From the IMG/VR virus record IMGVR_UViG_3300029581_000002: a stretch of DNA of 64,000 nucleotides. One strand, written 5' to 3'. A model generated the notes under the pieces. That model was not told where the DNA came from. It searched no databases and saw only the letters and a program-made list of their open reading frames with translations. The DNA is from a virus (taxonomy: Duplodnaviria; Heunggongvirae; Uroviricota; Caudoviricetes). This document shows positions 1-64,000 of the stretch, piece after piece. Every line of letters begins with the position of its first letter. Within the stretch, counting starts at the first letter, position 1. Made by a program: the position numbers and the translations under genes.

Positions 1-285
1 GGCTTTAGCTGTTGGTCTATCTACAGACTCTACAAGAATAAAAGACTCTGGTTGCAGTACTAATTCATGTACTGCCGAACCAAAGTACAGCGAATCGGAG
101 TATCTTCCATCAGCACCCAGTCCTGCTAAATAAGCTTCTGGGCTACCTCCTTGTTCTGGGTTTATAAGCTTCAATCTAGAATTACTAATGTAATCAGAAT
201 AAGCTTCACTGAAATACTCCTCATCACTTATCTCAAGGAACTTGATAGTTTCAATTAGTGGTGTAATTTTAATGTCTTTAAGCAT
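1..285 (-). CDS. hypothetical protein, partial; N-terminal part in window, 3' end beyond window start
   Basis: ATG at 285..283 opens a frame that stays open to position 1 (MLKDIKITPLIETIKF...). It overlaps the stop of the next gene by a few nt. Confidence 0.35.
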   Translation of the reverse strand, partial: MLKDIKITPLIETIKFLEISDEEYFSEAYSDYISNSRLKLINPEQGGSPEAYLAGLGADGRYSDSLYFGSAVHELVLQPESFILVESVDRPTAKA

Positions 286-781
286 AACTCCTCATGAATT
301 GATAAGCATCTATAATCTCATCTTTACATAAGGAGAATACTTTAAACATAGGAAAGTCAATAGTCCTTTCTGTATGCATTAATAATGCAGGCAGTCCAGA
401 ACGTTGACATTTTAGTACGTTACTTAAAGAATCGTCAATAAAGACATCCACTTTACCTTTAATCATATCAGCCTTATTACCGTGTTGGTAATACATTTGA
501 TAGACTGGTCTATCTGGGAATCCATTTCGTCTTAGCCATTCTTTAGTCCAAGTTTTATTGTTTACACGTTTAGTGCAATATAATTCCGGAACAAAATCAG
601 GTCTGTTAACTACTTTGAGATTTAACCAGAAGTCTCTGTCCTTACTAAGAATACGTTGTACATTCCTAGTAATCATGCTATCTTCAAGCATACGTGGATT
701 ACTAGCTGTATCGAAGTACTCACAGTAAGCACCCCAAAAGTCAGCTAGACAATCGTCAATATCTAAACCTATTCTAAACAT
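278..781 (-). CDS. HAD-superfamily 5'(3')-deoxyribonucleotidase-like protein
   Basis: N-terminal GLDIDDCLADF matches the HAD DxDx(T/V) motif. Size of 167 aa and overall pattern are typical of NT5C-like dNMP nucleotidases. Confidence 0.5.
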   Translation of the reverse strand: MFRIGLDIDDCLADFWGAYCEYFDTASNPRMLEDSMITRNVQRILSKDRDFWLNLKVVNRPDFVPELYCTKRVNNKTWTKEWLRRNGFPDRPVYQMYYQHGNKADMIKGKVDVFIDDSLSNVLKCQRSGLPALLMHTERTIDFPMFKVFSLCKDEIIDAYQFMRSYA

Positions 782-800
782 TCATTGTCATCTTGTACGA

Positions 801-1022
801 CTAGAACTCTTCTATATCGTATATGTCACCAATAATTATCTCTTTGTCTTTAGCCATAGTACCTGCCAGTTCATCATAATCACCTGGAGGGTCTATGTCA
901 TAATCTGTAATGAATAAGTCAATAAACTTATCCTCAGCTTCTGTAAAGCTTCTAGCTCTTACCTTCTCTAGCCATAAATCACCGTCGTCCAGACTATAAC
1001 AAGGCAGAATATAAGTGTTCAT
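801..1022 (-). CDS. hypothetical protein
   Basis: 73-aa ORF co-oriented in the gene array. Confidence 0.35.
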   Translation of the reverse strand: MNTYILPCYSLDDGDLWLEKVRARSFTEAEDKFIDLFITDYDIDPPGDYDELAGTMAKDKEIIIGDIYDIEEF

Positions 1023-1133
1023 CAGCAGATATAATAATTAAATGATTCAAGATTTAGTAAGTCAAGATGTGAATATATCAAATTTGCCATAGGATATTCT
1101 AATCAAGCATTACTAAACAAAGAAAGCCACAGA

Positions 1134-1529
1134 TTACTCCGTAGCCTTCTTAATAAGTTCATAAAAGAAATCTTTACTCATCATAACGTATTCTCCGTCA
1201 GAGCCCATGTTTACTCCCTTGTCAATCTGCTTGTTCCAGATTATTACTAAGGGTCTATCTTTACGACCACATGTTTTGATAATTTCAGCAATAGACGGTG
1301 TGTTCTTAGTACATTTACATTGTACGTAACATGGCAATTTGTCCTCGGTTTCAGCTATGTCAATTTTAGCATCGTCCAGATTCTTGGACTCACTACGAGA
1401 TGACTTTAGGCCTTTATAACCAAGTCCTATCAATTCCTTAATAATCTTAAGTTCATAATTATTACCTTTACGTTTAGCATATGCACCGTTACGTTTCTTC
1501 TTCGGTTTTACTTCTTCAGTGTTCTCCAT
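1134..1529 (-). CDS. putative Holliday-junction resolvase / PD-(D/E)XK nuclease-like protein
   Basis: Basic N-terminus, a D...E.K-like pattern (DDAKIDIAETED...QCKC) and 131 aa length resemble Hjc-type resolvases. The call is weak. Confidence 0.3.
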   Translation of the reverse strand: MENTEEVKPKKKRNGAYAKRKGNNYELKIIKELIGLGYKGLKSSRSESKNLDDAKIDIAETEDKLPCYVQCKCTKNTPSIAEIIKTCGRKDRPLVIIWNKQIDKGVNMGSDGEYVMMSKDFFYELIKKATE

Positions 1530-2512
1530 GCCCTTTCAATTAAATTAAGTGTCTTCTCTCTACCATATTTAGCATGAAAGTCAGATATATCTTTAGCTCC
1601 ATAAGACCTAGGAATGAAGATGCAGTCTATGTTAAACTTCTTTCTTATCTGGTTCATGTTATGAATGCCAGGCAAGTCGTTATCATAGAATACAACTATC
1701 TTCTTAAATCTTTTACTCAACTTCTCGAATTGAGATTCAGTTAAGAATAAATTCTCTGAATTAGGAGCTATTGCAGTAATTCCTAAAGAATATAGACACA
1801 TAACGTCTTTCATACTCTTAGTAACTACTAACAAATCGCCTTCTGCCGGAAGCTGATGTGCTCCCTGTAACATGATAGACTTCCAGTTAGATAGAAACCG
1901 TGTAGTTCCTCTTTCTCTAAATGGAAAGTAGATTCTCCATAACTCAACCCCTTTATCGTTCTTACCACGATAATAGCCAAACATGGGATTCTGTGGACCA
2001 GTAGTGGCATAATAACTGCCATTTAAATAGACAGCCTTGCAAGAATAGACTCTGAATCTCTTCAGAATCTCCTTAGTAATGCCATATTGTGCCCACCACT
2101 GTAGTTCAGATTCAGTGAACTCTTGTACATCAGCTCTTATAATCGCAGGTCCATCGTCCTTAAATTCAGACTTACTTGCGACTACAGGCTTATTGTTCTT
2201 AGGTAACGTTTTATGAGTTATATAGCCAAAGTCGTTAGCAATTATTTGCAATGCCTTATAATAAGTACAACTATACTTATACATAACCACACTAATGAAA
2301 TTACCATAGAACTGTCCGCTGAAGTCATTGAATATGATGTCTCCAGACGCATTCCTATAAAAGGAACACGTAGGAGAATTATCATTTCTCAACGGAGATT
2401 TAAACAACCCTTTCTTAACTGGGATTCCTAGATAGTACTCAAGATAAGTTTCCTGAGTCTGCCTTTCAAGTAAATACTTCTTAGTAATTTTAGGTTCATA
2501 TTCCAATACCAT
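1508..2512 (-). CDS. DNA primase (DnaG/TOPRIM-like)
   Basis: Zinc-binding-like SPLRNDNSPTCSF segment followed by a TOPRIM-like acidic motif VVFYDNDLPG. It sits next to the helicase and SSB genes. Confidence 0.6.
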   Translation of the reverse strand: MVLEYEPKITKKYLLERQTQETYLEYYLGIPVKKGLFKSPLRNDNSPTCSFYRNASGDIIFNDFSGQFYGNFISVVMYKYSCTYYKALQIIANDFGYITHKTLPKNNKPVVASKSEFKDDGPAIIRADVQEFTESELQWWAQYGITKEILKRFRVYSCKAVYLNGSYYATTGPQNPMFGYYRGKNDKGVELWRIYFPFRERGTTRFLSNWKSIMLQGAHQLPAEGDLLVVTKSMKDVMCLYSLGITAIAPNSENLFLTESQFEKLSKRFKKIVVFYDNDLPGIHNMNQIRKKFNIDCIFIPRSYGAKDISDFHAKYGREKTLNLIERAWRTLKK

Positions 2513-2559
2513 ATTATTTCAATGTTTAATGTTTGAACCTCAAATTTACTAATTAATTA

Positions 2560-3243
2560 TTACACTTCAAAGTCAAGGTCTGCGTTATCTGTGGCTGCAT
2601 CATTAGATGCTGCAAAATCGTCAGAACTTGTACCAGGCATATCAGTAGGGCCGTTACTCTTCTGTTTATTCATCTGACTGATTTCATAGTCAGAGAAGAA
2701 TACTTTGTCTCCTAACCAGTTGTTAGAGATATATGCATCACCTGCTTTACTGATATTGACGAAATAAGGCAGACAAGGTTCGCCTTTCTTATTAGCAATC
2801 AGCTTCAGATTAGTATGCTTATTAACTGCATCCTTAGTGATGTCGGCAAATGTCTTTACCAATTTCTCAAACTCTTCCGGAAGGGCAAAAGTTTTAGTTT
2901 TAAATGCTTCATATTTCTTAGGAGCAAGTTGTTCTCCAATATGAGCTAACATAAATTTAAACTTCTCAAAGTTGGACGGACTTTCACGTTCAACTCCATT
3001 GTTAGAGCTTACTTGTCTTACATCATCTCCCTCTTTAGGACAGAATACTGTTTCTTCATAAACACCATTCTCATTCTCGAATGAAATTCTCATGGTTTTG
3101 TACACTGCGTCAGGGTCTTTCTTACCCTTAAACTCATTAAATGTTATTCCCTTGAAGATAACATCGTGGATTTCCCATGGTTTCAGTCTTGGTTTAATAG
3201 ATGATGTACCGTTCGTGTTTGTTAAGTTGAAATTCATTGACAT
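2560..3243 (-). CDS. single-stranded DNA-binding protein
   Basis: 227 aa with an acidic C-terminal tail (...DDFAASNDAATDNADLDFEV) characteristic of SSB proteins. It lies in the replication module. Confidence 0.5.
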   Translation of the reverse strand: MSMNFNLTNTNGTSSIKPRLKPWEIHDVIFKGITFNEFKGKKDPDAVYKTMRISFENENGVYEETVFCPKEGDDVRQVSSNNGVERESPSNFEKFKFMLAHIGEQLAPKKYEAFKTKTFALPEEFEKLVKTFADITKDAVNKHTNLKLIANKKGEPCLPYFVNISKAGDAYISNNWLGDKVFFSDYEISQMNKQKSNGPTDMPGTSSDDFAASNDAATDNADLDFEV

Positions 3244-3255
3244 AGTTTATAAGTA

Positions 3256-3816
3256 TTAAAGTTCAAAAGTTAATGGGTCAATCTCTTTAGCTGACTCATC
3301 TCCAATCTCTGTGTCTAACGGCAAATCAATGTTGTCGCTTTCATCTTCTAATACCTCTATGTTATCTACTTCAGGCTCTTCCGGCCTTTCAGCATTACCA
3401 ACTAATACGAAGAGGTCGTCTTGACCTTTCATCGTAGTTACTGTAAATGTATCGCCATACTGACGTAGCATGTCATTAGCTTTACCTCTACAGCTGACAG
3501 ACAGACTCTTAGTAAGTTTGTTTCCACCTTTGGTTCCAAAGGCTTCATCAGTTCCTATAACGGGGAAAGTGATTCCGTCAATTTTCTGATATTTAATACT
3601 AAGTCTATCTTCCCAAGCAACTCCCATTAATTGGGCAGCTGCTTTATTAAGTATGTACTTGTTAGGGTCTAGGGTAATTTGCGGTTCAGATGTCTCTGGA
3701 ACCTCTTCCTTGACTGTTCTAGTCTTTACTTCTTCTTTGACAATTTCCTGCTTTAGAGATTTATACTCTCCAGTAGCTGGGTCAAAGTCCAAAGTTAACA
3801 GCATTTTAACTATCAT
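3256..3816 (-). CDS. hypothetical acidic protein (recombination-module associated)
   Basis: 186-aa ORF between the SSB and Sak4-like ATPase genes. Confidence 0.4.
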   Translation of the reverse strand: MIVKMLLTLDFDPATGEYKSLKQEIVKEEVKTRTVKEEVPETSEPQITLDPNKYILNKAAAQLMGVAWEDRLSIKYQKIDGITFPVIGTDEAFGTKGGNKLTKSLSVSCRGKANDMLRQYGDTFTVTTMKGQDDLFVLVGNAERPEEPEVDNIEVLEDESDNIDLPLDTEIGDESAKEIDPLTFEL

Positions 3817-4505
3817 TCTCCGTATTCAAATTTATTGATTGTGTCAATCACCATCTTCATATTAGGTTCAACATATAAATCAGGGAAACATCCTGCGGTA
3901 CTTCTACAAGTATCTGGACCAAGTGACCTTGTTCTGAATTTATAGTCAACCTCTTCATCATTTACAATCTTCTCTGCATACAGCAAATAATTAAACAGTC
4001 CATCTATATTAACAGACCTATCCAACATCTTTCCAGTAGTAAATAACTTATATTTAGGGTCATAGTCGTTACCGTCATTTACAATATGAGATATGAACAC
4101 TACAATTAAATCCTCTCTAAGAGTCATAGCCTTCATTATTAAATCATAATAGTGCTTTGCAAAGTCAATATGCTTATCATATCCTTTCTCCGCACTTCTA
4201 GACATCACCTCTTGTGAAAGAAGATAATTACTATCGTCAATTACTAAGACCTTAATCTCTGGCATTTTAACATTAACTACATTCATGATGTTCATCACTT
4301 TGGCAAATTCATTGCTGAAATACCAATTTCCAACATAGTTCTTGTCTTTGTCCTGAGTTAGCTTCTTGTAATTCTTCCTAAATCCTGGAATTGATAATTG
4401 TTTAGGAGTACAGCTAATGATAAATGTCTCCTTTGGGTTTAAATACTGTAGGGAACTAGACTTACCACTTCCCGAAAATCCTCCAAGTCCTATAATTTGG
4501 CTCAT
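3813..4505 (-). CDS. AAA_24/Sak4-like RecA-family ATPase
   Basis: Walker A GFSGSGKSS and Walker B VLVIDD. About 230 aa, adjacent to SSB, as is typical for phage Sak4 annealing ATPases. Confidence 0.5.
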   Translation of the reverse strand: MSQIIGLGGFSGSGKSSSLQYLNPKETFIISCTPKQLSIPGFRKNYKKLTQDKDKNYVGNWYFSNEFAKVMNIMNVVNVKMPEIKVLVIDDSNYLLSQEVMSRSAEKGYDKHIDFAKHYYDLIMKAMTLREDLIVVFISHIVNDGNDYDPKYKLFTTGKMLDRSVNIDGLFNYLLYAEKIVNDEEVDYKFRTRSLGPDTCRSTAGCFPDLYVEPNMKMVIDTINKFEYGE

Positions 4506-4509
4506 TAAA

Positions 4510-5601
4510 TCATAATGTTATGGTTACGCGTAAATCATCTTTCTTAGTTCGTTCTATCTCGACTTCCCTGTCTGGGAAATCAATAATAGTCCAATCTGGA
4601 TTCTTATACTTGTCATAATCATTGATTTCAGACGCAGACGGAAGCTCTTTAAAGATACCACACCTACCATAAAATCCTACACCAATGGCTACGTCAGACG
4701 CACCAAATCTATTCTTAAGAACCAATAATGACCTGAAACCATCCTTTAGCTCTTTAATGCAATATCCTCTATATGTAGACAATTTGCTTCTAAATGGATT
4801 AAATAATACCAATACTACATTGGCATCCTCACTCGGAGAACCACTCTCTTTTAAATCTGACAAATCAGGTTCTTGCAAGCCTTGTTTTAGTCGTTCTGCA
4901 TTATTAGCATTTCTATTGAACTGCATAATATTGATTGGAGATATCTTACATTTATTTCTAAATGAGACACCATATGCCGATATTGTATCAATCTCCTCTT
5001 TCTTGCTACGACCCAACTGTGGTCTCACTAAGCCTAAGTGGTCAGTAATTACTGCGATAATTTGTTTCGGATTATTAAGTTCATAAGTATCTTCATCAAC
5101 AAAGGTTCCAAATTTCTTTAAATCCTCTATGATTAGAGACTTATACTTCTCTGAATTGAGAGTGCCGTCATGTATTATTAGTCTGTCCTCTATAGATTCT
5201 AGCCATGGAATACATTCCTGTACTAACTCATAATCCTCATCAGAGAGTGTAGAGTCCTTGCCTCTAGACAATAACTCTTTAAAAGATATTTGTTTACCAT
5301 ATGTCTCATATATATGAAGAGAAAGCAATTTAGCAAGTAACTGCTCAGCACTCATCTCCAAAGAGAATATAATAAACTGAACATCCTTATCAGAATCAGA
5401 GTCCAGTAGAGCCTTATATATAAAGGAGTGAAGCACGAAACTAGTCTTACCGTTACCAGTTCCTGCGGCAATCAGGTAATAGGTCTCTTGAGTTAATCCG
5501 TCAATTATATGCTCCAGCTTAGGCATTCCAAGTGATAATCCTTGATTGTCACCTTCTCTGCCTCTTTTGATAAGTTCGATTAGTCTGCTAGTATATGTCA
5601 T
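4510..5601 (-). CDS. replicative DNA helicase (DnaB-like C-terminal domain)
   Basis: LSLGMPKLEHIIDGLTQETYYLIAAGTGNGKTSF reads as a DnaB C-terminal RecA-like domain with its Walker A motif. Confidence 0.7.
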   Translation of the reverse strand: MTYTSRLIELIKRGREGDNQGLSLGMPKLEHIIDGLTQETYYLIAAGTGNGKTSFVLHSFIYKALLDSDSDKDVQFIIFSLEMSAEQLLAKLLSLHIYETYGKQISFKELLSRGKDSTLSDEDYELVQECIPWLESIEDRLIIHDGTLNSEKYKSLIIEDLKKFGTFVDEDTYELNNPKQIIAVITDHLGLVRPQLGRSKKEEIDTISAYGVSFRNKCKISPINIMQFNRNANNAERLKQGLQEPDLSDLKESGSPSEDANVVLVLFNPFRSKLSTYRGYCIKELKDGFRSLLVLKNRFGASDVAIGVGFYGRCGIFKELPSASEINDYDKYKNPDWTIIDFPDREVEIERTKKDDLRVTITL

Positions 5602-6221
5602 AGTTCCGTCATAGTATCAAACACTAATTCTTCATATGTTCCATCTTTAAACTTCTCGATGCCTTCCCAAGCCTTAGACATTATAAAGTCAGCAATATTG
5701 ACGTTTATCAGATTACATTTGTTCTGTTTAGCCCAATTGACTAACTCTATCACTCTTTTATGATTCTCAAGTTTCCACCCTATATTCTTGCCATATCTAA
5801 AGAACATATCTTCCAAAGTGTTAAACTTCTTAGACCAGTTCTTTAAACTATACTCCCTACCATTAATAATGACAATATCTGGGTATGCTTCCCAGAACTC
5901 TCCTCCCAGGTCTCCGGAATATTTTCTATAATTCTTAATGAAGTTTTCATTAAAGATTACAGATTCAGGGTCAAACGTCTGACCCTCTGCGGGAATTTTA
6001 TACTTCTTAGTAATGACTCCCTTCACCTGTAGACTTAATAATACGTCTCTAAGGCGGGTTTTAGTTATTGGCATTCCCAGATATCGGATGAGGGAGTCTT
6101 TATGTCCCTCTTCTGGTTGTGCCAAGAATAGCAACTCAATCATTAACAACTCCTCAGCAGTAAGCCTATACTGCTCCATTATTAACAACTGATTCTCTAT
6201 TGTTAAACTTAATTTCTCCAA
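5598..6221 (-). CDS. hypothetical protein (possible helicase-associated/loader)
   Basis: 207-aa ORF translationally coupled immediately upstream of the helicase. Confidence 0.4.
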   Translation of the reverse strand: MEKLSLTIENQLLIMEQYRLTAEELLMIELLFLAQPEEGHKDSLIRYLGMPITKTRLRDVLLSLQVKGVITKKYKIPAEGQTFDPESVIFNENFIKNYRKYSGDLGGEFWEAYPDIVIINGREYSLKNWSKKFNTLEDMFFRYGKNIGWKLENHKRVIELVNWAKQNKCNLINVNIADFIMSKAWEGIEKFKDGTYEELVFDTMTEL

Positions 6222-6274
6222 GCGTATTGATTAATAAGTAAATAACTTACTAATCTATCAGCTGTGATACTTTG

Positions 6275-6499
6275 TTATTCTGATTTCTCAGTGTCCTCAA
6301 TCACATAAGCTTCGCCTGCTACTTCGTAAGGAGCTATAAACTCTTTAAAGAGTTCTGTCTGCCTTGCTACCATAGCCTTGACGTCATAGATTCCACCTTC
6401 AAATTCAATTTCACCGTTTTCGTTGACACCACTAGCATGAATGATACTATCAAACGTGTTAGTAAGCATTACAAGTTCAAGCAATCTTTCAGTTGTCAT
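6275..6499 (-). CDS. hypothetical protein
   Basis: 74-aa ORF. Confidence 0.3.
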   Translation of the reverse strand: MTTERLLELVMLTNTFDSIIHASGVNENGEIEFEGGIYDVKAMVARQTELFKEFIAPYEVAGEAYVIEDTEKSE

Positions 6500-6559
6500 G
6501 TAATTTTGACCGTTAAGGATTACAAAGATACGATAATCTTGTTACATTTCAAAACGAAT

Positions 6560-6760
6560 CTACTTAAATTTCAGGCTCGTAATAAGACTCTGCACATCTA
6601 GAGGGCTACGCTCTAAATGCACAGACATCATGCAAATACGATGCTCTGAATGCTTCTCTAACAGCTCTAATAGCTTAACAGCATCAACATCAGTAGATAC
6701 TGTTGAAGTTCTATCAGGCTGCCCTTCAGCACCTATGTTGCAATATAACACTCTAAACAT
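6560..6760 (-). CDS. hypothetical protein
   Basis: 66-aa ORF abutting the helicase gene. Confidence 0.3.
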   Translation of the reverse strand: MFRVLYCNIGAEGQPDRTSTVSTDVDAVKLLELLEKHSEHRICMMSVHLERSPLDVQSLITSLKFK

Positions 6761-8034
6761 TAGAACCTAAATATCATTTTAGTTTCTTTGTTCTTCTTAG
6801 GAGTAAATTCTCGCCCTTCTAGTAGATTTAATAAATCAGAATCGGCTATAGTGATATAATCCTTACTACCAGTACTCTTGCGAAACCATTCTTCTTCAAC
6901 AGTTCCCTTGATTACTAAAGTAAAGACTTCCGCTACTTTATTCTCTGCCTTTCTAATAACTCTACCTATTCTCTGCGTCTTAGACGTAGGACTGGAATCA
7001 TATCCAAGAATAACGGCTACTGACAGTCCTGGTATGTCAGCTCCTTCATCTAACATCTTAGAAGTATTAAGTACTCCCACAGATGCTGATTTAAACTCCT
7101 CTAAAGTCATCCTTCCCTTCTTCTTAGTTTCCTTACTAGATAGTACCTTACCATGCTTGATTTGTTCGGCAATCTTGATTGTCTTACTAAAAGTAATACA
7201 TTTCTTGTCTTGCCTATGCTCAAGTATCATATTTGTAAGTTCTATCTTTTTAGGATGTTCATAAATAAACTTCTTCCTTGCCTGTAAAGTCCTATTGAAA
7301 CCCATAGCATGAATTAGAATGGTCTTATTAAGAGCTTTCCATTCATCTGGTTTCTTGTCAAAGTCGGGAAGCATAGTTTTAGCTAGCTCAATTCTCTTCT
7401 GCCATTTAGTAGCACAAGCCATAGCAAGTGTAAAATCATGACCGAAGAAAGCAAAATGCTCATAAAACTCTCTATTTAACTCATAGTATTTGTCTAGATT
7501 GTCTACTTCTACCATGACTTTGTATTCTCTGTAAGGAGATAGCCAGCCTCTAGCAGTAGCTTCACTAACATCTACTCTATCAACTACTGGACAATACTTC
7601 TTGATATAACTATCCTTACCGTCTAGTCGTTCCATAGTTGCAGTTAAACCTAGAATTATTTTATACTTGACTACTTCAAATACCTTTCCAAACAGGTCGG
7701 AAGCATATTTATGACATTCATCAAGTACTAGCAAATCACATGTCCACTCATGTTTCACAACAGAGTTTATTATTAGTACCTCGTACACCATTGGGACTTG
7801 CTGCTCTGTTAAATCACTAAGCCATTGTCTCTGTAGTGCATCAGTAGGTACTACTATTATAATTCTTCTACCAGGATTCTTAGCCAAGAATCTTTTCATA
7901 CACATAATGGCAGTTCTAGTCTTACCGAAACCGGTACAATAGACTAAAGAACCACGCAACTTATTATCTACCCAACGTTGAACACCAATTGCTTGGCGTT
8001 CATCTCTGCTTACGTTTCCGAATAAGTCTGCCAC
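6760..8034 (-). CDS. SF2 DEAD/DEAH-box helicase
   Basis: Motif I CTGFGKTR, motif II LVLDECH and motif III LGLTAT are all present. Confidence 0.65.
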   Translation of the reverse strand: MADLFGNVSRDERQAIGVQRWVDNKLRGSLVYCTGFGKTRTAIMCMKRFLAKNPGRRIIIVVPTDALQRQWLSDLTEQQVPMVYEVLIINSVVKHEWTCDLLVLDECHKYASDLFGKVFEVVKYKIILGLTATMERLDGKDSYIKKYCPVVDRVDVSEATARGWLSPYREYKVMVEVDNLDKYYELNREFYEHFAFFGHDFTLAMACATKWQKRIELAKTMLPDFDKKPDEWKALNKTILIHAMGFNRTLQARKKFIYEHPKKIELTNMILEHRQDKKCITFSKTIKIAEQIKHGKVLSSKETKKKGRMTLEEFKSASVGVLNTSKMLDEGADIPGLSVAVILGYDSSPTSKTQRIGRVIRKAENKVAEVFTLVIKGTVEEEWFRKSTGSKDYITIADSDLLNLLEGREFTPKKNKETKMIFRF

Positions 8035-8187
8035 TTGTTATAGGCTAAGCCCTTAATTAATAACTCATTTGAATCTATTACCTTGAACCCTGTTATTTAA
8101 TATTAGTAAATTCTCACAAGTTACGTTAAGCAGCTTATACCTACTACATAGTAATCTGGATTAACTGTGGTCAGCATCCAGAGTACA

Positions 8188-9030
8188 TTATAAAGTATAG
8201 CCTTTAGCATCACATACTAATTTAATTTGGTTCTTGCGAGTTTCCCACTGAGATATATGGAACTTCACTTCATCTTCCAAAGAATACAAGATTCTATTTC
8301 TAAGAACCTTTAATTGGTCAGTAGTTAGTTCTGTATACTTCTTACTCTTCAAATTAACCATAGAACGAAGCTGTGAATAGCTAAGTCCTTTAGGAGTAAC
8401 ATAAAGAGGCATTGTGGGCTTCAGACCTAGTCTTTCCTTCGCCACTTCAATCTTATCTCTTATCTGACCTGTCTTAGGGTCTTTCTCCACTAAGTCCTTG
8501 CTCTCTTGAGCAGTGAACCATAGACCTTGCTTGAGAATAAATGTAAGAGTAATGTGTTGTTTGTTGAACTTTCCCAGTCTGTCCAAACAACCTTCGCGTA
8601 CTGTCTCTGTTGGAATGTCTCCAAACTCTTTAGGACAGCCGCACATAGTTCCTTCAATTGGATACTCTTTCGGGTCTATACCGTCCTTATTAATATCCAA
8701 GAAAGAGACTAACGCCTCTAGGAACTTAAACCTTGGCATATGCTGCTCCTGTTCTAACCAGCGCAAGAACAATTCTGCGTTACAACGCTGACGCTGGTCT
8801 TTAATAATGTCCAATAGAACATAACGACCAGGATAGTCCTTGTTAGTATTATAGAGCATAGAATCACAATGTGCATAGAAATTACGAAGTTCTTCTTCAG
8901 TACAATCAACCAAGCGTTTCTCCTCTTGTACTAAAGCTCCATTTACTTCTTGCTTACGACCCTTCCAAATGAAAGAGTTGATGTCATTATTCTTTCTATC
9001 GATAGCTGATGCCAATTTCTCTCTGAACAT
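8188..9030 (-). CDS. hypothetical protein
   Basis: 280-aa ORF. Confidence 0.4.
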   Translation of the reverse strand: MFREKLASAIDRKNNDINSFIWKGRKQEVNGALVQEEKRLVDCTEEELRNFYAHCDSMLYNTNKDYPGRYVLLDIIKDQRQRCNAELFLRWLEQEQHMPRFKFLEALVSFLDINKDGIDPKEYPIEGTMCGCPKEFGDIPTETVREGCLDRLGKFNKQHITLTFILKQGLWFTAQESKDLVEKDPKTGQIRDKIEVAKERLGLKPTMPLYVTPKGLSYSQLRSMVNLKSKKYTELTTDQLKVLRNRILYSLEDEVKFHISQWETRKNQIKLVCDAKGYTL

Positions 9031-9086
9031 AGATATATCATATTAATTTTAGATAATGGTCTAATCTCGTTAATTTAGATAATCTT

Positions 9087-9392
9087 TTACAGTATAATCT
9101 CACCTTCTGGTGGTTTCTCATAAACAAAGTCTTCGAAATATATATCGGTATATTTATACTTCTCAAAGGAGTCAGTGATGGGATTATACCATGTGTCTTC
9201 CCCTGCATATACTTCCTTACATTTCAAATACCCGATGTCACCAACTCTTAAGAATGGACCTTCCCAGTTAGGACATCGGGTACACATTTTATATGTGCCG
9301 TTTGACAAATCTTTGAATGCATAGACTATATAACCACCAGCATCTTCCTTACTAGCTAGTAATTCAACGCGTATGGTATATTGAATCATCAT
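9087..9392 (-). CDS. hypothetical protein
   Basis: 101-aa ORF. Confidence 0.35.
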   Translation of the reverse strand: MMIQYTIRVELLASKEDAGGYIVYAFKDLSNGTYKMCTRCPNWEGPFLRVGDIGYLKCKEVYAGEDTWYNPITDSFEKYKYTDIYFEDFVYEKPPEGEIIL

Positions 9393-9595
9393 TCCGAGCC
9401 CACCAGCTCATTTTGTCGTTTATTAACCCCACCGTCTTTATAATGCACACAACCATACTTGGCGAAATCACAAACACTGCGCTCAATACCTCTGAAACAG
9501 GGATATCTAGAACAGTCTTTGCAAGTTCTCTCGGGGTATTTGTACTTTACTCCATCTCTGTCCTTATCAAAACTGTCAGATAGTTTGTTCGCCAT
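9389..9595 (-). CDS. hypothetical Cys-rich small protein
   Basis: 68 aa with several Cys (CKDCSRYPC...C...C), possibly a zinc-binding protein. Confidence 0.3.
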   Translation of the reverse strand: MANKLSDSFDKDRDGVKYKYPERTCKDCSRYPCFRGIERSVCDFAKYGCVHYKDGGVNKRQNELVGSE

Positions 9596-9624
9596 GTTCC
9601 GAATAGTAGTTTGCCAAGAATTTG

Positions 9625-10038
9625 CTATTTAATCAGTAAGGCTAATAATAAGCCTACACTGATAGCAAATCCTCCTATTGACAATGTAGTTAATCTCTTG
9701 TTCTTTTTGTTCATCTTAGCTATCTGCTCCCGTTGCTTACTAATAGCTTCATCATACATCTGCATTTGCAATTCTGCTCGTGCTAGTTGTTGAAGTCTTA
9801 TACTATCAGTTTTAGCATAGTTAGCAGTTAGTAATTCATAAGATGTAAGCTGTTTATTGAGTTCAAACCTCTCTAGCTTAAGCTTCTTATGCTCCAGAAA
9901 TATAAGGTTACTAGCCTTTAATTGCTGTGGAGTAATCACAACTAAAGAGTCATCTACCAGCTTGGGATACATATTCTGCGAAGAAAGATGCATCAGCGGC
10001 AATAGACTGATTAGTAATATCAATAAGCTCCTTTTCAT
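9625..10038 (-). CDS. secreted/membrane-anchored hypothetical protein
   Basis: N-terminal signal-like MKRSLLILLISLLPL and a C-terminal hydrophobic helix. Confidence 0.4.
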   Translation of the reverse strand: MKRSLLILLISLLPLMHLSSQNMYPKLVDDSLVVITPQQLKASNLIFLEHKKLKLERFELNKQLTSYELLTANYAKTDSIRLQQLARAELQMQMYDEAISKQREQIAKMNKKNKRLTTLSIGGFAISVGLLLALLIK

Positions 10039-10267
10039 ACCAATTATTAATAGTGTCTATCTTACCTTTAGAATTGGTAATGACACTAATTAGACTGTCG
10101 TTAGTAATTTCTAACTTCCTTACTTCCTTATTGAGCGAGTCTATAGCTTGCTCATATTTAGTGTTGTCAGGAATAACTACTGTGTTTCTATCCTTGCAAG
10201 CCCATGCTATACCAAGGCATATAGCAGCAGCAATCACACCTCCAACGAAAGCATCCTTAAATTTCAT
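9950..10267 (-). CDS. hypothetical membrane protein
   Basis: N-terminal TM helix (FVGGVIAAAICLGIAWA). It overlaps the downstream ORF by about 90 nt, so the true start of the neighbour may be later. Confidence 0.3.
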   Translation of the reverse strand: MKFKDAFVGGVIAAAICLGIAWACKDRNTVVIPDNTKYEQAIDSLNKEVRKLEITNDSLISVITNSKGKIDTINNWYEKELIDITNQSIAADASFFAEYVSQAGR

Positions 10268-10791
10268 TTCTGAGACTGATAGTAGTTATAGATATCATAG
10301 ATAACATCCACTCTATCATTCTTAGAAGTTAATAAGGTATCCAAGCATGTACGTTCTTCATCAGATAGTGATGCTTCTAGTTCAACCATTTTACGTCCTT
10401 CTTCATAGATAGCCTTAGCTGTATCATATCCTTTCAGATACTTGCCAGGGCATTGTTTGAAGAATGCTACTTCCTGGTCAAGAAGAGCATTAACTACACC
10501 ACGGTTAATCAATCCGGGGTCAGTACTGTACAGAGCATGATTATGTAGTTTACGAGCTTTACCAAGAGCTATTTGAACTCCCATATTCTCATCAAACTCA
10601 TCTTCTGGTTGACATACAGATACGCCAATAGACAGACATTTATCACTTAAGAGTGCATCTTCATCCCAGTTCTCTGTATCTGGGTCAATTTCAGCACATA
10701 CTTCTTGTGACAATGCAACCATTACGAACTTACGTTCCATGCCAGTAAAATCAACAAAACTGTCAACTCTATACTCAACTCTTTCTTTCAT
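10264..10791 (-). CDS. hypothetical protein
   Basis: 175-aa ORF. Confidence 0.4.
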   Translation of the reverse strand: MKERVEYRVDSFVDFTGMERKFVMVALSQEVCAEIDPDTENWDEDALLSDKCLSIGVSVCQPEDEFDENMGVQIALGKARKLHNHALYSTDPGLINRGVVNALLDQEVAFFKQCPGKYLKGYDTAKAIYEEGRKMVELEASLSDEERTCLDTLLTSKNDRVDVIYDIYNYYQSQK

Positions 10792-10855
10792 AAACTTGTA
10801 GATTAAATGTTTCCAAATGTAATCTCTTTAGATAAGTTAATCTGATTATAGGCAA

Positions 10856-11497
10856 TTACTTGCGACCTAGACCATTATAGAAATCAAGTATTGCATTCTC
10901 TTTACGAAGCCAAGTAGCCTGTTCTTTAGCCATATCAAGAATAGTACGACTAATAGATTCTTCTTCTACTTGCTCTTTAACTAACATACCTTCATCCTCA
11001 TCCTCTCCATTCAACCATTGGAATGTAGCCCAATCACTCTCTTTTTGAGCTTGGTCTACAATCTTATTAATACCACGAGTAGTCTCAATCTCCCTATCTA
11101 CTGTGGCAGCAAAGGGCATGACTCTATCAGTGATTTCAACATTAATGGCTGGAACAGGCGGATATTGGAACAGAGCATCGTTAGTGGTTAGATATTCAAA
11201 TATCCAAGAATGATGCAAATATTCTTCCTTAGCACGACCTCTCCAGTAAATACCTAGCTTTGGCAAACCCTCTACTTCAAAGTAATTGGCAAAGGTCATA
11301 TACAGAGCATGGTTGGCAAGTTCGGCTGACATCTGTTTTACCAACATCTCAACCATTACAGTTGATAGTGGGCAAACACGTCTAGACTTATCAATCACCT
11401 GCTCTGTATACTTCATAGTAGGTTCAGCGCCTACGGTTTGAACTCCTTCGCTTGTCTTCTCCTGTATTGGATTTCCGTCTTTGTCTAGCATTCTCAC
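10856..11497 (-). CDS. ferritin-like (four-helix-bundle di-iron) protein
   Basis: AELANHALYMTFANYFE parallels ferritin helix A (ELYASYVYLSMSYYF). RAKEEYLHH parallels the EEREH of helix B. The true start is probably the internal Met (MKYTEQ...) near 11416, which would avoid the overlap with the next gene. Confidence 0.45.
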   Translation of the reverse strand: MRMLDKDGNPIQEKTSEGVQTVGAEPTMKYTEQVIDKSRRVCPLSTVMVEMLVKQMSAELANHALYMTFANYFEVEGLPKLGIYWRGRAKEEYLHHSWIFEYLTTNDALFQYPPVPAINVEITDRVMPFAATVDREIETTRGINKIVDQAQKESDWATFQWLNGEDEDEGMLVKEQVEEESISRTILDMAKEQATWLRKENAILDFYNGLGRK

Positions 11498-11768
11498 GTT
11501 CTAACACTTTAAAATTGTTGTTCATTAAATAATCTAGGGGAGCTGCTAGCCAAGTAATATACTTAGCACATGTAATCTCATCGTCGACTTTAATAAACTG
11601 CGATTCCCTTACCTTAATAGGCTTATCAGTAGTATAGAACTTAGAACCTACACATTCTACCCTATCCTTCCTAATGAGGTATAGTTGTACTTCATATAGA
11701 AAGGAAGGATATACTGTTAGTTTAACGTCCCCAGAATGGTAGACAGTCGGGGGCGTAGGTTTTGCCAT
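11424..11768 (-). CDS. hypothetical basic protein
   Basis: 114-aa ORF with an Arg-rich C-terminus. Confidence 0.3.
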   Translation of the reverse strand: MAKPTPPTVYHSGDVKLTVYPSFLYEVQLYLIRKDRVECVGSKFYTTDKPIKVRESQFIKVDDEITCAKYITWLAAPLDYLMNNNFKVLERENARQRRKSNTGEDKRRSSNRRR

Positions 11769-12180
11769 TCCAAGAATATTTAGTAACCTGGGACTTCTCT
11801 GTCTTATATTTACTTAATAAGAAAGGGATGTCAGATTGAATACATTTATGGCTAAATGTGTTCTTTGGTATAGGTTTGTTGGTCTTTGGATTCATTTTAC
11901 CAGTAGTAAAGTTACCACCCTTTACATACACGACCAGAGTTCCAGGAATAGGAATAGATTTGGCAGGAGCCGGCCATTGATAACTTGGAGCGGGGAATCG
12001 TCTATAGCGTTTCCACAACTTACGTTCTTTAGGAGTTTTACTCCACACACTTGGGTCACGTGGTGTTACAGACGGCTGTCTTAAATGCTCTGCCACCATG
12101 AAAGCATCATCGGTCAAATCCTTGATTCTTAGTCTTTTGAATCTCTCCTCTGGAGTCTCTTTGATAGTTTCCTTCTTCAT
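11722..12180 (-). CDS. hypothetical protein
   Basis: 152-aa ORF. Confidence 0.35.
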   Translation of the reverse strand: MKKETIKETPEERFKRLRIKDLTDDAFMVAEHLRQPSVTPRDPSVWSKTPKERKLWKRYRRFPAPSYQWPAPAKSIPIPGTLVVYVKGGNFTTGKMNPKTNKPIPKNTFSHKCIQSDIPFLLSKYKTEKSQVTKYSWNGKTYAPDCLPFWGR

Positions 12181-12210
12181 TACTGATAAGTTTAATGAGT
12201 TAAATATTAG

Positions 12211-12387
12211 TTATTTACCACGTTTGGTATAAACTGCCCCACAGACATTACATTTATAAAGCCTGTTGTCATAATCGAACAGCGTGTGAGTAGTATCTCT
12301 ACCACACCTTGCACAATTCATTAACTTAACAAATTCATACACCTTCTTCGGCTTATGAGGTGCCGTACCTTTCTTACGTGAAGCCAT
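12211..12387 (-). CDS. small zinc-ribbon protein (58 aa, below ORF-track cutoff)
   Basis: Manual translation gives MASRKKGTAPHKPKKVYEFVKLMNCARCGRDTTHTLFDYDNRLYKCNVCGAVYTKRGK with a CxxC...CxxC pattern. It exactly fills the gap between flanking genes. Confidence 0.4.
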   Translation of the reverse strand: MASRKKGTAPHKPKKVYEFVKLMNCARCGRDTTHTLFDYDNRLYKCNVCGAVYTKRGK

Positions 12388-12390
12388 AGC

Positions 12391-12663
12391 TTAAATTCCT
12401 TTAGTTAACTCTTCTAATCTAGTTACTTCTTGTTTGTAATCTTGAATATATTCTTTCAGAGACATGGCATCTGGGTGCTTACACTCTATTCTATAATCCG
12501 CTATTCTTTGAAGACATGCAGATATGGGAAGTCCATAACCAATTACTTTAAACTCCTGACGTTCTCCGTCCTTAGATTTAATAGTCTTTAGTATAGATAG
12601 GTCCCAGAAGTGTAAATTGTCACCTACAGATTCCATTCTAAAGTCAGCTTCTTCAATAATCAT
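12391..12663 (-). CDS. hypothetical protein
   Basis: 90-aa ORF. Confidence 0.35.
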   Translation of the reverse strand: MIIEEADFRMESVGDNLHFWDLSILKTIKSKDGERQEFKVIGYGLPISACLQRIADYRIECKHPDAMSLKEYIQDYKQEVTRLEELTKGI

Positions 12664-12692
12664 ACTTGATTATCCGTAAAGTTAGTATTAGT

Positions 12693-12905
12693 TTAATCTG
12701 ATTGTTCTTCTAATACCTTACCTATTAGCCATAAGTATAAGAATGGTGATATGACTGGACATGTCATCCACCAACCTACATCCTCCTCTACGACTTCCCA
12801 GAAGTATTCTTCATCCAAGTCGTAGTATGCAAGCATGTAGTTCAGTACAATGTTTAGTAAGTAAGACACACCATACAGTGCAAGCACTATTAATATTACA
12901 ATCAC
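12693..12905 (-). CDS. small membrane protein
   Basis: 70 aa with two hydrophobic helices. Confidence 0.35.
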   Translation of the reverse strand: MIVILIVLALYGVSYLLNIVLNYMLAYYDLDEEYFWEVVEEDVGWWMTCPVISPFLYLWLIGKVLEEQSD

Positions 12906-13378
12906 AATTTCTCTTTCTCTACTCTAAATTGACAACATAGTTTCTGCAACTCGAGTATGACGGGTTCTAAGGTACTAACACCCTTAACCAACACTGCTCG
13001 TTGGTCTACCGTCCTTCTAGCTAAATGAGATTGGACGCTGGAAACAGCATCTTCATATCTCTTCTTAATAAGGTCTCTATTCTCGAAATACTTGGGAATT
13101 TTACCATGCAGATATATTAAAGCATCTAATGCCTTAATAAGTTCCTTATGGCTCATAGAAGTAGATATTCTGTCATAAATAAATACATATCTATCAACTC
13201 CGTCTGGAATGATATTTATATATTTATCAGTTTCAGTTCCTTCTCTTCCTACATGGTCTGCTAACCTCACAGTAGCAGAGAATCCGTTCAATGTGTAGTA
13301 CTCCGAATCTCCCTTATAATTAGTAGAAGTAAATCCCTTCCTCTTCAGCCATGCTTTTAGTTTGCTCAACCCTCTCAT
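12902..13378 (-). CDS. hypothetical protein
   Basis: 158-aa ORF. Confidence 0.4.
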   Translation of the reverse strand: MRGLSKLKAWLKRKGFTSTNYKGDSEYYTLNGFSATVRLADHVGREGTETDKYINIIPDGVDRYVFIYDRISTSMSHKELIKALDALIYLHGKIPKYFENRDLIKKRYEDAVSSVQSHLARRTVDQRAVLVKGVSTLEPVILELQKLCCQFRVEKEKL

Positions 13379-13625
13379 CTTGTTTAATCTTCTTTTCCAC
13401 CTTTCGAAATATCAAGTCTTCGTCAAGTGGACATCTACACTCCATAGTACAGTCACTGGCTTTAAAGTAACAGCCAAAGCACGCGCAACCACTGTCAACG
13501 ATTTCTACCGGACTGCCGTTTACAGTGATAAGGTCTCCTACCTGTAAAATGGGTATTAATTCATTGTCTTCGTACTTAAATTTCTGCATATCTAAAGTTA
13601 AAAAAGAAGGGCCAAACCCAGACAA
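13320..13625 (-). CDS. hypothetical Cys-rich protein
   Basis: 101 aa with a CACFGCYF...C..C.C cluster. Confidence 0.35.
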   Translation of the reverse strand: MSGFGPSFLTLDMQKFKYEDNELIPILQVGDLITVNGSPVEIVDSGCACFGCYFKASDCTMECRCPLDEDLIFRKVEKKIKQDERVEQTKSMAEEEGIYFY

Positions 13626-13837
13626 TCACTAGAGTAGACCTTACCTCATTAGAAGTAAAGAATAATCTAATAACTAATCTGAATTTGACCCTAAACGGCA
13701 GTACGAATATCGTTCTGCGCGATTAGCACTACATTAAATATAACGTAGCCTAAAGTCCGTTATCATAGATGATAACAATAATACCAAGGATTGGCATTAG
13801 GTGTGTTGCTAGGAGCAACGAAGAAGAGCCTACATCC

Positions 13838-13846
13838 CCCCCCCAG
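13838..13846. repeat. C9 homopolymer (G9 on the transcribed minus strand) in the intergenic/promoter region
   Basis: Direct count of 9 consecutive C in an AT-rich background. It lies upstream of the minus-strand gene starting at 13625. Confidence 0.9.
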
Positions 13847-13897
13847 TGATATTCTGGCTGGAATGTCTATTCCATAACCTATCACCATACATAAGAA

Positions 13898-14266
13898 CTA
13901 TTCAAAGTAGTCTGGGAACTTATCTTTTAATATTTCAGATATGTCCACGCCAGTCAGTTCAGCCATAGATAATTCTTCCAACATTGCGTCTTCAGAATCG
14001 TCCACACTACCGTCAGCGCTATCAATAAGATTGAGCAGTAATTGAGCTTTCTCATCAGTCAGCCCGTCTTGCGCCCATTTACTTACTACTTCTGCAAAGA
14101 ATTCATCGAACTCATAAGAAGTTTGCTCGTCTTCATCAGCGATTGCATTCTTCTTGGCAAACAGTTCTTTGATGTCTTCATCTGTAATAGTTCCGGCTTT
14201 ATCATAAGCCGCGTTCAATGACTCTATAAGAGAGTCTTGTTCATCGAATGTCATTGTTGTTAACAA
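13898..14266 (-). CDS. highly acidic small protein (possible DNA-mimic/anti-restriction type)
   Basis: 122 aa that is extremely rich in D/E. Confidence 0.4.
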   Translation of the reverse strand: MLTTMTFDEQDSLIESLNAAYDKAGTITDEDIKELFAKKNAIADEDEQTSYEFDEFFAEVVSKWAQDGLTDEKAQLLLNLIDSADGSVDDSEDAMLEELSMAELTGVDISEILKDKFPDYFE

Positions 14267-14419
14267 TTAATGTTAAGAACATGTGAATAGTCTATTCACA
14301 CCAACCCTCAAGGGCTTAAGATAATGTATGGTAATCAAATCACCATTACAGCAGTGGGGACTGCTTAAACAGGCATTTCACTCTCAATTATGCCTGTGGT
14401 TATGTTAGAATAAAGAAAT

Positions 14420-14743
14420 TCACTTCTTCCAGGATATGAATAGATATTCTCCAACTAAGCCAGGATATCCTTCTTTATCAATAACCTTAACGAAGAATCG
14501 TTTATCTTCGTAGTATTTAAGGATTTCATCCTTGGCTTTAGCTACATCATCATTCAAATCCATAACAAGACTAAAGTAATTGTTCTCACTCTTAGCCTTA
14601 ATAAGTTGGTCAGTAGTATCTAGAAACCTCTTAATTAGAGTTTCTTGTGTCACCACTTCATTGTAAGTGGCAACTGAATATGCCTCGTCCGCATTCATAG
14701 ATTCACCTTCCAACAATTTACCAAAATTAAAGATATTCTTCAT
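14420..14743 (-). CDS. hypothetical protein
   Basis: 107-aa ORF. Confidence 0.4.
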   Translation of the reverse strand: MKNIFNFGKLLEGESMNADEAYSVATYNEVVTQETLIKRFLDTTDQLIKAKSENNYFSLVMDLNDDVAKAKDEILKYYEDKRFFVKVIDKEGYPGLVGEYLFISWKK

Positions 14744-14763
14744 AATAACTAATAATTGGTTTG

Positions 14764-14837
14764 TGACTCAGGTGGGGCTCTAACCCACAACCCTCTCCTT
14801 AGGACGGAGATGCTCTATACTATTGAGCTACTGAGCC
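14764..14837 (-). tRNA. tRNA-Arg(CCT)
   Basis: Manual cloverleaf: acceptor GGCTCAG/CTGAGTC, D arm GCTC..GAGC, anticodon stem TCTCC/GGAGA with loop GTCCTAA (U33, A37). The T loop is atypical (TTAGAGC). Confidence 0.6.
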
Positions 14838-14844
14838 TTGAAAG

Positions 14845-15210
14845 CTATACGTTAATACTCCCAGTGTGTCTGCCTTTTACTTTAACAGAGTTAGCATCAA
14901 TGTCTCCTTGTACATTACCACCAACCTCAATACTGTTAGCTTCTATAGAACCTCCCACATTGCCTTTAACTTTAACACTATTACCATGTACAGTAAATGC
15001 GTCTCCGTCAATATCACATGTGTTGCAGTTAAGCTCTTTTACGTTACCAGTAAAACTGATATGTACACTATCCTTATTAGTTTCAGATATTAATTTACCA
15101 TTTACGTAAATTTTACGCTTGATTTGTGAGATAGTGATATTGTCCTCTTCAATGTTATAGGACTCATTATCAATAAATAACTTATTCATGATTCTTTTTA
15201 TCCAGTTCAT
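14845..15210 (-). CDS. bactofilin-like beta-helical repeat protein
   Basis: Repeats GNSVKVKGNVGGSIEANSIEVGGNVQGDIDANSVKVKG resemble bactofilin (DUF583) repeats. Confidence 0.4.
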   Translation of the reverse strand: MNWIKRIMNKLFIDNESYNIEEDNITISQIKRKIYVNGKLISETNKDSVHISFTGNVKELNCNTCDIDGDAFTVHGNSVKVKGNVGGSIEANSIEVGGNVQGDIDANSVKVKGRHTGSINV

Positions 15211-15809
15211 CTTCCTTCGTAATACTTAATCAGTTTATCAAATGCTTCAATCCTAGCATTGTGACCCTTCTCGTCATCGGGAGTCCACCAAAATGCCTTA
15301 CCATACCTGTCTTTAGGTGCGCCTAAGAACTCTCTATTGAACTCTGGAAACATAGCAACTACATCACGTTCATCGTAGATGTTGATTCCTCTTTCTGTGC
15401 CAGCTATAGCATGTTCAATGCAGAAACACATTCCCCAGTATTCTGAATGGTCTTCAAACAGCTTCTTAGCTTTTAGTAAGATAGTGTGCTTATTGATTCT
15501 TTCTGTGTACCAATGGATGAGTTTATCGAAGGCTATAAGCCTGTGTTTCTTCTCATCTACGGGCCACCAAAAGACCAGCCTAGCTACTTCTTCTTGTTTG
15601 ACATTACCTCCTAGAAACTCTGGGTTAAACTCCGGAATTAATGCCACTAATTCATTATAAGAGGGAGGTATTCCTTCTTTAAACACTCCGTTGAATGCTT
15701 GCTTCATATAGTGGCACATACCACCATTCTTATCACTACCTGGCTTTGTATCTTTATCGTACAAGTCTTTAGCAGTCTTTAATCTTTTAATAATTTCTAA
15801 GTTAGTCAT
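15207..15809 (-). CDS. hypothetical protein with internal tandem duplication
   Basis: Two about 50-aa repeats (..PEFNPEFLGG..FWWP.DEK.H..IAFDKLI.WY) within 200 aa. Confidence 0.45.
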   Translation of the reverse strand: MTNLEIIKRLKTAKDLYDKDTKPGSDKNGGMCHYMKQAFNGVFKEGIPPSYNELVALIPEFNPEFLGGNVKQEEVARLVFWWPVDEKKHRLIAFDKLIHWYTERINKHTILLKAKKLFEDHSEYWGMCFCIEHAIAGTERGINIYDERDVVAMFPEFNREFLGAPKDRYGKAFWWTPDDEKGHNARIEAFDKLIKYYEGR

Positions 15810-15829
15810 CTCTTTCCTTATTAAGTTAG

Positions 15830-15901
15830 TAGTCCCAGGCAGAGTCGAACTGCCATTTCAGGTTCCGTAGACCAGCGTTCTATCCATTGAACTATGGGAC
15901 C
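15830..15901 (-). tRNA. tRNA-Arg(ACG)
   Basis: Acceptor GGTCCCA/TGGGACT, D arm GTTC AATGGATA GAAC, anticodon loop CTACGGA, T arm GGCAG TTCGACT CTGCC. Confidence 0.6.
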
Positions 15902-16049
15902 ATACAGGAAGCAATTCCGATTTAACGGCCGCCCTTGCCAGTATCACGTACTGGGCTTTTCACGTGGACGGTCTGCCAGCATAACTCACAGTATTACTTA
16001 CATGCTTCCTTTAAAGTTTTAGCCTCTTCCAGCGCAAGAGCACTTATAG

Positions 16050-16316
16050 TCACTCTTCGCCATAGTACATCAAGTATAGCACCTGCTGACGCAAACCATA
16101 TCTACGTGTAACCACGTTGGCTTCCGCTCTCCTGGAAAGCGCAGCATTGATACTCCTCTTGAGTTTATCGGCATCAAATAGCAAACCAGTCACTCCTACT
16201 AATCCATTAGGCTCATCAGCGCAGATGTAGTCTACTGCTTCAAAGAGCTGGGCTTTAGTTTCAGAGCTGTTCACCTTCTGCCATTTCTTTATTTCTTTCT
16301 CAAAGTCCATAATCAA
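16050..16316 (-). CDS. hypothetical protein
   Basis: 88-aa ORF. Confidence 0.35.
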   Translation of the reverse strand: MIMDFEKEIKKWQKVNSSETKAQLFEAVDYICADEPNGLVGVTGLLFDADKLKRSINAALSRRAEANVVTRRYGLRQQVLYLMYYGEE

Positions 16317-16687
16317 TTAAGTGCTTCGAGTTCTTTAGCCAATTCTTCCAGAGACTTACCTTCGAGTTCTGCGTCTTGTTTCTTAGCCATAAGGTCAAGA
16401 ATCTTCTGACGCTTAGCTTTCTTCTCACTTTCAAGTAGACGGTCTTCCTGTTCTTGCAACTTAACATCAATAATGTGTTTTGCAATATTGAATTTCAGTT
16501 CAAGTTCGGTAGTGTCTTTAGTCCGGGTTTTGATGAAGCTTTCAGTTTTAGACTCTTGCAATTTCTTGTTAAGAGCAATTGCAATATTGTCAAGTTGAAT
16601 TAAGGGTAAATCCCACAAGTCTTCAACAGAAAGAACTCCACGTTGCGTGTTAAAACGCAATTTCATTCTAGATGCTTTCTCAAACAT
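16313..16687 (-). CDS. hypothetical protein
   Basis: 124-aa ORF predicted to be coiled-coil. Confidence 0.4.
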   Translation of the reverse strand: MFEKASRMKLRFNTQRGVLSVEDLWDLPLIQLDNIAIALNKKLQESKTESFIKTRTKDTTELELKFNIAKHIIDVKLQEQEDRLLESEKKAKRQKILDLMAKKQDAELEGKSLEELAKELEALN

Positions 16688-16689
16688 AA

Positions 16690-17628
16690 TTATAGCATTA
16701 AATTGTTAATACGTTTATATTCTTCAAACACTTTGTCCTCTGATTCTTCTCCCCACATACTGTGAATGAGAATACCATAAGCACAAGGCTGGTACACAAT
16801 AGGGTCTACTGCCTTCTTAGTGATTGTAACCTCTGGATTGTTTAATTGACTAGGAGGGCAAGCTACAAATAGCTCATTTCTACCTATCTTAACAGCATCA
16901 AAGGAAACTATGTTAGGGTAGCTAAAAGCCTTTACATCAGCAGGAAGGCCGGGATTCTTGTTAATTATACTAGACAGCCTGAGTGTGCCTTCTGTATCAG
17001 GGCCAATAACTATGTGATTGTGTGATTCTATGTATTTCTTCAGATTGTTCAACATAGTTTCACTGTCACTGTATCCGTAGTTAATACCTGTAACATAATA
17101 ATACGCCCCATTAGCATACTCCAACCCTAAATCAGAGAACATTGGTCCTTCACCATTAAGTTTACGCTTAACTTCTAAGATTTCTCTAATATTACGGTCA
17201 GGAATCACTCCAGTGTACTGTTTTAGTAGACCTTTGACAAGTTTATACTTCTTACAAACATCATCAAATTGTTTAGAACCAACTAGAAGAGTACTCTCTC
17301 CGAATACCTCTCTTGCACGCTTTACGAAACTAAACAAGTTCTTAGCGCGCATGGCATCCAGAGCTATCTGATTATATTCCGATATTTTAGCTTGCAATAA
17401 CCTAGCATTTTTTGAGCTGCCCAGTCCAGCATCAACCAACGTGTTGTATTCTCTTACTAATGTATCTCTATTAGGAATATCAACTGATGTCTTGGAAACA
17501 GAACGTAGATATTCCTCCATACATAAAGCAAGAGCCATAGCTATGTTGGACTGAATAGTCGTCACCGGCACGTCAACCACTTCTGGAGTTATAACTTCAG
17601 AATCATTGCGTTTTAGAAATCTAAACAT
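16690..17628 (-). CDS. paralog-family protein A (C-terminal ..GILIHSMWGEESEDKVFEEYK motif)
   Basis: Shares N-terminal (AL.L..EY), mid (G.IP..N..EI, LF.A.P) and C-terminal motifs with 19645..20511 and 25252..26103. Confidence 0.5.
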   Translation of the reverse strand: MFRFLKRNDSEVITPEVVDVPVTTIQSNIAMALALCMEEYLRSVSKTSVDIPNRDTLVREYNTLVDAGLGSSKNARLLQAKISEYNQIALDAMRAKNLFSFVKRAREVFGESTLLVGSKQFDDVCKKYKLVKGLLKQYTGVIPDRNIREILEVKRKLNGEGPMFSDLGLEYANGAYYYVTGINYGYSDSETMLNNLKKYIESHNHIVIGPDTEGTLRLSSIINKNPGLPADVKAFSYPNIVSFDAVKIGRNELFVACPPSQLNNPEVTITKKAVDPIVYQPCAYGILIHSMWGEESEDKVFEEYKRINNLML

Positions 17629-19640
17629 CAGAAATTGACTTTTAAAGTTCTACTAAATGTTCCGTCCACTTTAACAATAACGGAATTACGCATAGTAGAT
17701 GAGAACCCTAATCCACTCAATTGATGTTCTTGGTAAGGAGTCTTCATCTTATCAGCTAGAACCTCAAATACCTTACGGTGAGGAGTTAGCTCACTGTTAA
17801 GATATTCGTTAAAGAATCCACGAACAGGCTCCGGATTCTTGCAATCATCCAACATAAAGAAGTAATGTTTATTGCCAATACCCTGCTCATCCCAATAATT
17901 GGGGGACAGCATCATCACGTTCACCTTATGGAACTTGTTAGTATCAATATTCCATAGGCTTACTGACGAATGGCTAGTACTGGGTATTAGCTCTCTTATT
18001 TGGATACCTTTAGATTTACTGTAAGTAATCTCGGCAACCATGACATTCTCTTTATGTTTAACGGGTTTGTCATAGACAAATTGTCGGACTTCTCCATTGT
18101 GTTCTATTTCCAATGTAAATCCTGTATCAACAGATTCTCTACAATGAAAGTTATTAACATACACAACATACTTACCTTCAAGCATCTTGCGTTCGTTAAC
18201 CCATATAATGTTCTCAACGGGTTTGCGAGTTTTGCCATATCCGGCATTTTCATCCACGTCTAGCTTACCACCACTTCTGCCGATTCTGTTGGAGTAATAA
18301 ATTTCAAGATTATTAGGTTCAACGACATGCAAATCCAAGTCATCATAGTTAGACCACGCTAATGAACATCTTAAGAATCCTTCAGTCTGACCACCAGCAG
18401 CTCTTACTTTCTCTTTAATAGAATCAGCTACTCCTCCATTATATGTCCAAGCAAAGTTGTTTGGCCATTTAAATAGATTCTTAGCATCCTTATTAACAGG
18501 AGCTGTAAGAGTTACTAAGTTATTAGACAGCCTACTCTCCATTAACACTTCTATGTTAGTGGCAGTGGGTACCACATTAGCAATGAAATCATCAATGCTA
18601 ATTTCAGTTAACTTGTCAAACTTCTTAGGATTAACTTTAGTGTCTGCGGCCAGTTCCTCGAATATGTTTCCGGCCATTACCTTCTTGGCATCACGGTTAG
18701 CGAATATAACATTGTTGACTGTTATATCCTCTAAAGCAGCATGTCTACGAGGTAGAGAATCCATAAGACCTAGTTCCTGCACTTTCTTCTGTGCTTCCTC
18801 AATCATTCTTTTAGTAACAATTGACTTAGGTCTTTGATAGTTCTCTGGAGCCATGATACGTTCGTATGCAGTCACACAATCGTCCAATTCAAGTCCTGAT
18901 GATATATTTACCAACAATGTACCAATTGCCGTATTACGAATGCGTGCACATCCTACACGATTGAAGTTTGCCCAACACCAGTTGTCTTTCTCTTCATCAG
19001 GTAATGAATCATAGTATCTTTTATGACCCAGGAATACACTTAAGTCATTTTTAAACTGTTCTCCTCTATATAAAGCATTCTGACCTATTAAGTCCAGAAC
19101 TGTTTCTATAGAATCGATAGTTAATTCCTCCAGTGCACGTTTGAACACTTCCTTAGTTGTGCGTAAAGTCCCCATTACAGCAGATACGGATTCAGTTCCT
19201 GTATACACCAATTGATTTGGCATATGATAGTAAAGATGATTCCAGGTAATTACTTTAGGACCTTGCAAACTGTCAATATAGGCATTGTTTCTATCAATTC
19301 CTAGTTCATAATCACGAGTGATAAAAACATCTACAACTGGTTTTGATTTCACTAATGCATCGAGATTTCTAGCTACAGTAGCATAAGGTTCATCCAACTG
19401 TAGGTTCTCCCACATGGTTACTACTTTATTGTCTTTAATGGCGACAACTCTACCATAATGTCTGATATAATGTTTACAATTGTTGCAATTATGAGACTGT
19501 CTCTCTTCCTCCGGAAAGGAATTAAGGTAACAATCCCATAATGCGTCCTTGTCTACATTAATCAGAAAGAGCATGTCTGCACCAGCAGCTAGTTGATTAA
19601 ACTGCGCATGGACTGCTCTTTTAAACTTGACAAATTCCAT
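17628..19640 (-). CDS. large hypothetical protein (670 aa) with N-terminal Cys/His cluster
   Basis: Long uninterrupted ORF carrying HNCNNCKHYIRHYGR. No recognisable catalytic motifs. Confidence 0.5.
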   Translation of the reverse strand: MEFVKFKRAVHAQFNQLAAGADMLFLINVDKDALWDCYLNSFPEEERQSHNCNNCKHYIRHYGRVVAIKDNKVVTMWENLQLDEPYATVARNLDALVKSKPVVDVFITRDYELGIDRNNAYIDSLQGPKVITWNHLYYHMPNQLVYTGTESVSAVMGTLRTTKEVFKRALEELTIDSIETVLDLIGQNALYRGEQFKNDLSVFLGHKRYYDSLPDEEKDNWCWANFNRVGCARIRNTAIGTLLVNISSGLELDDCVTAYERIMAPENYQRPKSIVTKRMIEEAQKKVQELGLMDSLPRRHAALEDITVNNVIFANRDAKKVMAGNIFEELAADTKVNPKKFDKLTEISIDDFIANVVPTATNIEVLMESRLSNNLVTLTAPVNKDAKNLFKWPNNFAWTYNGGVADSIKEKVRAAGGQTEGFLRCSLAWSNYDDLDLHVVEPNNLEIYYSNRIGRSGGKLDVDENAGYGKTRKPVENIIWVNERKMLEGKYVVYVNNFHCRESVDTGFTLEIEHNGEVRQFVYDKPVKHKENVMVAEITYSKSKGIQIRELIPSTSHSSVSLWNIDTNKFHKVNVMMLSPNYWDEQGIGNKHYFFMLDDCKNPEPVRGFFNEYLNSELTPHRKVFEVLADKMKTPYQEHQLSGLGFSSTMRNSVIVKVDGTFSRTLKVNF

Positions 19641-19644
19641 AATT

Positions 19645-20511
19645 TTATAAAGGTTTAATATTGTCGAATATATTGTCTTCGGCTTCTACTCCCCATTTAG
19701 AGTGAATCATTACCCCTATTGGAGTTACTTGAAACACAAATGGGTCATTATTGATAGGAATAAGCTTCCTTTCCGGAACTGTAAACTGCATCGTTTCATT
19801 CATTTCTTCAATAGGAGCGGCAATGAATAAGTCAGCACTGCTACATTCTTTTGAATCAGCAATGTTCACATCATGTGCCTTGGCTTTATTAAGGATATGA
19901 AAGAATGGATATGCATTCATTCTAGCCTTATTTCTACTCAAATACATAAGTCCAATATGGGAAGGTTCCTGCCTAATGAAGTACCTTCCAACCGGATAGG
20001 ACATGCTATCAATAGGCATAGGGTGAGTAGCAACTTGCATACCAGTAACATACCGTAAAGGTGAACCGTTTCCGCTATAGTTAACATACTCATTTGCTTC
20101 AAGTGCTTGAGCAGTGGCCATTACCTTAGAGATTTCATCAATGTTCTCGTCAGGCACAGAACCTTTATAAGCTGATAGTCTTCCAACAACTAATCCATAC
20201 TTAACATTCAGATTAATGAAATCCTCCTCCTTAAGTATCAATGAGCCAGGGAAATGTCTTTGCAAAAAGCTATAACATTTTAAGACTTTAAGGTCCTCTT
20301 CCGAAGTGATAGCATCACCTACTTCTTTAGAATTAGTAAATCCTAAAGCTTTCAGTTTGACAGCCTTATCAACTAGTTGATGATTCGGATTCAGACCCTT
20401 AATAGTCTTCATGTACTCTACAGCCATTAGAGTATAAGCTAATTGCACTTCTTGGGCTGTGAATCTCTTTGTGCCTACAGACGTATCTGTAGAAGGACTA
20501 AAATTGTTCAT
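19645..20511 (-). CDS. paralog-family protein B (C-terminal ..GVMIHSKWGVEAEDNIFDNIK motif)
   Basis: Same motif architecture as 16690..17628 and 25252..26103. Confidence 0.5.
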   Translation of the reverse strand: MNNFSPSTDTSVGTKRFTAQEVQLAYTLMAVEYMKTIKGLNPNHQLVDKAVKLKALGFTNSKEVGDAITSEEDLKVLKCYSFLQRHFPGSLILKEEDFINLNVKYGLVVGRLSAYKGSVPDENIDEISKVMATAQALEANEYVNYSGNGSPLRYVTGMQVATHPMPIDSMSYPVGRYFIRQEPSHIGLMYLSRNKARMNAYPFFHILNKAKAHDVNIADSKECSSADLFIAAPIEEMNETMQFTVPERKLIPINNDPFVFQVTPIGVMIHSKWGVEAEDNIFDNIKPL

Positions 20512-20631
20512 AATTACTTTTGTTTAACTGAACCTGGTCTGGTAGTAGCTCTCTTAAATGAATCAGATTGCTTATCCCACCAAGCCTGTCGGTCTTTAAG
20601 ACGTTGTACTTTCTTCTTGTATTTCATAGGT

Positions 20632-21105
20632 TTATCCTATTTCGTTACTAGCATTATAAGCAAGCTTGTCGGCTTCCTTATTATGTTCATCACTTGCGTG
20701 ACCTTTACACCACTCAACAGACACTACTTTATGCCTGTTCACAGCCTTATCAAGACGTTCCCACAAATCAGTATTGGCTTTCCTCTTCCACCCTTTAGTA
20801 AGAGTTCCTACAATATACATAGAATCTGTTACTATTGTAATTTCAGAAGGTTCCTTTATGGATTCCAGGGCAACTATGACAGCCATTTGCTCCATTCGCT
20901 GATTGGTGCTGTTCTTATACATCTTACTGTATTGGAATATCTTCTTGTCATCCTCTAAAATGACAAAGCCTATTCCCCCTTGATTTCTCGCAGGAGAATA
21001 GGCACCATCACAGTATATTCTGTACTTATGCGTCGGCATTAGGATTCTCAACAAAATCCTCATCATCCTCATCTTCTTCGGTTTCGGATATGACATCTTC
21101 ATCAA
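20632..21105 (-). CDS. rnhA: ribonuclease H
   Basis: YCDGAYS, GGIGFVI, EQMAVIVALE, IVTDSMYIV, WCKGHA and NKEADKLA give an RNase HI DEDD pattern. The likely true start is the internal MPTHK Met near 21039. Confidence 0.65.
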   Translation of the reverse strand: MMKMSYPKPKKMRMMRILLRILMPTHKYRIYCDGAYSPARNQGGIGFVILEDDKKIFQYSKMYKNSTNQRMEQMAVIVALESIKEPSEITIVTDSMYIVGTLTKGWKRKANTDLWERLDKAVNRHKVVSVEWCKGHASDEHNKEADKLAYNASNEIG

Positions 21106-21556
21106 TAAGATGCTTAACCCACATACCTAAGATAAAGATGACATAGAATTTGTCTTCCTCCTGTTTGTAGTTAACCTTGTCAGAGACTTCATTAACTACA
21201 TCTAACATTGTGAACTCCTCTTTAGCCATAGCATCGTCAGCTATAGCAGACATTTCTTCTACATAAGGTCTAGCCTTCTGCATCGCTTCGTCAAAACTCT
21301 TTACTAAGGCTATGCCTTCATCACCTCTAATTTGCATAGCAACAGATAGAGGTTGTTGCAATTCATTTCTAAAGAAGCCCAAATAGAAAGCCTTCTCTAC
21401 ATCTCCGTTTACGAAGTCATTGAAAGATTTAGCTTTCATTACTTCCTCCACTTTGAAATCAATTTCTGATACGTCTCTGATTTTATCCATAATGTTATGA
21501 TAGCAACCCACCAATCTTCTCGGCCATGGCTGTTGCTTTGTTAGAAACTGCTTCAA
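21026..21556 (-). CDS. hypothetical protein with acidic C-terminus
   Basis: 176-aa ORF ending ..ETEEDEDDEDFVENPNADA. Confidence 0.4.
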   Translation of the reverse strand: MKQFLTKQQPWPRRLVGCYHNIMDKIRDVSEIDFKVEEVMKAKSFNDFVNGDVEKAFYLGFFRNELQQPLSVAMQIRGDEGIALVKSFDEAMQKARPYVEEMSAIADDAMAKEEFTMLDVVNEVSDKVNYKQEEDKFYVIFILGMWVKHLIDEDVISETEEDEDDEDFVENPNADA

Positions 21557-21746
21557 GGTTTGCAGCTTCAGTTTGTAATTCGATAATCTCTTGTTCTCTA
21601 ACCTCTTTCTCTGCTTGAGCTTTAGATGCTACCTCTTTAAGATTGGTAACAGCTTTCTCAAATACATCAATAATCTTAGCTGATTCCTCGGCTAGTGAGG
21701 TACTTGTTACTTTAGCCGGTTCGGCTGATTGTTTCTTTCCAAACAT
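21495..21746 (-). CDS. hypothetical coiled-coil protein
   Basis: 83-aa ORF. Confidence 0.35.
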   Translation of the reverse strand: MFGKKQSAEPAKVTSTSLAEESAKIIDVFEKAVTNLKEVASKAQAEKEVREQEIIELQTEAANLEAVSNKATAMAEKIGGLLS

Positions 21747-21779
21747 CTTATAGGATTAGAATTACAGGGTTCAAGGGTG

Positions 21780-21862
21780 AGCGGCTGTCGGGAATCGAAC
21801 CCAATCTATCACTTGTGCGCATACTAAAATTAGTGATGTGCCCTCCTTTACACTACAACCGC
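21780..21862 (-). ncRNA. tRNA-like element with non-canonical 18-nt anticodon-region loop
   Basis: Perfect T arm TTGGG TTCGATT CCCGA, acceptor GCGGTTG/CAGCCGC and D arm. The stem TCACT/AGTGA encloses 18 nt instead of 7. Confidence 0.3.
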
Positions 21863-22129
21863 ATGGAGCAGTGGTTAGAATACTAATAGTCAAACACTAA
21901 TAGTCATTCCTAAAGAGGTGTTCTGCAACCACCCCACAGTCAGCGCTAAACTGCACGTCTTATTACATACGCTCAACTCTGCTTTAGTTGTCATCGCTGG
22001 ACTTTATTTAACCCAGGTTCCAGCCTGGTCTATACTCGTTTCCTTTTAAGCTTACCACACTTGGAACATACTAGTAAGTATCTGTTACAATCAGTATAGC
22101 TAGTTTTTGCTATTATAGTCCATTCATGC

Positions 22130-23323
22130 CTACATGCTAGTTTCTCTAGCCATTTCTTGAATAGTTCTTTCATAATCAATTCGTTTTACTAATGGATATA
22201 GTTGCCCATAGCCGTGATTAACTGTTATACACCTAGATGTTATAGACAGACGATAGTGAGCATTGTTAATTTCGTTAGTAAGATACTCCATAGTTACAGG
22301 AGTTACTCCGTCACTAAATGTAACAGTTATGCCCGCTTCTATATCTTCTACACTCTTAGTAAGAGCATCTAAGCTACTTTGAATTTCTGCATATCTAGGA
22401 TTAGGAATCTGCTCCGTCTCTAAATGCATAAAATGCTTAGATGTTTCACCTATATAACCTCCTTTGCTACATGGAATCGGAAGATAAACCCAGTTGTTAT
22501 CAAACTTAACAGCTTGTTCATAAGCATGAGTTCCAGGTCTAAAGAGTTGCTGGTACGTATCGACTTTAACTACTTCTCTAGTCCCAGGAAGTCTGCCTTG
22601 CTTGCCGTCTAACCACCACCTTATATAGTCACGAGCATCACGCACATGATATACTGGCAACTCAACTGGAGTACCATTAACCATACACCAATAATGACCT
22701 AGCAACCTCGGTCTATAAAAGTCAGAATCTGTTCCATTGGAGTCAGGATTAGAATTGGCAAATTCATAACAGTAATCATAATAGTCTGCTGCTTTATGAG
22801 GTTTAGCAATCTTACCAAACTTGGGCAAAGCATGATTCCTGTTCTCCTTCCATTGCTTAGTATTAATGTTGTATCGACGACCTCTAGGAGTCTGCTCAAC
22901 AGATTGTACTAATCCATTATCATCAACTCTAAAGAACGCCTGTCTCCACCTATAATCAGTAAAGTAGTCGTCTAGGTATTCAGTTTTGTCAGTATTCTTA
23001 ATTGGCTTAATCCACTCATTCCAGGCTTTGGCTAGCTCTTTATAAGGCTTACCTACATACTTGGCTATGAATTTCACAATCCTAGATTCTTTAACGTATC
23101 CATAACCGTGGTCCCAAGCTATATGACAACTTTTGTCTAATACCTTTCTACCATATCCTCTCTGCGCTGCCACTTCTTTAGATACTCTCAAATTGAAATC
23201 AGCATCAAAATCAGCTAGCGTCACTTTAGTAAGGTGTCTAGGATAGTAGCTTGGATTACGAGTATGCTTGCTTTTACGTTTATACTCTTTCCTATGACCA
23301 AGTTTAAGTCTTCGTTCACTCAT
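22130..23323 (-). CDS. hypothetical protein
   Basis: 397-aa ORF. Confidence 0.45.
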   Translation of the reverse strand: MSERRLKLGHRKEYKRKSKHTRNPSYYPRHLTKVTLADFDADFNLRVSKEVAAQRGYGRKVLDKSCHIAWDHGYGYVKESRIVKFIAKYVGKPYKELAKAWNEWIKPIKNTDKTEYLDDYFTDYRWRQAFFRVDDNGLVQSVEQTPRGRRYNINTKQWKENRNHALPKFGKIAKPHKAADYYDYCYEFANSNPDSNGTDSDFYRPRLLGHYWCMVNGTPVELPVYHVRDARDYIRWWLDGKQGRLPGTREVVKVDTYQQLFRPGTHAYEQAVKFDNNWVYLPIPCSKGGYIGETSKHFMHLETEQIPNPRYAEIQSSLDALTKSVEDIEAGITVTFSDGVTPVTMEYLTNEINNAHYRLSITSRCITVNHGYGQLYPLVKRIDYERTIQEMARETSM

Positions 23324-23324
23324 G

Positions 23325-23609
23325 TTATAGTATTTTAGTTACTTTACCAAATACGGATTTGGTCCACCCATTAATCTTACCATGATTGTTGCCTATAAGA
23401 ACTCCTCTGTCTCCCTTAGCTTTGACTAAGTGAGTATAGTATCTACCTTTAACTTTGCAGAATACTATATCACCTACCTCTACATCGCTAAGATTTATAG
23501 GACTCAAGACATGCTCTTGGCCAGATTTGATTAGAGGAGTCATAGAGTTTCCCTTCTCTGAGGTTCTGAAGGATTTTCCTTCGGTCAATAGTCTCTCCTT
23601 GTAATGCAT
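23325..23609 (-). CDS. S24/S26-like peptidase domain protein (LexA/UmuD/signal-peptidase fold)
   Basis: GNSMTPLI...GDIVFCKVKG resembles the Ser/Lys dyad region (GDSM...K). It overlaps the upstream ORF by 122 nt. Confidence 0.35.
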   Translation of the reverse strand: MHYKERLLTEGKSFRTSEKGNSMTPLIKSGQEHVLSPINLSDVEVGDIVFCKVKGRYYTHLVKAKGDRGVLIGNNHGKINGWTKSVFGKVTKIL

Positions 23610-23979
23610 CGGCTTTAGACATTAAATATACAAAGTTTAATCTCTCTTCCATGGTAGAGCCATTACTTATCCTTTCAAACAAGGTTAACTCTTGCCCATT
23701 CTTGTAGTTATAGTAAGATATCAACTCATTATATCTGACAGTTTTACTATTCAACGAAGCTATAGTCATTGGATATCTTCTTAGCACTACTCCCCTATAT
23801 AAATCAACAAGTTCACCCAATGAGTTGGCAATCTTTAATAACCTGACTACATTGGGTGAACCGTGTTTCTTATACCTAATAGCATAATTCTCCAGAGCAG
23901 CATCCCAATCATGGAACACGTGTTGAGCTTGAGTTAAATCAATCTCAACTATTTTACGCAGGAACTCTTCTATAGTCAT
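23488..23979 (-). CDS. hypothetical protein
   Basis: 163-aa ORF whose 3' end overlaps 23325..23609. Confidence 0.35.
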   Translation of the reverse strand: MTIEEFLRKIVEIDLTQAQHVFHDWDAALENYAIRYKKHGSPNVVRLLKIANSLGELVDLYRGVVLRRYPMTIASLNSKTVRYNELISYYNYKNGQELTLFERISNGSTMEERLNFVYLMSKADALQGETIDRRKILQNLREGKLYDSSNQIWPRACLESYKS

Positions 23980-23980
23980 A

Positions 23981-24157
23981 TTAATTAGATATTGTAGGTG
24001 ATGTTAACTTGTCAATTAGATTCTTCATTGCTTCTTCACCAGCAGCAAAACCTTCAGAATATCCAATATTATATGCTTTCTCCACTGTATCAGTAACAGC
24101 AGTCATAATTTCATTTCCTGCAAACTGTTCTTTTAGCTGTTCTAATAGTTCTTTCAT
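23981..24157 (-). CDS. small hypothetical protein (58 aa)
   Basis: Manual ORF MKELLEQLKEQFAGNEIMTAVTDTVEKAYNIGYSEGFAAGEEAMKNLIDKLTSPTISN. It fills the gap in the gene array. Confidence 0.3.
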   Translation of the reverse strand: MKELLEQLKEQFAGNEIMTAVTDTVEKAYNIGYSEGFAAGEEAMKNLIDKLTSPTISN

Positions 24158-24182
24158 AAATCCTCCTTCCTTTAATTATTAG

Positions 24183-24268
24183 TAGCTTGAGTGGGATTCG
24201 AACCCACACGTCCATTTCTGGACACCAGAGCTTAAATCTGGGGCGTCTACCAATTTCGCCATCAAGCC
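24183..24268 (-). tRNA. tRNA-Leu(TAA)
   Basis: Type II cloverleaf: GGCTTGA TG GCGA AATTGGTAGA CGCC, anticodon loop TTTAAGC, long variable arm, T arm GTGGG TTCGAAT CCCAC. Confidence 0.7.
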
Positions 24269-24274
24269 ATACCC

Positions 24275-24451
24275 TTATACTGACATCATGACCTTGATTG
24301 TAACTACAATTATCATTCCTATAGTACTTATAGCAGCTATACTTAAGAATATCTTAACCCATTTAAAGTCACAATCCCATATAGTTAGTAACATAGCTAT
24401 TAATGCAGCCACAAATGCAATGACTACAGTAATCATTAATGCTGTTTCCAT
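24275..24451 (-). CDS. small two-TM membrane protein (58 aa)
   Basis: Manual ORF METALMITVVIAFVAALIAMLLTIWDCDFKWVKIFLSIAAISTIGMIIVVTIKVMMSV. Confidence 0.3.
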   Translation of the reverse strand: METALMITVVIAFVAALIAMLLTIWDCDFKWVKIFLSIAAISTIGMIIVVTIKVMMSV

Positions 24452-24502
24452 ATCAATCTCTTACTAAGTCTATCCAATTAATTAGGATATGATACAACCA
24501 CC

Positions 24503-24898
24503 TCATAATACGTAATCGCAATAAGTGTCAACAAAATCCTTAGCTTCTTTTAAACCACATTTAGCAGATTCTTTTACATGCTTAATTGCTTGCAGTTTGG
24601 AACCAGTCGATACAAACTGTTTCATCTTAAAGAAGTCTTCACATGATAAATCAATTGTATTATTCCAACGCTTCCTGCATGCAAGCATTGCATCACTATA
24701 CTCTTGAGGATGTTCTGTCCAGGTAATTTGTTGGTCTAATATAACTGTACAAGTTCCATCAAGTATATCATATTCTCTAGATTCTACGGTGAATTTACCA
24801 GCTTCTAACACTACTATATCAGTAGGAAATGGAATCATCTCTGATGAGATTGATACTTCCTCTATTGTCTTATCATCTTTTACAAATTTTACAAACAT
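24503..24898 (-). CDS. protein with ribosomal L7/L12 C-terminal-domain-like segment
   Basis: C-terminal KLQAIKHVKESAKCGLKEAKDFVD parallels the L7/L12 CTD (..AVIKAVR..TGLGLKEAKDLVE). Confidence 0.35.
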   Translation of the reverse strand: MFVKFVKDDKTIEEVSISSEMIPFPTDIVVLEAGKFTVESREYDILDGTCTVILDQQITWTEHPQEYSDAMLACRKRWNNTIDLSCEDFFKMKQFVSTGSKLQAIKHVKESAKCGLKEAKDFVDTYCDYVL

Positions 24899-24923
24899 AA
24901 TCTTTAAGTATTAATTAATAACG

Positions 24924-24997
24924 TGGCGAGAAGGTGACTCGAACACCCAACCTTGCGATTATGAGTCGCACGCTCTAACCAGTTGAGCTATCTCGCC
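24924..24997 (-). tRNA. tRNA-Met(CAT)
   Basis: GGCGAGA TA GCTC AACTGGTTA GAGC, anticodon stem TGCGA/TCGCA with loop CTCATAA, T arm GGGTG TTCGAGT CACCT. Confidence 0.7.
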
Positions 24998-25251
24998 ATT
25001 AATAAGAACATAAAGCTCATCGCGTCTACATCGTTACCAATGCAACCTTAATACCTCCCGTTTGCTTCACTGCCGGCTAGTCTGGCTTTGTCTCCTTATG
25101 TTCTTATATATGAATAATCCGCCTGGCAGGGCTGCGAGCTGCCTTACCAATTATTGACGTCAGCTAATCTATGGAATAGCACGTCTGCTAAACTGAAATA
25201 GCCCTATAGTCATTTCTACACCTGCTCACATTTAAGTGGTGGATTACATGT

Positions 25252-26103
25252 TTATCGGTATTTATCGAACATGCTGTCTGATGCTTCTTCTCCCCACATG
25301 GACACGATAACAATACCTATCTTGGTAGCCCTAAATACTATTGGGTCTTCTAACCTTCTTTTACGGTCTTCTTCAGCTTTAGAGAATATTTCTATGCGAA
25401 TATTATTCTCCATAGTGTCATAGGGTGCTGCAATTAGCCAAGCACTATGGTCTAGATATGAGGTGCCAAGATGTAGGTAATCTTCCTCCTTGTAACTTCC
25501 ACCTATAGACCTCATGTACTGATAACCACGGTCAATACCTTTGAATACAAATGGGAATCTAGAGAAATACTCAACAAGCCGTTTGGTCATGTCCTTAGAC
25601 ATTCTTGAATCTATTCTCACAGCTTCAACCCAACTGACGTAGTTAAGATTTAAAGAGTTCAAAGCGTTAGAAGCTTTTGCTATTTGTGATACATTCTCAC
25701 TTGGAATGAATCCGCTGAAGGTCGATATTGGACCACAATACAAATTGTACTTCTTCAGGATTGCAAAGAAATCCTCGTAAGTTACAACCAGTGCATCAGG
25801 ATACGATTCTTTAATCCAGGATGTTATTTCGTTAACCTTCTTCAGGTCTAATTTCTCTGGACCTAAAGCTGACTTATACTTCTTAGACTCGAGAATAGTC
25901 CTAAGAGTTTCTGCATTCTTAGTTCTGCCTAAACCTGAAGCTTCCAACTTATCAAGCTCCTCCTTGATTTGCTCGGAATTGTCAAAGTCTTGATTGCCTT
26001 CTACGTACTTCTTATAGTACTCCATAGATGCTGTTACTAAGGCTAAACGTAACGCATCTGCACTCAATTTCTCCATACTATGATAAATGTTCTTTAATAT
26101 CAA
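25252..26103 (-). CDS. paralog-family protein C (C-terminal ..GIVIVSMWGEEASDSMFDKYR motif)
   Basis: Same motif architecture as 16690..17628 and 19645..20511. Confidence 0.5.
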   Translation of the reverse strand: MILKNIYHSMEKLSADALRLALVTASMEYYKKYVEGNQDFDNSEQIKEELDKLEASGLGRTKNAETLRTILESKKYKSALGPEKLDLKKVNEITSWIKESYPDALVVTYEDFFAILKKYNLYCGPISTFSGFIPSENVSQIAKASNALNSLNLNYVSWVEAVRIDSRMSKDMTKRLVEYFSRFPFVFKGIDRGYQYMRSIGGSYKEEDYLHLGTSYLDHSAWLIAAPYDTMENNIRIEIFSKAEEDRKRRLEDPIVFRATKIGIVIVSMWGEEASDSMFDKYR

Positions 26104-26536
26104 TCATGTATTTTATACCTTCAATTATCACACATGCTAACCCGCCAACGAGCATAATGAAGTATAATGCAACAATTAGTGGTTCCCAACCAGTTCCATA
26201 GTCACTTCTATTGAGATTAAAGTTAAGCCTATTAGGCTTGTTATTAATAAAAGCTCTATCATAGGTTGGTTTGTCTACACGTAGTTTAAACTGATTGTCT
26301 CTACCGTCAGCTATTAGTGTAAGCTCATATACAGTATGCGTCTGTTGATTAACTGTTTCGGTATAACAGTCCTTAGCAACTACTGTAGTCCACACAGGTT
26401 TGTCAATACAGGTTTCTTTAACTAAGTTAGATTTACATCCTCCTAGTCCTACTAAGCACACCACCAGCCATATTACTATCAAAGTTGCATGTCTGAAAGT
26501 GTTAGTTGGCGGTCTCATATCAACAATTGTTGGCAT
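26078..26536 (-). CDS. membrane/lipoprotein-like hypothetical protein
   Basis: N-terminal TM helix with an LVGLGGC lipobox-like site and a C-terminal TM helix. Confidence 0.4.
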   Translation of the reverse strand: MPTIVDMRPPTNTFRHATLIVIWLVVCLVGLGGCKSNLVKETCIDKPVWTTVVAKDCYTETVNQQTHTVYELTLIADGRDNQFKLRVDKPTYDRAFINNKPNRLNFNLNRSDYGTGWEPLIVALYFIMLVGGLACVIIEGIKYMIDIKEHLS

Positions 26537-26715
26537 CCTCTGTCAGTAATTTAGTTGCTTTATCCATTCCTAACTCGTAAGCTTCAGCAATTAATACTGC
26601 TGCGCTTGCTATTGAAAGCTTACCACCGTTGTCCTCTGCTACGTTAGCTGCATTTTCAAGCAGCTCACTTAAAGTTTCTACCATAATTAAATACATTTAA
26701 TAGTTAATAATCTAG

Positions 26716-26797
26716 TAGGGTAGGTGAGACTCGAACTCACACGAGCTTAGCTCATTGGTTCCTAAGACCAACGCGGCTACCGTTACGCCACTACCCC
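26716..26797 (-). tRNA. tRNA-Leu(TAG)
   Basis: Type II: acceptor GGGGTAG/CTACCCT, anticodon stem TTGGT/ACCAA with loop CTTAGGA, long variable arm, T arm GTGAG TTCGAGT CTCAC. Confidence 0.65.
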
Positions 26798-26801
26798 ATT
26801 G

Positions 26802-27020
26802 TTACTTCATCAAATTGATAAATTCATCTTCATGTCCTCTATAGTATCGCTGAAGATATGCAATATACACGGCTTCGTCCTTAACTATTTGAGGGAATTT
26901 GGATTCAAATTGTTCTACTTTCTCTTCTCCTACTATACTTACATGAAAGTCTCTAGGTGTGTTATCCACCTTAGTTGCAGACATTAATAAGACTAATAGG
27001 AATATCAATAAATGTTTCAT
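26802..27020 (-). CDS. small secreted hypothetical protein
   Basis: 72 aa with an N-terminal signal-like MKHLLIFLLVLLMSA. Confidence 0.35.
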   Translation of the reverse strand: MKHLLIFLLVLLMSATKVDNTPRDFHVSIVGEEKVEQFESKFPQIVKDEAVYIAYLQRYYRGHEDEFINLMK

Positions 27021-27023
27021 TTA

Positions 27024-27055
27024 GTTGTTAATAAAAGGAGAGCGAGATTGCTCTC
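27024..27055 (-). terminator. rho-independent terminator-like hairpin downstream of the AAA ATPase gene
   Basis: GAGAGC-GAGATT-GCTCTC stem-loop followed, on the minus strand, by CTTTTATTAAC. Confidence 0.4.
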
Positions 27056-27067
27056 GCCCTCCAAGGT

Positions 27068-28525
27068 TTATTTGTTGTCTTTCTTCTCCGTAGAATAGTC
27101 CTTACGGTCGAGTTCCCACTGATACTCACACATCTGAGTGATTGCTTCAAGCTTCTCTGTACCCAGAACGAGTTTGAGAGCATTTACCAATCTTTCAGCC
27201 GGAGTTTCCACAACAGCTTTCTTGGATGCAAGTCCAAGTTGACGTTGATAAGATTCAACGCTAGCTTTGATATGGAACGATGTTACATGGGTTTCTTCCG
27301 TAAAGATAAGTTTGGATTTGGTTGATTCAACGATTTCAGCCATAAATGCCGGAGCAATTTCAGCTTCTTGAATGTAGTTACATACTTCACTCAAATCATC
27401 GTCGATTGTATATCCTTCTTCAGCGGTGAAGGTAGAACGGATGAATTTCTCCGCAGTTTCAGCGTCCAGACAGTCCATGGTAATCACAGAGCCGATTCTC
27501 TTACCTCTTAAGAAGGTAGGTTCAATCAATTCAATGTGATTAGTAGTGAACAAGGTGATTACGTTCATGTCTTTGGTATCACCACCGTCCAGAGTATTCA
27601 GGATGTCTTGCATAGCAGCATCTCTGTTACCTCTAGTTACTTGGTCAATATCTTCAACAAATACGACAACACCATGACCCGAACGGTCAACAACTTTACA
27701 CATGCGCAGAGTTTCTGCAAGAAGAGAAGGATTCTTCAAATACACGAATGACCAGCCGTTTGTTACAGCATCTTTAGCCAGCTTAAATGCCAGCAAGGTC
27801 TTACCTGTACCATATTTACCTTCCAGCAAACAACCATACTTCAATGGAATACCTTTAGCCAGACATTTCTCTGGATACAAGATTCTTGAACGTAGTGGTT
27901 GCAATTCAAATTCAGTCTTCTTAGAAAGAACCATGAATTGTTTCTCAATGCCGGCAAGTGTCATGATAGTAGGTTCAGACAGATTGCTGATTTCCAAAGC
28001 CTGGTTTTTGTAGATAGATTCTGATGCCAATAGCTCTTTAGTTCTGTCAACAATGTCATCAATTAATGACTGGTATTTGAACTGGCATTGTCCCTTAATA
28101 AGGAGCAAATGACGGTCATTGTCATAGTTGATGTTAATTTCAGAATCTTCTCCCAATTCTTCAAGGCTAATTTTACCAAACGGAACTTTGGTACGAGAAC
28201 CGTCTGCCAGAACAACGTCTACGGTATCAATGTTGCTGTTTCCAGAAGGACTGTTATCCTCCTTACTAACGGCAGAACCGAAGATTTCATTGATTGCTCT
28301 GTTCAACTGATATACACCGTCTGGTTTCCAACAAAGCAGCGAGTATTTGAAACTTGCCATTTTCTTGGACTGTTTGATTTCACCTTCGATGAATCCCAGA
28401 GCATCAGCATACTTCACATTGCTTTGGAGCACTTCAATCATTCTCTGTTTCTGAGTTTCCTCGTACTTGTTAACTCTCTGCTTAATAGCAGCTGTAGTTC
28501 CTTGCGGAATAATGTTCTTTGCCAT
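27068..28525 (-). CDS. AAA family ATPase
   Basis: Walker A GKYGTGKT, Walker B VVFVEDID and an SRH-like NHIELIEPTFLRGKRIG. A 230-aa N-terminal domain precedes the ATPase domain. Confidence 0.6.
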   Translation of the reverse strand: MAKNIIPQGTTAAIKQRVNKYEETQKQRMIEVLQSNVKYADALGFIEGEIKQSKKMASFKYSLLCWKPDGVYQLNRAINEIFGSAVSKEDNSPSGNSNIDTVDVVLADGSRTKVPFGKISLEELGEDSEININYDNDRHLLLIKGQCQFKYQSLIDDIVDRTKELLASESIYKNQALEISNLSEPTIMTLAGIEKQFMVLSKKTEFELQPLRSRILYPEKCLAKGIPLKYGCLLEGKYGTGKTLLAFKLAKDAVTNGWSFVYLKNPSLLAETLRMCKVVDRSGHGVVVFVEDIDQVTRGNRDAAMQDILNTLDGGDTKDMNVITLFTTNHIELIEPTFLRGKRIGSVITMDCLDAETAEKFIRSTFTAEEGYTIDDDLSEVCNYIQEAEIAPAFMAEIVESTKSKLIFTEETHVTSFHIKASVESYQRQLGLASKKAVVETPAERLVNALKLVLGTEKLEAITQMCEYQWELDRKDYSTEKKDNK

Positions 28526-28528
28526 TAC

Positions 28529-28801
28529 TTAATTAGGTTTATTAATCTTATTTACTTCTTTAATGATTGCCTCACAATTCTCTCTTGTTGTAGTTAAACA
28601 ACCAAGTTGAATAATAGAACCGTCTTGAGTGATAGTCAGGTTCTTCTCTTCGATTGTTTCCCTACACAAACCTCCTCTGATAATTCTTTTAATGAGTGGA
28701 AAGGGTAATATAGTATTCTTACAGAATATCATATTCTTGCCTTCCACATAAATGACATCGTAGCCGTCAATGCTACCTACTACCTTACTCATTCGATTCA
28801 A
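28529..28801 (-). CDS. hypothetical protein
   Basis: 90-aa ORF. Confidence 0.35.
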   Translation of the reverse strand: MNRMSKVVGSIDGYDVIYVEGKNMIFCKNTILPFPLIKRIIRGGLCRETIEEKNLTITQDGSIIQLGCLTTTRENCEAIIKEVNKINKPN

Positions 28802-28813
28802 CTATTAACTGTG

Positions 28814-28890
28814 TAGGGACGGTGGGGATTGAACCCACATGTGACCAATTACCCTTTCAACAGCGTATAAGGCAGAGGGGATACGTCCCT
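28814..28890 (-). ncRNA. tRNA-like element (canonical acceptor and T arm, non-canonical D/anticodon region)
   Basis: Perfect 7-bp acceptor AGGGACG/CGTCCCT and T arm GTGGG TTCAATC CCCAC. No convincing anticodon arm could be folded by eye. Confidence 0.3.
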
Positions 28891-28985
28891 GAATGTTTAT
28901 ATCCGCTCACAATTAACAGTTCTCAAAGAGTAGTGTTGTTAGTGACTTCATGATAAATTCTATTTTAAACTGAAATAATTAGTAG

Positions 28986-29057
28986 TTGGGCTACCAGGAT
29001 TCGAACCTGGGCTACAAGAGCCAAAACCTTGTGTGACTACCACTACACCATAGCCCA
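28986..29057 (-). tRNA. tRNA-Gln(TTG)
   Basis: U1-A72 acceptor TGGGCTA/TAGCCCA as in bacterial tRNA-Gln, anticodon stem CAAGG/TCTTG with loop TTTTGGC, T arm CCAGG TTCGAAT CCTGG. Confidence 0.65.
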
Positions 29058-29078
29058 GTAAAAGGAGTCCGAAGACTC

Positions 29079-30146
29079 CTAAACTAACTTATCGAATATC
29101 ATGGGCTGTATCGACATCCATAAATTTGCTAGCATTTCTCGCTCTGCGTCAGATGCTTCATCCCAATGTGATACGTACAATTTCTCCGTTCGTTCATTCC
29201 TATAAGGAACCTTAAATGAACGGTTAATGCGTACACTGTGTGCGAATAGGTCTTTGTCGAAATCAATAGCCCTAAGCGTCTTCTGGAAATCGTTGAACTT
29301 ATTATTAGGGTCATCGACATCCCTAACAGACATTCCAGAAGGAAACGGGCCGTTACCATGCCTTGTTATATAAGGACGAGTTACATAACAAGTTTGGATT
29401 TCTTTACGTATACCTGCTTTCCGCAACAGCTCGTAAGCGTTTTGTGAAGTTGTATTAGACGGAGTACAATAAGGCATTATGCCGAATCTTTGGTCAAGCA
29501 ATATTCCCTGTGAACCTTCAAACACTAGGTTATCATAATTCAACAAGCAATCTTCATTAACCGTACCTGTATGTAAGAAATAAGCATGTGCTAACCTACA
29601 CCAGTTGTCTAGGTCTATCGAAGGATATTTACTAGACATGTTGTAATAGTTATCCACTATGGCATTTAGTTTCTCACGCAGTATGTAAGGATTCATACAA
29701 TCTACAACTGTTAAGCTGTATCCTGCCTTAACCCGGTCCAAACAAGCTTTAAACCCTGTACCTACAGTACCATGTCGTAAGTTCTCTTCGTTATTAACTT
29801 GGGAATAGACATCGAAGGGAATTACAACTTGGCAGTGAGGGTGATACTGAACAATGGGATGAACTCCCATTTTAGCTAAGTCTGCACCCTCCAACATAGA
29901 GGTAATTGGGTCTACAGTACAGTATTCGGACCAGTACGTCGGCACTCCAAGTAAGGTTCCGCTGCCAAAGTTACTAAAGGTGTGCATCATGTCTCCATGC
30001 TTTACAGTATGTCCTACTTGATGTCCACCACTAAACCTGACTACTAACACAGACTCTCGCTTACCTATGTACTTGTTACATAAGTTGTGAACTGTCTGTC
30101 CCTTACCTTCGTCTCCAAAGAATGTTCCTAATACAATACTAATCAT
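29079..30146 (-). CDS. adenylosuccinate synthetase family protein (PurA/PurZ-like, short form)
   Basis: VLGTFFGDEGKGQ (PurA P-loop GDEGKGK), FSGGHQVGHT (YQGGHNAGHT) and FEGSQGILLD...MPYCTPSNTT (FEGAQGTLLD...YPYVTSSNTT). At 355 aa it is about 75 aa shorter than cellular PurA, as phage PurZ enzymes are. Confidence 0.65.
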   Translation of the reverse strand: MISIVLGTFFGDEGKGQTVHNLCNKYIGKRESVLVVRFSGGHQVGHTVKHGDMMHTFSNFGSGTLLGVPTYWSEYCTVDPITSMLEGADLAKMGVHPIVQYHPHCQVVIPFDVYSQVNNEENLRHGTVGTGFKACLDRVKAGYSLTVVDCMNPYILREKLNAIVDNYYNMSSKYPSIDLDNWCRLAHAYFLHTGTVNEDCLLNYDNLVFEGSQGILLDQRFGIMPYCTPSNTTSQNAYELLRKAGIRKEIQTCYVTRPYITRHGNGPFPSGMSVRDVDDPNNKFNDFQKTLRAIDFDKDLFAHSVRINRSFKVPYRNERTEKLYVSHWDEASDAEREMLANLWMSIQPMIFDKLV

Positions 30147-30152
30147 TTCAGT

Positions 30153-31085
30153 TTAATAAAATTTGTCATTACTATCAGACGGCACATCTTGCCATTCCTG
30201 ACTAACAGAAGCACTAGGAGCTAAGCCTTCAACAGGCTCCTCATAGTTCTCTTTAATTGCGGTGACAATCACCTTGTCTACTTCTCCAGATGTACATGTC
30301 AATACATTCTGTCCAAGTAAAGTCTTCCAAGATTCAGCAACCCTTGAGCCATGACTGGCATTAGTAATGTGAATGTGGAATACATGGTACTGTTCCTTTG
30401 CTTTGTCAAGAGCTTCTTGACAAGTAATGGTTTTAGCACCTTTTTGATACCCTAGAACACGTTCTAAGTAACATCCCTCTACCTTATCGAGATTTGGTTC
30501 ATCTCCAATAGTAAATAAGAATCCCTTAGTGTGTCTTTCAAACCAGGAATCAGTTTCAGTATGATAACCCGCTACGATGTGAGATAGTAGATAGCTTTCA
30601 CCTCTATTACCTCCTCCTCCACCTTCAATCACGAATGACTGTAAAGTGTCAAGGATTTTAGCTGTATCAGACTCAAACTGACCAATTTGAATTGGATATC
30701 GGTCATAAACGTGGTCCCCAACTGCCATAAACATGATTTGTGAGTCACGCATACCTAGTTGAATGAGAGAGTCCATAATCTTAGGGAATTGGTCTCTAAT
30801 CATTTCATAAGGTGTGTCCATCATTGAACCAGTAACGTCTAGCGCAATGATTATCGGAGTAGAGAAAGGGTGTTCTTTAGAATCACGAGATTCACGAACA
30901 CCCACGTTAACCATTTCTTGCCTTATCTGCGTGTTATACTGCCTAACATTGTTGTTAAGCGATGCAGCAGTATTACATGCATTAATGGCATGGCTCTTAA
31001 AGAGTTCATCCCTAGTGGAGGTATATAAACCCCTACTGCCGGCCTCTACATCATAAGCAATTCTAGAATAACTACCTGCTCCCAT
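30153..31085 (-). CDS. von Willebrand factor type A (vWA) domain protein
   Basis: IIALDVTGSM is a MIDAS DxSxS motif. It lies 7 nt upstream of the PurA-like gene. Confidence 0.55.
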   Translation of the reverse strand: MGAGSYSRIAYDVEAGSRGLYTSTRDELFKSHAINACNTAASLNNNVRQYNTQIRQEMVNVGVRESRDSKEHPFSTPIIIALDVTGSMMDTPYEMIRDQFPKIMDSLIQLGMRDSQIMFMAVGDHVYDRYPIQIGQFESDTAKILDTLQSFVIEGGGGGNRGESYLLSHIVAGYHTETDSWFERHTKGFLFTIGDEPNLDKVEGCYLERVLGYQKGAKTITCQEALDKAKEQYHVFHIHITNASHGSRVAESWKTLLGQNVLTCTSGEVDKVIVTAIKENYEEPVEGLAPSASVSQEWQDVPSDSNDKFY

Positions 31086-31088
31086 AAA

Positions 31089-31469
31089 TTATTCATTTAC
31101 AGTTGCAGCAGCGTCATCTTTCACGTCATCCAAATTAATGGATTCTGATGCATCAGCGGGAAATTCTTCTGCATCGACTTGCATAGCTAGAGCAAGTTCA
31201 ATCTTTGCAACACGCAGTTTACGTGCCAATTCATGTCTTGTTCTTACCCATTCAGCCGGATTCAGTCCTTCTCCCGGATTCAAAGAGTCTCTTGATTTAA
31301 CAGCCAGGTCGTTGTGTTTGTTGATTTCTCCCTGAATGCGGAGTACTTTCAATTTACAATCCTGAACAAATCTGTCTTCCTCGATTTTAGCCAATTCATA
31401 CAGATTCTGCGCTCTTGCATCAAGTACACTTTGTCCACTCTTACTTAATTTCTCTTTAAAACTGCTCAT
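31089..31469 (-). CDS. hypothetical coiled-coil protein
   Basis: 126-aa ORF. Confidence 0.4.
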   Translation of the reverse strand: MSSFKEKLSKSGQSVLDARAQNLYELAKIEEDRFVQDCKLKVLRIQGEINKHNDLAVKSRDSLNPGEGLNPAEWVRTRHELARKLRVAKIELALAMQVDAEEFPADASESINLDDVKDDAAATVNE

Positions 31470-31556
31470 TTACACTTACATTTAACATGTTAAATTCAAT
31501 AAGCATCTCTGTGTGGTAATTTATAATCTAACTGTAATCATCTAGGATTACAATCG

Positions 31557-31639
31557 AGCCGACTGTCAGATTCGAACTGACGTGGAGTTTCCTCTCGTGA
31601 TTACAAGTCACGTGCAATCAACCACTATGCGAAGTCGGC
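31557..31639 (-). tRNA. tRNA with anticodon TGT (Thr-type anticodon) and extended variable arm
   Basis: Acceptor GCCGACT/AGTCGGC, anticodon stem CGTGA/TCACG with loop CTTGTAA, T arm GTCAG TTCGAAT CTGAC, about 14-nt variable region. Isotype is uncertain. Confidence 0.5.
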
Positions 31640-31697
31640 ATAAACAGGAGACGATGTTACTAAGTGTGCTGACATCTCCTTTGTAAATCAAAGAAAG

Positions 31698-31770
31698 CGG
31701 TGCATACGGGATTCAAACCCGTGGTCTCCTCATAGACAGTGAGGCATCCTAATCACTGAACGAATGCACC
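31698..31770 (-). tRNA. tRNA-Asp(GTC)
   Basis: GGTGCAT.., anticodon stem CCTCA/TGAGG with loop CTGTCTA, T arm ACGGG TTTGAAT CCCGT. Confidence 0.7.
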
Positions 31771-32075
31771 ATGAAGCTTGCTTAACCTACCCTCAAAACC
31801 TATGCTTGGACTGGCAATCAGTTATTCAGATATTGTCCCTTCCCGCTAGCTGAGTCATTCTCTTACTGTAATCGTGTGTCCAACTCACAATCACTATTCA
31901 GATGTGCCAAATGGGACATGGCAATTCATAAAAAGTGGGTGCTAGCCGTTTCTATCCCACCATTGCGTACTACAGCGCTAGCTACCGTCTAAGCTCCTAT
32001 CCCTTACGTCGCCTTAGAGTGTACATGATTATTATTGCCTAACCAGTTACCTGATTGGAAGGATTATGTACGAGG

Positions 32076-32148
32076 TACAGCTAACGGGACTCGAACCCGT
32101 ATTTTATGCTTGAGAGGCATATTACCTAACCAGTTAGTAGATAGCTGC
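32076..32148 (-). tRNA. tRNA-Glu(CTC)
   Basis: Acceptor GCAGCTA/TAGCTGT, anticodon stem TATGC/GCATA with loop CTCTCAA, T arm ACGGG TTCGAGT CCCGT. Confidence 0.6.
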
Positions 32149-32431
32149 GTGTTAAATAGTCGTGAGTAGTTAATTGCAACTATGACAAAATTAAGATTAA
32201 AGCCAAAGACCAGCCTATTGCTATCTAGGGCAAAGTCAAAGGAATTTTGTAACTTCGCAATAGACTGACAGGGTTTGAATTAATAATACTTAATTATGCT
32301 GGAAATCGTCCCTGTATGGAATACAGAACACGATTAATTTGTCGACAATGCATCGACTAGAGTCTTTGATGCAATTCATACTACTCACGCAAAGCTATGT
32401 TAGAATCCAATGAGATTCAAGACTATAGCAC

Positions 32432-33325
32432 CTATTTATCTGGATTGGAAATCTTAGTTAGTAACTCATAAGTTGCTTGTAACTCATTAGGAATTACTAT
32501 CTTAAGTTCCAATAGTTTCTTACGTTCTTCAACTTTCCAAGTTTCACATTGTTGAGACAGGGTTTTGGCATCCAAATTGAATCTATCAACAGCTTGTTTG
32601 TAAGCCTGATTGACTTCATATTCAGAATCCTTTACCATTTTATCAATCTTGAACTTAATCTTATTAAGTCTAGCTGATATGTCTCTGTGTTTCTGCTGTA
32701 ATGCAAAGAATGTATTCTCTACCTTATCGCTACTAACAGACGGGTCATACGAGTACACGATTGTGTCAGTGCCAGAACCTTCAACCTTAGTAGGATTAGT
32801 ATAGGCATCCATTAAAGCTCTACGGGCGTTTGCAAACGGACGCATTGGATGAATATACTTACCAATAGCAGATGCTTCTGCTTCTAGTCTGTAATATTCC
32901 ATACGTTCTGCAATGCTCAATGAAGCAATTGCTTCCTCTTCGGTAAGGATATGACCCTTAATCGGGGTGTCCAACTTGAATCCAGCTACATCCGTAGCAT
33001 ATACATCCCAAGTGTACCTGTTAATAATTTCAAGTTCTTCTTCTCTAGCCTTAATAGCTTCACGAATCCATGCGCAGAAGGCATTCATATTAGCAACTTC
33101 TTGAAGTAATGTAGGTACATTATCAAGATATGCCTCATTTCTACCTGTCTTTACAGTCCTGGAGTTACCTTCACTTAACAAGCTAATATTGACATTCACA
33201 AACCCTACAGAATCTAAAGCTTGTCTATTAGATTCCACTGTCTCCTTAGCTATATTAGCCAGGTGATTGGCAGAAGTTTGGGTTAATCCCTTCTCGCCAA
33301 AGAATACTTTGTTACATTCTTTCAT
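32432..33325 (-). CDS. hypothetical protein
   Basis: 297-aa ORF. Confidence 0.45.
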   Translation of the reverse strand: MKECNKVFFGEKGLTQTSANHLANIAKETVESNRQALDSVGFVNVNISLLSEGNSRTVKTGRNEAYLDNVPTLLQEVANMNAFCAWIREAIKAREEELEIINRYTWDVYATDVAGFKLDTPIKGHILTEEEAIASLSIAERMEYYRLEAEASAIGKYIHPMRPFANARRALMDAYTNPTKVEGSGTDTIVYSYDPSVSSDKVENTFFALQQKHRDISARLNKIKFKIDKMVKDSEYEVNQAYKQAVDRFNLDAKTLSQQCETWKVEERKKLLELKIVIPNELQATYELLTKISNPDK

Positions 33326-33354
33326 AAGCTGTAATTATTAATTCATTACTAATG

Positions 33355-33427
33355 CACTGGATAGGGGATTCGAACCCCTGTTTACGCATCGAAAGTGCGT
33401 CGACCTAAACCACTAGTCGAATCCAGT
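33355..33427 (-). tRNA. tRNA-Glu(TTC)
   Basis: Acceptor ACTGGAT/ATCCAGT, D arm GACT..GGTC, anticodon stem ACGCA/TGCGT with loop CTTTCGA, T arm AGGGG TTCGAAT CCCCT. Confidence 0.65.
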
Positions 33428-33435
33428 ATACCTTA

Positions 33436-33723
33436 TTAAGCTTTCCAGAATACAAACTTATTGCCTTCTGGACATCTTACATACTTCACATCAAAACCAT
33501 TCTCTCGATATAGAGGTTCTACATCTAACCAATGGTTCTTAATTACTTCTTCTTCGGTTAAACCTTCAGATGCTACATAGGCTATTACATCTGATTGCTT
33601 AAATTCAGAAGCTTTACCACTCCAGTTCTTAACTATTAAAGTATTAAAAGCTAAGATAACTGCATCAGGAATAGATTTTAAATCTATACTCCTCAATTCT
33701 CTTGAATTTAATACCTTCACCAT
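33436..33723 (-). CDS. hypothetical protein
   Basis: 95-aa ORF. Confidence 0.35.
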   Translation of the reverse strand: MVKVLNSRELRSIDLKSIPDAVILAFNTLIVKNWSGKASEFKQSDVIAYVASEGLTEEEVIKNHWLDVEPLYRENGFDVKYVRCPEGNKFVFWKA

Positions 33724-33775
33724 AATTCTAATAATTAGGTTAATAATGATTTTCGCAAACTCTTATTAGCCAGCG

Positions 33776-33863
33776 CGGAGAGTGCTGGATTCGAACCAGC
33801 GGAACCCTTTTGAGGTTCGGTCCCTTAGCAGGGGACTGGTTTAAGCCACTCACCCAACTCTCC
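33776..33863 (-). tRNA. tRNA-Ser(GCT)
   Basis: Type II: acceptor GGAGAGT, anticodon stem GTCCC/GGGAC with loop CTGCTAA, long variable arm, T arm GCTGG TTCGAAT CCAGC. Confidence 0.7.
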
Positions 33864-33869
33864 AATCCA

Positions 33870-33931
33870 CAGAAGACTTATTTATGCTATATCAATCGCT
33901 TATGATTACCTCAATGCTGTAAGTCTTCTTA
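33870..33931 (-). promoter_or_regulatory. family-1 hairpin (CAGAAGNNN ... NNNCTTCTTA) immediately 5' of tRNA-Ser(GCT)
   Basis: Inverted repeat agaagactta/taagtcttct. The same architecture recurs 5' of four other tRNAs. Confidence 0.5.
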
Positions 33932-33950
33932 GAAATTCACTGTAAAAGGA

Positions 33951-35912
33951 TTACTTTACAGGAGGAAAATTATCACCTTTAGCTGGTGATTCTTCTGGCT
34001 TCTTGCCAGTGATTATTTGCTTAAGCGAATCTGCAATGGGCAAATTGCGAGCAATTTCCAAGCTTGGAGCAAGATTCTTAGCCATATTAGCCATGAACTG
34101 CCCAGCAGTATTGGAATCACCATACACAGTAACATTACCAAGCTGGATATGTTCAAACACCTTAGCGTTGGCTTCAGCAACTTCTTTCCACCTGTCGGTC
34201 ATTGCATATTGAACGATTGCTTCAGGATGCATACCTGATTTAATCATATGTTCAACTGCAAGAGCCGGAGCCATTTCCATTGCCTGTTTCTGTTCAGCTT
34301 CTGCCATTAAAGATGCTTTCTTACCTTCAGCTTCAGCAAGAAGTTTCTTCTTGGTACCTTCAGCTTCTGCTTCCAGTTGCATCTTAGTAGCATTTGCTTT
34401 AGCTTCTGCTGCTTTCAAGATTTTAGCTGCTTCCGCTTCTGCTTCAAGAATGGCTACACTCTTAACAGCTTCTGCTTCAATTTTAGCTTTCTCTTTGGCT
34501 TTCTCGGCAGGTATAATTACTTCAGCTTTAAGCTTAGCTTCTTCAGCTTTAGCTTTAGCTTCGTTAACTTCCACCTGACGTTCTTGCTCTGTTTTAGCAA
34601 CTGCCATTTGAGCTTCAACTTTAGAAGTACCAGCTACTCTTTCTGCTTCAGCTTTAGCTTTCTCTGCTTCTCCCTTAGCTTTGGAAACTTCAATAGTAGC
34701 TTTCTGTTCAGCTACTCCTGCTGCTTTCTCTGCTTCAGCTGCCTTTTGACGGGCTTCTGATTCATACTGTGCAGTTTTAGCTTCCTTTTCCTGCTGTGCT
34801 TTAACAGTTTCAGCTTCTTGGTTTTGTGCTGCTACTGCCATACGAACTTCCTTCTCTGCTTCTGCTTCTGCCTTAGCGGCTTCAGCTTTGGCAGTAAATT
34901 CTGCTTCTTTAGCAGTTGCATAAGCTTGCTGCTCTGCAATCTTAGCAGCTCTTAATGCTTCTTGCTCGGCAACTTTGGATGCTTCTTCAGTTTGGGCTGT
35001 AGCCACACCAATTTCACGTTCCTTTCTTTGCTCTGCAACAGCAATTTGCTGCTCCTTATGCTGCTCGGCCAATTGAGTTTCTTTCTCTTTAGTGGTCTTA
35101 GCAATAGCAACTTCTTTCTCCCTGTTAGTTTCAGCCACTATAGTTTCTTGCTCCTTAGTAGCTGCTGCAATTGCAATCTCCTTCTCTCTCGTAGTTTGAG
35201 CTATCTGGATTGCTCCTTTCTTCTCTTCTTCTGCGATATCAGCTTGTGATTGCGCTCTTGCTTTAGTCTCTTCTTTCTTACCAAGATTATCAATATATTG
35301 AGCAGCATCTTGAATGTCACTGATATTGATATTCATCAGATAAAGACCAAGTTTGTTCAATTCTGTATTGATATTGTCTCTAGCTTGAGCTAGGAACTTG
35401 TCTCTGTCAGAGTTAAGCTCTTCAATAGTCATCGAAGCAATAACAAGCCTCATCTGACCATAAACAATATCTGAAATCAAACTTTCTTTAACGTCATCAT
35501 CAGCACCTAGTAAGCGATTAGCAGCATTCTGCATAATCAGCGGTTCTTGGCTAATAGCAACAGTTACAGTGGTAGGGATAGTTACACGAATATTTTGAGC
35601 TGACAAAGCATTCTTCAATACAAGATTCAATTGAATCGGCTGCATTGACATTACTTCATAACCCTGTATAATCGGCCATACAAAAGCTGCACCACCATGA
35701 TAAACTTTGGCAGTTTTAATTTCAACTTCTCTGTCAACCAGATTACCTTTAGCGTCGCGTTCGCTAACTTTCTCTTTGTGAGAGCCTGTTTTACCATAAA
35801 CTACCAACAATTCGTCAGATTTACATTTACGGTAGCGGGATAGAATCCCAATGATAGTGATGATTGCAACTAGTACAACTACACCAACGATAATTAATGA
35901 TGTCATTTCCAT
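33951..35912 (-). CDS. flotillin/SPFH (band-7) family membrane protein
   Basis: N-terminal TM helix, an SPFH-like domain, then about 300 aa of A/E/K-rich coiled coil (EAEAEK repeats) as in YqiK/FloT. Confidence 0.6.
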   Translation of the reverse strand: MEMTSLIIVGVVVLVAIITIIGILSRYRKCKSDELLVVYGKTGSHKEKVSERDAKGNLVDREVEIKTAKVYHGGAAFVWPIIQGYEVMSMQPIQLNLVLKNALSAQNIRVTIPTTVTVAISQEPLIMQNAANRLLGADDDVKESLISDIVYGQMRLVIASMTIEELNSDRDKFLAQARDNINTELNKLGLYLMNINISDIQDAAQYIDNLGKKEETKARAQSQADIAEEEKKGAIQIAQTTREKEIAIAAATKEQETIVAETNREKEVAIAKTTKEKETQLAEQHKEQQIAVAEQRKEREIGVATAQTEEASKVAEQEALRAAKIAEQQAYATAKEAEFTAKAEAAKAEAEAEKEVRMAVAAQNQEAETVKAQQEKEAKTAQYESEARQKAAEAEKAAGVAEQKATIEVSKAKGEAEKAKAEAERVAGTSKVEAQMAVAKTEQERQVEVNEAKAKAEEAKLKAEVIIPAEKAKEKAKIEAEAVKSVAILEAEAEAAKILKAAEAKANATKMQLEAEAEGTKKKLLAEAEGKKASLMAEAEQKQAMEMAPALAVEHMIKSGMHPEAIVQYAMTDRWKEVAEANAKVFEHIQLGNVTVYGDSNTAGQFMANMAKNLAPSLEIARNLPIADSLKQIITGKKPEESPAKGDNFPPVK

Positions 35913-35925
35913 CTTGAAATTGGTA

Positions 35926-36447
35926 TTAATCTATGTATAATTTATTGTCTTCGTATTTACGAATCGTTACTGGCTCATTGACAGGATATATCTTCTTATT
36001 AAGAGATACAACTTCTACTTCTCTCAATGCTCCACTTATGTTCACGGATGCCAAATGGCGCCCTTCACCTAAATGTACATAGATAGTAGCAGTTCTGCCA
36101 ACTAAGTTAGTCTTCGGTTCGTCTTTAGGAAGGTTCTGCAATTTCATACAGAACTTATATAAATGATACAGCATAAATACAAATACAAGACCTATAAAGA
36201 ATCCTATTAACCAATCAATCCAGGTTACTTCATAACCTAATAATTGCTTAATAGATGTCCATCCTCCGAATCCCATGAAGAAATGGATAAATCCTTTAAA
36301 GGATACAACATCACTGACATCAAAATCAGCATCACCATCAAAGTCTACATCGACATCGAACTCCCCAGCAACCCATGATATTATGAATTGTAGGATAAAT
36401 ATACCATAGGCGATGCCTCCTAAGATATAATACAAGTTATTGTCCAT
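35926..36447 (-). CDS. NfeD-like membrane protein (partner of SPFH/flotillin)
   Basis: Multi-TM N-terminal region plus a C-terminal soluble beta-rich domain (..RTATIYVHLGEGRHLASVNISG..VVSL). It sits immediately upstream of the flotillin gene, as in yqiJ-yqiK. Confidence 0.5.
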   Translation of the reverse strand: MDNNLYYILGGIAYGIFILQFIISWVAGEFDVDVDFDGDADFDVSDVVSFKGFIHFFMGFGGWTSIKQLLGYEVTWIDWLIGFFIGLVFVFMLYHLYKFCMKLQNLPKDEPKTNLVGRTATIYVHLGEGRHLASVNISGALREVEVVSLNKKIYPVNEPVTIRKYEDNKLYID

Positions 36448-36476
36448 CTTACTAATAATTATTTAATCTATTAAAG

Positions 36477-36551
36477 TGGGGCGAAATGGAGTCGAACCAT
36501 TATCTCTGGATTTTCAGTCCAGCGCGAACTGACCACCTGCGCTACCGCCCC
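36477..36551 (-). tRNA. tRNA-Phe(GAA)
   Basis: Acceptor GGGGCGG/TCGCCCC, anticodon stem CTGGA/TCCAG with loop CTGAAAA, T arm AATGG TTCGACT CCATT. The D arm is slightly atypical. Confidence 0.6.
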
Positions 36552-36851
36552 ATACTGCCTACACATACGTCTTCACTGGATTTTATGCTTTATTACGCCA
36601 GTTGCTTTGGACAGTCTAAATCCTTCGGTGCTGTACAGCTATACATATATTAACGAGGCCTCAACATTAATTAAGCTGCCATCGCACCTACTCCCATTAC
36701 TTCGTCACGCAACGTACCCTACATTCCACTTTAGGATTTTCACCTAACCACATCCTCGGCATTCCGTTTCAAGATAAAATATAACTCTGCTGAATAAGTC
36801 AAACCAAACAGGAAGATTTATGATACGTTTATACTTAAACAGCAGAATTGG

Positions 36852-36925
36852 GTGACATACGAGACTTGAACTCGTAACCCTTAGAACCACAACCTAATGC
36901 TCTGCCAATTGAGCTAATGCCACCA
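36852..36925 (-). tRNA. tRNA-His(GTG) with encoded G-1
   Basis: Acceptor GTGGCAT/ATGTCAC with an extra 5' G opposite discriminator C, D arm GCTC AATTGGCA GAGC, anticodon loop TTGTGGT. Confidence 0.7.
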
Positions 36926-36932
36926 TATTGAG

Positions 36933-37511
36933 TTATTGCAACTCTAATCCTTCTTTTAGTGCCCTAGTATATGCCATTCTAGCAAAGAATAGTTCAGCTA
37001 CAGCCATAACTACTGGCTCTGCTAACTCTTCGGCTTCTTCAGCTCTTTCTTCTTTGGGCTTAGATTCTACATATTCCAGTAATTCCAACACAGCTCTATT
37101 AGCTTCAACCAGACGACTATAAGCAGTGCGAACTTGTTTATAGTTCTTATATCGTTCTCGATATGGTCTTATTGCATTCCATGAATATGAAGCAGCCACT
37201 ATTATTGATATGGCACATAGTACCATAAATCCGAGGGGTTCTCCTTTAGACCATGCTGAATAGATTTGACACAATACAACACCCAAACATAGATTCTGTC
37301 CTATAAAGAGGGACAGTAAGAACCAATAAGCTGAAAATGCCTTCTTTGCTTCATCAAGTAATGATGCTGACTCTTTTAGCTTCTCTTGTTCAGCTTTTAA
37401 TGAGTCAATTGACACTTCCATAGCTTCTCCTTCGTCTGAATCTTTAAGGCGTTCATATTCCTCTTCACTAATCTTGGTTATTTTCAAATCTTCTAATTCT
37501 TCTCGATTCAT
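36933..37511 (-). CDS. hypothetical membrane protein
   Basis: 192 aa with an acidic N-terminus and two central TM helices. Confidence 0.4.
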   Translation of the reverse strand: MNREELEDLKITKISEEEYERLKDSDEGEAMEVSIDSLKAEQEKLKESASLLDEAKKAFSAYWFLLSLFIGQNLCLGVVLCQIYSAWSKGEPLGFMVLCAISIIVAASYSWNAIRPYRERYKNYKQVRTAYSRLVEANRAVLELLEYVESKPKEERAEEAEELAEPVVMAVAELFFARMAYTRALKEGLELQ

Positions 37512-37539
37512 TACCTTTCAATTTAAGTTCAACAATCTG

Positions 37540-37614
37540 TGGACCTGATGAGACTCGAACTCACGACCCTCTGCGTGCAAGGCAGATGCTCTAGCCAATC
37601 TGAGCTACAGGCCC
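37540..37614 (-). tRNA. tRNA-Ala(TGC)
   Basis: GGGCCTG.. with a G3:U70 identity pair, anticodon stem TCTGC/GCAGA with loop CTTGCAC, T arm GTGAG TTCGAGT CTCAT. Confidence 0.75.
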
Positions 37615-37801
37615 ATATTTAGCCACACTATCGTAGGGCTATCAGCTCCCAACGTCCGACTGATTACGGAAGGTTACCTACCGGTCTGATAACCTATAAA
37701 ATGCACAATTACTTAGTCATGCCCCAACTGTTCTTGTCAGTCTCCGACTCCAACCCATAGCATGTTATAGAACTCTACATGCATACCCTCCTCATTGTGC
37801 A

Positions 37802-38113
37802 CTATTTTAAACCTATCATTTCAGCAATTTCTTCAAATGAATAATTCAGAAATAGTCTATCCATATCTGCATCAGATTTAACCCATTTAGGTCTAGGATA
37901 TATAAGAGTAGGAGAATGTCCTCTCTCATGTAATCCATACACTACTTCCTTCTTACCTTTAATAAGACGAAGGTCAATATGCTCTGACATAGAAGAATAA
38001 AATCCTATATTAGAATCCTCTACATATGTAGAACCCTTCTTAGACATTACCTTGCGATAAGGTTTATACCCTTTACTAATTAAATACTCTATGAACCCAA
38101 TCATGTTAACCAC
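37802..38113 (-). CDS. hypothetical protein
   Basis: 103-aa ORF. Confidence 0.35.
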   Translation of the reverse strand: MVNMIGFIEYLISKGYKPYRKVMSKKGSTYVEDSNIGFYSSMSEHIDLRLIKGKKEVVYGLHERGHSPTLIYPRPKWVKSDADMDRLFLNYSFEEIAEMIGLK

Positions 38114-38119
38114 TATTAG

Positions 38120-38192
<73 letters not shown>

Positions 38193-38195
38193 ATC

Positions 38196-38248
38196 ATCAG
38201 AAGGCAAATTGAACTACATGACACAGTAAAAGTGCTGATGCCTTCTTA
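38196..38248 (-). promoter_or_regulatory. family-1 hairpin 5' of tRNA-Arg(TCT)
   Basis: atcatcagaaggca ... gtgctgatgccttcttat with stem AGAAGGCA/TGCCTTCT. Confidence 0.5.
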
Positions 38249-38262
38249 TATTACCCATTCAG

Positions 38263-46779: not shown

Positions 46780-47129
46780 TTTAATAGTTCCAATTTAGCT
46801 ACGTCCTTATCATACCATATCCCAATCCAGAAGTTGTCTACAAAGTTCCTATGATTCATGATGGTATAATTAAGCCTTAAGACATCACTAGATATAAGAT
46901 AGTAATTCTTCCTATCAGTAGCCTCCAATGTTTCTTTGAGCACTGCGTGCTTGCCAATAATTTGAATATTCCTTGTAATAGCGAATGGTAATGAAATCGC
47001 TGCCCCAACTGTTGCTATTGAGAATACAATCTCAACTGCCACTGCAACTTCTCTTAGGTCTTTAGACCCTACTCGCGAAAGACATACACAAATAAGTAAA
47101 ACAATCACTGCAATAATAAATAATCCCAT
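46776..47129 (-). CDS. hypothetical membrane protein
   Basis: 117 aa with two N-terminal TM helices. Confidence 0.35.
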   Translation of the reverse strand: MGLFIIAVIVLLICVCLSRVGSKDLREVAVAVEIVFSIATVGAAISLPFAITRNIQIIGKHAVLKETLEATDRKNYYLISSDVLRLNYTIMNHRNFVDNFWIGIWYDKDVAKLELLK

Positions 47130-47157
47130 AAAATTGATATTTAAACGTTAATAATAG

Positions 47158-47676
47158 TGGACCTAGGCGGAGTCGAACCGCCGTCCAAACAACCCTCATT
47201 AATAAGATTACGTGTGTCTCTATTTTATTACATCAGCTGTTGAGTTCAGCATGTAGGTAGTTTTACTAAGAAGCCGAGTGTTAATTCACCAATTACGTCT
47301 CCCTCGTAGGGCTACGACTTAGTTGTTCACAAACTACCAAACTGGGCTTGACCGAACGGTCGCTCCACCACTCCATTTACGTTGGAGAACGTTTCTATTT
47401 GTAACCCATAGATAGGTAGTGGAGATTTCAGCTTTACTAACCTTTGGCTTTCAAGTTAAGTGGGCTGCCCTATATGCTTCTTCCCACACCTCTTCTGTTT
47501 CTAGGTCTCTCCAATTAACCCGACTTAGAGCTAAATTAATAGATAAGCCAGCAGCTTAGGCTGCCATTCTTACTTCAGTGTTTCCACTTAAATTGCTGTA
47601 TCATTATTAAAGAGTTGGTACGAACTCTACACGTCTTACTAACTTGTAATCGCCTGTCAAAACCAAATCTAGGCCC
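47158..47676 (-). ncRNA. tmRNA-like RNA (SsrA-like)
   Basis: Minus-strand 5' end GGGCCUAGAUUUGGUUUUGACAGG resembles the tmRNA 5' consensus GGGGCUGAUUCUGGAUUCGACGGG. The 3' end GGCGG TTCGACT CCGCC TAGGTCC A gives a T arm plus acceptor pairing with the 5' end. A short tag-like frame ..GGA AAC ACT GAA GTA AGA ATG GCA GCC TAA (GNTEVRMAA*) ends near nt 120. There is no ORF over 519 nt. Confidence 0.4.
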
Positions 47677-47812
47677 ATAGAACGGCATGATTATCCTCTC
47701 ATGCCAGGAGGTCTCTCAAACCTGAACAAAAAAGCTATCAGTATCTTCCTGTGCTACATTGAGTAGCGTACCCATTACAGACTTAATAGCCTAGGAGTTA
47801 TTTTTATTCCAT

Positions 47813-48166
47813 TTAAAATGGTAAGTTCCCTTCATGTTTCATCCAACTATAAACTACAATTTCATAATCTGGGAAATCGTTGGCAAGTTTAATACAACTG
47901 TCAAACGATAACTCTGTTATGCATATAAGAGGGTAATCATTGTCAAGCCATTCTCTAATTACATCCTTATCAGGAATATGCTCATCCAATGACCATTTAA
48001 GCTCACGTTCAAGTCTTTCACGTATCGTATTTAATTTAATATGGTCATGTGTTCCATATATAACATTTAATATGTAATACAATAAATGGCTATTGAACTT
48101 ATCAACATCGCTAATAAGAATATGCCTCTTGGCATTCCTTAAAGAATTAACTGCATTCTGATTCAT
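47813..48166 (-). CDS. hypothetical protein
   Basis: 117-aa ORF. Confidence 0.4.
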   Translation of the reverse strand: MNQNAVNSLRNAKRHILISDVDKFNSHLLYYILNVIYGTHDHIKLNTIRERLERELKWSLDEHIPDKDVIREWLDNDYPLICITELSFDSCIKLANDFPDYEIVVYSWMKHEGNLPF

Positions 48167-48245
48167 ACACTTATTAATTAAAAGCCCAAGTGTGTTTCAC
48201 AACATGACTGGGGCAAGCCTAAACTATACAAAACTTTAAAATGAT

Positions 48246-48317
48246 TGGGAGAGGATGGGAGATTCGAACTCCCTCCGCCAGTTCGCAACTAGCCTTCTAC
48301 CATTAAACTAATCCTCT
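48246..48317 (-). tRNA. tRNA with encoded CCA; anticodon uncertain (GCG/Arg-like loop TTGCGAA)
   Basis: Acceptor AGAGGAT/ATCCTCT followed by C-CCA, D arm GTTT AATGGTA GAAG, T arm GGGAG TTCGAAT CTCCC. Confidence 0.45.
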
Positions 48318-48327
48318 CTTGGCATTA

Positions 48328-48951
48328 TTAACGCTTCACAGCTTCTTCAAAGTTCTTTACAATCTTCTCTGCCTTCTCACGGGAACAGTCAAGCATGTGC
48401 ATAGTAAGATGAATGCGTTGTTCACGCATCAAATCTTCTATGGCTCCTTCATTGCCTTCTTCTCTAGCCTTGAGAGCTTTTAATAGCTCTTCTGGCGTTT
48501 CAACACCTTCAACATCAGCACCGATAGCCTTAGATATATCCTTCAGAAACTCAAACAAAGCTTTTTTGCCTTCTTCGACTTTAAATGTAGAGCCTTGTCT
48601 TTGGTCTCTCATTTTCATAAGAATGTCAAAGATTTCACGGGCAGAAGCTTCGTCATCCTCATTCAGAGTGACAGCATGACGTTCATGAGGTTGAACACGA
48701 ATAGATTCGTCTTTAACTTCCATAACGAGCAAGTCTTCACCGTCACCACGAACAATGACGATTTCACGGTCTTTCCTTTCGTCATAACCGCCACCAACAG
48801 TGAAGTTCTTGTAAGGAACTTCTTTGCCTTCAGCGGCATCGAGCACATGCCCAAGAATAGTTTCAGCTTCTTCTACGATAGAATCATAGCATGGGTCTTT
48901 CTTTGGATTGAAATCAATACCAGCTTTCAGGCGTTCTTGTAATTTCTTCAT
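48328..48951 (-). CDS. hypothetical protein (compositionally GC-richer than neighbours)
   Basis: 207-aa ORF. Its higher GC content suggests a horizontally acquired gene. Confidence 0.45.
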   Translation of the reverse strand: MKKLQERLKAGIDFNPKKDPCYDSIVEEAETILGHVLDAAEGKEVPYKNFTVGGGYDERKDREIVIVRGDGEDLLVMEVKDESIRVQPHERHAVTLNEDDEASAREIFDILMKMRDQRQGSTFKVEEGKKALFEFLKDISKAIGADVEGVETPEELLKALKAREEGNEGAIEDLMREQRIHLTMHMLDCSREKAEKIVKNFEEAVKR

Positions 48952-49262
48952 TTCCTTCTAAATTTAAAGAGTTTGATTTATTAATTATTTGATTAGTCTG
49001 GTAAGAACCAGACTCCTATGGCCGCAACAATACCTATAGCTCCGACTACATATGTAAAATCGCCAGCTGTAGGCAACATGATATTAATAATTACTAATGC
49101 TCCAATGGCAGAACTAATTATTATATTGTCTTTCTTATTCTTAGTGAGTTTCATAATTACTAATATTGGTTAAGAGTGACTCCACCGTGACATGCCAATC
49201 ACAGTGAAGTTTCGTCGTAATTTTCAACGACTCATCAGACTCTCTTTTAGACGGAAAGGAGA

Positions 49263-49505
49263 TTATGATATATAATTATCAATAGAATCTCCAGTTGCTG
49301 CCCTAATCTGTTCCCATGGAATGTTCTCTTCTTCGCAAAGCTGTTTGGAGGACTGTATCCACTCCTTGGCGAAGTCTATAAAATCACCGCATTCTCTCTT
49401 AGCGATTACTATAGCTTCTTTGCAGCTGTAAGCGATGATTCCGGGAAGAAGAGATTTGTCATTGTTAATTGCATGTTTAACTATAGGGCTGTTCTTTATA
49501 TCCAT
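49263..49505 (-). CDS. hypothetical protein
   Basis: 80-aa ORF. Confidence 0.35.
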   Translation of the reverse strand: MDIKNSPIVKHAINNDKSLLPGIIAYSCKEAIVIAKRECGDFIDFAKEWIQSSKQLCEEENIPWEQIRAATGDSIDNYIS

Positions 49506-49515
49506 TGTTTAAAGG

Positions 49516-49749
49516 TTAGATTGTTGTTACACTGCTGATAATAGAATAATCGATAATGATTGAAAGCATGCCGTTTAAATCAGATGTCTCATAAGGAACC
49601 TGATGTTTAGCAATTTGTCTTTCGGCTTGCTGCATCATGGGCTGGTTAGTTCCAAACCCAAGAAGCAATTTACCTTCACGAGAAGTAACAGATTGATGAT
49701 TGAGAGTACATGGTATTCTCTGTTTCCTAAATTGTATCTGCGATAACAT
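49516..49749 (-). CDS. hypothetical protein
   Basis: 77-aa ORF. Confidence 0.3.
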   Translation of the reverse strand: MLSQIQFRKQRIPCTLNHQSVTSREGKLLLGFGTNQPMMQQAERQIAKHQVPYETSDLNGMLSIIIDYSIISSVTTI

Positions 49750-49751
49750 TG

Positions 49752-50096
49752 TTACTTAGTTAATAAGTTAGCAAATCCTTTCCAGAAGTAGCGAGGGAAG
49801 TGTCCAGTCAGTTGTACATAATTAACTCCTGCTGACACCTTATGTCTAGCTGTAACCTTATGTCCGTCAATGGACATCGTGATTAAGCTGCCAGAAACTG
49901 TCACATCACTATCTGACATATCATACAAATCCCCTAAGTCCTTAATAGGAATCCACTTAGATGTAGTTTCATCTTTGTAGCTATTAAGACGAGATTGTAG
50001 TTTGGCATCAGAGGGCTGACCAGTTCTCATATCAATAACCTCACCCTCACAATCTGCAAGGATGAAGTTCTGTGTATAGTTAAAGTATAGTTTCAT
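49752..50096 (-). CDS. hypothetical protein
   Basis: 114-aa ORF. Confidence 0.35.
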   Translation of the reverse strand: MKLYFNYTQNFILADCEGEVIDMRTGQPSDAKLQSRLNSYKDETTSKWIPIKDLGDLYDMSDSDVTVSGSLITMSIDGHKVTARHKVSAGVNYVQLTGHFPRYFWKGFANLLTK

Positions 50097-50632
50097 GTGT
50101 ACTGAACTTTATATCTTTTAGTTCTTCTAGTTTGTAGATTAATAACATCTACCGAATCAGTACCTGCCTTTACGTAAACCTTACCAGATATCTCTTTGAT
50201 AAAGTCATTCTCTGATTTACCTTCAAAAGTTCCGATAAGGCATAGTGTTACTCCATTGACAAGTACTTTGGTAAATTTATCAACCTGTATAGGAGCCAAA
50301 GGTATTCCTTCTTCTCTTACATGGTTAAATGCCTTAGTGTAGGCTCTATACCTCGCAAGACGATGTTCATAATTAGCACCTTTAGAGGGATAGCTAGCAA
50401 GTACTGAAGTATCCTTAATTACCACATACTCTTTACCAGGCAATCCACCTTCATACCATGATTTAGATATTACTTTGATACCGGATTTTACTAATAACCA
50501 TTTGTCTACAGCATCACATAAACGCTCTTTACCACATATCTGTAACAATATGGGTATTAAGTTACGTTTAAGCTCTCTGTATTCCTCTGCTAATTCATTA
50601 GTCATAGATAAGTTGGCAGTTAACCTACTCAC
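50093..50632 (-). CDS. hypothetical protein
   Basis: 179-aa ORF. Confidence 0.4.
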   Translation of the reverse strand: MSRLTANLSMTNELAEEYRELKRNLIPILLQICGKERLCDAVDKWLLVKSGIKVISKSWYEGGLPGKEYVVIKDTSVLASYPSKGANYEHRLARYRAYTKAFNHVREEGIPLAPIQVDKFTKVLVNGVTLCLIGTFEGKSENDFIKEISGKVYVKAGTDSVDVINLQTRRTKRYKVQYT

Positions 50633-50671
50633 TGCCAGGTTTTAAAATATGGAAATCTCACACTCCTTTGG

Positions 50672-51478
50672 TTACTTAAAGATTATTGCAGACGTGATAT
50701 TAACGCGGATGTTCTCTTTAGAAGAGATATATTTATTCCACAGGTCAGTCACAACCTTTTGTTTGTCCTGACCACGCACAGACAGCAAACGATTACGACC
50801 ACTCGTATACAACGGAAGTGTGCTTGTAGATACTTTGTTCCAGAAGTCGTCAAGAGTATCTAATTTATGCTTCTTATCAAGAACAAGATAAGCTGTTACA
50901 CCACCAATCATAGATGCATGGAGTAATCCTTTAGTGTACTTCTTGTACTTGAGTGCAAGTCCTGTAACCTCATCAAAGGTAGTTTCATACTTTCTGTACA
51001 TGTTCAACAAATCTTGACGAGTCAGACCAGTCCCTCTAAGTCTGTGAAGAGCGCCAGCATCAGCCAAACCTTTCAAGCCCTTGGTCAAAGCGTAATATTT
51101 AGCCACAATGGAAGCTTTCTGGGTAGGATTAGTAATGCCCATGATTCCAAACACATCACCTGCACTTCTTGTTTTACCAGTATCTATGGTAGTCCAAGTT
51201 TCGTGTTTAACACCTTCTATGAGCACAGTTTGAAATGGAACACCTGCCTGTATGCACGCTGCTAGACGATGATAGCCGTTATCAGTAAGACCTTTATCAT
51301 TTATAATGATTGCCTCACCATTCAAATGCCATTTACCTTCAGACATTTGAATAGCATACTTGTTGATATTGTCTCTAGAAATAGGCCGATTGTGCAAATA
51401 CTTTGACAATAGTACTTCTGCATCTTTCGGTGTGATTTCTACTACACTGAACTTGAGAGATGATTTTAATGTCTTCAT
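50672..51478 (-). CDS. ParB-like nuclease/N-terminal-domain protein
   Basis: GYHRLAACIQAG parallels the ParB N-terminal-domain GxxRxxA motif. Confidence 0.45.
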   Translation of the reverse strand: MKTLKSSLKFSVVEITPKDAEVLLSKYLHNRPISRDNINKYAIQMSEGKWHLNGEAIIINDKGLTDNGYHRLAACIQAGVPFQTVLIEGVKHETWTTIDTGKTRSAGDVFGIMGITNPTQKASIVAKYYALTKGLKGLADAGALHRLRGTGLTRQDLLNMYRKYETTFDEVTGLALKYKKYTKGLLHASMIGGVTAYLVLDKKHKLDTLDDFWNKVSTSTLPLYTSGRNRLLSVRGQDKQKVVTDLWNKYISSKENIRVNITSAIIFK

Positions 51479-51817
51479 AATTAATCTAATGAGTTACCTA
51501 TACACTCACGAGGTTTTAGTGAAACGTTAATAAAGAACTAATTAGTTTCAGTCTATTGACTTACTTATAGCATCGCCACGTAAAGGCTTAGTTATGATGC
51601 CACTCCCGTCACGGGAGGATATGCTGTAATAAAACGAACAAAAATATTATTACAAGTAAAGGAATCCACCTTCCTGTGCCACACTCCTTTGCCTTATCTC
51701 ACGATAAGACATCTCTCCAGTATTAAAGGAAGATACTGTTTGGTATAAGAGATGCTCTGCATTAGTCTCCGGGCGTACCCATTATGGTGGATGACTATAT
51801 CATTTCTGTAAAAATAA

Positions 51818-52120
51818 TCATACAATGGTTTTACATTTACTCACCTTTAAGATGAGTTCTTGGTCTTCAGGGTCTTTCTCTAACTGACGTTCTAATCCTT
51901 TCATGTAATTGGAACGTTCGTAGCTAGTAAGACTGAATCCTTGCCAGTTCTCCAGACACCATGCTACATAGAATGGATTGGAGTAACAGACGTCTTTTAC
52001 TTTCTGATTCTTATATTTGCCAATATTAAAGAATCTCCACACGCTCATACCTATTGCTGTGGTATATCTATTGTCAACTCTGCGACAATCATCGTATTTA
52101 GTATGCATAATGATATACAC
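51818..52120 (-). CDS. hypothetical protein
   Basis: 100-aa ORF. Confidence 0.35.
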   Translation of the reverse strand: MYIIMHTKYDDCRRVDNRYTTAIGMSVWRFFNIGKYKNQKVKDVCYSNPFYVAWCLENWQGFSLTSYERSNYMKGLERQLEKDPEDQELILKVSKCKTIV

Positions 52121-52568
52121 TTTACCTGTTCAGTGTGAGGTTTCTATTAATTTGCATTTTACACCTAAAACTTATAATAAGGATTCTCTACTCTGGCATT
52201 ATGATTCTAGGAATCAAATTTGTAGTAGCTAAGCATTTATAAGGATAGTCCTAAACTTATTATAAGAAACTGGTGTTGCAAGACGTCCTATCCTAAGAGG
52301 AACCAGACTGTCTCATAGTTTTTTAGTGTTTGTTAGTAGCTCTTGTACGCATTACTCGGCAGAGGAGCCTTACCGAAACCTACAATGTAGGACGCTGTTT
52401 AAAACTTAAAGATTAACTTAAATTAAAACTAAAACAACCATAGTGGACTCCTGCTTTAACGCGTGAAGCAGGAACGTCTTAATTTGGGCAATACATGCAT
52501 TATGTCCATTTTGCACGTAAAGGATTCCAAGCATTTGCAACTACTTAGAAGAGCTAAACCCTGTGATG

Positions 52569-52886
52569 TTATCGGTGTGAGGAATAGATGTCTATAATCT
52601 CTTTGTAAAAGTCTCTGCGACCTACGAGATAGTCATCTCCCCAATACTCTACTACCTTCTTAAGACCTTCAATTACTTGATACATAGTAGCACCATTACT
52701 AAAGCATGTCAATAGCTCTAGATGTCCATGTATGTCCTCTTTACACAAATGCATCCATTCGTTGCCAATTGGATTGTAAATGTATAATATGCTGTTAGTC
52801 AAAGGTCTAGCTGGACGTAGTTTAATTCCGCTTGAATGAACGTATTCGAATACCATAAATGTGCGCATGGTTAACCTATACACCAT
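52569..52886 (-). CDS. hypothetical protein
   Basis: 105-aa ORF. Confidence 0.35.
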   Translation of the reverse strand: MVYRLTMRTFMVFEYVHSSGIKLRPARPLTNSILYIYNPIGNEWMHLCKEDIHGHLELLTCFSNGATMYQVIEGLKKVVEYWGDDYLVGRRDFYKEIIDIYSSHR

Positions 52887-52903
52887 GAGGTTTTAATCGT
52901 TAT

Positions 52904-53158
52904 TTACTTCCAAATAAGTTTAGAGCCTTTGGAACATGCCGCATAAGATTCATCATTAAGTACTACATATAATAAATCAAAGTCGTCTTTGCTTTCATTA
53001 AATGCATCTTCAATGTCCTTCTTATTGTCAGCTTCCTTGACTATTGTCTCTTCGTCTGGGTCAAAGTTCTCTCCTATTAAGGTATACCAAGTGCTTGGTG
53101 ATTTCTCACAAATTGCATCAATTAGAGCATCTGTGAAATCGTCTTCGATGTAGTCCAT
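52904..53158 (-). CDS. hypothetical acidic protein
   Basis: 84-aa ORF. Confidence 0.35.
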   Translation of the reverse strand: MDYIEDDFTDALIDAICEKSPSTWYTLIGENFDPDEETIVKEADNKKDIEDAFNESKDDFDLLYVVLNDESYAACSKGSKLIWK

Positions 53159-53250
53159 AAATATATAGTATTATTGTCAACTCAAACAAAAGGTGAGTAT
53201 GCATATCTATCACAGACCTACATACTCTTAATAATATTCATTTTACACAT

Positions 53251-53448
53251 TCAAACGGTCTGAACTACGTACTTTAGTACTTTATATCTCGTCCCACTCC
53301 AAGTGGAGATTTGTTCAAGCAAATAATAGCCTACTGCTTCCTCAAACAGAGGATTTGTCAGTTTATACATTATACCATTATTTGCATGAATTGCATCGTT
53401 CCGATTACGTCCAAATACAGTTCTTAATTTTGATTTCTTCGCTTTCAT
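53251..53448 (-). CDS. hypothetical protein
   Basis: 65-aa ORF. Confidence 0.3.
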   Translation of the reverse strand: MKAKKSKLRTVFGRNRNDAIHANNGIMYKLTNPLFEEAVGYYLLEQISTWSGTRYKVLKYVVQTV

Positions 53449-53555
53449 TTCACTATTCAGCTAACTACATACTAACAAATATATCTGAATAAGCATGATA
53501 AAAAGAAAGACACAAATAGACTTTCTAAATGTGTCTTTCAATAAGAAGTACTTTG

Positions 53556-54038
53556 TTATTCCTTGCAATATGCAATGACATTTACGTTCATTTGGCTGCC
53601 GTCCCTTGCGACGCTTTCAAACGTTTCTATCGCCTTTGCGGTTACTTCCGTACCTTGTAAATCTGCAAGACATTCCGCTATTGTCTTATTTTCAAACATA
53701 TTGAAAATACATTTGTCTTTGTCCGCCTCTGGAAGAATGTCAACCGGTGTAATACGCTTGTTGTTTTCACGGTCGTTGAAAGACCGGAACAAAGAGTTTA
53801 TAGATACGTTTCTTGCCACTCCATTGACTTCTACGGCAACTTGAAAGAACGTATTGCCATTTACAACACCCTTTGTAATAGTTCCGTTGAACTCGTTAAT
53901 TTCAGCGGGAAATTTCAATTTGTCGCCTACCTTGATAGAATCAGGATTAACACCCAAACGGTTTAAAGCCGCCGCAATTTCGTTTTTGCTTGCTTTCGGT
54001 AACTTCTTGTTAACTTCTTGTAATTCTGCTAAATTCAT
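53556..54038 (-). CDS. hypothetical protein; first gene of the minus-strand module
   Basis: 160-aa ORF starting next to the divergent regulatory region. It is GC-richer than its surroundings. Confidence 0.4.
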   Translation of the reverse strand: MNLAELQEVNKKLPKASKNEIAAALNRLGVNPDSIKVGDKLKFPAEINEFNGTITKGVVNGNTFFQVAVEVNGVARNVSINSLFRSFNDRENNKRITPVDILPEADKDKCIFNMFENKTIAECLADLQGTEVTAKAIETFESVARDGSQMNVNVIAYCKE

Positions 54039-54347
54039 AGTTTAATAATTTATTAGTGAAACAATATAGAACGGGCTTATTTACCCGTTCTTGATTTAAT
54101 TTTATACGCCTGCAATTAGTTCTTTATATTCTGACATTGTGATATAACAACCTGTAAGATTAACACGAACTAAACCGTTTGATAAAATAGTGTATATAAG
54201 CTAATAATTTTAAAATGAATATTATAAAGCAAAACCAAATGATATAAATCTTTTGATTTTCTCCAAACATGGGTGAGGGGTGTGAAGGGTAACACGACTG
54301 TCGTATCCGCAATATACACAAATCTTGCAATATTCACCTAGCATCCG

Positions 54348-54559
54348 AGTTGGCAATATATAATATGACAACCCACCCCGGGAGTGGGAGGGGTGTGATT
54401 TTGAGCACCCGTACTTGTGAGTTGGCAATATATATTAATTTCTATTCATCTTACTAATTGCAAGCAAGCCCCGAAGGGGCGCAGATTGCCACAGCACGTC
54501 ATGAAGTTCCGAGTTGGCAATATACTTAATATTAACTGTGAATTTGAGTTGGCAATATA
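54348..54559. promoter_or_regulatory. divergent regulatory region with four direct repeats GAGTTGGCAATATA plus GC-rich hairpins
   Basis: Exact 14-mers at 54348, 54419, 54511 and 54546. There are extra GCAATAT cores at 54309 and 54327. A GCCCCGAAGGGGC hairpin lies at 54468..54480. Confidence 0.6.
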
Positions 54560-54691
54560 TAATATATATTAATAATTATATTACCATTTGGTAATATTGA
54601 AATATATAACTAATTTTGTATTGTCAAATTAAATAATAATATATTTGCGAACTTAAATCAGAATTATTAACAATAACTAAAATTTATACCA

Positions 54692-54946
54692 ATGGCTAAA
54701 GAAGTTAAAGACTTAACAAGTAAAGAAGTAGATGAAGTAAAAATATTAAAGACTAGTTTGTCAGAATGTCCAGTAAATACTGATTTAGGATGTAATGAAT
54801 CAAAGGCAACTAACTGGGTGAAGTTAGACAATAAAACAACAGATGTAAAATTAGAATTATTAAATAAATTGCAAGACGGACTAGCTAATGGAGCTGGTAT
54901 TGAATATTTAATGCAACTATCTTGCATTTATAATAACATTCGCTAA
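54692..54946 (+). CDS. hypothetical protein
   Basis: 84-aa ORF, first plus-strand gene. Confidence 0.4.
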   Translation: MAKEVKDLTSKEVDEVKILKTSLSECPVNTDLGCNESKATNWVKLDNKTTDVKLELLNKLQDGLANGAGIEYLMQLSCIYNNIR

Positions 54947-54948
54947 TA

Positions 54949-55323
54949 ATGAGACATATTGATAGAATTAATAAGCAGTATGAAGAGAAGGAAGTTAAAT
55001 TGCTATATGATAAAGCTGTAGCGTTAATGAATCTTCTTAGTGATGAGGAATATGAACAAGTAATTACAGATAATGCAGATATATTTAAATTAGCATCTCA
55101 TCCCGAGAGGGGTGAGTTCTATTTACAAGATAAGCACAACTTAGTCCAGATTGTAGACATATTTAGTAAATTCATTAAAACTAAAGGCCTATCTAAGGAC
55201 GAATTTAAAATAATGACTCTAGATGAAGTTAAAGAGTATATGGTTGATGTTATTAATGATATCACATCATTCGAACCAGATGAGCTATTCACGATAGTAA
55301 AGAACTTAGAGAAACTTCAATGA
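54949..55323 (+). CDS. hypothetical protein
   Basis: 124-aa ORF. Confidence 0.4.
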   Translation: MRHIDRINKQYEEKEVKLLYDKAVALMNLLSDEEYEQVITDNADIFKLASHPERGEFYLQDKHNLVQIVDIFSKFIKTKGLSKDEFKIMTLDEVKEYMVDVINDITSFEPDELFTIVKNLEKLQ

Positions 55324-55631
55324 AACTAGAACAGATACCAGGTGATTATGATAATGTAGACCAGAGAGCTCTAGAATTATTAAAGACTAATGACTATGAA
55401 TTAGCAGAGTATATGAGGGATTATATAAAGGAATTATATGCTAACATACATATGAGAGACTTCTATATTAGAAACCTTAAGGATGAAATACTTCATACAC
55501 TCAAACATAGAGACTCTATAAGTGGTGAGGAGCTACTACAAATACTAAATAAGGTAGCTCCATGGGATATGGAATATGATGGCAGATGGCAAACTAGAGA
55601 CTATTTAGCAAGAGCAAAGGCTAATCAATGA
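55320..55631 (+). CDS. hypothetical protein
   Basis: 103-aa ORF with an ATGA overlap with the previous gene. Confidence 0.4.
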   Translation: MKLEQIPGDYDNVDQRALELLKTNDYELAEYMRDYIKELYANIHMRDFYIRNLKDEILHTLKHRDSISGEELLQILNKVAPWDMEYDGRWQTRDYLARAKANQ

Positions 55632-55734
55632 TAACACAAGAAGTAGAATTAGTAGAAGAAGCATTATATAGGAATGCGTACATATATCCAGGCTGGAAGT
55701 ATTGCCTACCTGGATTACTAAAGACAATATATTT

Positions 55735-55971
55735 ATGACAGGAGAAGAAATTATAGTAACATTTAAAGAGCCTTGGTATAATGATTATACCAGACGATTA
55801 TACACTCAATTATCTGAACAAATGATTAGAGAAGAGATTGAGAGAGTGCATAAAGAACCAATCATTACTAATACTGCATTTGATATAGCAGTAGACAAGG
55901 CTTTCTTAGAGTTACTGCATGACAACAAGGATTTAATTAATATCACAGAACGATACAAGAACCATGAGTAA
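55735..55971 (+). CDS. hypothetical protein
   Basis: The ORF track starts at a TTG (55702). The first ATG is at 55735 (MTGEEIIV..). Confidence 0.35.
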   Translation: MTGEEIIVTFKEPWYNDYTRRLYTQLSEQMIREEIERVHKEPIITNTAFDIAVDKAFLELLHDNKDLINITERYKNHE

Positions 55972-56026
55972 AATAGCAACAGAATTAGAAGCTAAGACTA
56001 TGGGGGGGGACTCTCTCGGTAATTGA
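55964..56026 (+). CDS. leader ORF MSKIATELEAKTMGGDSLGN ending just after the G8 tract; in -1 register to the downstream ORF
   Basis: Manual translation. Deleting one G from G8 (56002..56009) fuses it in frame to the ORF that is open from 55989 to 56609. Confidence 0.4.
   Translation: MSKIATELEAKTMGGDSLGN
56002..56009 (+). repeat. G8 homopolymer at the leader/main-ORF junction
   Basis: Direct count of eight G. Confidence 0.9.
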
Positions 56027-56177
56027 TAATAAGTGCTGTACTAAAGCTAGAGCACTTGAATTAGGATGTCAGATTAAAAGTGGATTTAGTTATACTGATA
56101 ATCAGTTAGTAGAGTTAGAAGGTATAGAGGCAGCTATAACTGCTCCAAATGTAATCCTTCATTATGGTTGGCAGGAT

Positions 56178-56609
56178 ATGCCAATTAATAATATACAGCA
56201 ATTTAGAGTACGTTTCTCATTTGTTAATGAGAGTTCAGTGAATGGAGAGCCGTTTAAGTATTCTGACAATACTATGTACTTTACAATTACTCCAAGATTA
56301 GAGCAAGGAGAACGAACGTACACTAAGACTTTAGCAAATCCTCTTAAATATTACTTAGAGAAATTAGCACCTTCTAACCAAGACCCATATAATACACCTG
56401 TTTGGATACGTTTTGAGGGATACATGATGCTTAAGCAAGTGTCTCAAATTACATTAGCAGTAGATTCTCAATCTGAGAATTGGGCAGAAGGAGTAACATT
56501 TCCTTCATCTGGAAAGTGGGTCAAAATGAATAATTCTGGTAGAGTACTTAGATTTACTGGTGGGGAAACAGACCTAAACATAGAACTGTATACAGCATCA
56601 GCGCAATGA
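56178..56609 (+). CDS. hypothetical protein; frame open upstream to 55989 with no ATG, likely the main body of a G-tract-controlled gene
   Basis: 143 aa from the first ATG. The upstream in-frame 63 codons carry no start codon. Confidence 0.45.
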   Translation: MPINNIQQFRVRFSFVNESSVNGEPFKYSDNTMYFTITPRLEQGERTYTKTLANPLKYYLEKLAPSNQDPYNTPVWIRFEGYMMLKQVSQITLAVDSQSENWAEGVTFPSSGKWVKMNNSGRVLRFTGGETDLNIELYTASAQ

Positions 56610-56803
56610 TTAAAGTAACTGATAATAAAGAAGTAAAGGAAACAGTCCTAGCAGGACTTAAAAGGAATAAAGAGAAGTATGGTAAGAAGTATTGTCCATG
56701 CTCTTTAGTAAGAGATGAAGATACAGTATGTATGTGTAAAGAGTTTAGGGAAATGGAAGAAGGGACTTGCCATTGCCAACTTTATGTTAAAACTAAAGAC
56801 TAA
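56606..56803 (+). CDS. ferredoxin-thioredoxin-reductase catalytic-subunit-like Cys-rich protein
   Basis: YCPC(x11)CMC(x11)CHC mirrors the CPC...CHC arrangement of the FtrC/FTR catalytic chain. Confidence 0.4.
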   Translation: MIKVTDNKEVKETVLAGLKRNKEKYGKKYCPCSLVRDEDTVCMCKEFREMEEGTCHCQLYVKTKD

Positions 56804-56808
56804 TAATT

Positions 56809-56979
56809 ATGGATGAATTAAAGAACCAATTAGCACAGTATTTATGTAGCCAAATTCATAATGGCACTAAGGATTTGATTGAATTAATTGAATCAGAAGA
56901 CCTTATTAATGAACAGTGGTATAAGAACTGGAAGGAAGAGATGAGAATCTTACTACAGGAGAAGTAATTATGATAATAC
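56809..56979 (+). CDS. small hypothetical protein (56 aa)
   Basis: Manual ORF MDELKNQLAQYLCSQIHNGTKDLIELIESEDLINEQWYKNWKEEMRILLQEK. Confidence 0.3.
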
Positions 56980-57209
56980 TTAGTGGAAATTGTCCTAGGC
57001 ATCATAATGCCATTATGTTGGAACTTACAGACTTTGATGACAGTAAAATTTCCTATCTAGCTAGAATATCTAGAGGACATCATGTTGATACTCTGTTAGT
57101 TCCTAGGGAATATAAAGATACATTTGAATCTACAGAACTATATAAAGTATTACTGCCTAATATTAGTATAGGTGATGTACAATTTGCTAAAATATACTAT
57201 TATGATTGA
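56970..57209 (+). CDS. hypothetical protein
   Basis: 79-aa ORF. Confidence 0.35.
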   Translation: MIILSGNCPRHHNAIMLELTDFDDSKISYLARISRGHHVDTLLVPREYKDTFESTELYKVLLPNISIGDVQFAKIYYYD

Positions 57210-57432
57210 CGTTAGAAAGACATTAGAGAATTTACATCAGATACTTCCAAACTTATCAATAGAGGACTTATTTAGAGTTCTTGATAACATAGTAGAGATT
57301 CCACAATTTAACGTAGGACAGACAACTACTATACGTAGAGATAATAGTGGCTGGAGACCATATGACACAGGTACATTTATATCTTATGCTAGTAATGGAA
57401 TAACACTTAGTGATGAAGGAACTTGTAAATAA
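57172..57432 (+). CDS. hypothetical protein
   Basis: 86-aa ORF. Confidence 0.35.
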   Translation: MMYNLLKYTIMIDVRKTLENLHQILPNLSIEDLFRVLDNIVEIPQFNVGQTTTIRRDNSGWRPYDTGTFISYASNGITLSDEGTCK

Positions 57433-57619
57433 CTGGAATGAGAAACATCCCGAATACGTATTGGTACACGGGATGTATTCTTATGTAGACAATGGACAAT
57501 CTAAGGATATGCACATGCTTACTATCTTTAATAAGGATAATGAATGTGTATGTGAATATAAAGGAGAAGATTTTATTAAATTATATAATACATTAGAAGA
57601 AGAATGGGAAAGCGATTAA
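57410..57619 (+). CDS. hypothetical protein
   Basis: 69-aa ORF. Confidence 0.35.
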   Translation: MMKELVNNWNEKHPEYVLVHGMYSYVDNGQSKDMHMLTIFNKDNECVCEYKGEDFIKLYNTLEEEWESD

Positions 57620-58284
57620 TTAATGTTGATGAAGTGGAGGAGATAGTACCTGTCCTAGTAGGCAAATTACTAGAGAACAATTTGATAACGGAGGAACAAG
57701 CGGACCAAATCATCTGTGCAATCTTTAATGATAACGATAGGCTAAATGAAATTAGGGAATTAAATCCAGATTATGATATTAGTATGCATAAGCTGAATGT
57801 TTGCGTGGGAGATAGTCAGTATAGACTAGTGTATTGTATATATGTAGAGCATAAAGAATCTGGGATAAGTGTGTATAGGGACAAGGACTTCGATGTACAG
57901 GAAGTGATAAACAGACTTCCATCTAAATTCACAATAGAGAAAGAACAAGAGTTGCTTCCTAAAGGAGTAAATATAAAGATTCATAAATACTCTATTAACT
58001 GTGCAGTAAGTCTATTTAGCAACGCTGCTGACTACTTTAAAGACCATACAGTAAATATAACTATTAGTTATCCATTAAAGAATCCGTATACATTCACTGC
58101 TAAATGCCGCAATTTGAATGATTTAATAAATGAAATAACCCTTGCATATAGAAGGATTTACGAAGAAGAGAAGGAGAATCCAGGTAAGTATGGAATATGG
58201 GGACATCATATAGAAGATTTATGGCTTGAGAAAGCTACTCTCGATATAGAGACTGGTAATGTTAAAATACTTGTAGGTAGTTAA
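57604..58284 (+). CDS. hypothetical protein
   Basis: 226-aa ORF. Confidence 0.45.
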   Translation: MGKRLINVDEVEEIVPVLVGKLLENNLITEEQADQIICAIFNDNDRLNEIRELNPDYDISMHKLNVCVGDSQYRLVYCIYVEHKESGISVYRDKDFDVQEVINRLPSKFTIEKEQELLPKGVNIKIHKYSINCAVSLFSNAADYFKDHTVNITISYPLKNPYTFTAKCRNLNDLINEITLAYRRIYEEEKENPGKYGIWGHHIEDLWLEKATLDIETGNVKILVGS

Positions 58285-58285
58285 T

Positions 58286-58567
58286 ATGGATAATAAATTA
58301 AATGTACAGAAACTAGGATATGAAGTAGGAGAACCTATGTGGGTTCATTGGGACGATAGATACGTATGGCGTGGAGGACATATACTAGGAAAATGCCCAG
58401 ATGAGAATTTGATAACCACAGTGGGCTACTTGGCATATATGGATGATAAATCAATAATATTGGGAAGAGGTATTGAGAATCATTGTGATGAGGACGGTAC
58501 TCGCAGAGTAAAAGATACAATACACATACCAATGAGCTTAGTAGCTAGTTTTGGAAGTTTTGATTGA
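58286..58567 (+). CDS. hypothetical protein
   Basis: 93-aa ORF. Confidence 0.4.
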   Translation: MDNKLNVQKLGYEVGEPMWVHWDDRYVWRGGHILGKCPDENLITTVGYLAYMDDKSIILGRGIENHCDEDGTRRVKDTIHIPMSLVASFGSFD

Positions 58568-58573
58568 TGAACT

Positions 58574-59428
58574 ATGATAAATGAGGAGTATAATAAATGG
58601 CTAATCCTTTACTTTGATATGCAATCTATAAATTTACAGTTCAATTGTAATGATATAGCATCATCACTAAAGGCACAAAGAGATAAGATAAAACAATTCT
58701 GTATTGACTGTCTAACAGGAGTAAAATATCAGGCTGACAGCTTTCTATTTGACACAAATGCCTGCATATTCTCTACTCCCGAAACTAGAGAGCTATTGTT
58801 CTCGCATGAAGAATATCTCATTCTTGAGGCTGATACTACTAAAGTAGTTGACGGAAAGTATCCCTTAGACTACGCTAACGAAATAGTAGAATCTAATTTG
58901 GACACTATTATTGACTATATAGTACAATCAGGAACAGAAACATACAATGATAGAACCAGTAGAGGATTTGGGAATAGGTGGAGTCCTTATAATGAGGAGG
59001 AACGTAAACAAGTAATTAAACTGTTTAACTCTGGAACTTGGTATGATACACTTGGGTCCTTAAAGCATTTATATTATGAAAGAACCCCCAAAGGCTTAAG
59101 AATGTGTAACCTGACTGGCGAACCCTTACAAGCCAATGTTCTAGAACATATAGAAGATATTATTTTGAACATAAAAGACCATTATGAAACATTTGCCGTT
59201 GTTCCTAGAGGTAAATCTAAATTACAAGTTTATATGACAATTAGCAATGGAACAAATGGGGCTGAAGGATGTATTATTAATTCTATGGAAGATGTTCTAA
59301 ATGTGCTTAAAAACTTAAGGAAATATAAAGGAGTAAATTGGTCACAGCTACTAGAAGTTGGGACAGATAATGCAGATGATTTATATTGGTGGTACGTGAC
59401 ATTCTCTATAGACACTACGGCTGTGTAA
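58574..59428 (+). CDS. hypothetical protein
   Basis: 284-aa ORF. Confidence 0.45.
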   Translation: MINEEYNKWLILYFDMQSINLQFNCNDIASSLKAQRDKIKQFCIDCLTGVKYQADSFLFDTNACIFSTPETRELLFSHEEYLILEADTTKVVDGKYPLDYANEIVESNLDTIIDYIVQSGTETYNDRTSRGFGNRWSPYNEEERKQVIKLFNSGTWYDTLGSLKHLYYERTPKGLRMCNLTGEPLQANVLEHIEDIILNIKDHYETFAVVPRGKSKLQVYMTISNGTNGAEGCIINSMEDVLNVLKNLRKYKGVNWSQLLEVGTDNADDLYWWYVTFSIDTTAV

Positions 59429-59443
59429 TAAATTAATATAAAT

Positions 59444-59704
59444 ATGAGCAAATGGAATGACTGGGCAATTACTACTAAATTCCCACCTATAAAGCCAGGT
59501 TACGGTATGAATTGTAGAACGGATTATAAAATAGATGTAGTATTTAAAGTACGTACAGGTAAGGGATATTGGAGAGGAAGTAAGTATCTTTATGTATGCA
59601 ATAATAACACTATTTACTTGTTAGGTTCAGATGCAGGAATACATCACGTAACAGAAGAGTTACCTAGTAACCTTGAAGCTAAAGTCCGTGAGTATAAACC
59701 TTAA
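59444..59704 (+). CDS. hypothetical protein
   Basis: 86-aa ORF starting MSKW. Confidence 0.4.
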   Translation: MSKWNDWAITTKFPPIKPGYGMNCRTDYKIDVVFKVRTGKGYWRGSKYLYVCNNNTIYLLGSDAGIHHVTEELPSNLEAKVREYKP

Positions 59705-59724
59705 ATGAATTAATATGAATTAAT

Positions 59725-60093
59725 ATGAATTGTAAATTAAAACGTAAAGACTTAGTACTTATTAAATGGAATAGCAAGTACATGACTGATAGAGAAGGAT
59801 GCAGTCTATCAGAAGATGTTAAATATTTAAATAGAGATATAGAAACAAGTACAGTAGGTTACTTCATAGAAGAAGATGATAAAGCTATTGTACTTGCTTC
59901 AAGTATTTATGGTATTAATATACCTGATTCATTATGTAAGGATTGTATGGTAATTCCTAAAGCCTATATAAAAGATATAACTTCGATTGGCACAGAGCTT
60001 GTTGCTCAGCTCTTATATTTCTTACAACAACGTAATTACATTACAGAAGAGCAAATGAATGATGCATGTAATGAGATTCTAAAATCAAATTAA
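59725..60093 (+). CDS. hypothetical protein
   Basis: 122-aa ORF. Its start codon sits inside a triple tandem atgaattaat / atgaattaat / atgaattgta repeat. Confidence 0.4.
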   Translation: MNCKLKRKDLVLIKWNSKYMTDREGCSLSEDVKYLNRDIETSTVGYFIEEDDKAIVLASSIYGINIPDSLCKDCMVIPKAYIKDITSIGTELVAQLLYFLQQRNYITEEQMNDACNEILKSN

Positions 60094-60094
60094 T

Positions 60095-60340
60095 ATGACT
60101 AATGAACAATTAAATCAATACTATAGTAAAGATGCAGATAAGAAACAGTGTTGGGTAAGTAAAGACCATAACTGCCCATTAAAGGAACAATGCAATGGAC
60201 TTGTTAAGCCAGAATGTAAAGAGCATATAGACAATGAAGACGCCTGCCATGCTATTGATAAGATGATAGAATGGTATTACCAAGTAAAAGAACCTGAATT
60301 TCTAAAGTTCTATAATTGTCACTTAGAGATGATTAAGTAA
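60095..60340 (+). CDS. hypothetical Cys-rich protein
   Basis: 81-aa ORF with a C..C....C....C..H.C pattern. Confidence 0.35.
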   Translation: MTNEQLNQYYSKDADKKQCWVSKDHNCPLKEQCNGLVKPECKEHIDNEDACHAIDKMIEWYYQVKEPEFLKFYNCHLEMIK

Positions 60341-60625
60341 CTTTACATACTAAATAAAAGAAGCAACCCGTTTTACATCTGGGTTGCCAGTGGATGCTAG
60401 GCACAAAGCCTAAGATAGTTTTTACGTCTTCGTCTTGGTGGTCTACACCAGTGCGCTCTGACGTATTCCCACTTACCGAGACGGAATCTCCAGTAAGCAT
60501 GGACAAAGACGGTCTTTGCTATCTCCATAATTAACACCTCCTTTCTATGATTTAATTCAATCTCGGAAGTTGAGGTGCAATTATGGTGATGCAAATATAG
60601 TAATTAAATTAATATAACAATAAAT

Positions 60626-60727
60626 ATGAGTAAAATAGTAACACAAGACAAACTGAATGAATTAACAGGTAAGAATATAGATTATGGGAAGGGGGGGGTA
60701 TTGTCCTCATTACCAAACCATAGTTAG
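60626..60727 (+). CDS. leader ORF MSKIVTQDKLNELTGKNIDYGKGG.. running through the G8 tract, out of frame with the main ORF
   Basis: Manual translation. One G fewer fuses it to the 60684 ORF after ..YGKGG. Confidence 0.4.
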   Translation: MSKIVTQDKLNELTGKNIDYGKGGVLSSLPNHS

Positions 60728-61697
60728 TCTCTGGGGTAGCGTAGTTGCGTCTAGTAACTACCAGCCAAATCAATTAGTTAAAGAAGAAGATATAGTTGTA
60801 GACAAAGACCTATTCCTTATTAATGCGGAGACAGGTAGTTTATACTTTGCTGGCGGTGGTACCTATGCTCAAATTCCAGCTATAGACGGCCATGAGGATT
60901 TTATGTACATAGCTGGAGGAGGTGAAGCAATTGGAGCATTGTCTATGCTTGGAGGATTGTATGTAGTTAATCAGTCTACCAAACAGTGGGAATTAAAATA
61001 CAAAGATACTGTAAGAGCTTATGGTTATGCTCACTTGGCTAGATTCTCTACTGGCTGGATATTTTATAAGGGAGCAGGAGGAGACGGTAAGAACTATGTT
61101 ATTATAGTATATGATAATGGCACGACAAAGGAGTTAAGCGTCGTAAGTAATGTCCACAGCATATCAACTGGGCCTTATAATTACTGCTGCGTTGGAGTAC
61201 TATATCAGGGAGGGGCTAGGATATATACCTTCTTAGCTACGTCTGCGCCAGATTCTCTTACTTATTATACTCCGGGAATGTTTACACCAAATGCAGTAAT
61301 ACAGGGGGATTATGCTTCACCAAGAGGTATAGTATATAGCACTACTAGTAATTACACATACTTTAGTGCTAATCCAACTGGAACTCAATGGACTGCTGCA
61401 ACCACTAGACCACAACTAACTGCTTTGACTAAAGGTTTGTATGCAAATGCCGAGTTTATGCTTATAGGAGGTAACATGAAGAGCGTGTCTACAGACGGAG
61501 GTCAGAATTGGACTACCTCTACACTAGGCGCATACACTCTTACTGATTTAATATATGTAGATTCAAATTGGTATGCAATTGGTTCGAATGGAACTAAAAG
61601 ACTCCTATTGCAGAATACAGCTTCTACATTTGACCAAAGTAATAAAATACTTGACTTGCCTGACTATTCTAGACAAGTAATTAAGATTAACGTATAA
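60684..61697 (+). CDS. G/T/S/Y/N-rich beta-type protein, candidate tail fibre/receptor-binding protein
   Basis: 337 aa with the composition and GGG/TT/SS runs typical of fibre proteins. The ATG at 60684 is in frame only in the G8 state. The gene is followed by a bidirectional terminator. Confidence 0.45.
   Translation: MGRGGYCPHYQTIVSLWGSVVASSNYQPNQLVKEEDIVVDKDLFLINAETGSLYFAGGGTYAQIPAIDGHEDFMYIAGGGEAIGALSMLGGLYVVNQSTKQWELKYKDTVRAYGYAHLARFSTGWIFYKGAGGDGKNYVIIVYDNGTTKELSVVSNVHSISTGPYNYCCVGVLYQGGARIYTFLATSAPDSLTYYTPGMFTPNAVIQGDYASPRGIVYSTTSNYTYFSANPTGTQWTAATTRPQLTALTKGLYANAEFMLIGGNMKSVSTDGGQNWTTSTLGAYTLTDLIYVDSNWYAIGSNGTKRLLLQNTASTFDQSNKILDLPDYSRQVIKINV
60691..60698 (+). repeat. G8 homopolymer inside the start region of the fibre-like gene
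   Basis: Direct count of eight G. Confidence 0.9.
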
Positions 61698-61713
61698 TAA
61701 GTTAATATAATAA

Positions 61714-61757
61714 AAGCCCGAACTTAGTTTAATTACTAGGCTCGGGCTTGTTTTATT
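61714..61757. terminator. bidirectional rho-independent terminator between convergent genes
   Basis: aagcccga ... tcgggctt stem followed by gttttatt. The reverse strand also has a T-rich tail. Confidence 0.65.
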
Positions 61758-61762
61758 AGAAA

Positions 61763-63988
61763 CTATTTATTCTTAAATTTAGCATTAGATACTTTAATAA
61801 TATCTTCGTTATAAGCGGCTTCCGGGTCAAAGATGACTGGTTTACCGTTAAGCATACCTACATTCTCTGTGGTAATATCTCCGACTGTAATCTTGGAGTT
61901 CTTATAGGATGAATCATTAATTCTAGTCCATCCTTTAGCTTCAAACATCCTTGCCAACTCGTCAAGTACACTCATCTTTTTAATAGGCCCTACTTTGGTT
62001 TGAGTAAACACTGGATACATTCCATTCTCTCCTTGTAAGTAACCTTGAAGCTCAGTAGGCACTGCTCCAGGTACCTCATCTCTAGCTCTATACATTCTAA
62101 GACCTTCACGTAATTCATCCAAAGTTTTATACCCTCCTTCGGTTGGTTTGTACACTTTAACTACTTTAGTCGGGTCTGTCTTATGTTTAAACACCACATG
62201 CTTAGTTCCTTGTGTAGGGAGAATTTCTCCAAAGATGTCTCCAGTAGGTTCGAAGATACCATCTACCATTGTAGCTGTTCCTATCTTAGGATATGGATTG
62301 TTCTCAGTTGGGATAACTGTCTTACCAGTTGGCTTATGAGTCATAGTACCATTCTTCAAGTCATCTCTAAGACTAAAGATTACTTGATTGTTAGAGTATC
62401 CATTATCATATACATTGTTAAAGATTACTCCATCTGCGCCCATTTTATCTGCTGCTCGCTCTAATGCTGCTCTATTAGGTACATCACCTACAGTAACTAT
62501 AGGTCTCTCCAACTCCAAGTCTCCTTCCACTCTATAAGGTCTCTTAGCAAATCTGTCTCTAGCCGCAGCTGCCTTCTCAGCTTTACCTGGAACAGAGTGG
62601 TTAGCTGCTGTTCTAGGATTACCTACTTTACCTTGATACCATATACCAGCTTCAGGAGCACCTTCGTAAACAGCATCCCATCTTTCTGGGCTATGCAATT
62701 GTAGTTTGTTGGAAGTATTAGCATCGTGTGTTACATGTATGGATTTCCTAGGTCCCCAACCTACATTATTGGGCAATGGTTTAACTGAAGGAGTTCCTTT
62801 GTCTATAGTCTTACTAATTACTCTAGCTCTAGCCCATTTGTTACCGCCTATTGCTAGGTCCTCTACTGGTTTGAGTCCGGGTCCAAACTTATTAAAACCA
62901 TGCAATCCTATATACGAACCAGGGTTAGTAAGTTCTGCAAAGATGGGATTCATCCCAGCACTAGTCATCATATCTCCCCATGTATTATATTTGCCCTTAC
63001 TTAGTTCCCTAGTAGCTTCATCAACTGTTGTACTGCCTATAGCTCCACTTAACACTGGAAGCGGTCCAAACATTGCACCTGTTAATAATGTACTAACATA
63101 AGGTGCAGCTTCTCTCCTTCCTCTATCTACAGCTCCTGCTAGATTAATATTCCTAGGAGTAACTGTTACTTCTGGTAAAGTTACATTATTCATACCATTC
63201 TCATTATTAACTGGCAATACTATATTACCTCTCTTATCATAACCTCCCATATATTTAATAGGTTGTGCAGGTTCTTGATATTTAATAATACCACCTGCTT
63301 TGAAACTATTATACACACCTCTTAATGAATTGGCATACTCCTTAGCTTCTGCATATCTTCTCTTACCTTTATTAGAACCAGTAAGCTTAGCTACAAACTT
63401 ATTAATATCATCATTCTCATCAAAGTCATATAGTCTCTTTAAGAATTGTATCTTATCTGCTGCATACTCATCCATAGAATTATAAGACCTAAACTTCTGC
63501 TTAATAGCTTCACCTTTAGCATTTTTATCATTACCAGTTACATAATCACCTTTCCATGAACTACCAGTAGTTAAATTGCCAAAGTTGTACTTACCTTGTG
63601 CAGATTTACCCCAACTAGATTCTAATGCGTCTTGTGCTAATAACATTCTAATTGCATTATCATTAGTAATACCTGCCTTCTTATAGGCATTAATAAGTTC
63701 TGTAGACCATTGTCTTCTGTTAGTATATGGACTCTTCCAAGTTGAGTTGGCAGTAACAGGTTTATCGGTAACAGGTTTACTAGCTACTGGTTTATTAATT
63801 ACTGGCTCTGCTGTAGGATTATTAGCTACTACATCAGTTTCATTAGTATCTCTTACTGGTACTACTAATGCTTCAGGTGTATTATAAACTGTATTATAAT
63901 TATACTCACTAAATGGATTAGTTGGATTAGTAATATCAGTGTAATCTATTGTAGGATTACTTACTGGATTATAACTAACAAATCTCAT
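61763..63988 (-). CDS. virion-associated peptidoglycan hydrolase (glucosaminidase/GH73-like domain) with large C-terminal extension
   Basis: AQDALESSWGKSAQGKYNFGNL matches the FlgJ/mannosyl-glycoprotein endo-beta-N-acetylglucosaminidase motif (A.ESGWG.S....NN.FG). The frame is still open at the window edge, so the true start may lie beyond 64000. Confidence 0.6.
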   Translation of the reverse strand: MRFVSYNPVSNPTIDYTDITNPTNPFSEYNYNTVYNTPEALVVPVRDTNETDVVANNPTAEPVINKPVASKPVTDKPVTANSTWKSPYTNRRQWSTELINAYKKAGITNDNAIRMLLAQDALESSWGKSAQGKYNFGNLTTGSSWKGDYVTGNDKNAKGEAIKQKFRSYNSMDEYAADKIQFLKRLYDFDENDDINKFVAKLTGSNKGKRRYAEAKEYANSLRGVYNSFKAGGIIKYQEPAQPIKYMGGYDKRGNIVLPVNNENGMNNVTLPEVTVTPRNINLAGAVDRGRREAAPYVSTLLTGAMFGPLPVLSGAIGSTTVDEATRELSKGKYNTWGDMMTSAGMNPIFAELTNPGSYIGLHGFNKFGPGLKPVEDLAIGGNKWARARVISKTIDKGTPSVKPLPNNVGWGPRKSIHVTHDANTSNKLQLHSPERWDAVYEGAPEAGIWYQGKVGNPRTAANHSVPGKAEKAAAARDRFAKRPYRVEGDLELERPIVTVGDVPNRAALERAADKMGADGVIFNNVYDNGYSNNQVIFSLRDDLKNGTMTHKPTGKTVIPTENNPYPKIGTATMVDGIFEPTGDIFGEILPTQGTKHVVFKHKTDPTKVVKVYKPTEGGYKTLDELREGLRMYRARDEVPGAVPTELQGYLQGENGMYPVFTQTKVGPIKKMSVLDELARMFEAKGWTRINDSSYKNSKITVGDITTENVGMLNGKPVIFDPEAAYNEDIIKVSNAKFKNK

Positions 63989-64000
63989 TCCTTGTTGAGC

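Follow-up and report, generated by a model that had tools for sequence, protein, structure and literature searches.

Candidate poly-G phase-variation switches in genes sharing an N-terminal module in an uncultured human-gut phage

We analyzed a 64,000-nt stretch (the window) of the tailed-phage record IMGVR_UViG_3300029581_000002, which comes from a human-gut phage with a lytic-type genome of about 180 kb, and identified three loci in which a poly-G tract close to the start codon places the body of the gene out of frame. These tracts are real and non-random, selected and hypermutable. They are best explained by slipped-strand phase variation affecting at least five loci in each genome, a reading to which, on comparative sequence evidence, we give a probability of about 0.8. 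Phase variation of the tract genes is strongly supported by the sequences over a programmed frameshift or an assembly error, because the position of the tract is conserved while its length is hypervariable, the bodies are intact and under selection, fused ON proteins exist, and homopolymers are avoided elsewhere in the genome.

The first gene, c1, lies on the plus strand. An earlier note on this DNA, made from the letters alone, had described a leader that begins with the ATG at 55964, reads MSKIATELEAKTMGGDSLGN and then terminates, having met a G8 tract at 56002–56009; this description was borne out, as was its account of the sequence throughout, and all elements that it named were located in the window. 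The leader (55964–56001) consists of the start codon and the first 12–13 codons of an N-terminal module (MSKIATELEAKTM); it is nearly invariant in about 50 relatives, and natural ON proteins, for example P0121, carry it joined to the body without a break. The tract itself encodes the Gly-Gly(-Gly) of a conserved IGG motif within the module, and at G8 it is OFF. The downstream frame is open from 55989, immediately after a TAG at 55986–55988, to a stop at 56607–56609, with its first ATG (56178) 63 codons in. Removing one G or adding two fuses the two frames, as the note had proposed, giving continuous proteins of 214 aa at G7 and 215 aa at G10. The body downstream of the tract (56010–56609; 199 codons and the stop) comprises the remainder of the module, to approximately 56137, followed by a predicted Ig-like β-sandwich C-terminal domain. 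The neighbors of c1 are small accessory-type genes and do not form an obvious tail module.

The same architecture recurs on the plus strand in a second gene, c2, which has an MSKI(A/V)T-type start, a G8 tract (60691–60698) and a long out-of-frame ORF that G7 or G10 would fuse to the leader; the note had recognized this copy as well. Translation from the ATG at 60626 yields a 33-aa product at G8, and 356 or 357 aa at G7 or G10, respectively. The c2 leader (60626–60690; MSKIVTQDKLNELTGKNIDYGK) is a diverged copy of the beginning of the module; in relatives it shows three synonymous changes in the leader frame and is fused to the body in natural proteins of 355–358 aa. It also holds a second, alternative in-frame ATG at 60684. 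The G8 tract is thus OFF from the first ATG and in frame from the second, making possible a 337-aa product without the first 19 residues, and public gene callers annotate c2 forms that lack these residues. The c2 body (60699–61697) contains the remainder of the module (YCPHYQ...NQLVKEEDIVV) and a predicted seven-bladed β-propeller. A GC-rich hairpin (AAAAGCCCGA...TCGGGCTTGTTTT; 61714–61752, no strand assigned) separates c2 from a convergent gene of 741 aa and is probably a bidirectional terminator; it moves with the c2 cassette in relatives, the boundary of the cassette being at about 61749. Paralogy of c1 and c2 over their bodies was considered and rejected (BLASTP E = 6.7), and their relationship is accepted for the N-terminal module only.

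A third tract, absent from the account in the earlier note, is a run of C9 at 13836–13844, that is, G9 on the minus strand. It belongs to a small predicted phase-variable ORF, c3, with a leader at 13845–13892 (MYGDRLWNRHSSQNIT; minus strand) that is conserved in 20 relatives. The tract is OFF at G9, would be ON at G7 or G10, and varies from G6 to G12 in relatives. The body (13750–13835, minus strand) is a hydrophobic tail, (D)VGSSSLLLATHLMPILGIIVIIYDNGL, followed by the stop, and the product, about 46 aa long, is putatively a small membrane peptide; relatives carry three differences that are synonymous in this frame and non-synonymous in the alternative frame. The c3 gene bears a tract but falls outside the c1/c2 family. 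All three loci of the window are OFF (c2 when read from its leader), and their tracts (G8, G8 and G9) lie 38–65 nt from the start codon. At least three more genes belong to the family or bear a tract, two of which lie just past the window; the fourth and fifth tracts, seen beyond the window in relatives, range from G6 to G11.

The earlier note had held that G8 runs are very unlikely by chance in DNA of about 34% GC. The improbability stands under a first-order Markov model, which predicts, for runs of at least eight nucleotides, 0.04 of G and 0.13 of C where three are observed in the window; the GC content of the window is, however, 37.5%. No other G or C run in the window is longer than five, with nothing at lengths 6–7, and no A or T run is longer than six, though about 7 A and 14 T runs of seven or more would be expected. 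Among the 20-kb relatives, G/C runs of at least six occur only inside these tract genes. GGG is the rarest glycine codon of the window (41 of 616), GGG-GGG accounts for one of 39 Gly-Gly dicodons, and a paralog writes the same AGGGT as GCT GGT GGA GGT. Apart from these tracts, homopolymers and GGG codons are avoided in the genome, which marks the tracts as selected whatever their exact count in this assembly.

A search of related genomes, which the note had suggested as a check, was performed for c1 on 49–50 distinct sequences drawn from IMG/VR and from a large number of independent human-gut assemblies. The tract is found at the same site with a hypervariable length (G6–G10, mode G9, plus interrupted alleles), the opposite of the uninterrupted, homopolymer-free ORF that the note had named as its refutation. 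Each comparison of lengths sets one assembly against another, and coverage is low in some of these. Tract length differs in 16 of 23 pairs separated by 0–3 substitutions per 597 nt, and in six of eight pairs with flanks at least 99.7% identical (at most four substitutions in 1300 nt); one trio of genomes with near-identical flanks carries G9, G8 and G7. The three frames are equally frequent (18:12:19; chi-square p = 0.42), with about one third of the assembled copies ON, a fraction not above random, and about two thirds out of frame. Interrupted alleles locked in frame (GGGGGGAGGG, GGGAGGGGGG and G9A) were also found. In c2, relatives carry G8–G10, and the modal state is G9 as in c1.

The bodies downstream of these tracts are maintained. 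Among the distinct copies of c1 and c2, 27 of 27 are intact, with no secondary stops or indels. The dN/dS ratios are 0.27 for c1, 0.34 for c2 and 0.05 for the c1 N-terminal module, compared to about 0.95 in the wrong frames. Fused ON proteins are present in public data at 210–219 aa for c1 and 355–358 aa for c2, with 1–4 glycines at the junction, and the c2 junction forms the in-frame series GKG-, GKGG-, GKGGG- and GKGGGG-YCP. The region of the tract is predicted to be disordered, so that variation in the number of glycines would probably be tolerated, leaving less constraint on the in-frame lengths. Peptides that span the tract in the fused forms would include TMGGGTLSVIDNK and GKGGYCPHYQ.

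What the note had called a shared leader turns out to open a conserved module at the N-terminus of proteins from a large family. The module has about 57 residues (consensus M(G/S)KIATExEAxxIGGxxxxxxNKCCTKxRAxxLGCxxxxxYxxNQLVxxxDL), and the tract sits at its IGG motif. At 50% identity, 299 clusters have it at their N-terminus; they form an uncharacterized family found mostly in uncultured large phages, abundant human-gut ones included. The C-terminal bodies attached to it are unrelated and swappable: in addition to the Ig-like sandwich of c1 and the propeller of c2, InlB-repeat bodies occur in the family, and the chimeric protein P0198 has the c1 module fused to the c2 body. The module remains nearly invariant while the C-terminal domains fall to 39–61% identity or are replaced. 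Among distant members sampled in other phages, four of 11 carry a G10–G11 run at this IGG site, and two of these four are OFF; the remainder use non-slippery codons there. Searches of Pfam, PHROGs and PDB sequences with c1, c2, paralogs and the module gave no match, and megablast and tblastn of c1, c2 and the module consensus against 50,697 phage records (INPHARED) returned nothing but one unannotated fecal contig; no deposited phage reaches 51% identity to a conserved 670-aa protein of this one. The predicted folds of the c1 and c2 C-terminal domains are generic. The combination of a conserved module with variable β-propeller, Ig-like or InlB-repeat bodies, as modeled, suggests binding proteins. 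A comparable layout is that of the T4 internal proteins, in which a short conserved N-terminal capsid-targeting sequence is carried by unrelated, highly polymorphic proteins. The A-x-E near the N-terminus of the module resembles prohead-protease sites, which we take as a resemblance only, and the module differs from the T4 sequence in that it is about 57 residues long and folded, with large β-rich bodies of a binding type.

Under the proposed mechanism, the glycine codons of the IGG motif are written in this lineage as a run of 8–10 G's, within which the nascent and template strands would mispair during replication, with gain or loss of a G. Such a change would bring the body into register with the start codon or take it out of register, and each gene would therefore switch ON and OFF heritably, reversibly and independently of the others. 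A phage population could then combine as many as 2^5 or more expression states, a form of bet-hedging. Such switching would proceed at a high rate inside a single population. The c1 and c2 proteins may be virion-exposed binding or fiber-like components anchored by the module, in which case switching of the tracts would alter the interaction with the host. More tentatively, and at somewhat less than even odds, we propose a widespread, undescribed phage protein family with a poly-G switch built into its N-terminal module, with at least five genes per phage that switch independently and carry different binding domains, and with cassettes exchanged by recombination at the module; together these would constitute a phasome that diversifies the virion-host interaction of gut phages with Bacteroidota-type hosts and mirrors the phase-variable surfaces of those hosts.

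The main competitor of phase variation is recoding at the level of expression, by RNA polymerase stuttering or by a −1/+1 slip of Gly-tRNA on the G run, with the length of the DNA tract drifting largely neutrally. The tracts are long enough to invite such slippage (8–12), the modal G9 of c1 and c2 requires just a −1 slip on the run, and the uniform frame classes without enrichment of ON are as expected if rescue by RNA or ribosome slippage restores expression; recoding is, moreover, compatible with DNA-level switching alongside. Yet all three frame relations are present, including the +1-requiring state of the window, so that no single programmed shift fits. A programmed frameshift is expected to have a stimulatory structure 5–9 nt downstream of the tract. 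No stimulatory RNA structure follows the c1 tract (z = +0.18), the c2 hairpin is weak and distant, at about 42 nt downstream (z = −1.8), and the canonical X XXY YYZ context with its spacer is absent. The best-documented cases of transcriptional slippage involve A/T runs, G runs being less well documented. The existence of locked in-frame alleles further indicates that the frame of the DNA matters, and we consider recoding unlikely. The earlier note had left the choice between slipped-strand phase variation and a programmed frameshift while setting sequencing error aside; phase variation and the dismissal of error both stand, but a programmed ribosomal frameshift of fixed direction is unsupported, given the 18:12:19 frame classes, the varying tract length and the lack of a structure at c1.

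If G8 were instead a miscounted G7 or G10, the true ORF would be uninterrupted. Homopolymers are indeed error-prone, several of the related contigs have low coverage (3–6x), and the relative L009 has an N exactly at the c2 tract. This explanation would have to account for a tract at the same site in every relative, with five length values across many independent samples and assemblers, for three loci of one window all being out of frame, for the interrupted alleles and the in-frame glycine series, and for the avoidance of homopolymers and GGG codons elsewhere. A single miscount here would leave the conclusion unchanged, and we regard error as very improbable. Somewhat less remote, though still improbable, is a programmed inversion or shufflon, in which recombination at the shared leader would place alternative bodies behind one promoter and N-terminus, the G tracts being secondary. 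Relatives show at least three arrangements, with c2 flipped in place in some; in L003 the whole c1-to-c2 block is inverted, with its junction at the shared ATGAGTA(A/G)AATAG. The synteny break always falls exactly at the leader ATG, at least five unrelated contexts occur upstream of c2, L016 and L026 keep a 20-nt stub of the leader, and the chimera P0198 joins the module of one gene to the body of the other. However, the differing arrangements are seen between diverged lineages, the leaders are direct repeats in the window (inverted in the relatives with arrangement B), and the prediction of a B-to-C crossover failed, c1 in L003 having yet another upstream context. A regex search of the window revealed no serine-recombinase motif, no recombinase was found among the proteins scanned, and the sole integrase-like match, from a relative, covers a C-terminal fragment that lies in unrelated sequence. 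Nor would inversion account for the frame problem at the tracts. A Mu-like inversion with crossover at the leader, suggested by the synteny, was therefore downgraded to evolutionary cassette shuffling. Decay into pseudogenes no longer needed by the phage can draw on the two thirds of copies that are out of frame, but hardly deserves credence: the frameshifts are confined to a tract that is conserved across lineages, none of the 27 distinct bodies has acquired a second lesion, and dN/dS is 0.27–0.34 (module, 0.05) against about 0.95 in the wrong frames.

Slipped-strand phase variation by poly-G tracts is already known from phages, although experiments have demonstrated such a switch in very few of them; what is new is its probable occurrence in this unrelated gut-phage family, with the switch in the N-terminal module. 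Campylobacter Fletchervirus phages are reported to have hypermutable poly-G tracts in receptor-binding genes (Sorensen et al., 2021, Cell Rep 35:109214), interpreted as a source of phenotypic diversity in receptor-binding proteins. Both systems have phage-encoded poly-G runs in the 5′ part of several genes (here three in the window and at least two more beyond it in relatives) and shift the frame by a change in length. In contrast, the phage and its proteins are unrelated to those of Fletchervirus, with no DNA or tblastn match to them in INPHARED; its environment is the human gut and its host probably of the Bacteroidota type rather than Campylobacter; and the tract, known here from sequences, is set in a conserved motif of a module shared by a large gene family. 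Bacterial contingency loci with poly-G/C tracts (Campylobacter, Neisseria, Helicobacter) are similar in having a homopolymer of at least eight nucleotides near the 5′ end of the ORF, slipped-strand mispairing, ON/OFF control by reading frame, and multiple independent loci that yield combinatorial states. The usual definition asks for about seven or more G/C within or just upstream of an ORF, as these tracts have, and here the length is polymorphic between conserved flanks and toggles the frame of an intact, selected ORF. The difference is that the loci belong to a lytic-type phage genome, copied by phage or host machinery, and that they control neither glycosyltransferases nor restriction-modification genes.

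Contingency loci of T2, T4 and other coliphages are mostly A runs of 6–9 scattered in ordinary genes, with variants at about 1e-3 to 1e-4 (Gomez, Barrick and Waters, bioRxiv 10.1101/2025.10.21.683753). They share with the present loci the use of simple-sequence repeats for reversible frameshifts and bet-hedging, whereas the present genome is purged of such runs and retains just a handful of long G tracts whose position in the module is fixed, which looks like a dedicated switch. The invertible tail-fiber segments of Mu (G) and P1 (C) and the shufflons (van de Putte, 1980; Milman et al., 2023, PMC9881135) likewise combine a constant N-terminus with alternative C-terminal binding domains, with junctions at shared 5′ sequence. 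Here, neither an invertase nor defined inverted-repeat crossover sites were found, the rearrangements are seen between lineages, and ON or OFF is set by frameshift, not by orientation.

The absence of Shine-Dalgarno sites from the genes suggests a host of the Bacteroidota type. A scan of GTDB genomes returned just two distant MAG matches, in Saccharibacteria and Alphaproteobacteria bins at 43–50% identity, which are uninformative as to the host. Reassignment of TAG, considered on account of a tRNA with a CTA anticodon, was rejected for the window, in which it raised coding coverage from just 0.76 to 0.79, a gain no larger than with other stop reassignments.

Phage-encoded phase variation, known from Campylobacter phages, was called 'an exceptional case' in a 2025 review. 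Our results suggest that the same strategy is used by a human-gut phage lineage, abundant but uncultured, with genomes of about 180 kb and, since the switch arrangement is found also in unrelated phages that share the module, it may be far commoner than assumed. Should the proteins prove to be receptor-binding or decoration proteins, their switching would matter for the coexistence of gut phages with their hosts and for the prediction of host range in therapy. The module with a G run at its IGG motif offers an easy pattern with which to search uncultured phages for candidate host-interaction genes, and metagenomic 'frameshifted pseudogenes' at G runs should be neither discarded nor corrected automatically. 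Gene callers split or truncate the tract genes, which appear in public databases as forms of 143, 166 and 337 aa.

In c1, the leader (the start codon and the codons preceding the poly-G tract) begins at ATG 55964, encodes MSKIATELEAKTMGGDSLGN and runs through a G8 tract at 56002-56009 to a stop, as the earlier note had it. The downstream frame, or body, is open over 55989-56609, and its first possible start (ATG, GTG or TTG) is found only at 56178. The same architecture recurs in c2, where ATG 60626 yields a 33-aa product through G8 at 60691-60698. When the run lengths were altered in silico, G7 or G10 gave unbroken proteins of 214/215 aa for c1 and 356/357 aa for c2, in agreement with the proposed need for a tract change; lengths that fuse leader to body are termed ON, and out-of-frame lengths OFF. 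Two features had been missed in the earlier note: a second ATG in c2 (60684), in frame with the body at G8 and opening a 337-aa ORF, and a C9 run at 13836-13844, read as G9 on the minus strand, which forms a third tract inside a small ORF termed c3. Directly downstream of c1, and overlapping it at ATGA, is a plus-strand gene for a 65-aa Cys-rich protein (56606-56803). Some public gene calls join this protein to the c1 C-terminus, with a match to PF02943, the ferredoxin-thioredoxin reductase beta chain.

The GC content of the window is 37.5%, not about 34% as first estimated. Under a first-order Markov model of the window, 0.04 G runs and 0.13 C runs of at least 8 nt are expected against the three (8-9 nt) observed, bearing out the view that such runs are beyond chance. 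The same model predicts about 7 A runs and 14 T runs of at least 7 nt; the longest A/T run present is 6 nt. Outside the three tracts G/C runs reach at most 5 nt, leaving the 6-7 nt class empty, and homopolymers are likewise depleted in 20-kb relatives. GGG is the rarest Gly codon (41/616), and GGG-GGG accounts for one of 39 Gly-Gly dicodons. Given this depletion and the rarity of GGG, the tracts stand as exceptions, slippery sequence being avoided in the rest of the genome. The homopolymer depletion suggests that the phage is under strong selection against slippage-prone sequence.

The comparison with related genomes that had been proposed as a check revealed a G run of variable length at the same site, with near-identical flanks, in every relative. 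Among 49-50 distinct sequences the c1 tract ranges from G6 to G10 with a mode of G9; in some alleles the run is interrupted, for example GGGGGGAGGG and GGGAGGGGGG. The c2 tract spans G8-G10 in relatives, the c3 tract G6-G12 (20 relatives; ON in about 6/21), and two further tracts just past the window end, tracts 4 and 5, G6-G11. The three c1 frame classes occur at 18:12:19, indistinguishable from a uniform distribution (p=0.42). The tract differs in 16 of the 23 c1 pairs separated by 0-3 substitutions per 597 nt and in 6/8 pairs with no more than 4 substitutions per 1300 nt of flanking sequence, including one G9/G8/G7 trio. Tract state is already random at minimal divergence.

The bodies of c1 and c2 are intact in all 27 distinct copies, whichever frame the tract sets. 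The dN/dS values are 0.27 for c1, 0.34 for c2 and 0.05 for the post-tract part of the c1 N-module (the conserved N-terminal region of about 57 residues), against approximately 0.95 when this DNA is translated in the wrong frames; these values and the intact bodies rule out pseudogenisation. Read in its own frame, the c2 leader carries three synonymous changes. Many full-length fused proteins are present in public collections (c1, 210-219 aa; c2, 355-358 aa), with the c2 junction forming an in-frame series of GKG-, GKGG-, GKGGG- and GKGGGG-YCP, and truncated public calls of 143, 166 and 337 aa represent OFF states.

The earlier note had favored slipped-strand phase variation or a programmed frameshift over a sequencing error. 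A fixed programmed frameshift does not fit, because all three frame classes are present and a stimulatory structure was not found. Transcriptional or non-programmed ribosomal slippage could provide extra leaky expression, and neither conflicts with the uniform distribution of frames. The G8 in the window is the assembly's own count; however, assembly error cannot explain tracts that are conserved, under selection and polymorphic in length over many samples, and to this extent the rejection of a sequencing error was upheld. In one relative (L009, ~1757) a scaffold gap of N falls precisely at the c2 tract, and in another (L099) the c1 tract and the 12 next bases are missing; both fit assemblers struggling at a heterogeneous site.

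Slipped-strand phase variation at poly-G is the part of the proposal that stands, and we assign it a probability of about 0.8 as the switching mechanism. Poly-G contingency loci of bacteria work by a matching mechanism, as do, in phages, the Fletchervirus poly-G receptor-binding genes (Sorensen, 2021); the general concept of phage contingency loci also applies. Since no homology to the Fletchervirus lineage was found, the window phage is placed outside it. Three elements are new in this case: the lineage of the phage and its habitat; the protein family, which is uncharacterised; and the location of the switch within a conserved motif of a module that recurs in paralogs and in unrelated phages.

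The c1 and c2 bodies are unrelated, and the N-module is common to both. Homologs of c1 hardly vary over residues 1-57, whereas their C-domain has diverged to 39-61% identity or has been replaced; the public protein P0198, a natural chimera, joins the c1 module to the c2 body. An exhaustive profile search found the module in 299 clusters at 50% identity, N-terminal in all, within proteins of 57-1373 aa, some long members of which carry InlB B-repeat domains. The consensus is MGKIATEQEAxxIGGxGTPxxNKCCTKxRAExLGCxVxGxYxxNQLVQLxDLSK, and it is the Gly codons of its conserved IGG motif that make up the tract. Pfam, PHROG and PDB contain no counterpart of the family, which among deposited phages was found only in one unannotated fecal contig. 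The same phage has further N-module genes beyond the window: a tract-free 180-aa paralog (MTNKIATEQYLINLAGGGTN...) and genes of 164 aa (tract 4) and 130 aa (tract 5). These two tract-bearing genes and one tract-free gene are located on related contigs at L001 11984-11992(-) and 12663-12671(-), L004 369-1418 and L130 10072-10753. Among 11 distant members with retrieved DNA, four, all belonging to other phages, have a G10-G11 run at the IGG site (P0286, P0334 and two adjoining genes in L107, both OFF); the remaining seven write the site in GGA, GGT or GGC codons, and a focal-lineage paralog uses GCT GGT GGA GGT. Because most distant members and the paralog use other Gly codons, the G run is a derived, recurrent feature at the DNA level and not a product of the protein sequence.

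Comparison of window positions 55964-61749 with relatives L002-L011 revealed three or more gene orders. Some relatives have c2 in reverse orientation at an unchanged position; L003 has the entire c1-to-c2 block inverted, with the shared ATGAGTA(A/G)AATAG as junction, and L002 and L010 have the middle genes of the block deleted. The leader ATG is always the point at which synteny breaks; upstream of c2 the context is of at least five unrelated kinds, and L016 and L026 retain only a 20-nt stub. We read these rearrangements as probable cassette exchange over evolutionary time by recombination at the conserved module. A Mu-like inversion model found little support: its junction prediction failed, no invertase turned up in the sequences scanned, and the window leaders are direct repeats.

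The other family genes are flanked on one side by genes for the large terminase, endonuclease VII and a small protease-like protein, and on the other by a large peptidoglycan-hydrolase protein; after the beyond-window members (180, 164 and 130 aa) come genes for a membrane protein of 80 aa and a hydrolase protein of 750 aa. The tract region is predicted to be disordered. This layout, in which a conserved anchor at the N-terminus carries a binding domain that can be swapped, suggests virion-exposed proteins of a binding or fibre-like kind, although we hold such a binding or virion role only tentatively, at slightly under even odds. Alternatively, the proteins may be packaged or injected effectors whose N-terminal module serves for targeting. 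The minus-strand gene at 61763-63988 encodes a protein of 741 aa that has a glucosaminidase domain and weakly matches a polyvalent-protein kinase domain; its C-terminal third is unconserved in the relatives' DNA, where a homolog has another domain order. The c3 ORF (13750-13892, minus strand) is outside the N-module family; tract lengths of G7 or G10 fuse its leader MYGDRLWNRHSSQNIT to the hydrophobic tail VGSSSLLLATHLMPILGIIVIIYDNGL, in a frame backed by synonymous changes, and its product may be a small membrane peptide.

The window derives from a phage: it carries genes for helicases, for an AAA protein and for a conserved 670-aa protein (phrog_1735), and ARAGORN predicts 28 tRNA genes in it over 14.7-48.3 kb. 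No near relative was found among 50,697 deposited phages, and the 670-aa protein is at most ~50% identical to those of large myoviruses and one human fecal contig. Close relatives (87-99% amino acid identity) are abundant in IMG/VR and human-gut assemblies from many metagenomes, and those genomes that are probably complete measure ~174-186 kb. A Shine-Dalgarno motif is absent at 85 of the window's 86 ORF starts and upstream regions are A-rich, a pattern of Bacteroidota, which hints at a Bacteroidota-type host. One tRNA (40783-40855) has the amber-suppressor type anticodon CTA (labeled Pyl by ARAGORN); a crude test gave no support for TAG recoding within this window. At 33760-33863 ARAGORN predictions for Arg-TCG (+) and Ser-GCT (-) overlap, and the plus-strand call is probably spurious. 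A short, divergent adenylosuccinate-synthetase homolog of 355 aa (29079-30146, minus strand), whose matching PHROG is labeled as the PurZ-type enzyme, scores 101 bits, far below the PurA cut-off of 402, and may indicate a 2-aminoadenine (Z) genome. The minus-strand gene at 33951-35912 encodes a 653-aa protein that over its N-terminal 290 residues resembles the flotillin FloT/SPFH scaffold family (E=1e-35, with a score well below the curated cut-off), an uncommon cargo for a phage.

Follow-up and report, generated by a model that had tools for sequence, protein, structure and literature searches.

A length-variable poly-G tract in the 5' coding region of a phage accessory gene: a probable contingency locus in an uncultivated human-gut phage

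Within codons 22-24 of its long ORF, an accessory gene carried by an uncultivated phage of the human gut, roughly 180 kb in size, contains a run of eight G residues that is probably a hypermutable contingency tract of the slipped-strand type. The gene lies near the end of the window, the whole stretch of 64,000 nucleotides that was analysed and to which all coordinates refer. At the same site in 53 related human-gut contigs the tract ranges from G7 to G11 and also occurs as interrupted tracts and expansions of an A run, which bears out the length-variable switch put forward in the original prediction. It is proposed that G residues are gained or lost by slipped-strand mispairing as the phage DNA is replicated; the length variation is observed, and the mechanism behind it is what we infer. 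A tract of G7 or G10 would give a full-length protein of 356 or 357 aa, composed of an N-terminal module of about 58 aa and a seven-bladed Asp-box propeller, and G6 or G9 would turn the gene off with no product. G8 or G11 would cut off the leader and leave at most a protein without its first 19 residues, and this only in genomes that possess the ATG at 60684.

Reading frames at the tract and the two start codons

The features of the locus are collected in Table 1. In silico, G7 yields 356 aa from ATG 60626 and the frame of ATG 60684 ends after 12 codons, whereas G8, the state found in the window, yields a leader ORF of 33 aa and 337 aa from ATG 60684. With G10 the product is 357 aa from ATG 60626 and with G11 it is 338 aa from ATG 60684; for G6 and G9 the longest product from either start is at most 32 aa, which is the off state. 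This arithmetic agrees with the earlier reading that the 337-aa protein is made without the leader in the G8 state and that the leader fuses in frame in the G7 state, and the amino acid composition (G 11.3%, T 9.8%, Y 8.3% and S 7.7%) fits its description of the protein as rich in these four residues. The proposed toggle between two N-termini stands as far as the frame switch is concerned, which is real, but it overlooked a third state, the off state at G6 and G9.

Table 1. Features of the poly-G locus and its paralogue in the window
Feature	Coordinates	Strand	Description
Paralogue g1	55964..56609	+	Leader MSKIATELEAKTMGG, G8 (56002-56009), then a 199-aa body in another frame
Leader	60626..60690	+	ATG 60626 and codons for MSKIVTQDKLNELTGKNIDYGK; opening part of the conserved N-terminal module
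Leader ORF of 33 aa, G8 state	60626..60727	+	Ends at TAG 60725-60727; overlaps the internal ATG
Internal ATG	60684..60686	+	Formed by Tyr TAT and a following G; opens the 337-aa frame in the G8/G11 state
ORF of 337 aa	60684..61697	+	Gene body as in the window; stop TAA 61695-61697
G8 homopolymer, hypermutable tract	60691..60698	+	Gly-Gly(-Gly) when in frame
NQLVKEEDI motif	60768..60794	+	End of the shared N-terminal module
Predicted seven-bladed beta-propeller domain	60807..61694	+	Residues 61-354 of the long form
Asp-box (BNR) motif SVSTDGGQNW	61482..61511	+	Read directly from the sequence
G+C-rich hairpin followed by a T run	61712..61754		Between convergent genes; likely bidirectional terminator

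In 300 shuffles of the window, G runs of at least eight were expected 0.03 times and were observed twice, and C runs of at least eight were expected 0.20 times and observed once, as a C9. For A and T runs of at least seven the expectations were 8.9 and 17.7, and neither occurs. In the window's long ORFs GGG is used least of all Gly codons (6.4%), all six of the other Gly-Gly-Gly tripeptides encoded there use GGT, GGA or GGC, and the tract persists in relatives down to about 80% identity. The excess of runs and the codon usage rule out a chance origin of the G8 tract. In simple-sequence-repeat contingency loci a homopolymer or short repeat of mutable length, at least 7-8 nt, lies in the promoter or near the 5' end of the coding sequence, persists in spite of chance and codon bias, and shifts the frame whenever its length changes; the G8 at 60691-60698, inside the coding sequence, has these properties, and here G7/G10 give the long frame, G8/G11 the short one and G6/G9 neither.

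When relatives are compared in pairs, the leader frame shows 862 synonymous and 695 non-synonymous codon differences, as compared with 411/1183 and 206/1482 in the other two frames of the same segment. The leader is kept in two orthologues of 56% and 43% identity (P0123 and P0126), both of which lack the Gly run, and it is also common to the paralogues. By these comparisons the leader is coding and is the ancestral N-terminus, the long form being the ancestral protein. An equivalent of ATG 60684 is present in 25 of 51 relatives and the remainder have TAC and no ATG. This start is a by-product of a Tyr TAT codon preceding GGG, and a start for the short form is not conserved.

The state of the internal ATG bears on whether the locus is a programmed two-isoform toggle, in which G7/G10 would give the long protein and G8/G11 a functional short form that differs in its N-terminus and in its role or location. 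We consider this unlikely. Replacement of the ATG by TAC in about half of the relatives has occurred despite a preference for TAT, which accounts for 74.6% of Tyr codons genome-wide, and the short form would lose 19 residues from the start of a module that orthologues and paralogues alike conserve. Ribosomes that have started at ATG 60626 pass over the internal ATG and terminate 40 nt further on, and their passage should impede initiation at that site; G9, the commonest out-of-frame state, yields no product from either start. The toggle does gain from the frame arithmetic, which holds, and from the position of the internal ATG within an unusually unstructured AT-rich stretch (z = +1.99). Of the 9 loci in the +1 frame, 8 moreover have the ATG, versus 17 of 42 others (Fisher p = 0.011, uncorrected for relatedness), and short forms make up 7 of 15 among the listed members of the window's own 90% cluster.

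Tract length among related contigs

All of the evidence for length variation comes from comparison between assemblies. Of the 53 contigs, 24 have the gene in frame, 9 have it at +1 and 20 at +2, which is off; this is a mild enrichment of in-frame tracts over a uniform split (chi-square p = 0.03, for sequences that are not independent). Besides the uninterrupted tracts, the variants G6AG3, G6TGG, A6G9 and G9T were found, and in-frame alleles with shortened tracts arise through synonymous GGG-to-GGA or AAG-to-AAA changes. Among uninterrupted tracts the off state (G6/G9) is the most frequent. The body ORF is intact, with at least 299 codons, in about 47 of the 53 contigs, so the frame breaks are confined to about 10 nt. 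The tract differs in 14 of 21 pairs with at least 98.5% identity over 957 flanking nt, in some of them by 2-3 nt (G7/G9, G8/G11 and G8/G10), and G8 states are interleaved with G10/G7 states among proteins that are 5-16 residues apart. Clusters at 90% identity likewise mix protein lengths of 363/364, 343/344, 330/331 and 250-275 aa. Length differences among close genomes with stable flanks, a further property of contingency loci, are thus seen here.

Homopolymer sequencing or assembly error, under which the true tract would be G7 or G10 and the gene an ordinary intact ORF, is extremely improbable. Poly-G is difficult on some platforms and error-prone on some Illumina chemistries, many of the related contigs have a low coverage of 2-6x, and the commonest out-of-frame length, G9, is G10 minus one base. 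However, the exact 337-aa protein is present on at least five contigs of 54-188 kb from several samples and independent assemblies, so its G8 allele is no one-off read error; a search of the collection for exact matches to this allele with G7, G10 or G11 in place of G8 retrieved none of these hypothetical versions, only G8 being on record. Error would also have to account for near-identical sequences whose tracts are 2-3 G apart and for a contig with about 19x coverage (L045) that is still out of frame. The substitutions and A-run expansions at the tract cannot be length miscalls, and four other sites vary likewise while the rest of the gene is stable.

The near uniformity of the natural frames (24/9/20) and the intact body ORF of out-of-frame genomes would also suit a recoding mechanism, in which the correct frame is regained at the G run when RNA polymerase stutters or the ribosome shifts; the frame of the DNA would then matter little, and most tract lengths would still give full-length protein. 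The run itself, G GGG GGG, formally matches the X XXY YYZ slippery pattern. Of the elements of a programmed -1/+1 frameshift site, this slippery run is present but a conserved tract length and a stimulatory RNA structure 5-9 nt downstream are absent; the fold of 60699-60790 is no better than that of shuffled sequences (z = -0.84), and a ribosomal frameshift signal was rejected because of this missing structure. Bacterial sequences on which ribosomes or RNA polymerase slip efficiently are runs of A or U, and G:C-rich hybrids slip poorly. G8 and G9 would in addition require different shifts, +1 and -1, and recoding leaves the length variation in the DNA and the synonymously interrupted in-frame alleles unexplained. 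We regard recoding as very unlikely and retain a contingency tract acting at the DNA level as the probable explanation.

The predicted propeller, its paralogues and their possible role

The gene had been described as fibre-like. The structure model instead shows a globular seven-bladed beta-propeller with one Asp-box behind the N-terminal module of about 58 aa; such modelling had been suggested as a way to recognize a fibre or carbohydrate-binding fold, and it does not support a fibre. Phage tail fibres and tailspikes are characterized by a fibre or beta-helix architecture, a family match and a place in the tail module, and the protein has none of these, there being no Pfam or PHROG tail-fibre match and the gene not lying in a recognisable tail module. 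The S-x-D-x-G-x-x-W motif, in the single canonical copy SVSTDGGQNW, and the predicted propeller fold are those of BNR/Asp-box beta-propellers, a group with sialidase-like, Ycf48/PSII_BNR and DUF6242 members, some of them in phage tail proteins; unlike these, the protein is below every Pfam threshold and has only one clear Asp-box. Residues 217-336 have weak sequence links to BNR, PSII_BNR and DUF6242 propeller proteins, and one of the weakly linked DUF6242/PSII_BNR proteins (P0161) has a Sipho_tail N-terminus. Beta-propellers are functionally generic. The family is narrow, with 61 cluster representatives at E <=0.001 and two full-length distant relatives. No family match was found for the protein, its paralogues or the small neighbours in Pfam, PHROGs or the PDB sequence profile, a tblastn search of the protein against 50,697 INPHARED phage records gave no match, and a scan of GTDB genomes gave no relative.

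The paralogue g1 shares the N-terminal module and has a switch of the same type. Its tract ranges from G7 to G11 among relatives, and both 215-aa ON forms and truncated gene calls are found in the database. The window contains three G/C runs of at least eight, and each related locus has 1-5 of them at four recurrent sites. At least four genes of the lineage (the target, g1, g4 and g5) carry poly-G, the sister tracts ranging from G7 to G11 and always with G on the coding strand. The module is common to the target, g1 and the tract-less g3; g4 and g5 have only its C-x-T-K core, with the tract placed after the core. On/off counts are 23/38 for the target, 11/25 for g1, 12/14 for g4, 11/13 for g5 and 28/6 for the tract-less g3, and the on/off combination of the poly-G genes varies from genome to genome. 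Since each of these genes goes on or off independently, mixed combinations of expression would arise in the phage population, which we take as a form of bet-hedging.

The module also appears to move between bodies. The motif NQLVKEEDI is common to g1, g3 and distant orthologues and is the recombination joint in one chimera (P0348). A profile of the N-terminal module (A3) found, among 5.8 billion proteins, only fragments of 36-107 aa and another chimera (P0197). Two natural chimeras join the parts of the target and g1, one with the target leader, G10 and the g1 body (L076) and the other with the g1 module and the target propeller (L077), and among relatives the cassette occurs in both orientations relative to its flanks, with swapped modules. 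The paralogue's body is a beta-sandwich, as against the propeller of the target, and g1 combines a near-invariant N-module with a variable C-domain. One could imagine from this a dedicated diversity system in which the poly-G is a three-state switch (full-length, leader-less and off) and at the same time a joint for recombination between leader and body, in a set of genes with a conserved N-terminal region; the two together would vary combinatorially what this highly prevalent phage displays or expresses. The job as a joint is suggested because of the two chimeras and the two orientations of the cassette, and we think the system as a whole distinctly unlikely.

With the tract taken as a contingency switch, the propeller and the paralogue's beta-sandwich may serve for binding, with the common N-terminal module as their docking part, and by analogy alone the most likely role of the proteins would be to interact variably with the surface of the host cell or with the gut environment. 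This putative binding role is proposed because of the propeller fold, the constant N-terminus and variable C-terminus of g1, and the natural module swaps. It is possible, if doubtful, that the same switching serves another function, the products being intracellular accessory proteins that act against host defence or are sensed by it, with an OFF subpopulation that escapes, as proposed for T2 agt. The contingency loci of T2/T4 reportedly concern host-defence evasion (bioRxiv 10.1101/2025.10.21.683753). The gene considered here is located among small early-type unknown genes and DNA-metabolism genes and not in a tail module, and it is frequently off in nature and hence dispensable, all of which suits an intracellular protein. 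Propeller and beta-sandwich bodies behind a shared, swappable N-module resemble a docking-plus-binding architecture instead, and a conserved N-module with a variable C-domain, as in g1, is typical of host-recognition proteins.

Known switching systems and the genomic setting

Among bacterial contingency loci are the poly-G/C tracts of Campylobacter, Neisseria, Haemophilus and Helicobacter, which lie in surface genes and restriction-modification genes. The likeness extends to a homopolymer near the 5' end of the coding sequence, slipped-strand on/off switching, many independent loci giving combinatorial 'phasotypes', and alleles locked in frame by synonymous interruption of the tract. Unlike those, the tracts described here are virus-borne and copied by the phage replisome, and because a phage has no cellular lineage to inherit a phase, diversity would be generated per burst. 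Invertible or shufflable tail-fibre cassettes (the Mu G segment, the P1 C segment and shufflons) also combine a constant N-terminal part with alternative C-terminal bodies, and they are like the present cassette in its two orientations and swapped modules among relatives; in contrast to them, neither an invertase gene nor a conserved crossover site was found here, and the rearrangements are seen between genomes.

The closest viral parallel concerns poly-G tracts of Campylobacter phages (Fletchervirus), which lead to phase-variable expression of receptor-binding proteins (Sorensen 2021, Cell Rep 35:109214, as relayed in PMC10579305 and PMC12823448). As far as those accounts go, the two systems share several in-CDS poly-G tracts whose length shifts the frame, with phase-variable expression and mixed progeny, and a diversification of host interaction has been proposed for both. 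They differ in that the present phage and its proteins are unrelated (no tblastn match in the 50,697 phage records), that the tracts here fall within the first 25-45 codons, and that the internal ATG gives a possible truncated third state. Multiple poly-G tracts are common to both. The receptor-binding role and the Bacteroidota host that the original prediction assumed are putative here; for the former, the propeller and the modular N-terminus stand beside the absence of a tail-fibre match and of a tail-module context.

Coliphages, T2/T4 among them, have also been reported to carry contingency loci (Gomez, Barrick, Waters, bioRxiv 10.1101/2025.10.21.683753). These are reportedly in-gene simple-sequence repeats with reversible frameshifts by polymerase slippage and bet-hedging, as proposed here; that work reportedly rests on phage-stock sequencing and selection, whereas the present evidence is comparative only. 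The long G runs stand in a genome with no other homopolymer longer than six, a sign that a few loci are dedicated to the purpose, unlike T2/T4. Earlier records of poly-G phase variation in phage genes come from cultured Campylobacter phages and, of late, from T-even phages. What seems to be the same poly-G device is now found in a new and very common uncultivated gut phage; the mechanism itself is already known. Thousands of human-gut assemblies contain the lineage (clusters of 546, 1289 and 2164 members), at least four of its genes switch independently of one another, and the genomes found in nature are fixed in differing on/off combinations. If confirmed at read level, this would be a natural system for studying how gut phages hedge against changing hosts. 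For annotation it counsels caution, as 'frameshifted' or 5'-truncated genes in such phages may be switch states and not errors or pseudogenes.

The neighbourhood of the gene consists of small unknown, replication, nuclease and lysis-type genes, among them a giant protein with a glucosaminidase domain, a nuclease and an exonuclease, and has no recognisable tail module. Two weak and mutually contradictory clues to the host were set aside. A Bacteroidota-type promoter pattern has 5 occurrences versus 1.9 expected, and Lachnospiraceae-like LytTR genes at the end of one contig are probably an assembly chimera or a widespread mobile element. Site-specific inversion through the 15-nt inverted repeats at 60598-60612 and 61724-61738 was also rejected, as the breakpoints match poorly and the repeats may be due to chance; 18 inverted-repeat pairs of this type occur in 6 kb of AT-rich DNA. 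The hairpin between the convergent genes is not listed by a simple terminator scan because its loop exceeds the length that the scan allows.

Tract length and reading frame

The target gene begins with a short leader, and its sequence at the tract reads ...GAT TAT GGG AAG GGG GGG G|TA TTG TCC..., in which an internal ATG is formed by the Tyr codon TAT and the next G. When the region was rebuilt in silico with 5 to 11 G's, G7 and G10 fused the first ATG to the long frame (356 and 357 aa), G8 and G11 left a leader ORF of 33 and 34 aa with the long frame opening at the internal ATG (337 and 338 aa), and G6 and G9 placed both starts out of the long frame. The original prediction, which described a G7/G8 toggle between two N-termini, had the frame arithmetic of both lengths right; the off state at G6 and G9 makes the switch one of three positions, not two.

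Coordinates of the principal features
Feature	Position	Strand	Basis or remark
g1, the first G8 switch: leader MSKIATELEAKTMGG, G8 tract (56002-56009) and, in another frame, a 199-aa body	55964-56609	plus
g3	L001 15130-15672	minus	usually without a long tract
First start ATG of target	60626	plus	read directly
Internal ATG	60684	plus	read directly
G8 run of target	60691-60698	plus	read directly
Asp-box SVSTDGGQNW (textbook motif)	61482-61511	plus	read directly
TAA stop of target	61695-61697	plus	read directly
Convergent giant protein, 1246-1247 aa	61763-63988; full length in L001 11145-14888	minus	glucosaminidase domain

The existence of the switch itself was confirmed among relatives. A search of a 5.8-billion-protein collection with the fused protein returned 340 matches, almost all of them in human-gut assemblies; the contigs reach 175-190 kb, and some clusters have 546 to 2164 members. 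At the N-terminus these proteins have GKGY (G4), GKGGY (G7), GKGGGY (G10, the commonest) or GKGGGGY (G13), and others begin MGRGGY (G8) or MGRGGGY (G11). Seventy-five related loci were taken from IMG/VR and metagenome contigs, and 53 of them include the 5' end of the target; read from the first ATG, 24 are in frame, 9 at +1 and 20 at +2 (off). The site carries uninterrupted runs of G7, G8, G9, G10 and G11, interrupted tracts (G6AG3, G4AG4, G6TGG, G7AG), expanded A runs ahead of the G run (A6G9, A7G10) and compensating changes (G9T, G8TG). Past the tract, about 47 of the 53 loci keep an open frame of at least 299 codons, so the frame breaks cluster in about 10 of about 1000 nt; with the body intact in this way, pseudogene decay is an unlikely reading.

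Of 21 pairs with 98.5% identity or more across 957 nt of flanking sequence, 14 differ in the tract, some by 2-3 G's, and G8, G7 and G10 are interleaved among the proteins nearest the window's allele (5-16 differences per 332 residues). Clusters at 90% identity combine lengths of 363/364, 343/344, 330/331 and 250-275 aa, the shortest members being calls in off genomes that begin at a downstream start. Set against sequence divergence, switching looks fast in these comparisons. At least five contigs, 54-188 kb long and drawn from several assemblies, encode the exact 337-aa protein, so G8 is not a private error of the window; exact G7, G10 and G11 versions of this allele were looked up in the protein collection and none was found. 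Plain sequencing error, which may affect individual low-coverage contigs, is unlikely to be the whole story given these five contigs and the near-identical pairs that differ by several G's.

The most economical reading is that slipped-strand mispairing at a contingency tract changes the G count; selection would retain the run, which occasional synonymous changes would shorten with the gene still in frame. It is improbable that ribosomal or transcriptional recoding across the run operates instead, as this would leave the length variation in the DNA unexplained and no downstream stimulatory structure was found (folding z = -0.84). The initiation region is unstructured (z = +1.99).

Long form, short form and the sister switches

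In its own frame the 60-nt leader shows 862 synonymous versus 695 non-synonymous codon differences in pairwise comparisons of relatives, against 411/1183 and 206/1482 in the other two frames. Two full-length distant orthologues, P0123 (56% identical) and P0126 (43% identical), lack the Gly run and start MSNKIATEEY... and MSNRIATEQY..., alignable to the target leader. The synonymous excess and the retention of the leader in both orthologues argue that the long form is the ancestral state and that the G run was acquired afterwards in this lineage. The internal ATG is not conserved: the Tyr codon at its site is TAT in 25 relatives and TAC in 26, although 74.6% of the genome's Tyr codons are TAT. 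The ATG is present in 8 of 9 loci at +1 versus 17 of 42 others, an excess that is only a hint (Fisher p = 0.011, from related sequences). A conserved module would lose its first 19 residues in the short form, and ribosomes starting at the first ATG would overrun its start and end at TAG 60725-60727. We therefore read G8 as loss of the leader, perhaps with a weakly made truncated protein, and not as a designed second isoform; what stands of the predicted toggle is a real length-variable switch, one of several, whereas its short isoform is doubtful.

The module spans the first ~58 residues (M-S-x-K-I-[AV]-T-[EQ] ... C-x-T-K ... G ... Y-x-x-N-Q-L-V-[KE]-E-x-[DG]-I) and is found on unrelated bodies, those of g1 and g3 among them. 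In g1, G7 or G10 would join leader and body, and relatives carry G7 to G11; its body is modelled as a beta-sandwich, and its homologues have a nearly invariant N-module with C-domain identity down to 39-50%. In the tandem genes g4 and g5 the C-x-T-K motif is followed by a poly-G run. Across all loci, four sites account for every recurrent G run of at least 7; the G's are on the coding strand in each case, and all four sites are polymorphic from G7 to G11. Translation from the leader gives on/off counts of 23/38 for the target, 11/25 for g1, 12/14 for g4 and 11/13 for g5, with 28/6 for the tract-less g3. The combinations vary between genomes, and the set, judged by sequence, looks like a multi-locus 'phasome'.

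Two natural chimeras were seen, each on one contig. At the g1 site, L076 1067-1390 has a target-type leader followed by G10 and the body of g1; in L077 2092-3171 (P0348) the g1 N-module is joined after NQLVELEGIEAAIT to the target propeller, and the ~4.6 kb between the joined parts is deleted.

The window (G+C 37.5%) contains only three G/C runs of at least 8, the two G8 tracts and a C9 at 13836-13844, and shuffled windows give 0.03 G and 0.20 C runs of that length. A and T runs of at least 7 number zero, with ~9 and ~18 expected from shuffles, and the genome seems purged of slippage-prone runs, poly-G sites excepted. GGG is the rarest Gly codon (6.4%) in the long ORFs, where the six other Gly-Gly-Gly tripeptides all use GGT, GGA or GGC; a homopolymer-avoiding genome thus retains a few long G runs, in its least-used codon. 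A/T runs of at least 7 are almost absent from 40 related loci as well. The C9, a G9 on the coding minus strand, lies in the ~270 nt that separate two minus-strand genes (13898-14266 and 13320-13625), is crossed by short ORFs only (<70 aa), and may belong to a small switched ORF or be a promoter or spacer tract.

Predicted fold and known systems

The target protein gave no match in Pfam, PHROG or PDB sequence searches. The long form (P0004) was modelled by AlphaFold2 with 19 homologues (mean pLDDT 66.6, pTM 0.66); the model has two short helices at low confidence in residues 1-60 and an all-beta region of four-stranded blades in residues 61-354. Foldseek against viral models returned phage BNR, DUF6242 and Kelch entries and one 'short tail fiber' entry, and an exhaustive HMMER search weakly linked residues 217-336 to large BNR, PSII_BNR and DUF6242 proteins, one with a Sipho_tail N-terminus. 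Together with the Asp-box, these results indicate that the product, previously called fibre-like, is a predicted propeller and not a fibre. Propellers are generic scaffolds for binding or enzymes, so a receptor-binding role is possible.

Hypermutable poly-G tracts are described as controlling phase-variable receptor-binding protein expression in Campylobacter phages (Sorensen 2021, as cited in PMC10579305 and PMC12823448), and a 2025 preprint (10.1101/2025.10.21.683753) describes contingency loci in T2, T4 and other phages. The target works in the same way, although the Campylobacter phage genes are unrelated to it in sequence; the present case differs in concerning a prevalent uncultivated gut phage, in having tracts within the first 25-45 codons of genes and in a possible truncated third state. 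No report of poly-G switching in gut metagenomic phages was found in the literature searched, which was covered in part. We consider the case of moderate to high interest, since this is a common phage and public reads allow a test.

Gene neighbourhood and rearrangements

Small unknown genes form a plus-strand block at 54.7-61.7 kb, and the target closes it. The convergent giant protein carries a glucosaminidase (peptidoglycan hydrolase) domain and, C-terminally, a weak match to a kinase-like 'polyvalent protein'. Replication genes and 28 tRNA genes are found in the remainder of the window. This setting fits an accessory host-interaction or anti-defence gene as well as an adsorption protein. 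At the head of the block, the Bacteroidota promoter pattern TTTG-N17-21-TAnnTTTG is matched twice, with overlap (54587-54647, plus strand), and these motifs may drive the block; the window has 5 matches versus 1.9 expected. In L001 a gene for an 80-aa hydrophobic protein lies directly upstream of the giant gene.

L001 was compared with L002, L038 and L059 over window ~55.9-61.8 kb. Relative to both conserved flanks, the target cassette is oriented oppositely in L002 and L001, and in L038 the block from g1 to the small genes is inverted and located behind the target. The cassette shows ~88% identity versus 95-98% in the flanks. Inverted repeats of 15 nt (TAGTAATTAAATTAA, 93% complementary) flank the target at 60598-60612 and 61724-61738, the right arm within the loop of a likely terminator hairpin; they could be chance in AT-rich DNA, with 18 such pairs per 6 kb.

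In L078 5403-7014 (a 188-kb contig) the giant gene is cut at 402 aa and joined to LytTR response-regulator and histidine-kinase genes, which match a Roseburia MAG at 99% identity and occur widely in Lachnospiraceae; the junction is probably an assembly chimera or mobile element and is unusable as host evidence. The tRNA genes are spread over 14.7-48.3 kb, and one with anticodon CTA (40783-40855, minus strand; 'Pyl' in ARAGORN) is by its anticodon an amber suppressor and hints at TAG recoding in part of the genome; TAG still ends 6 of 42 long ORFs in the window. A 355-aa protein (29079-30146, minus strand) matches PHROG 1211, a PurZ-type adenylosuccinate synthetase family (E = 1.6e-46), a match compatible with either PurZ or PurA, and the phage may have 2-aminoadenine (Z) DNA.
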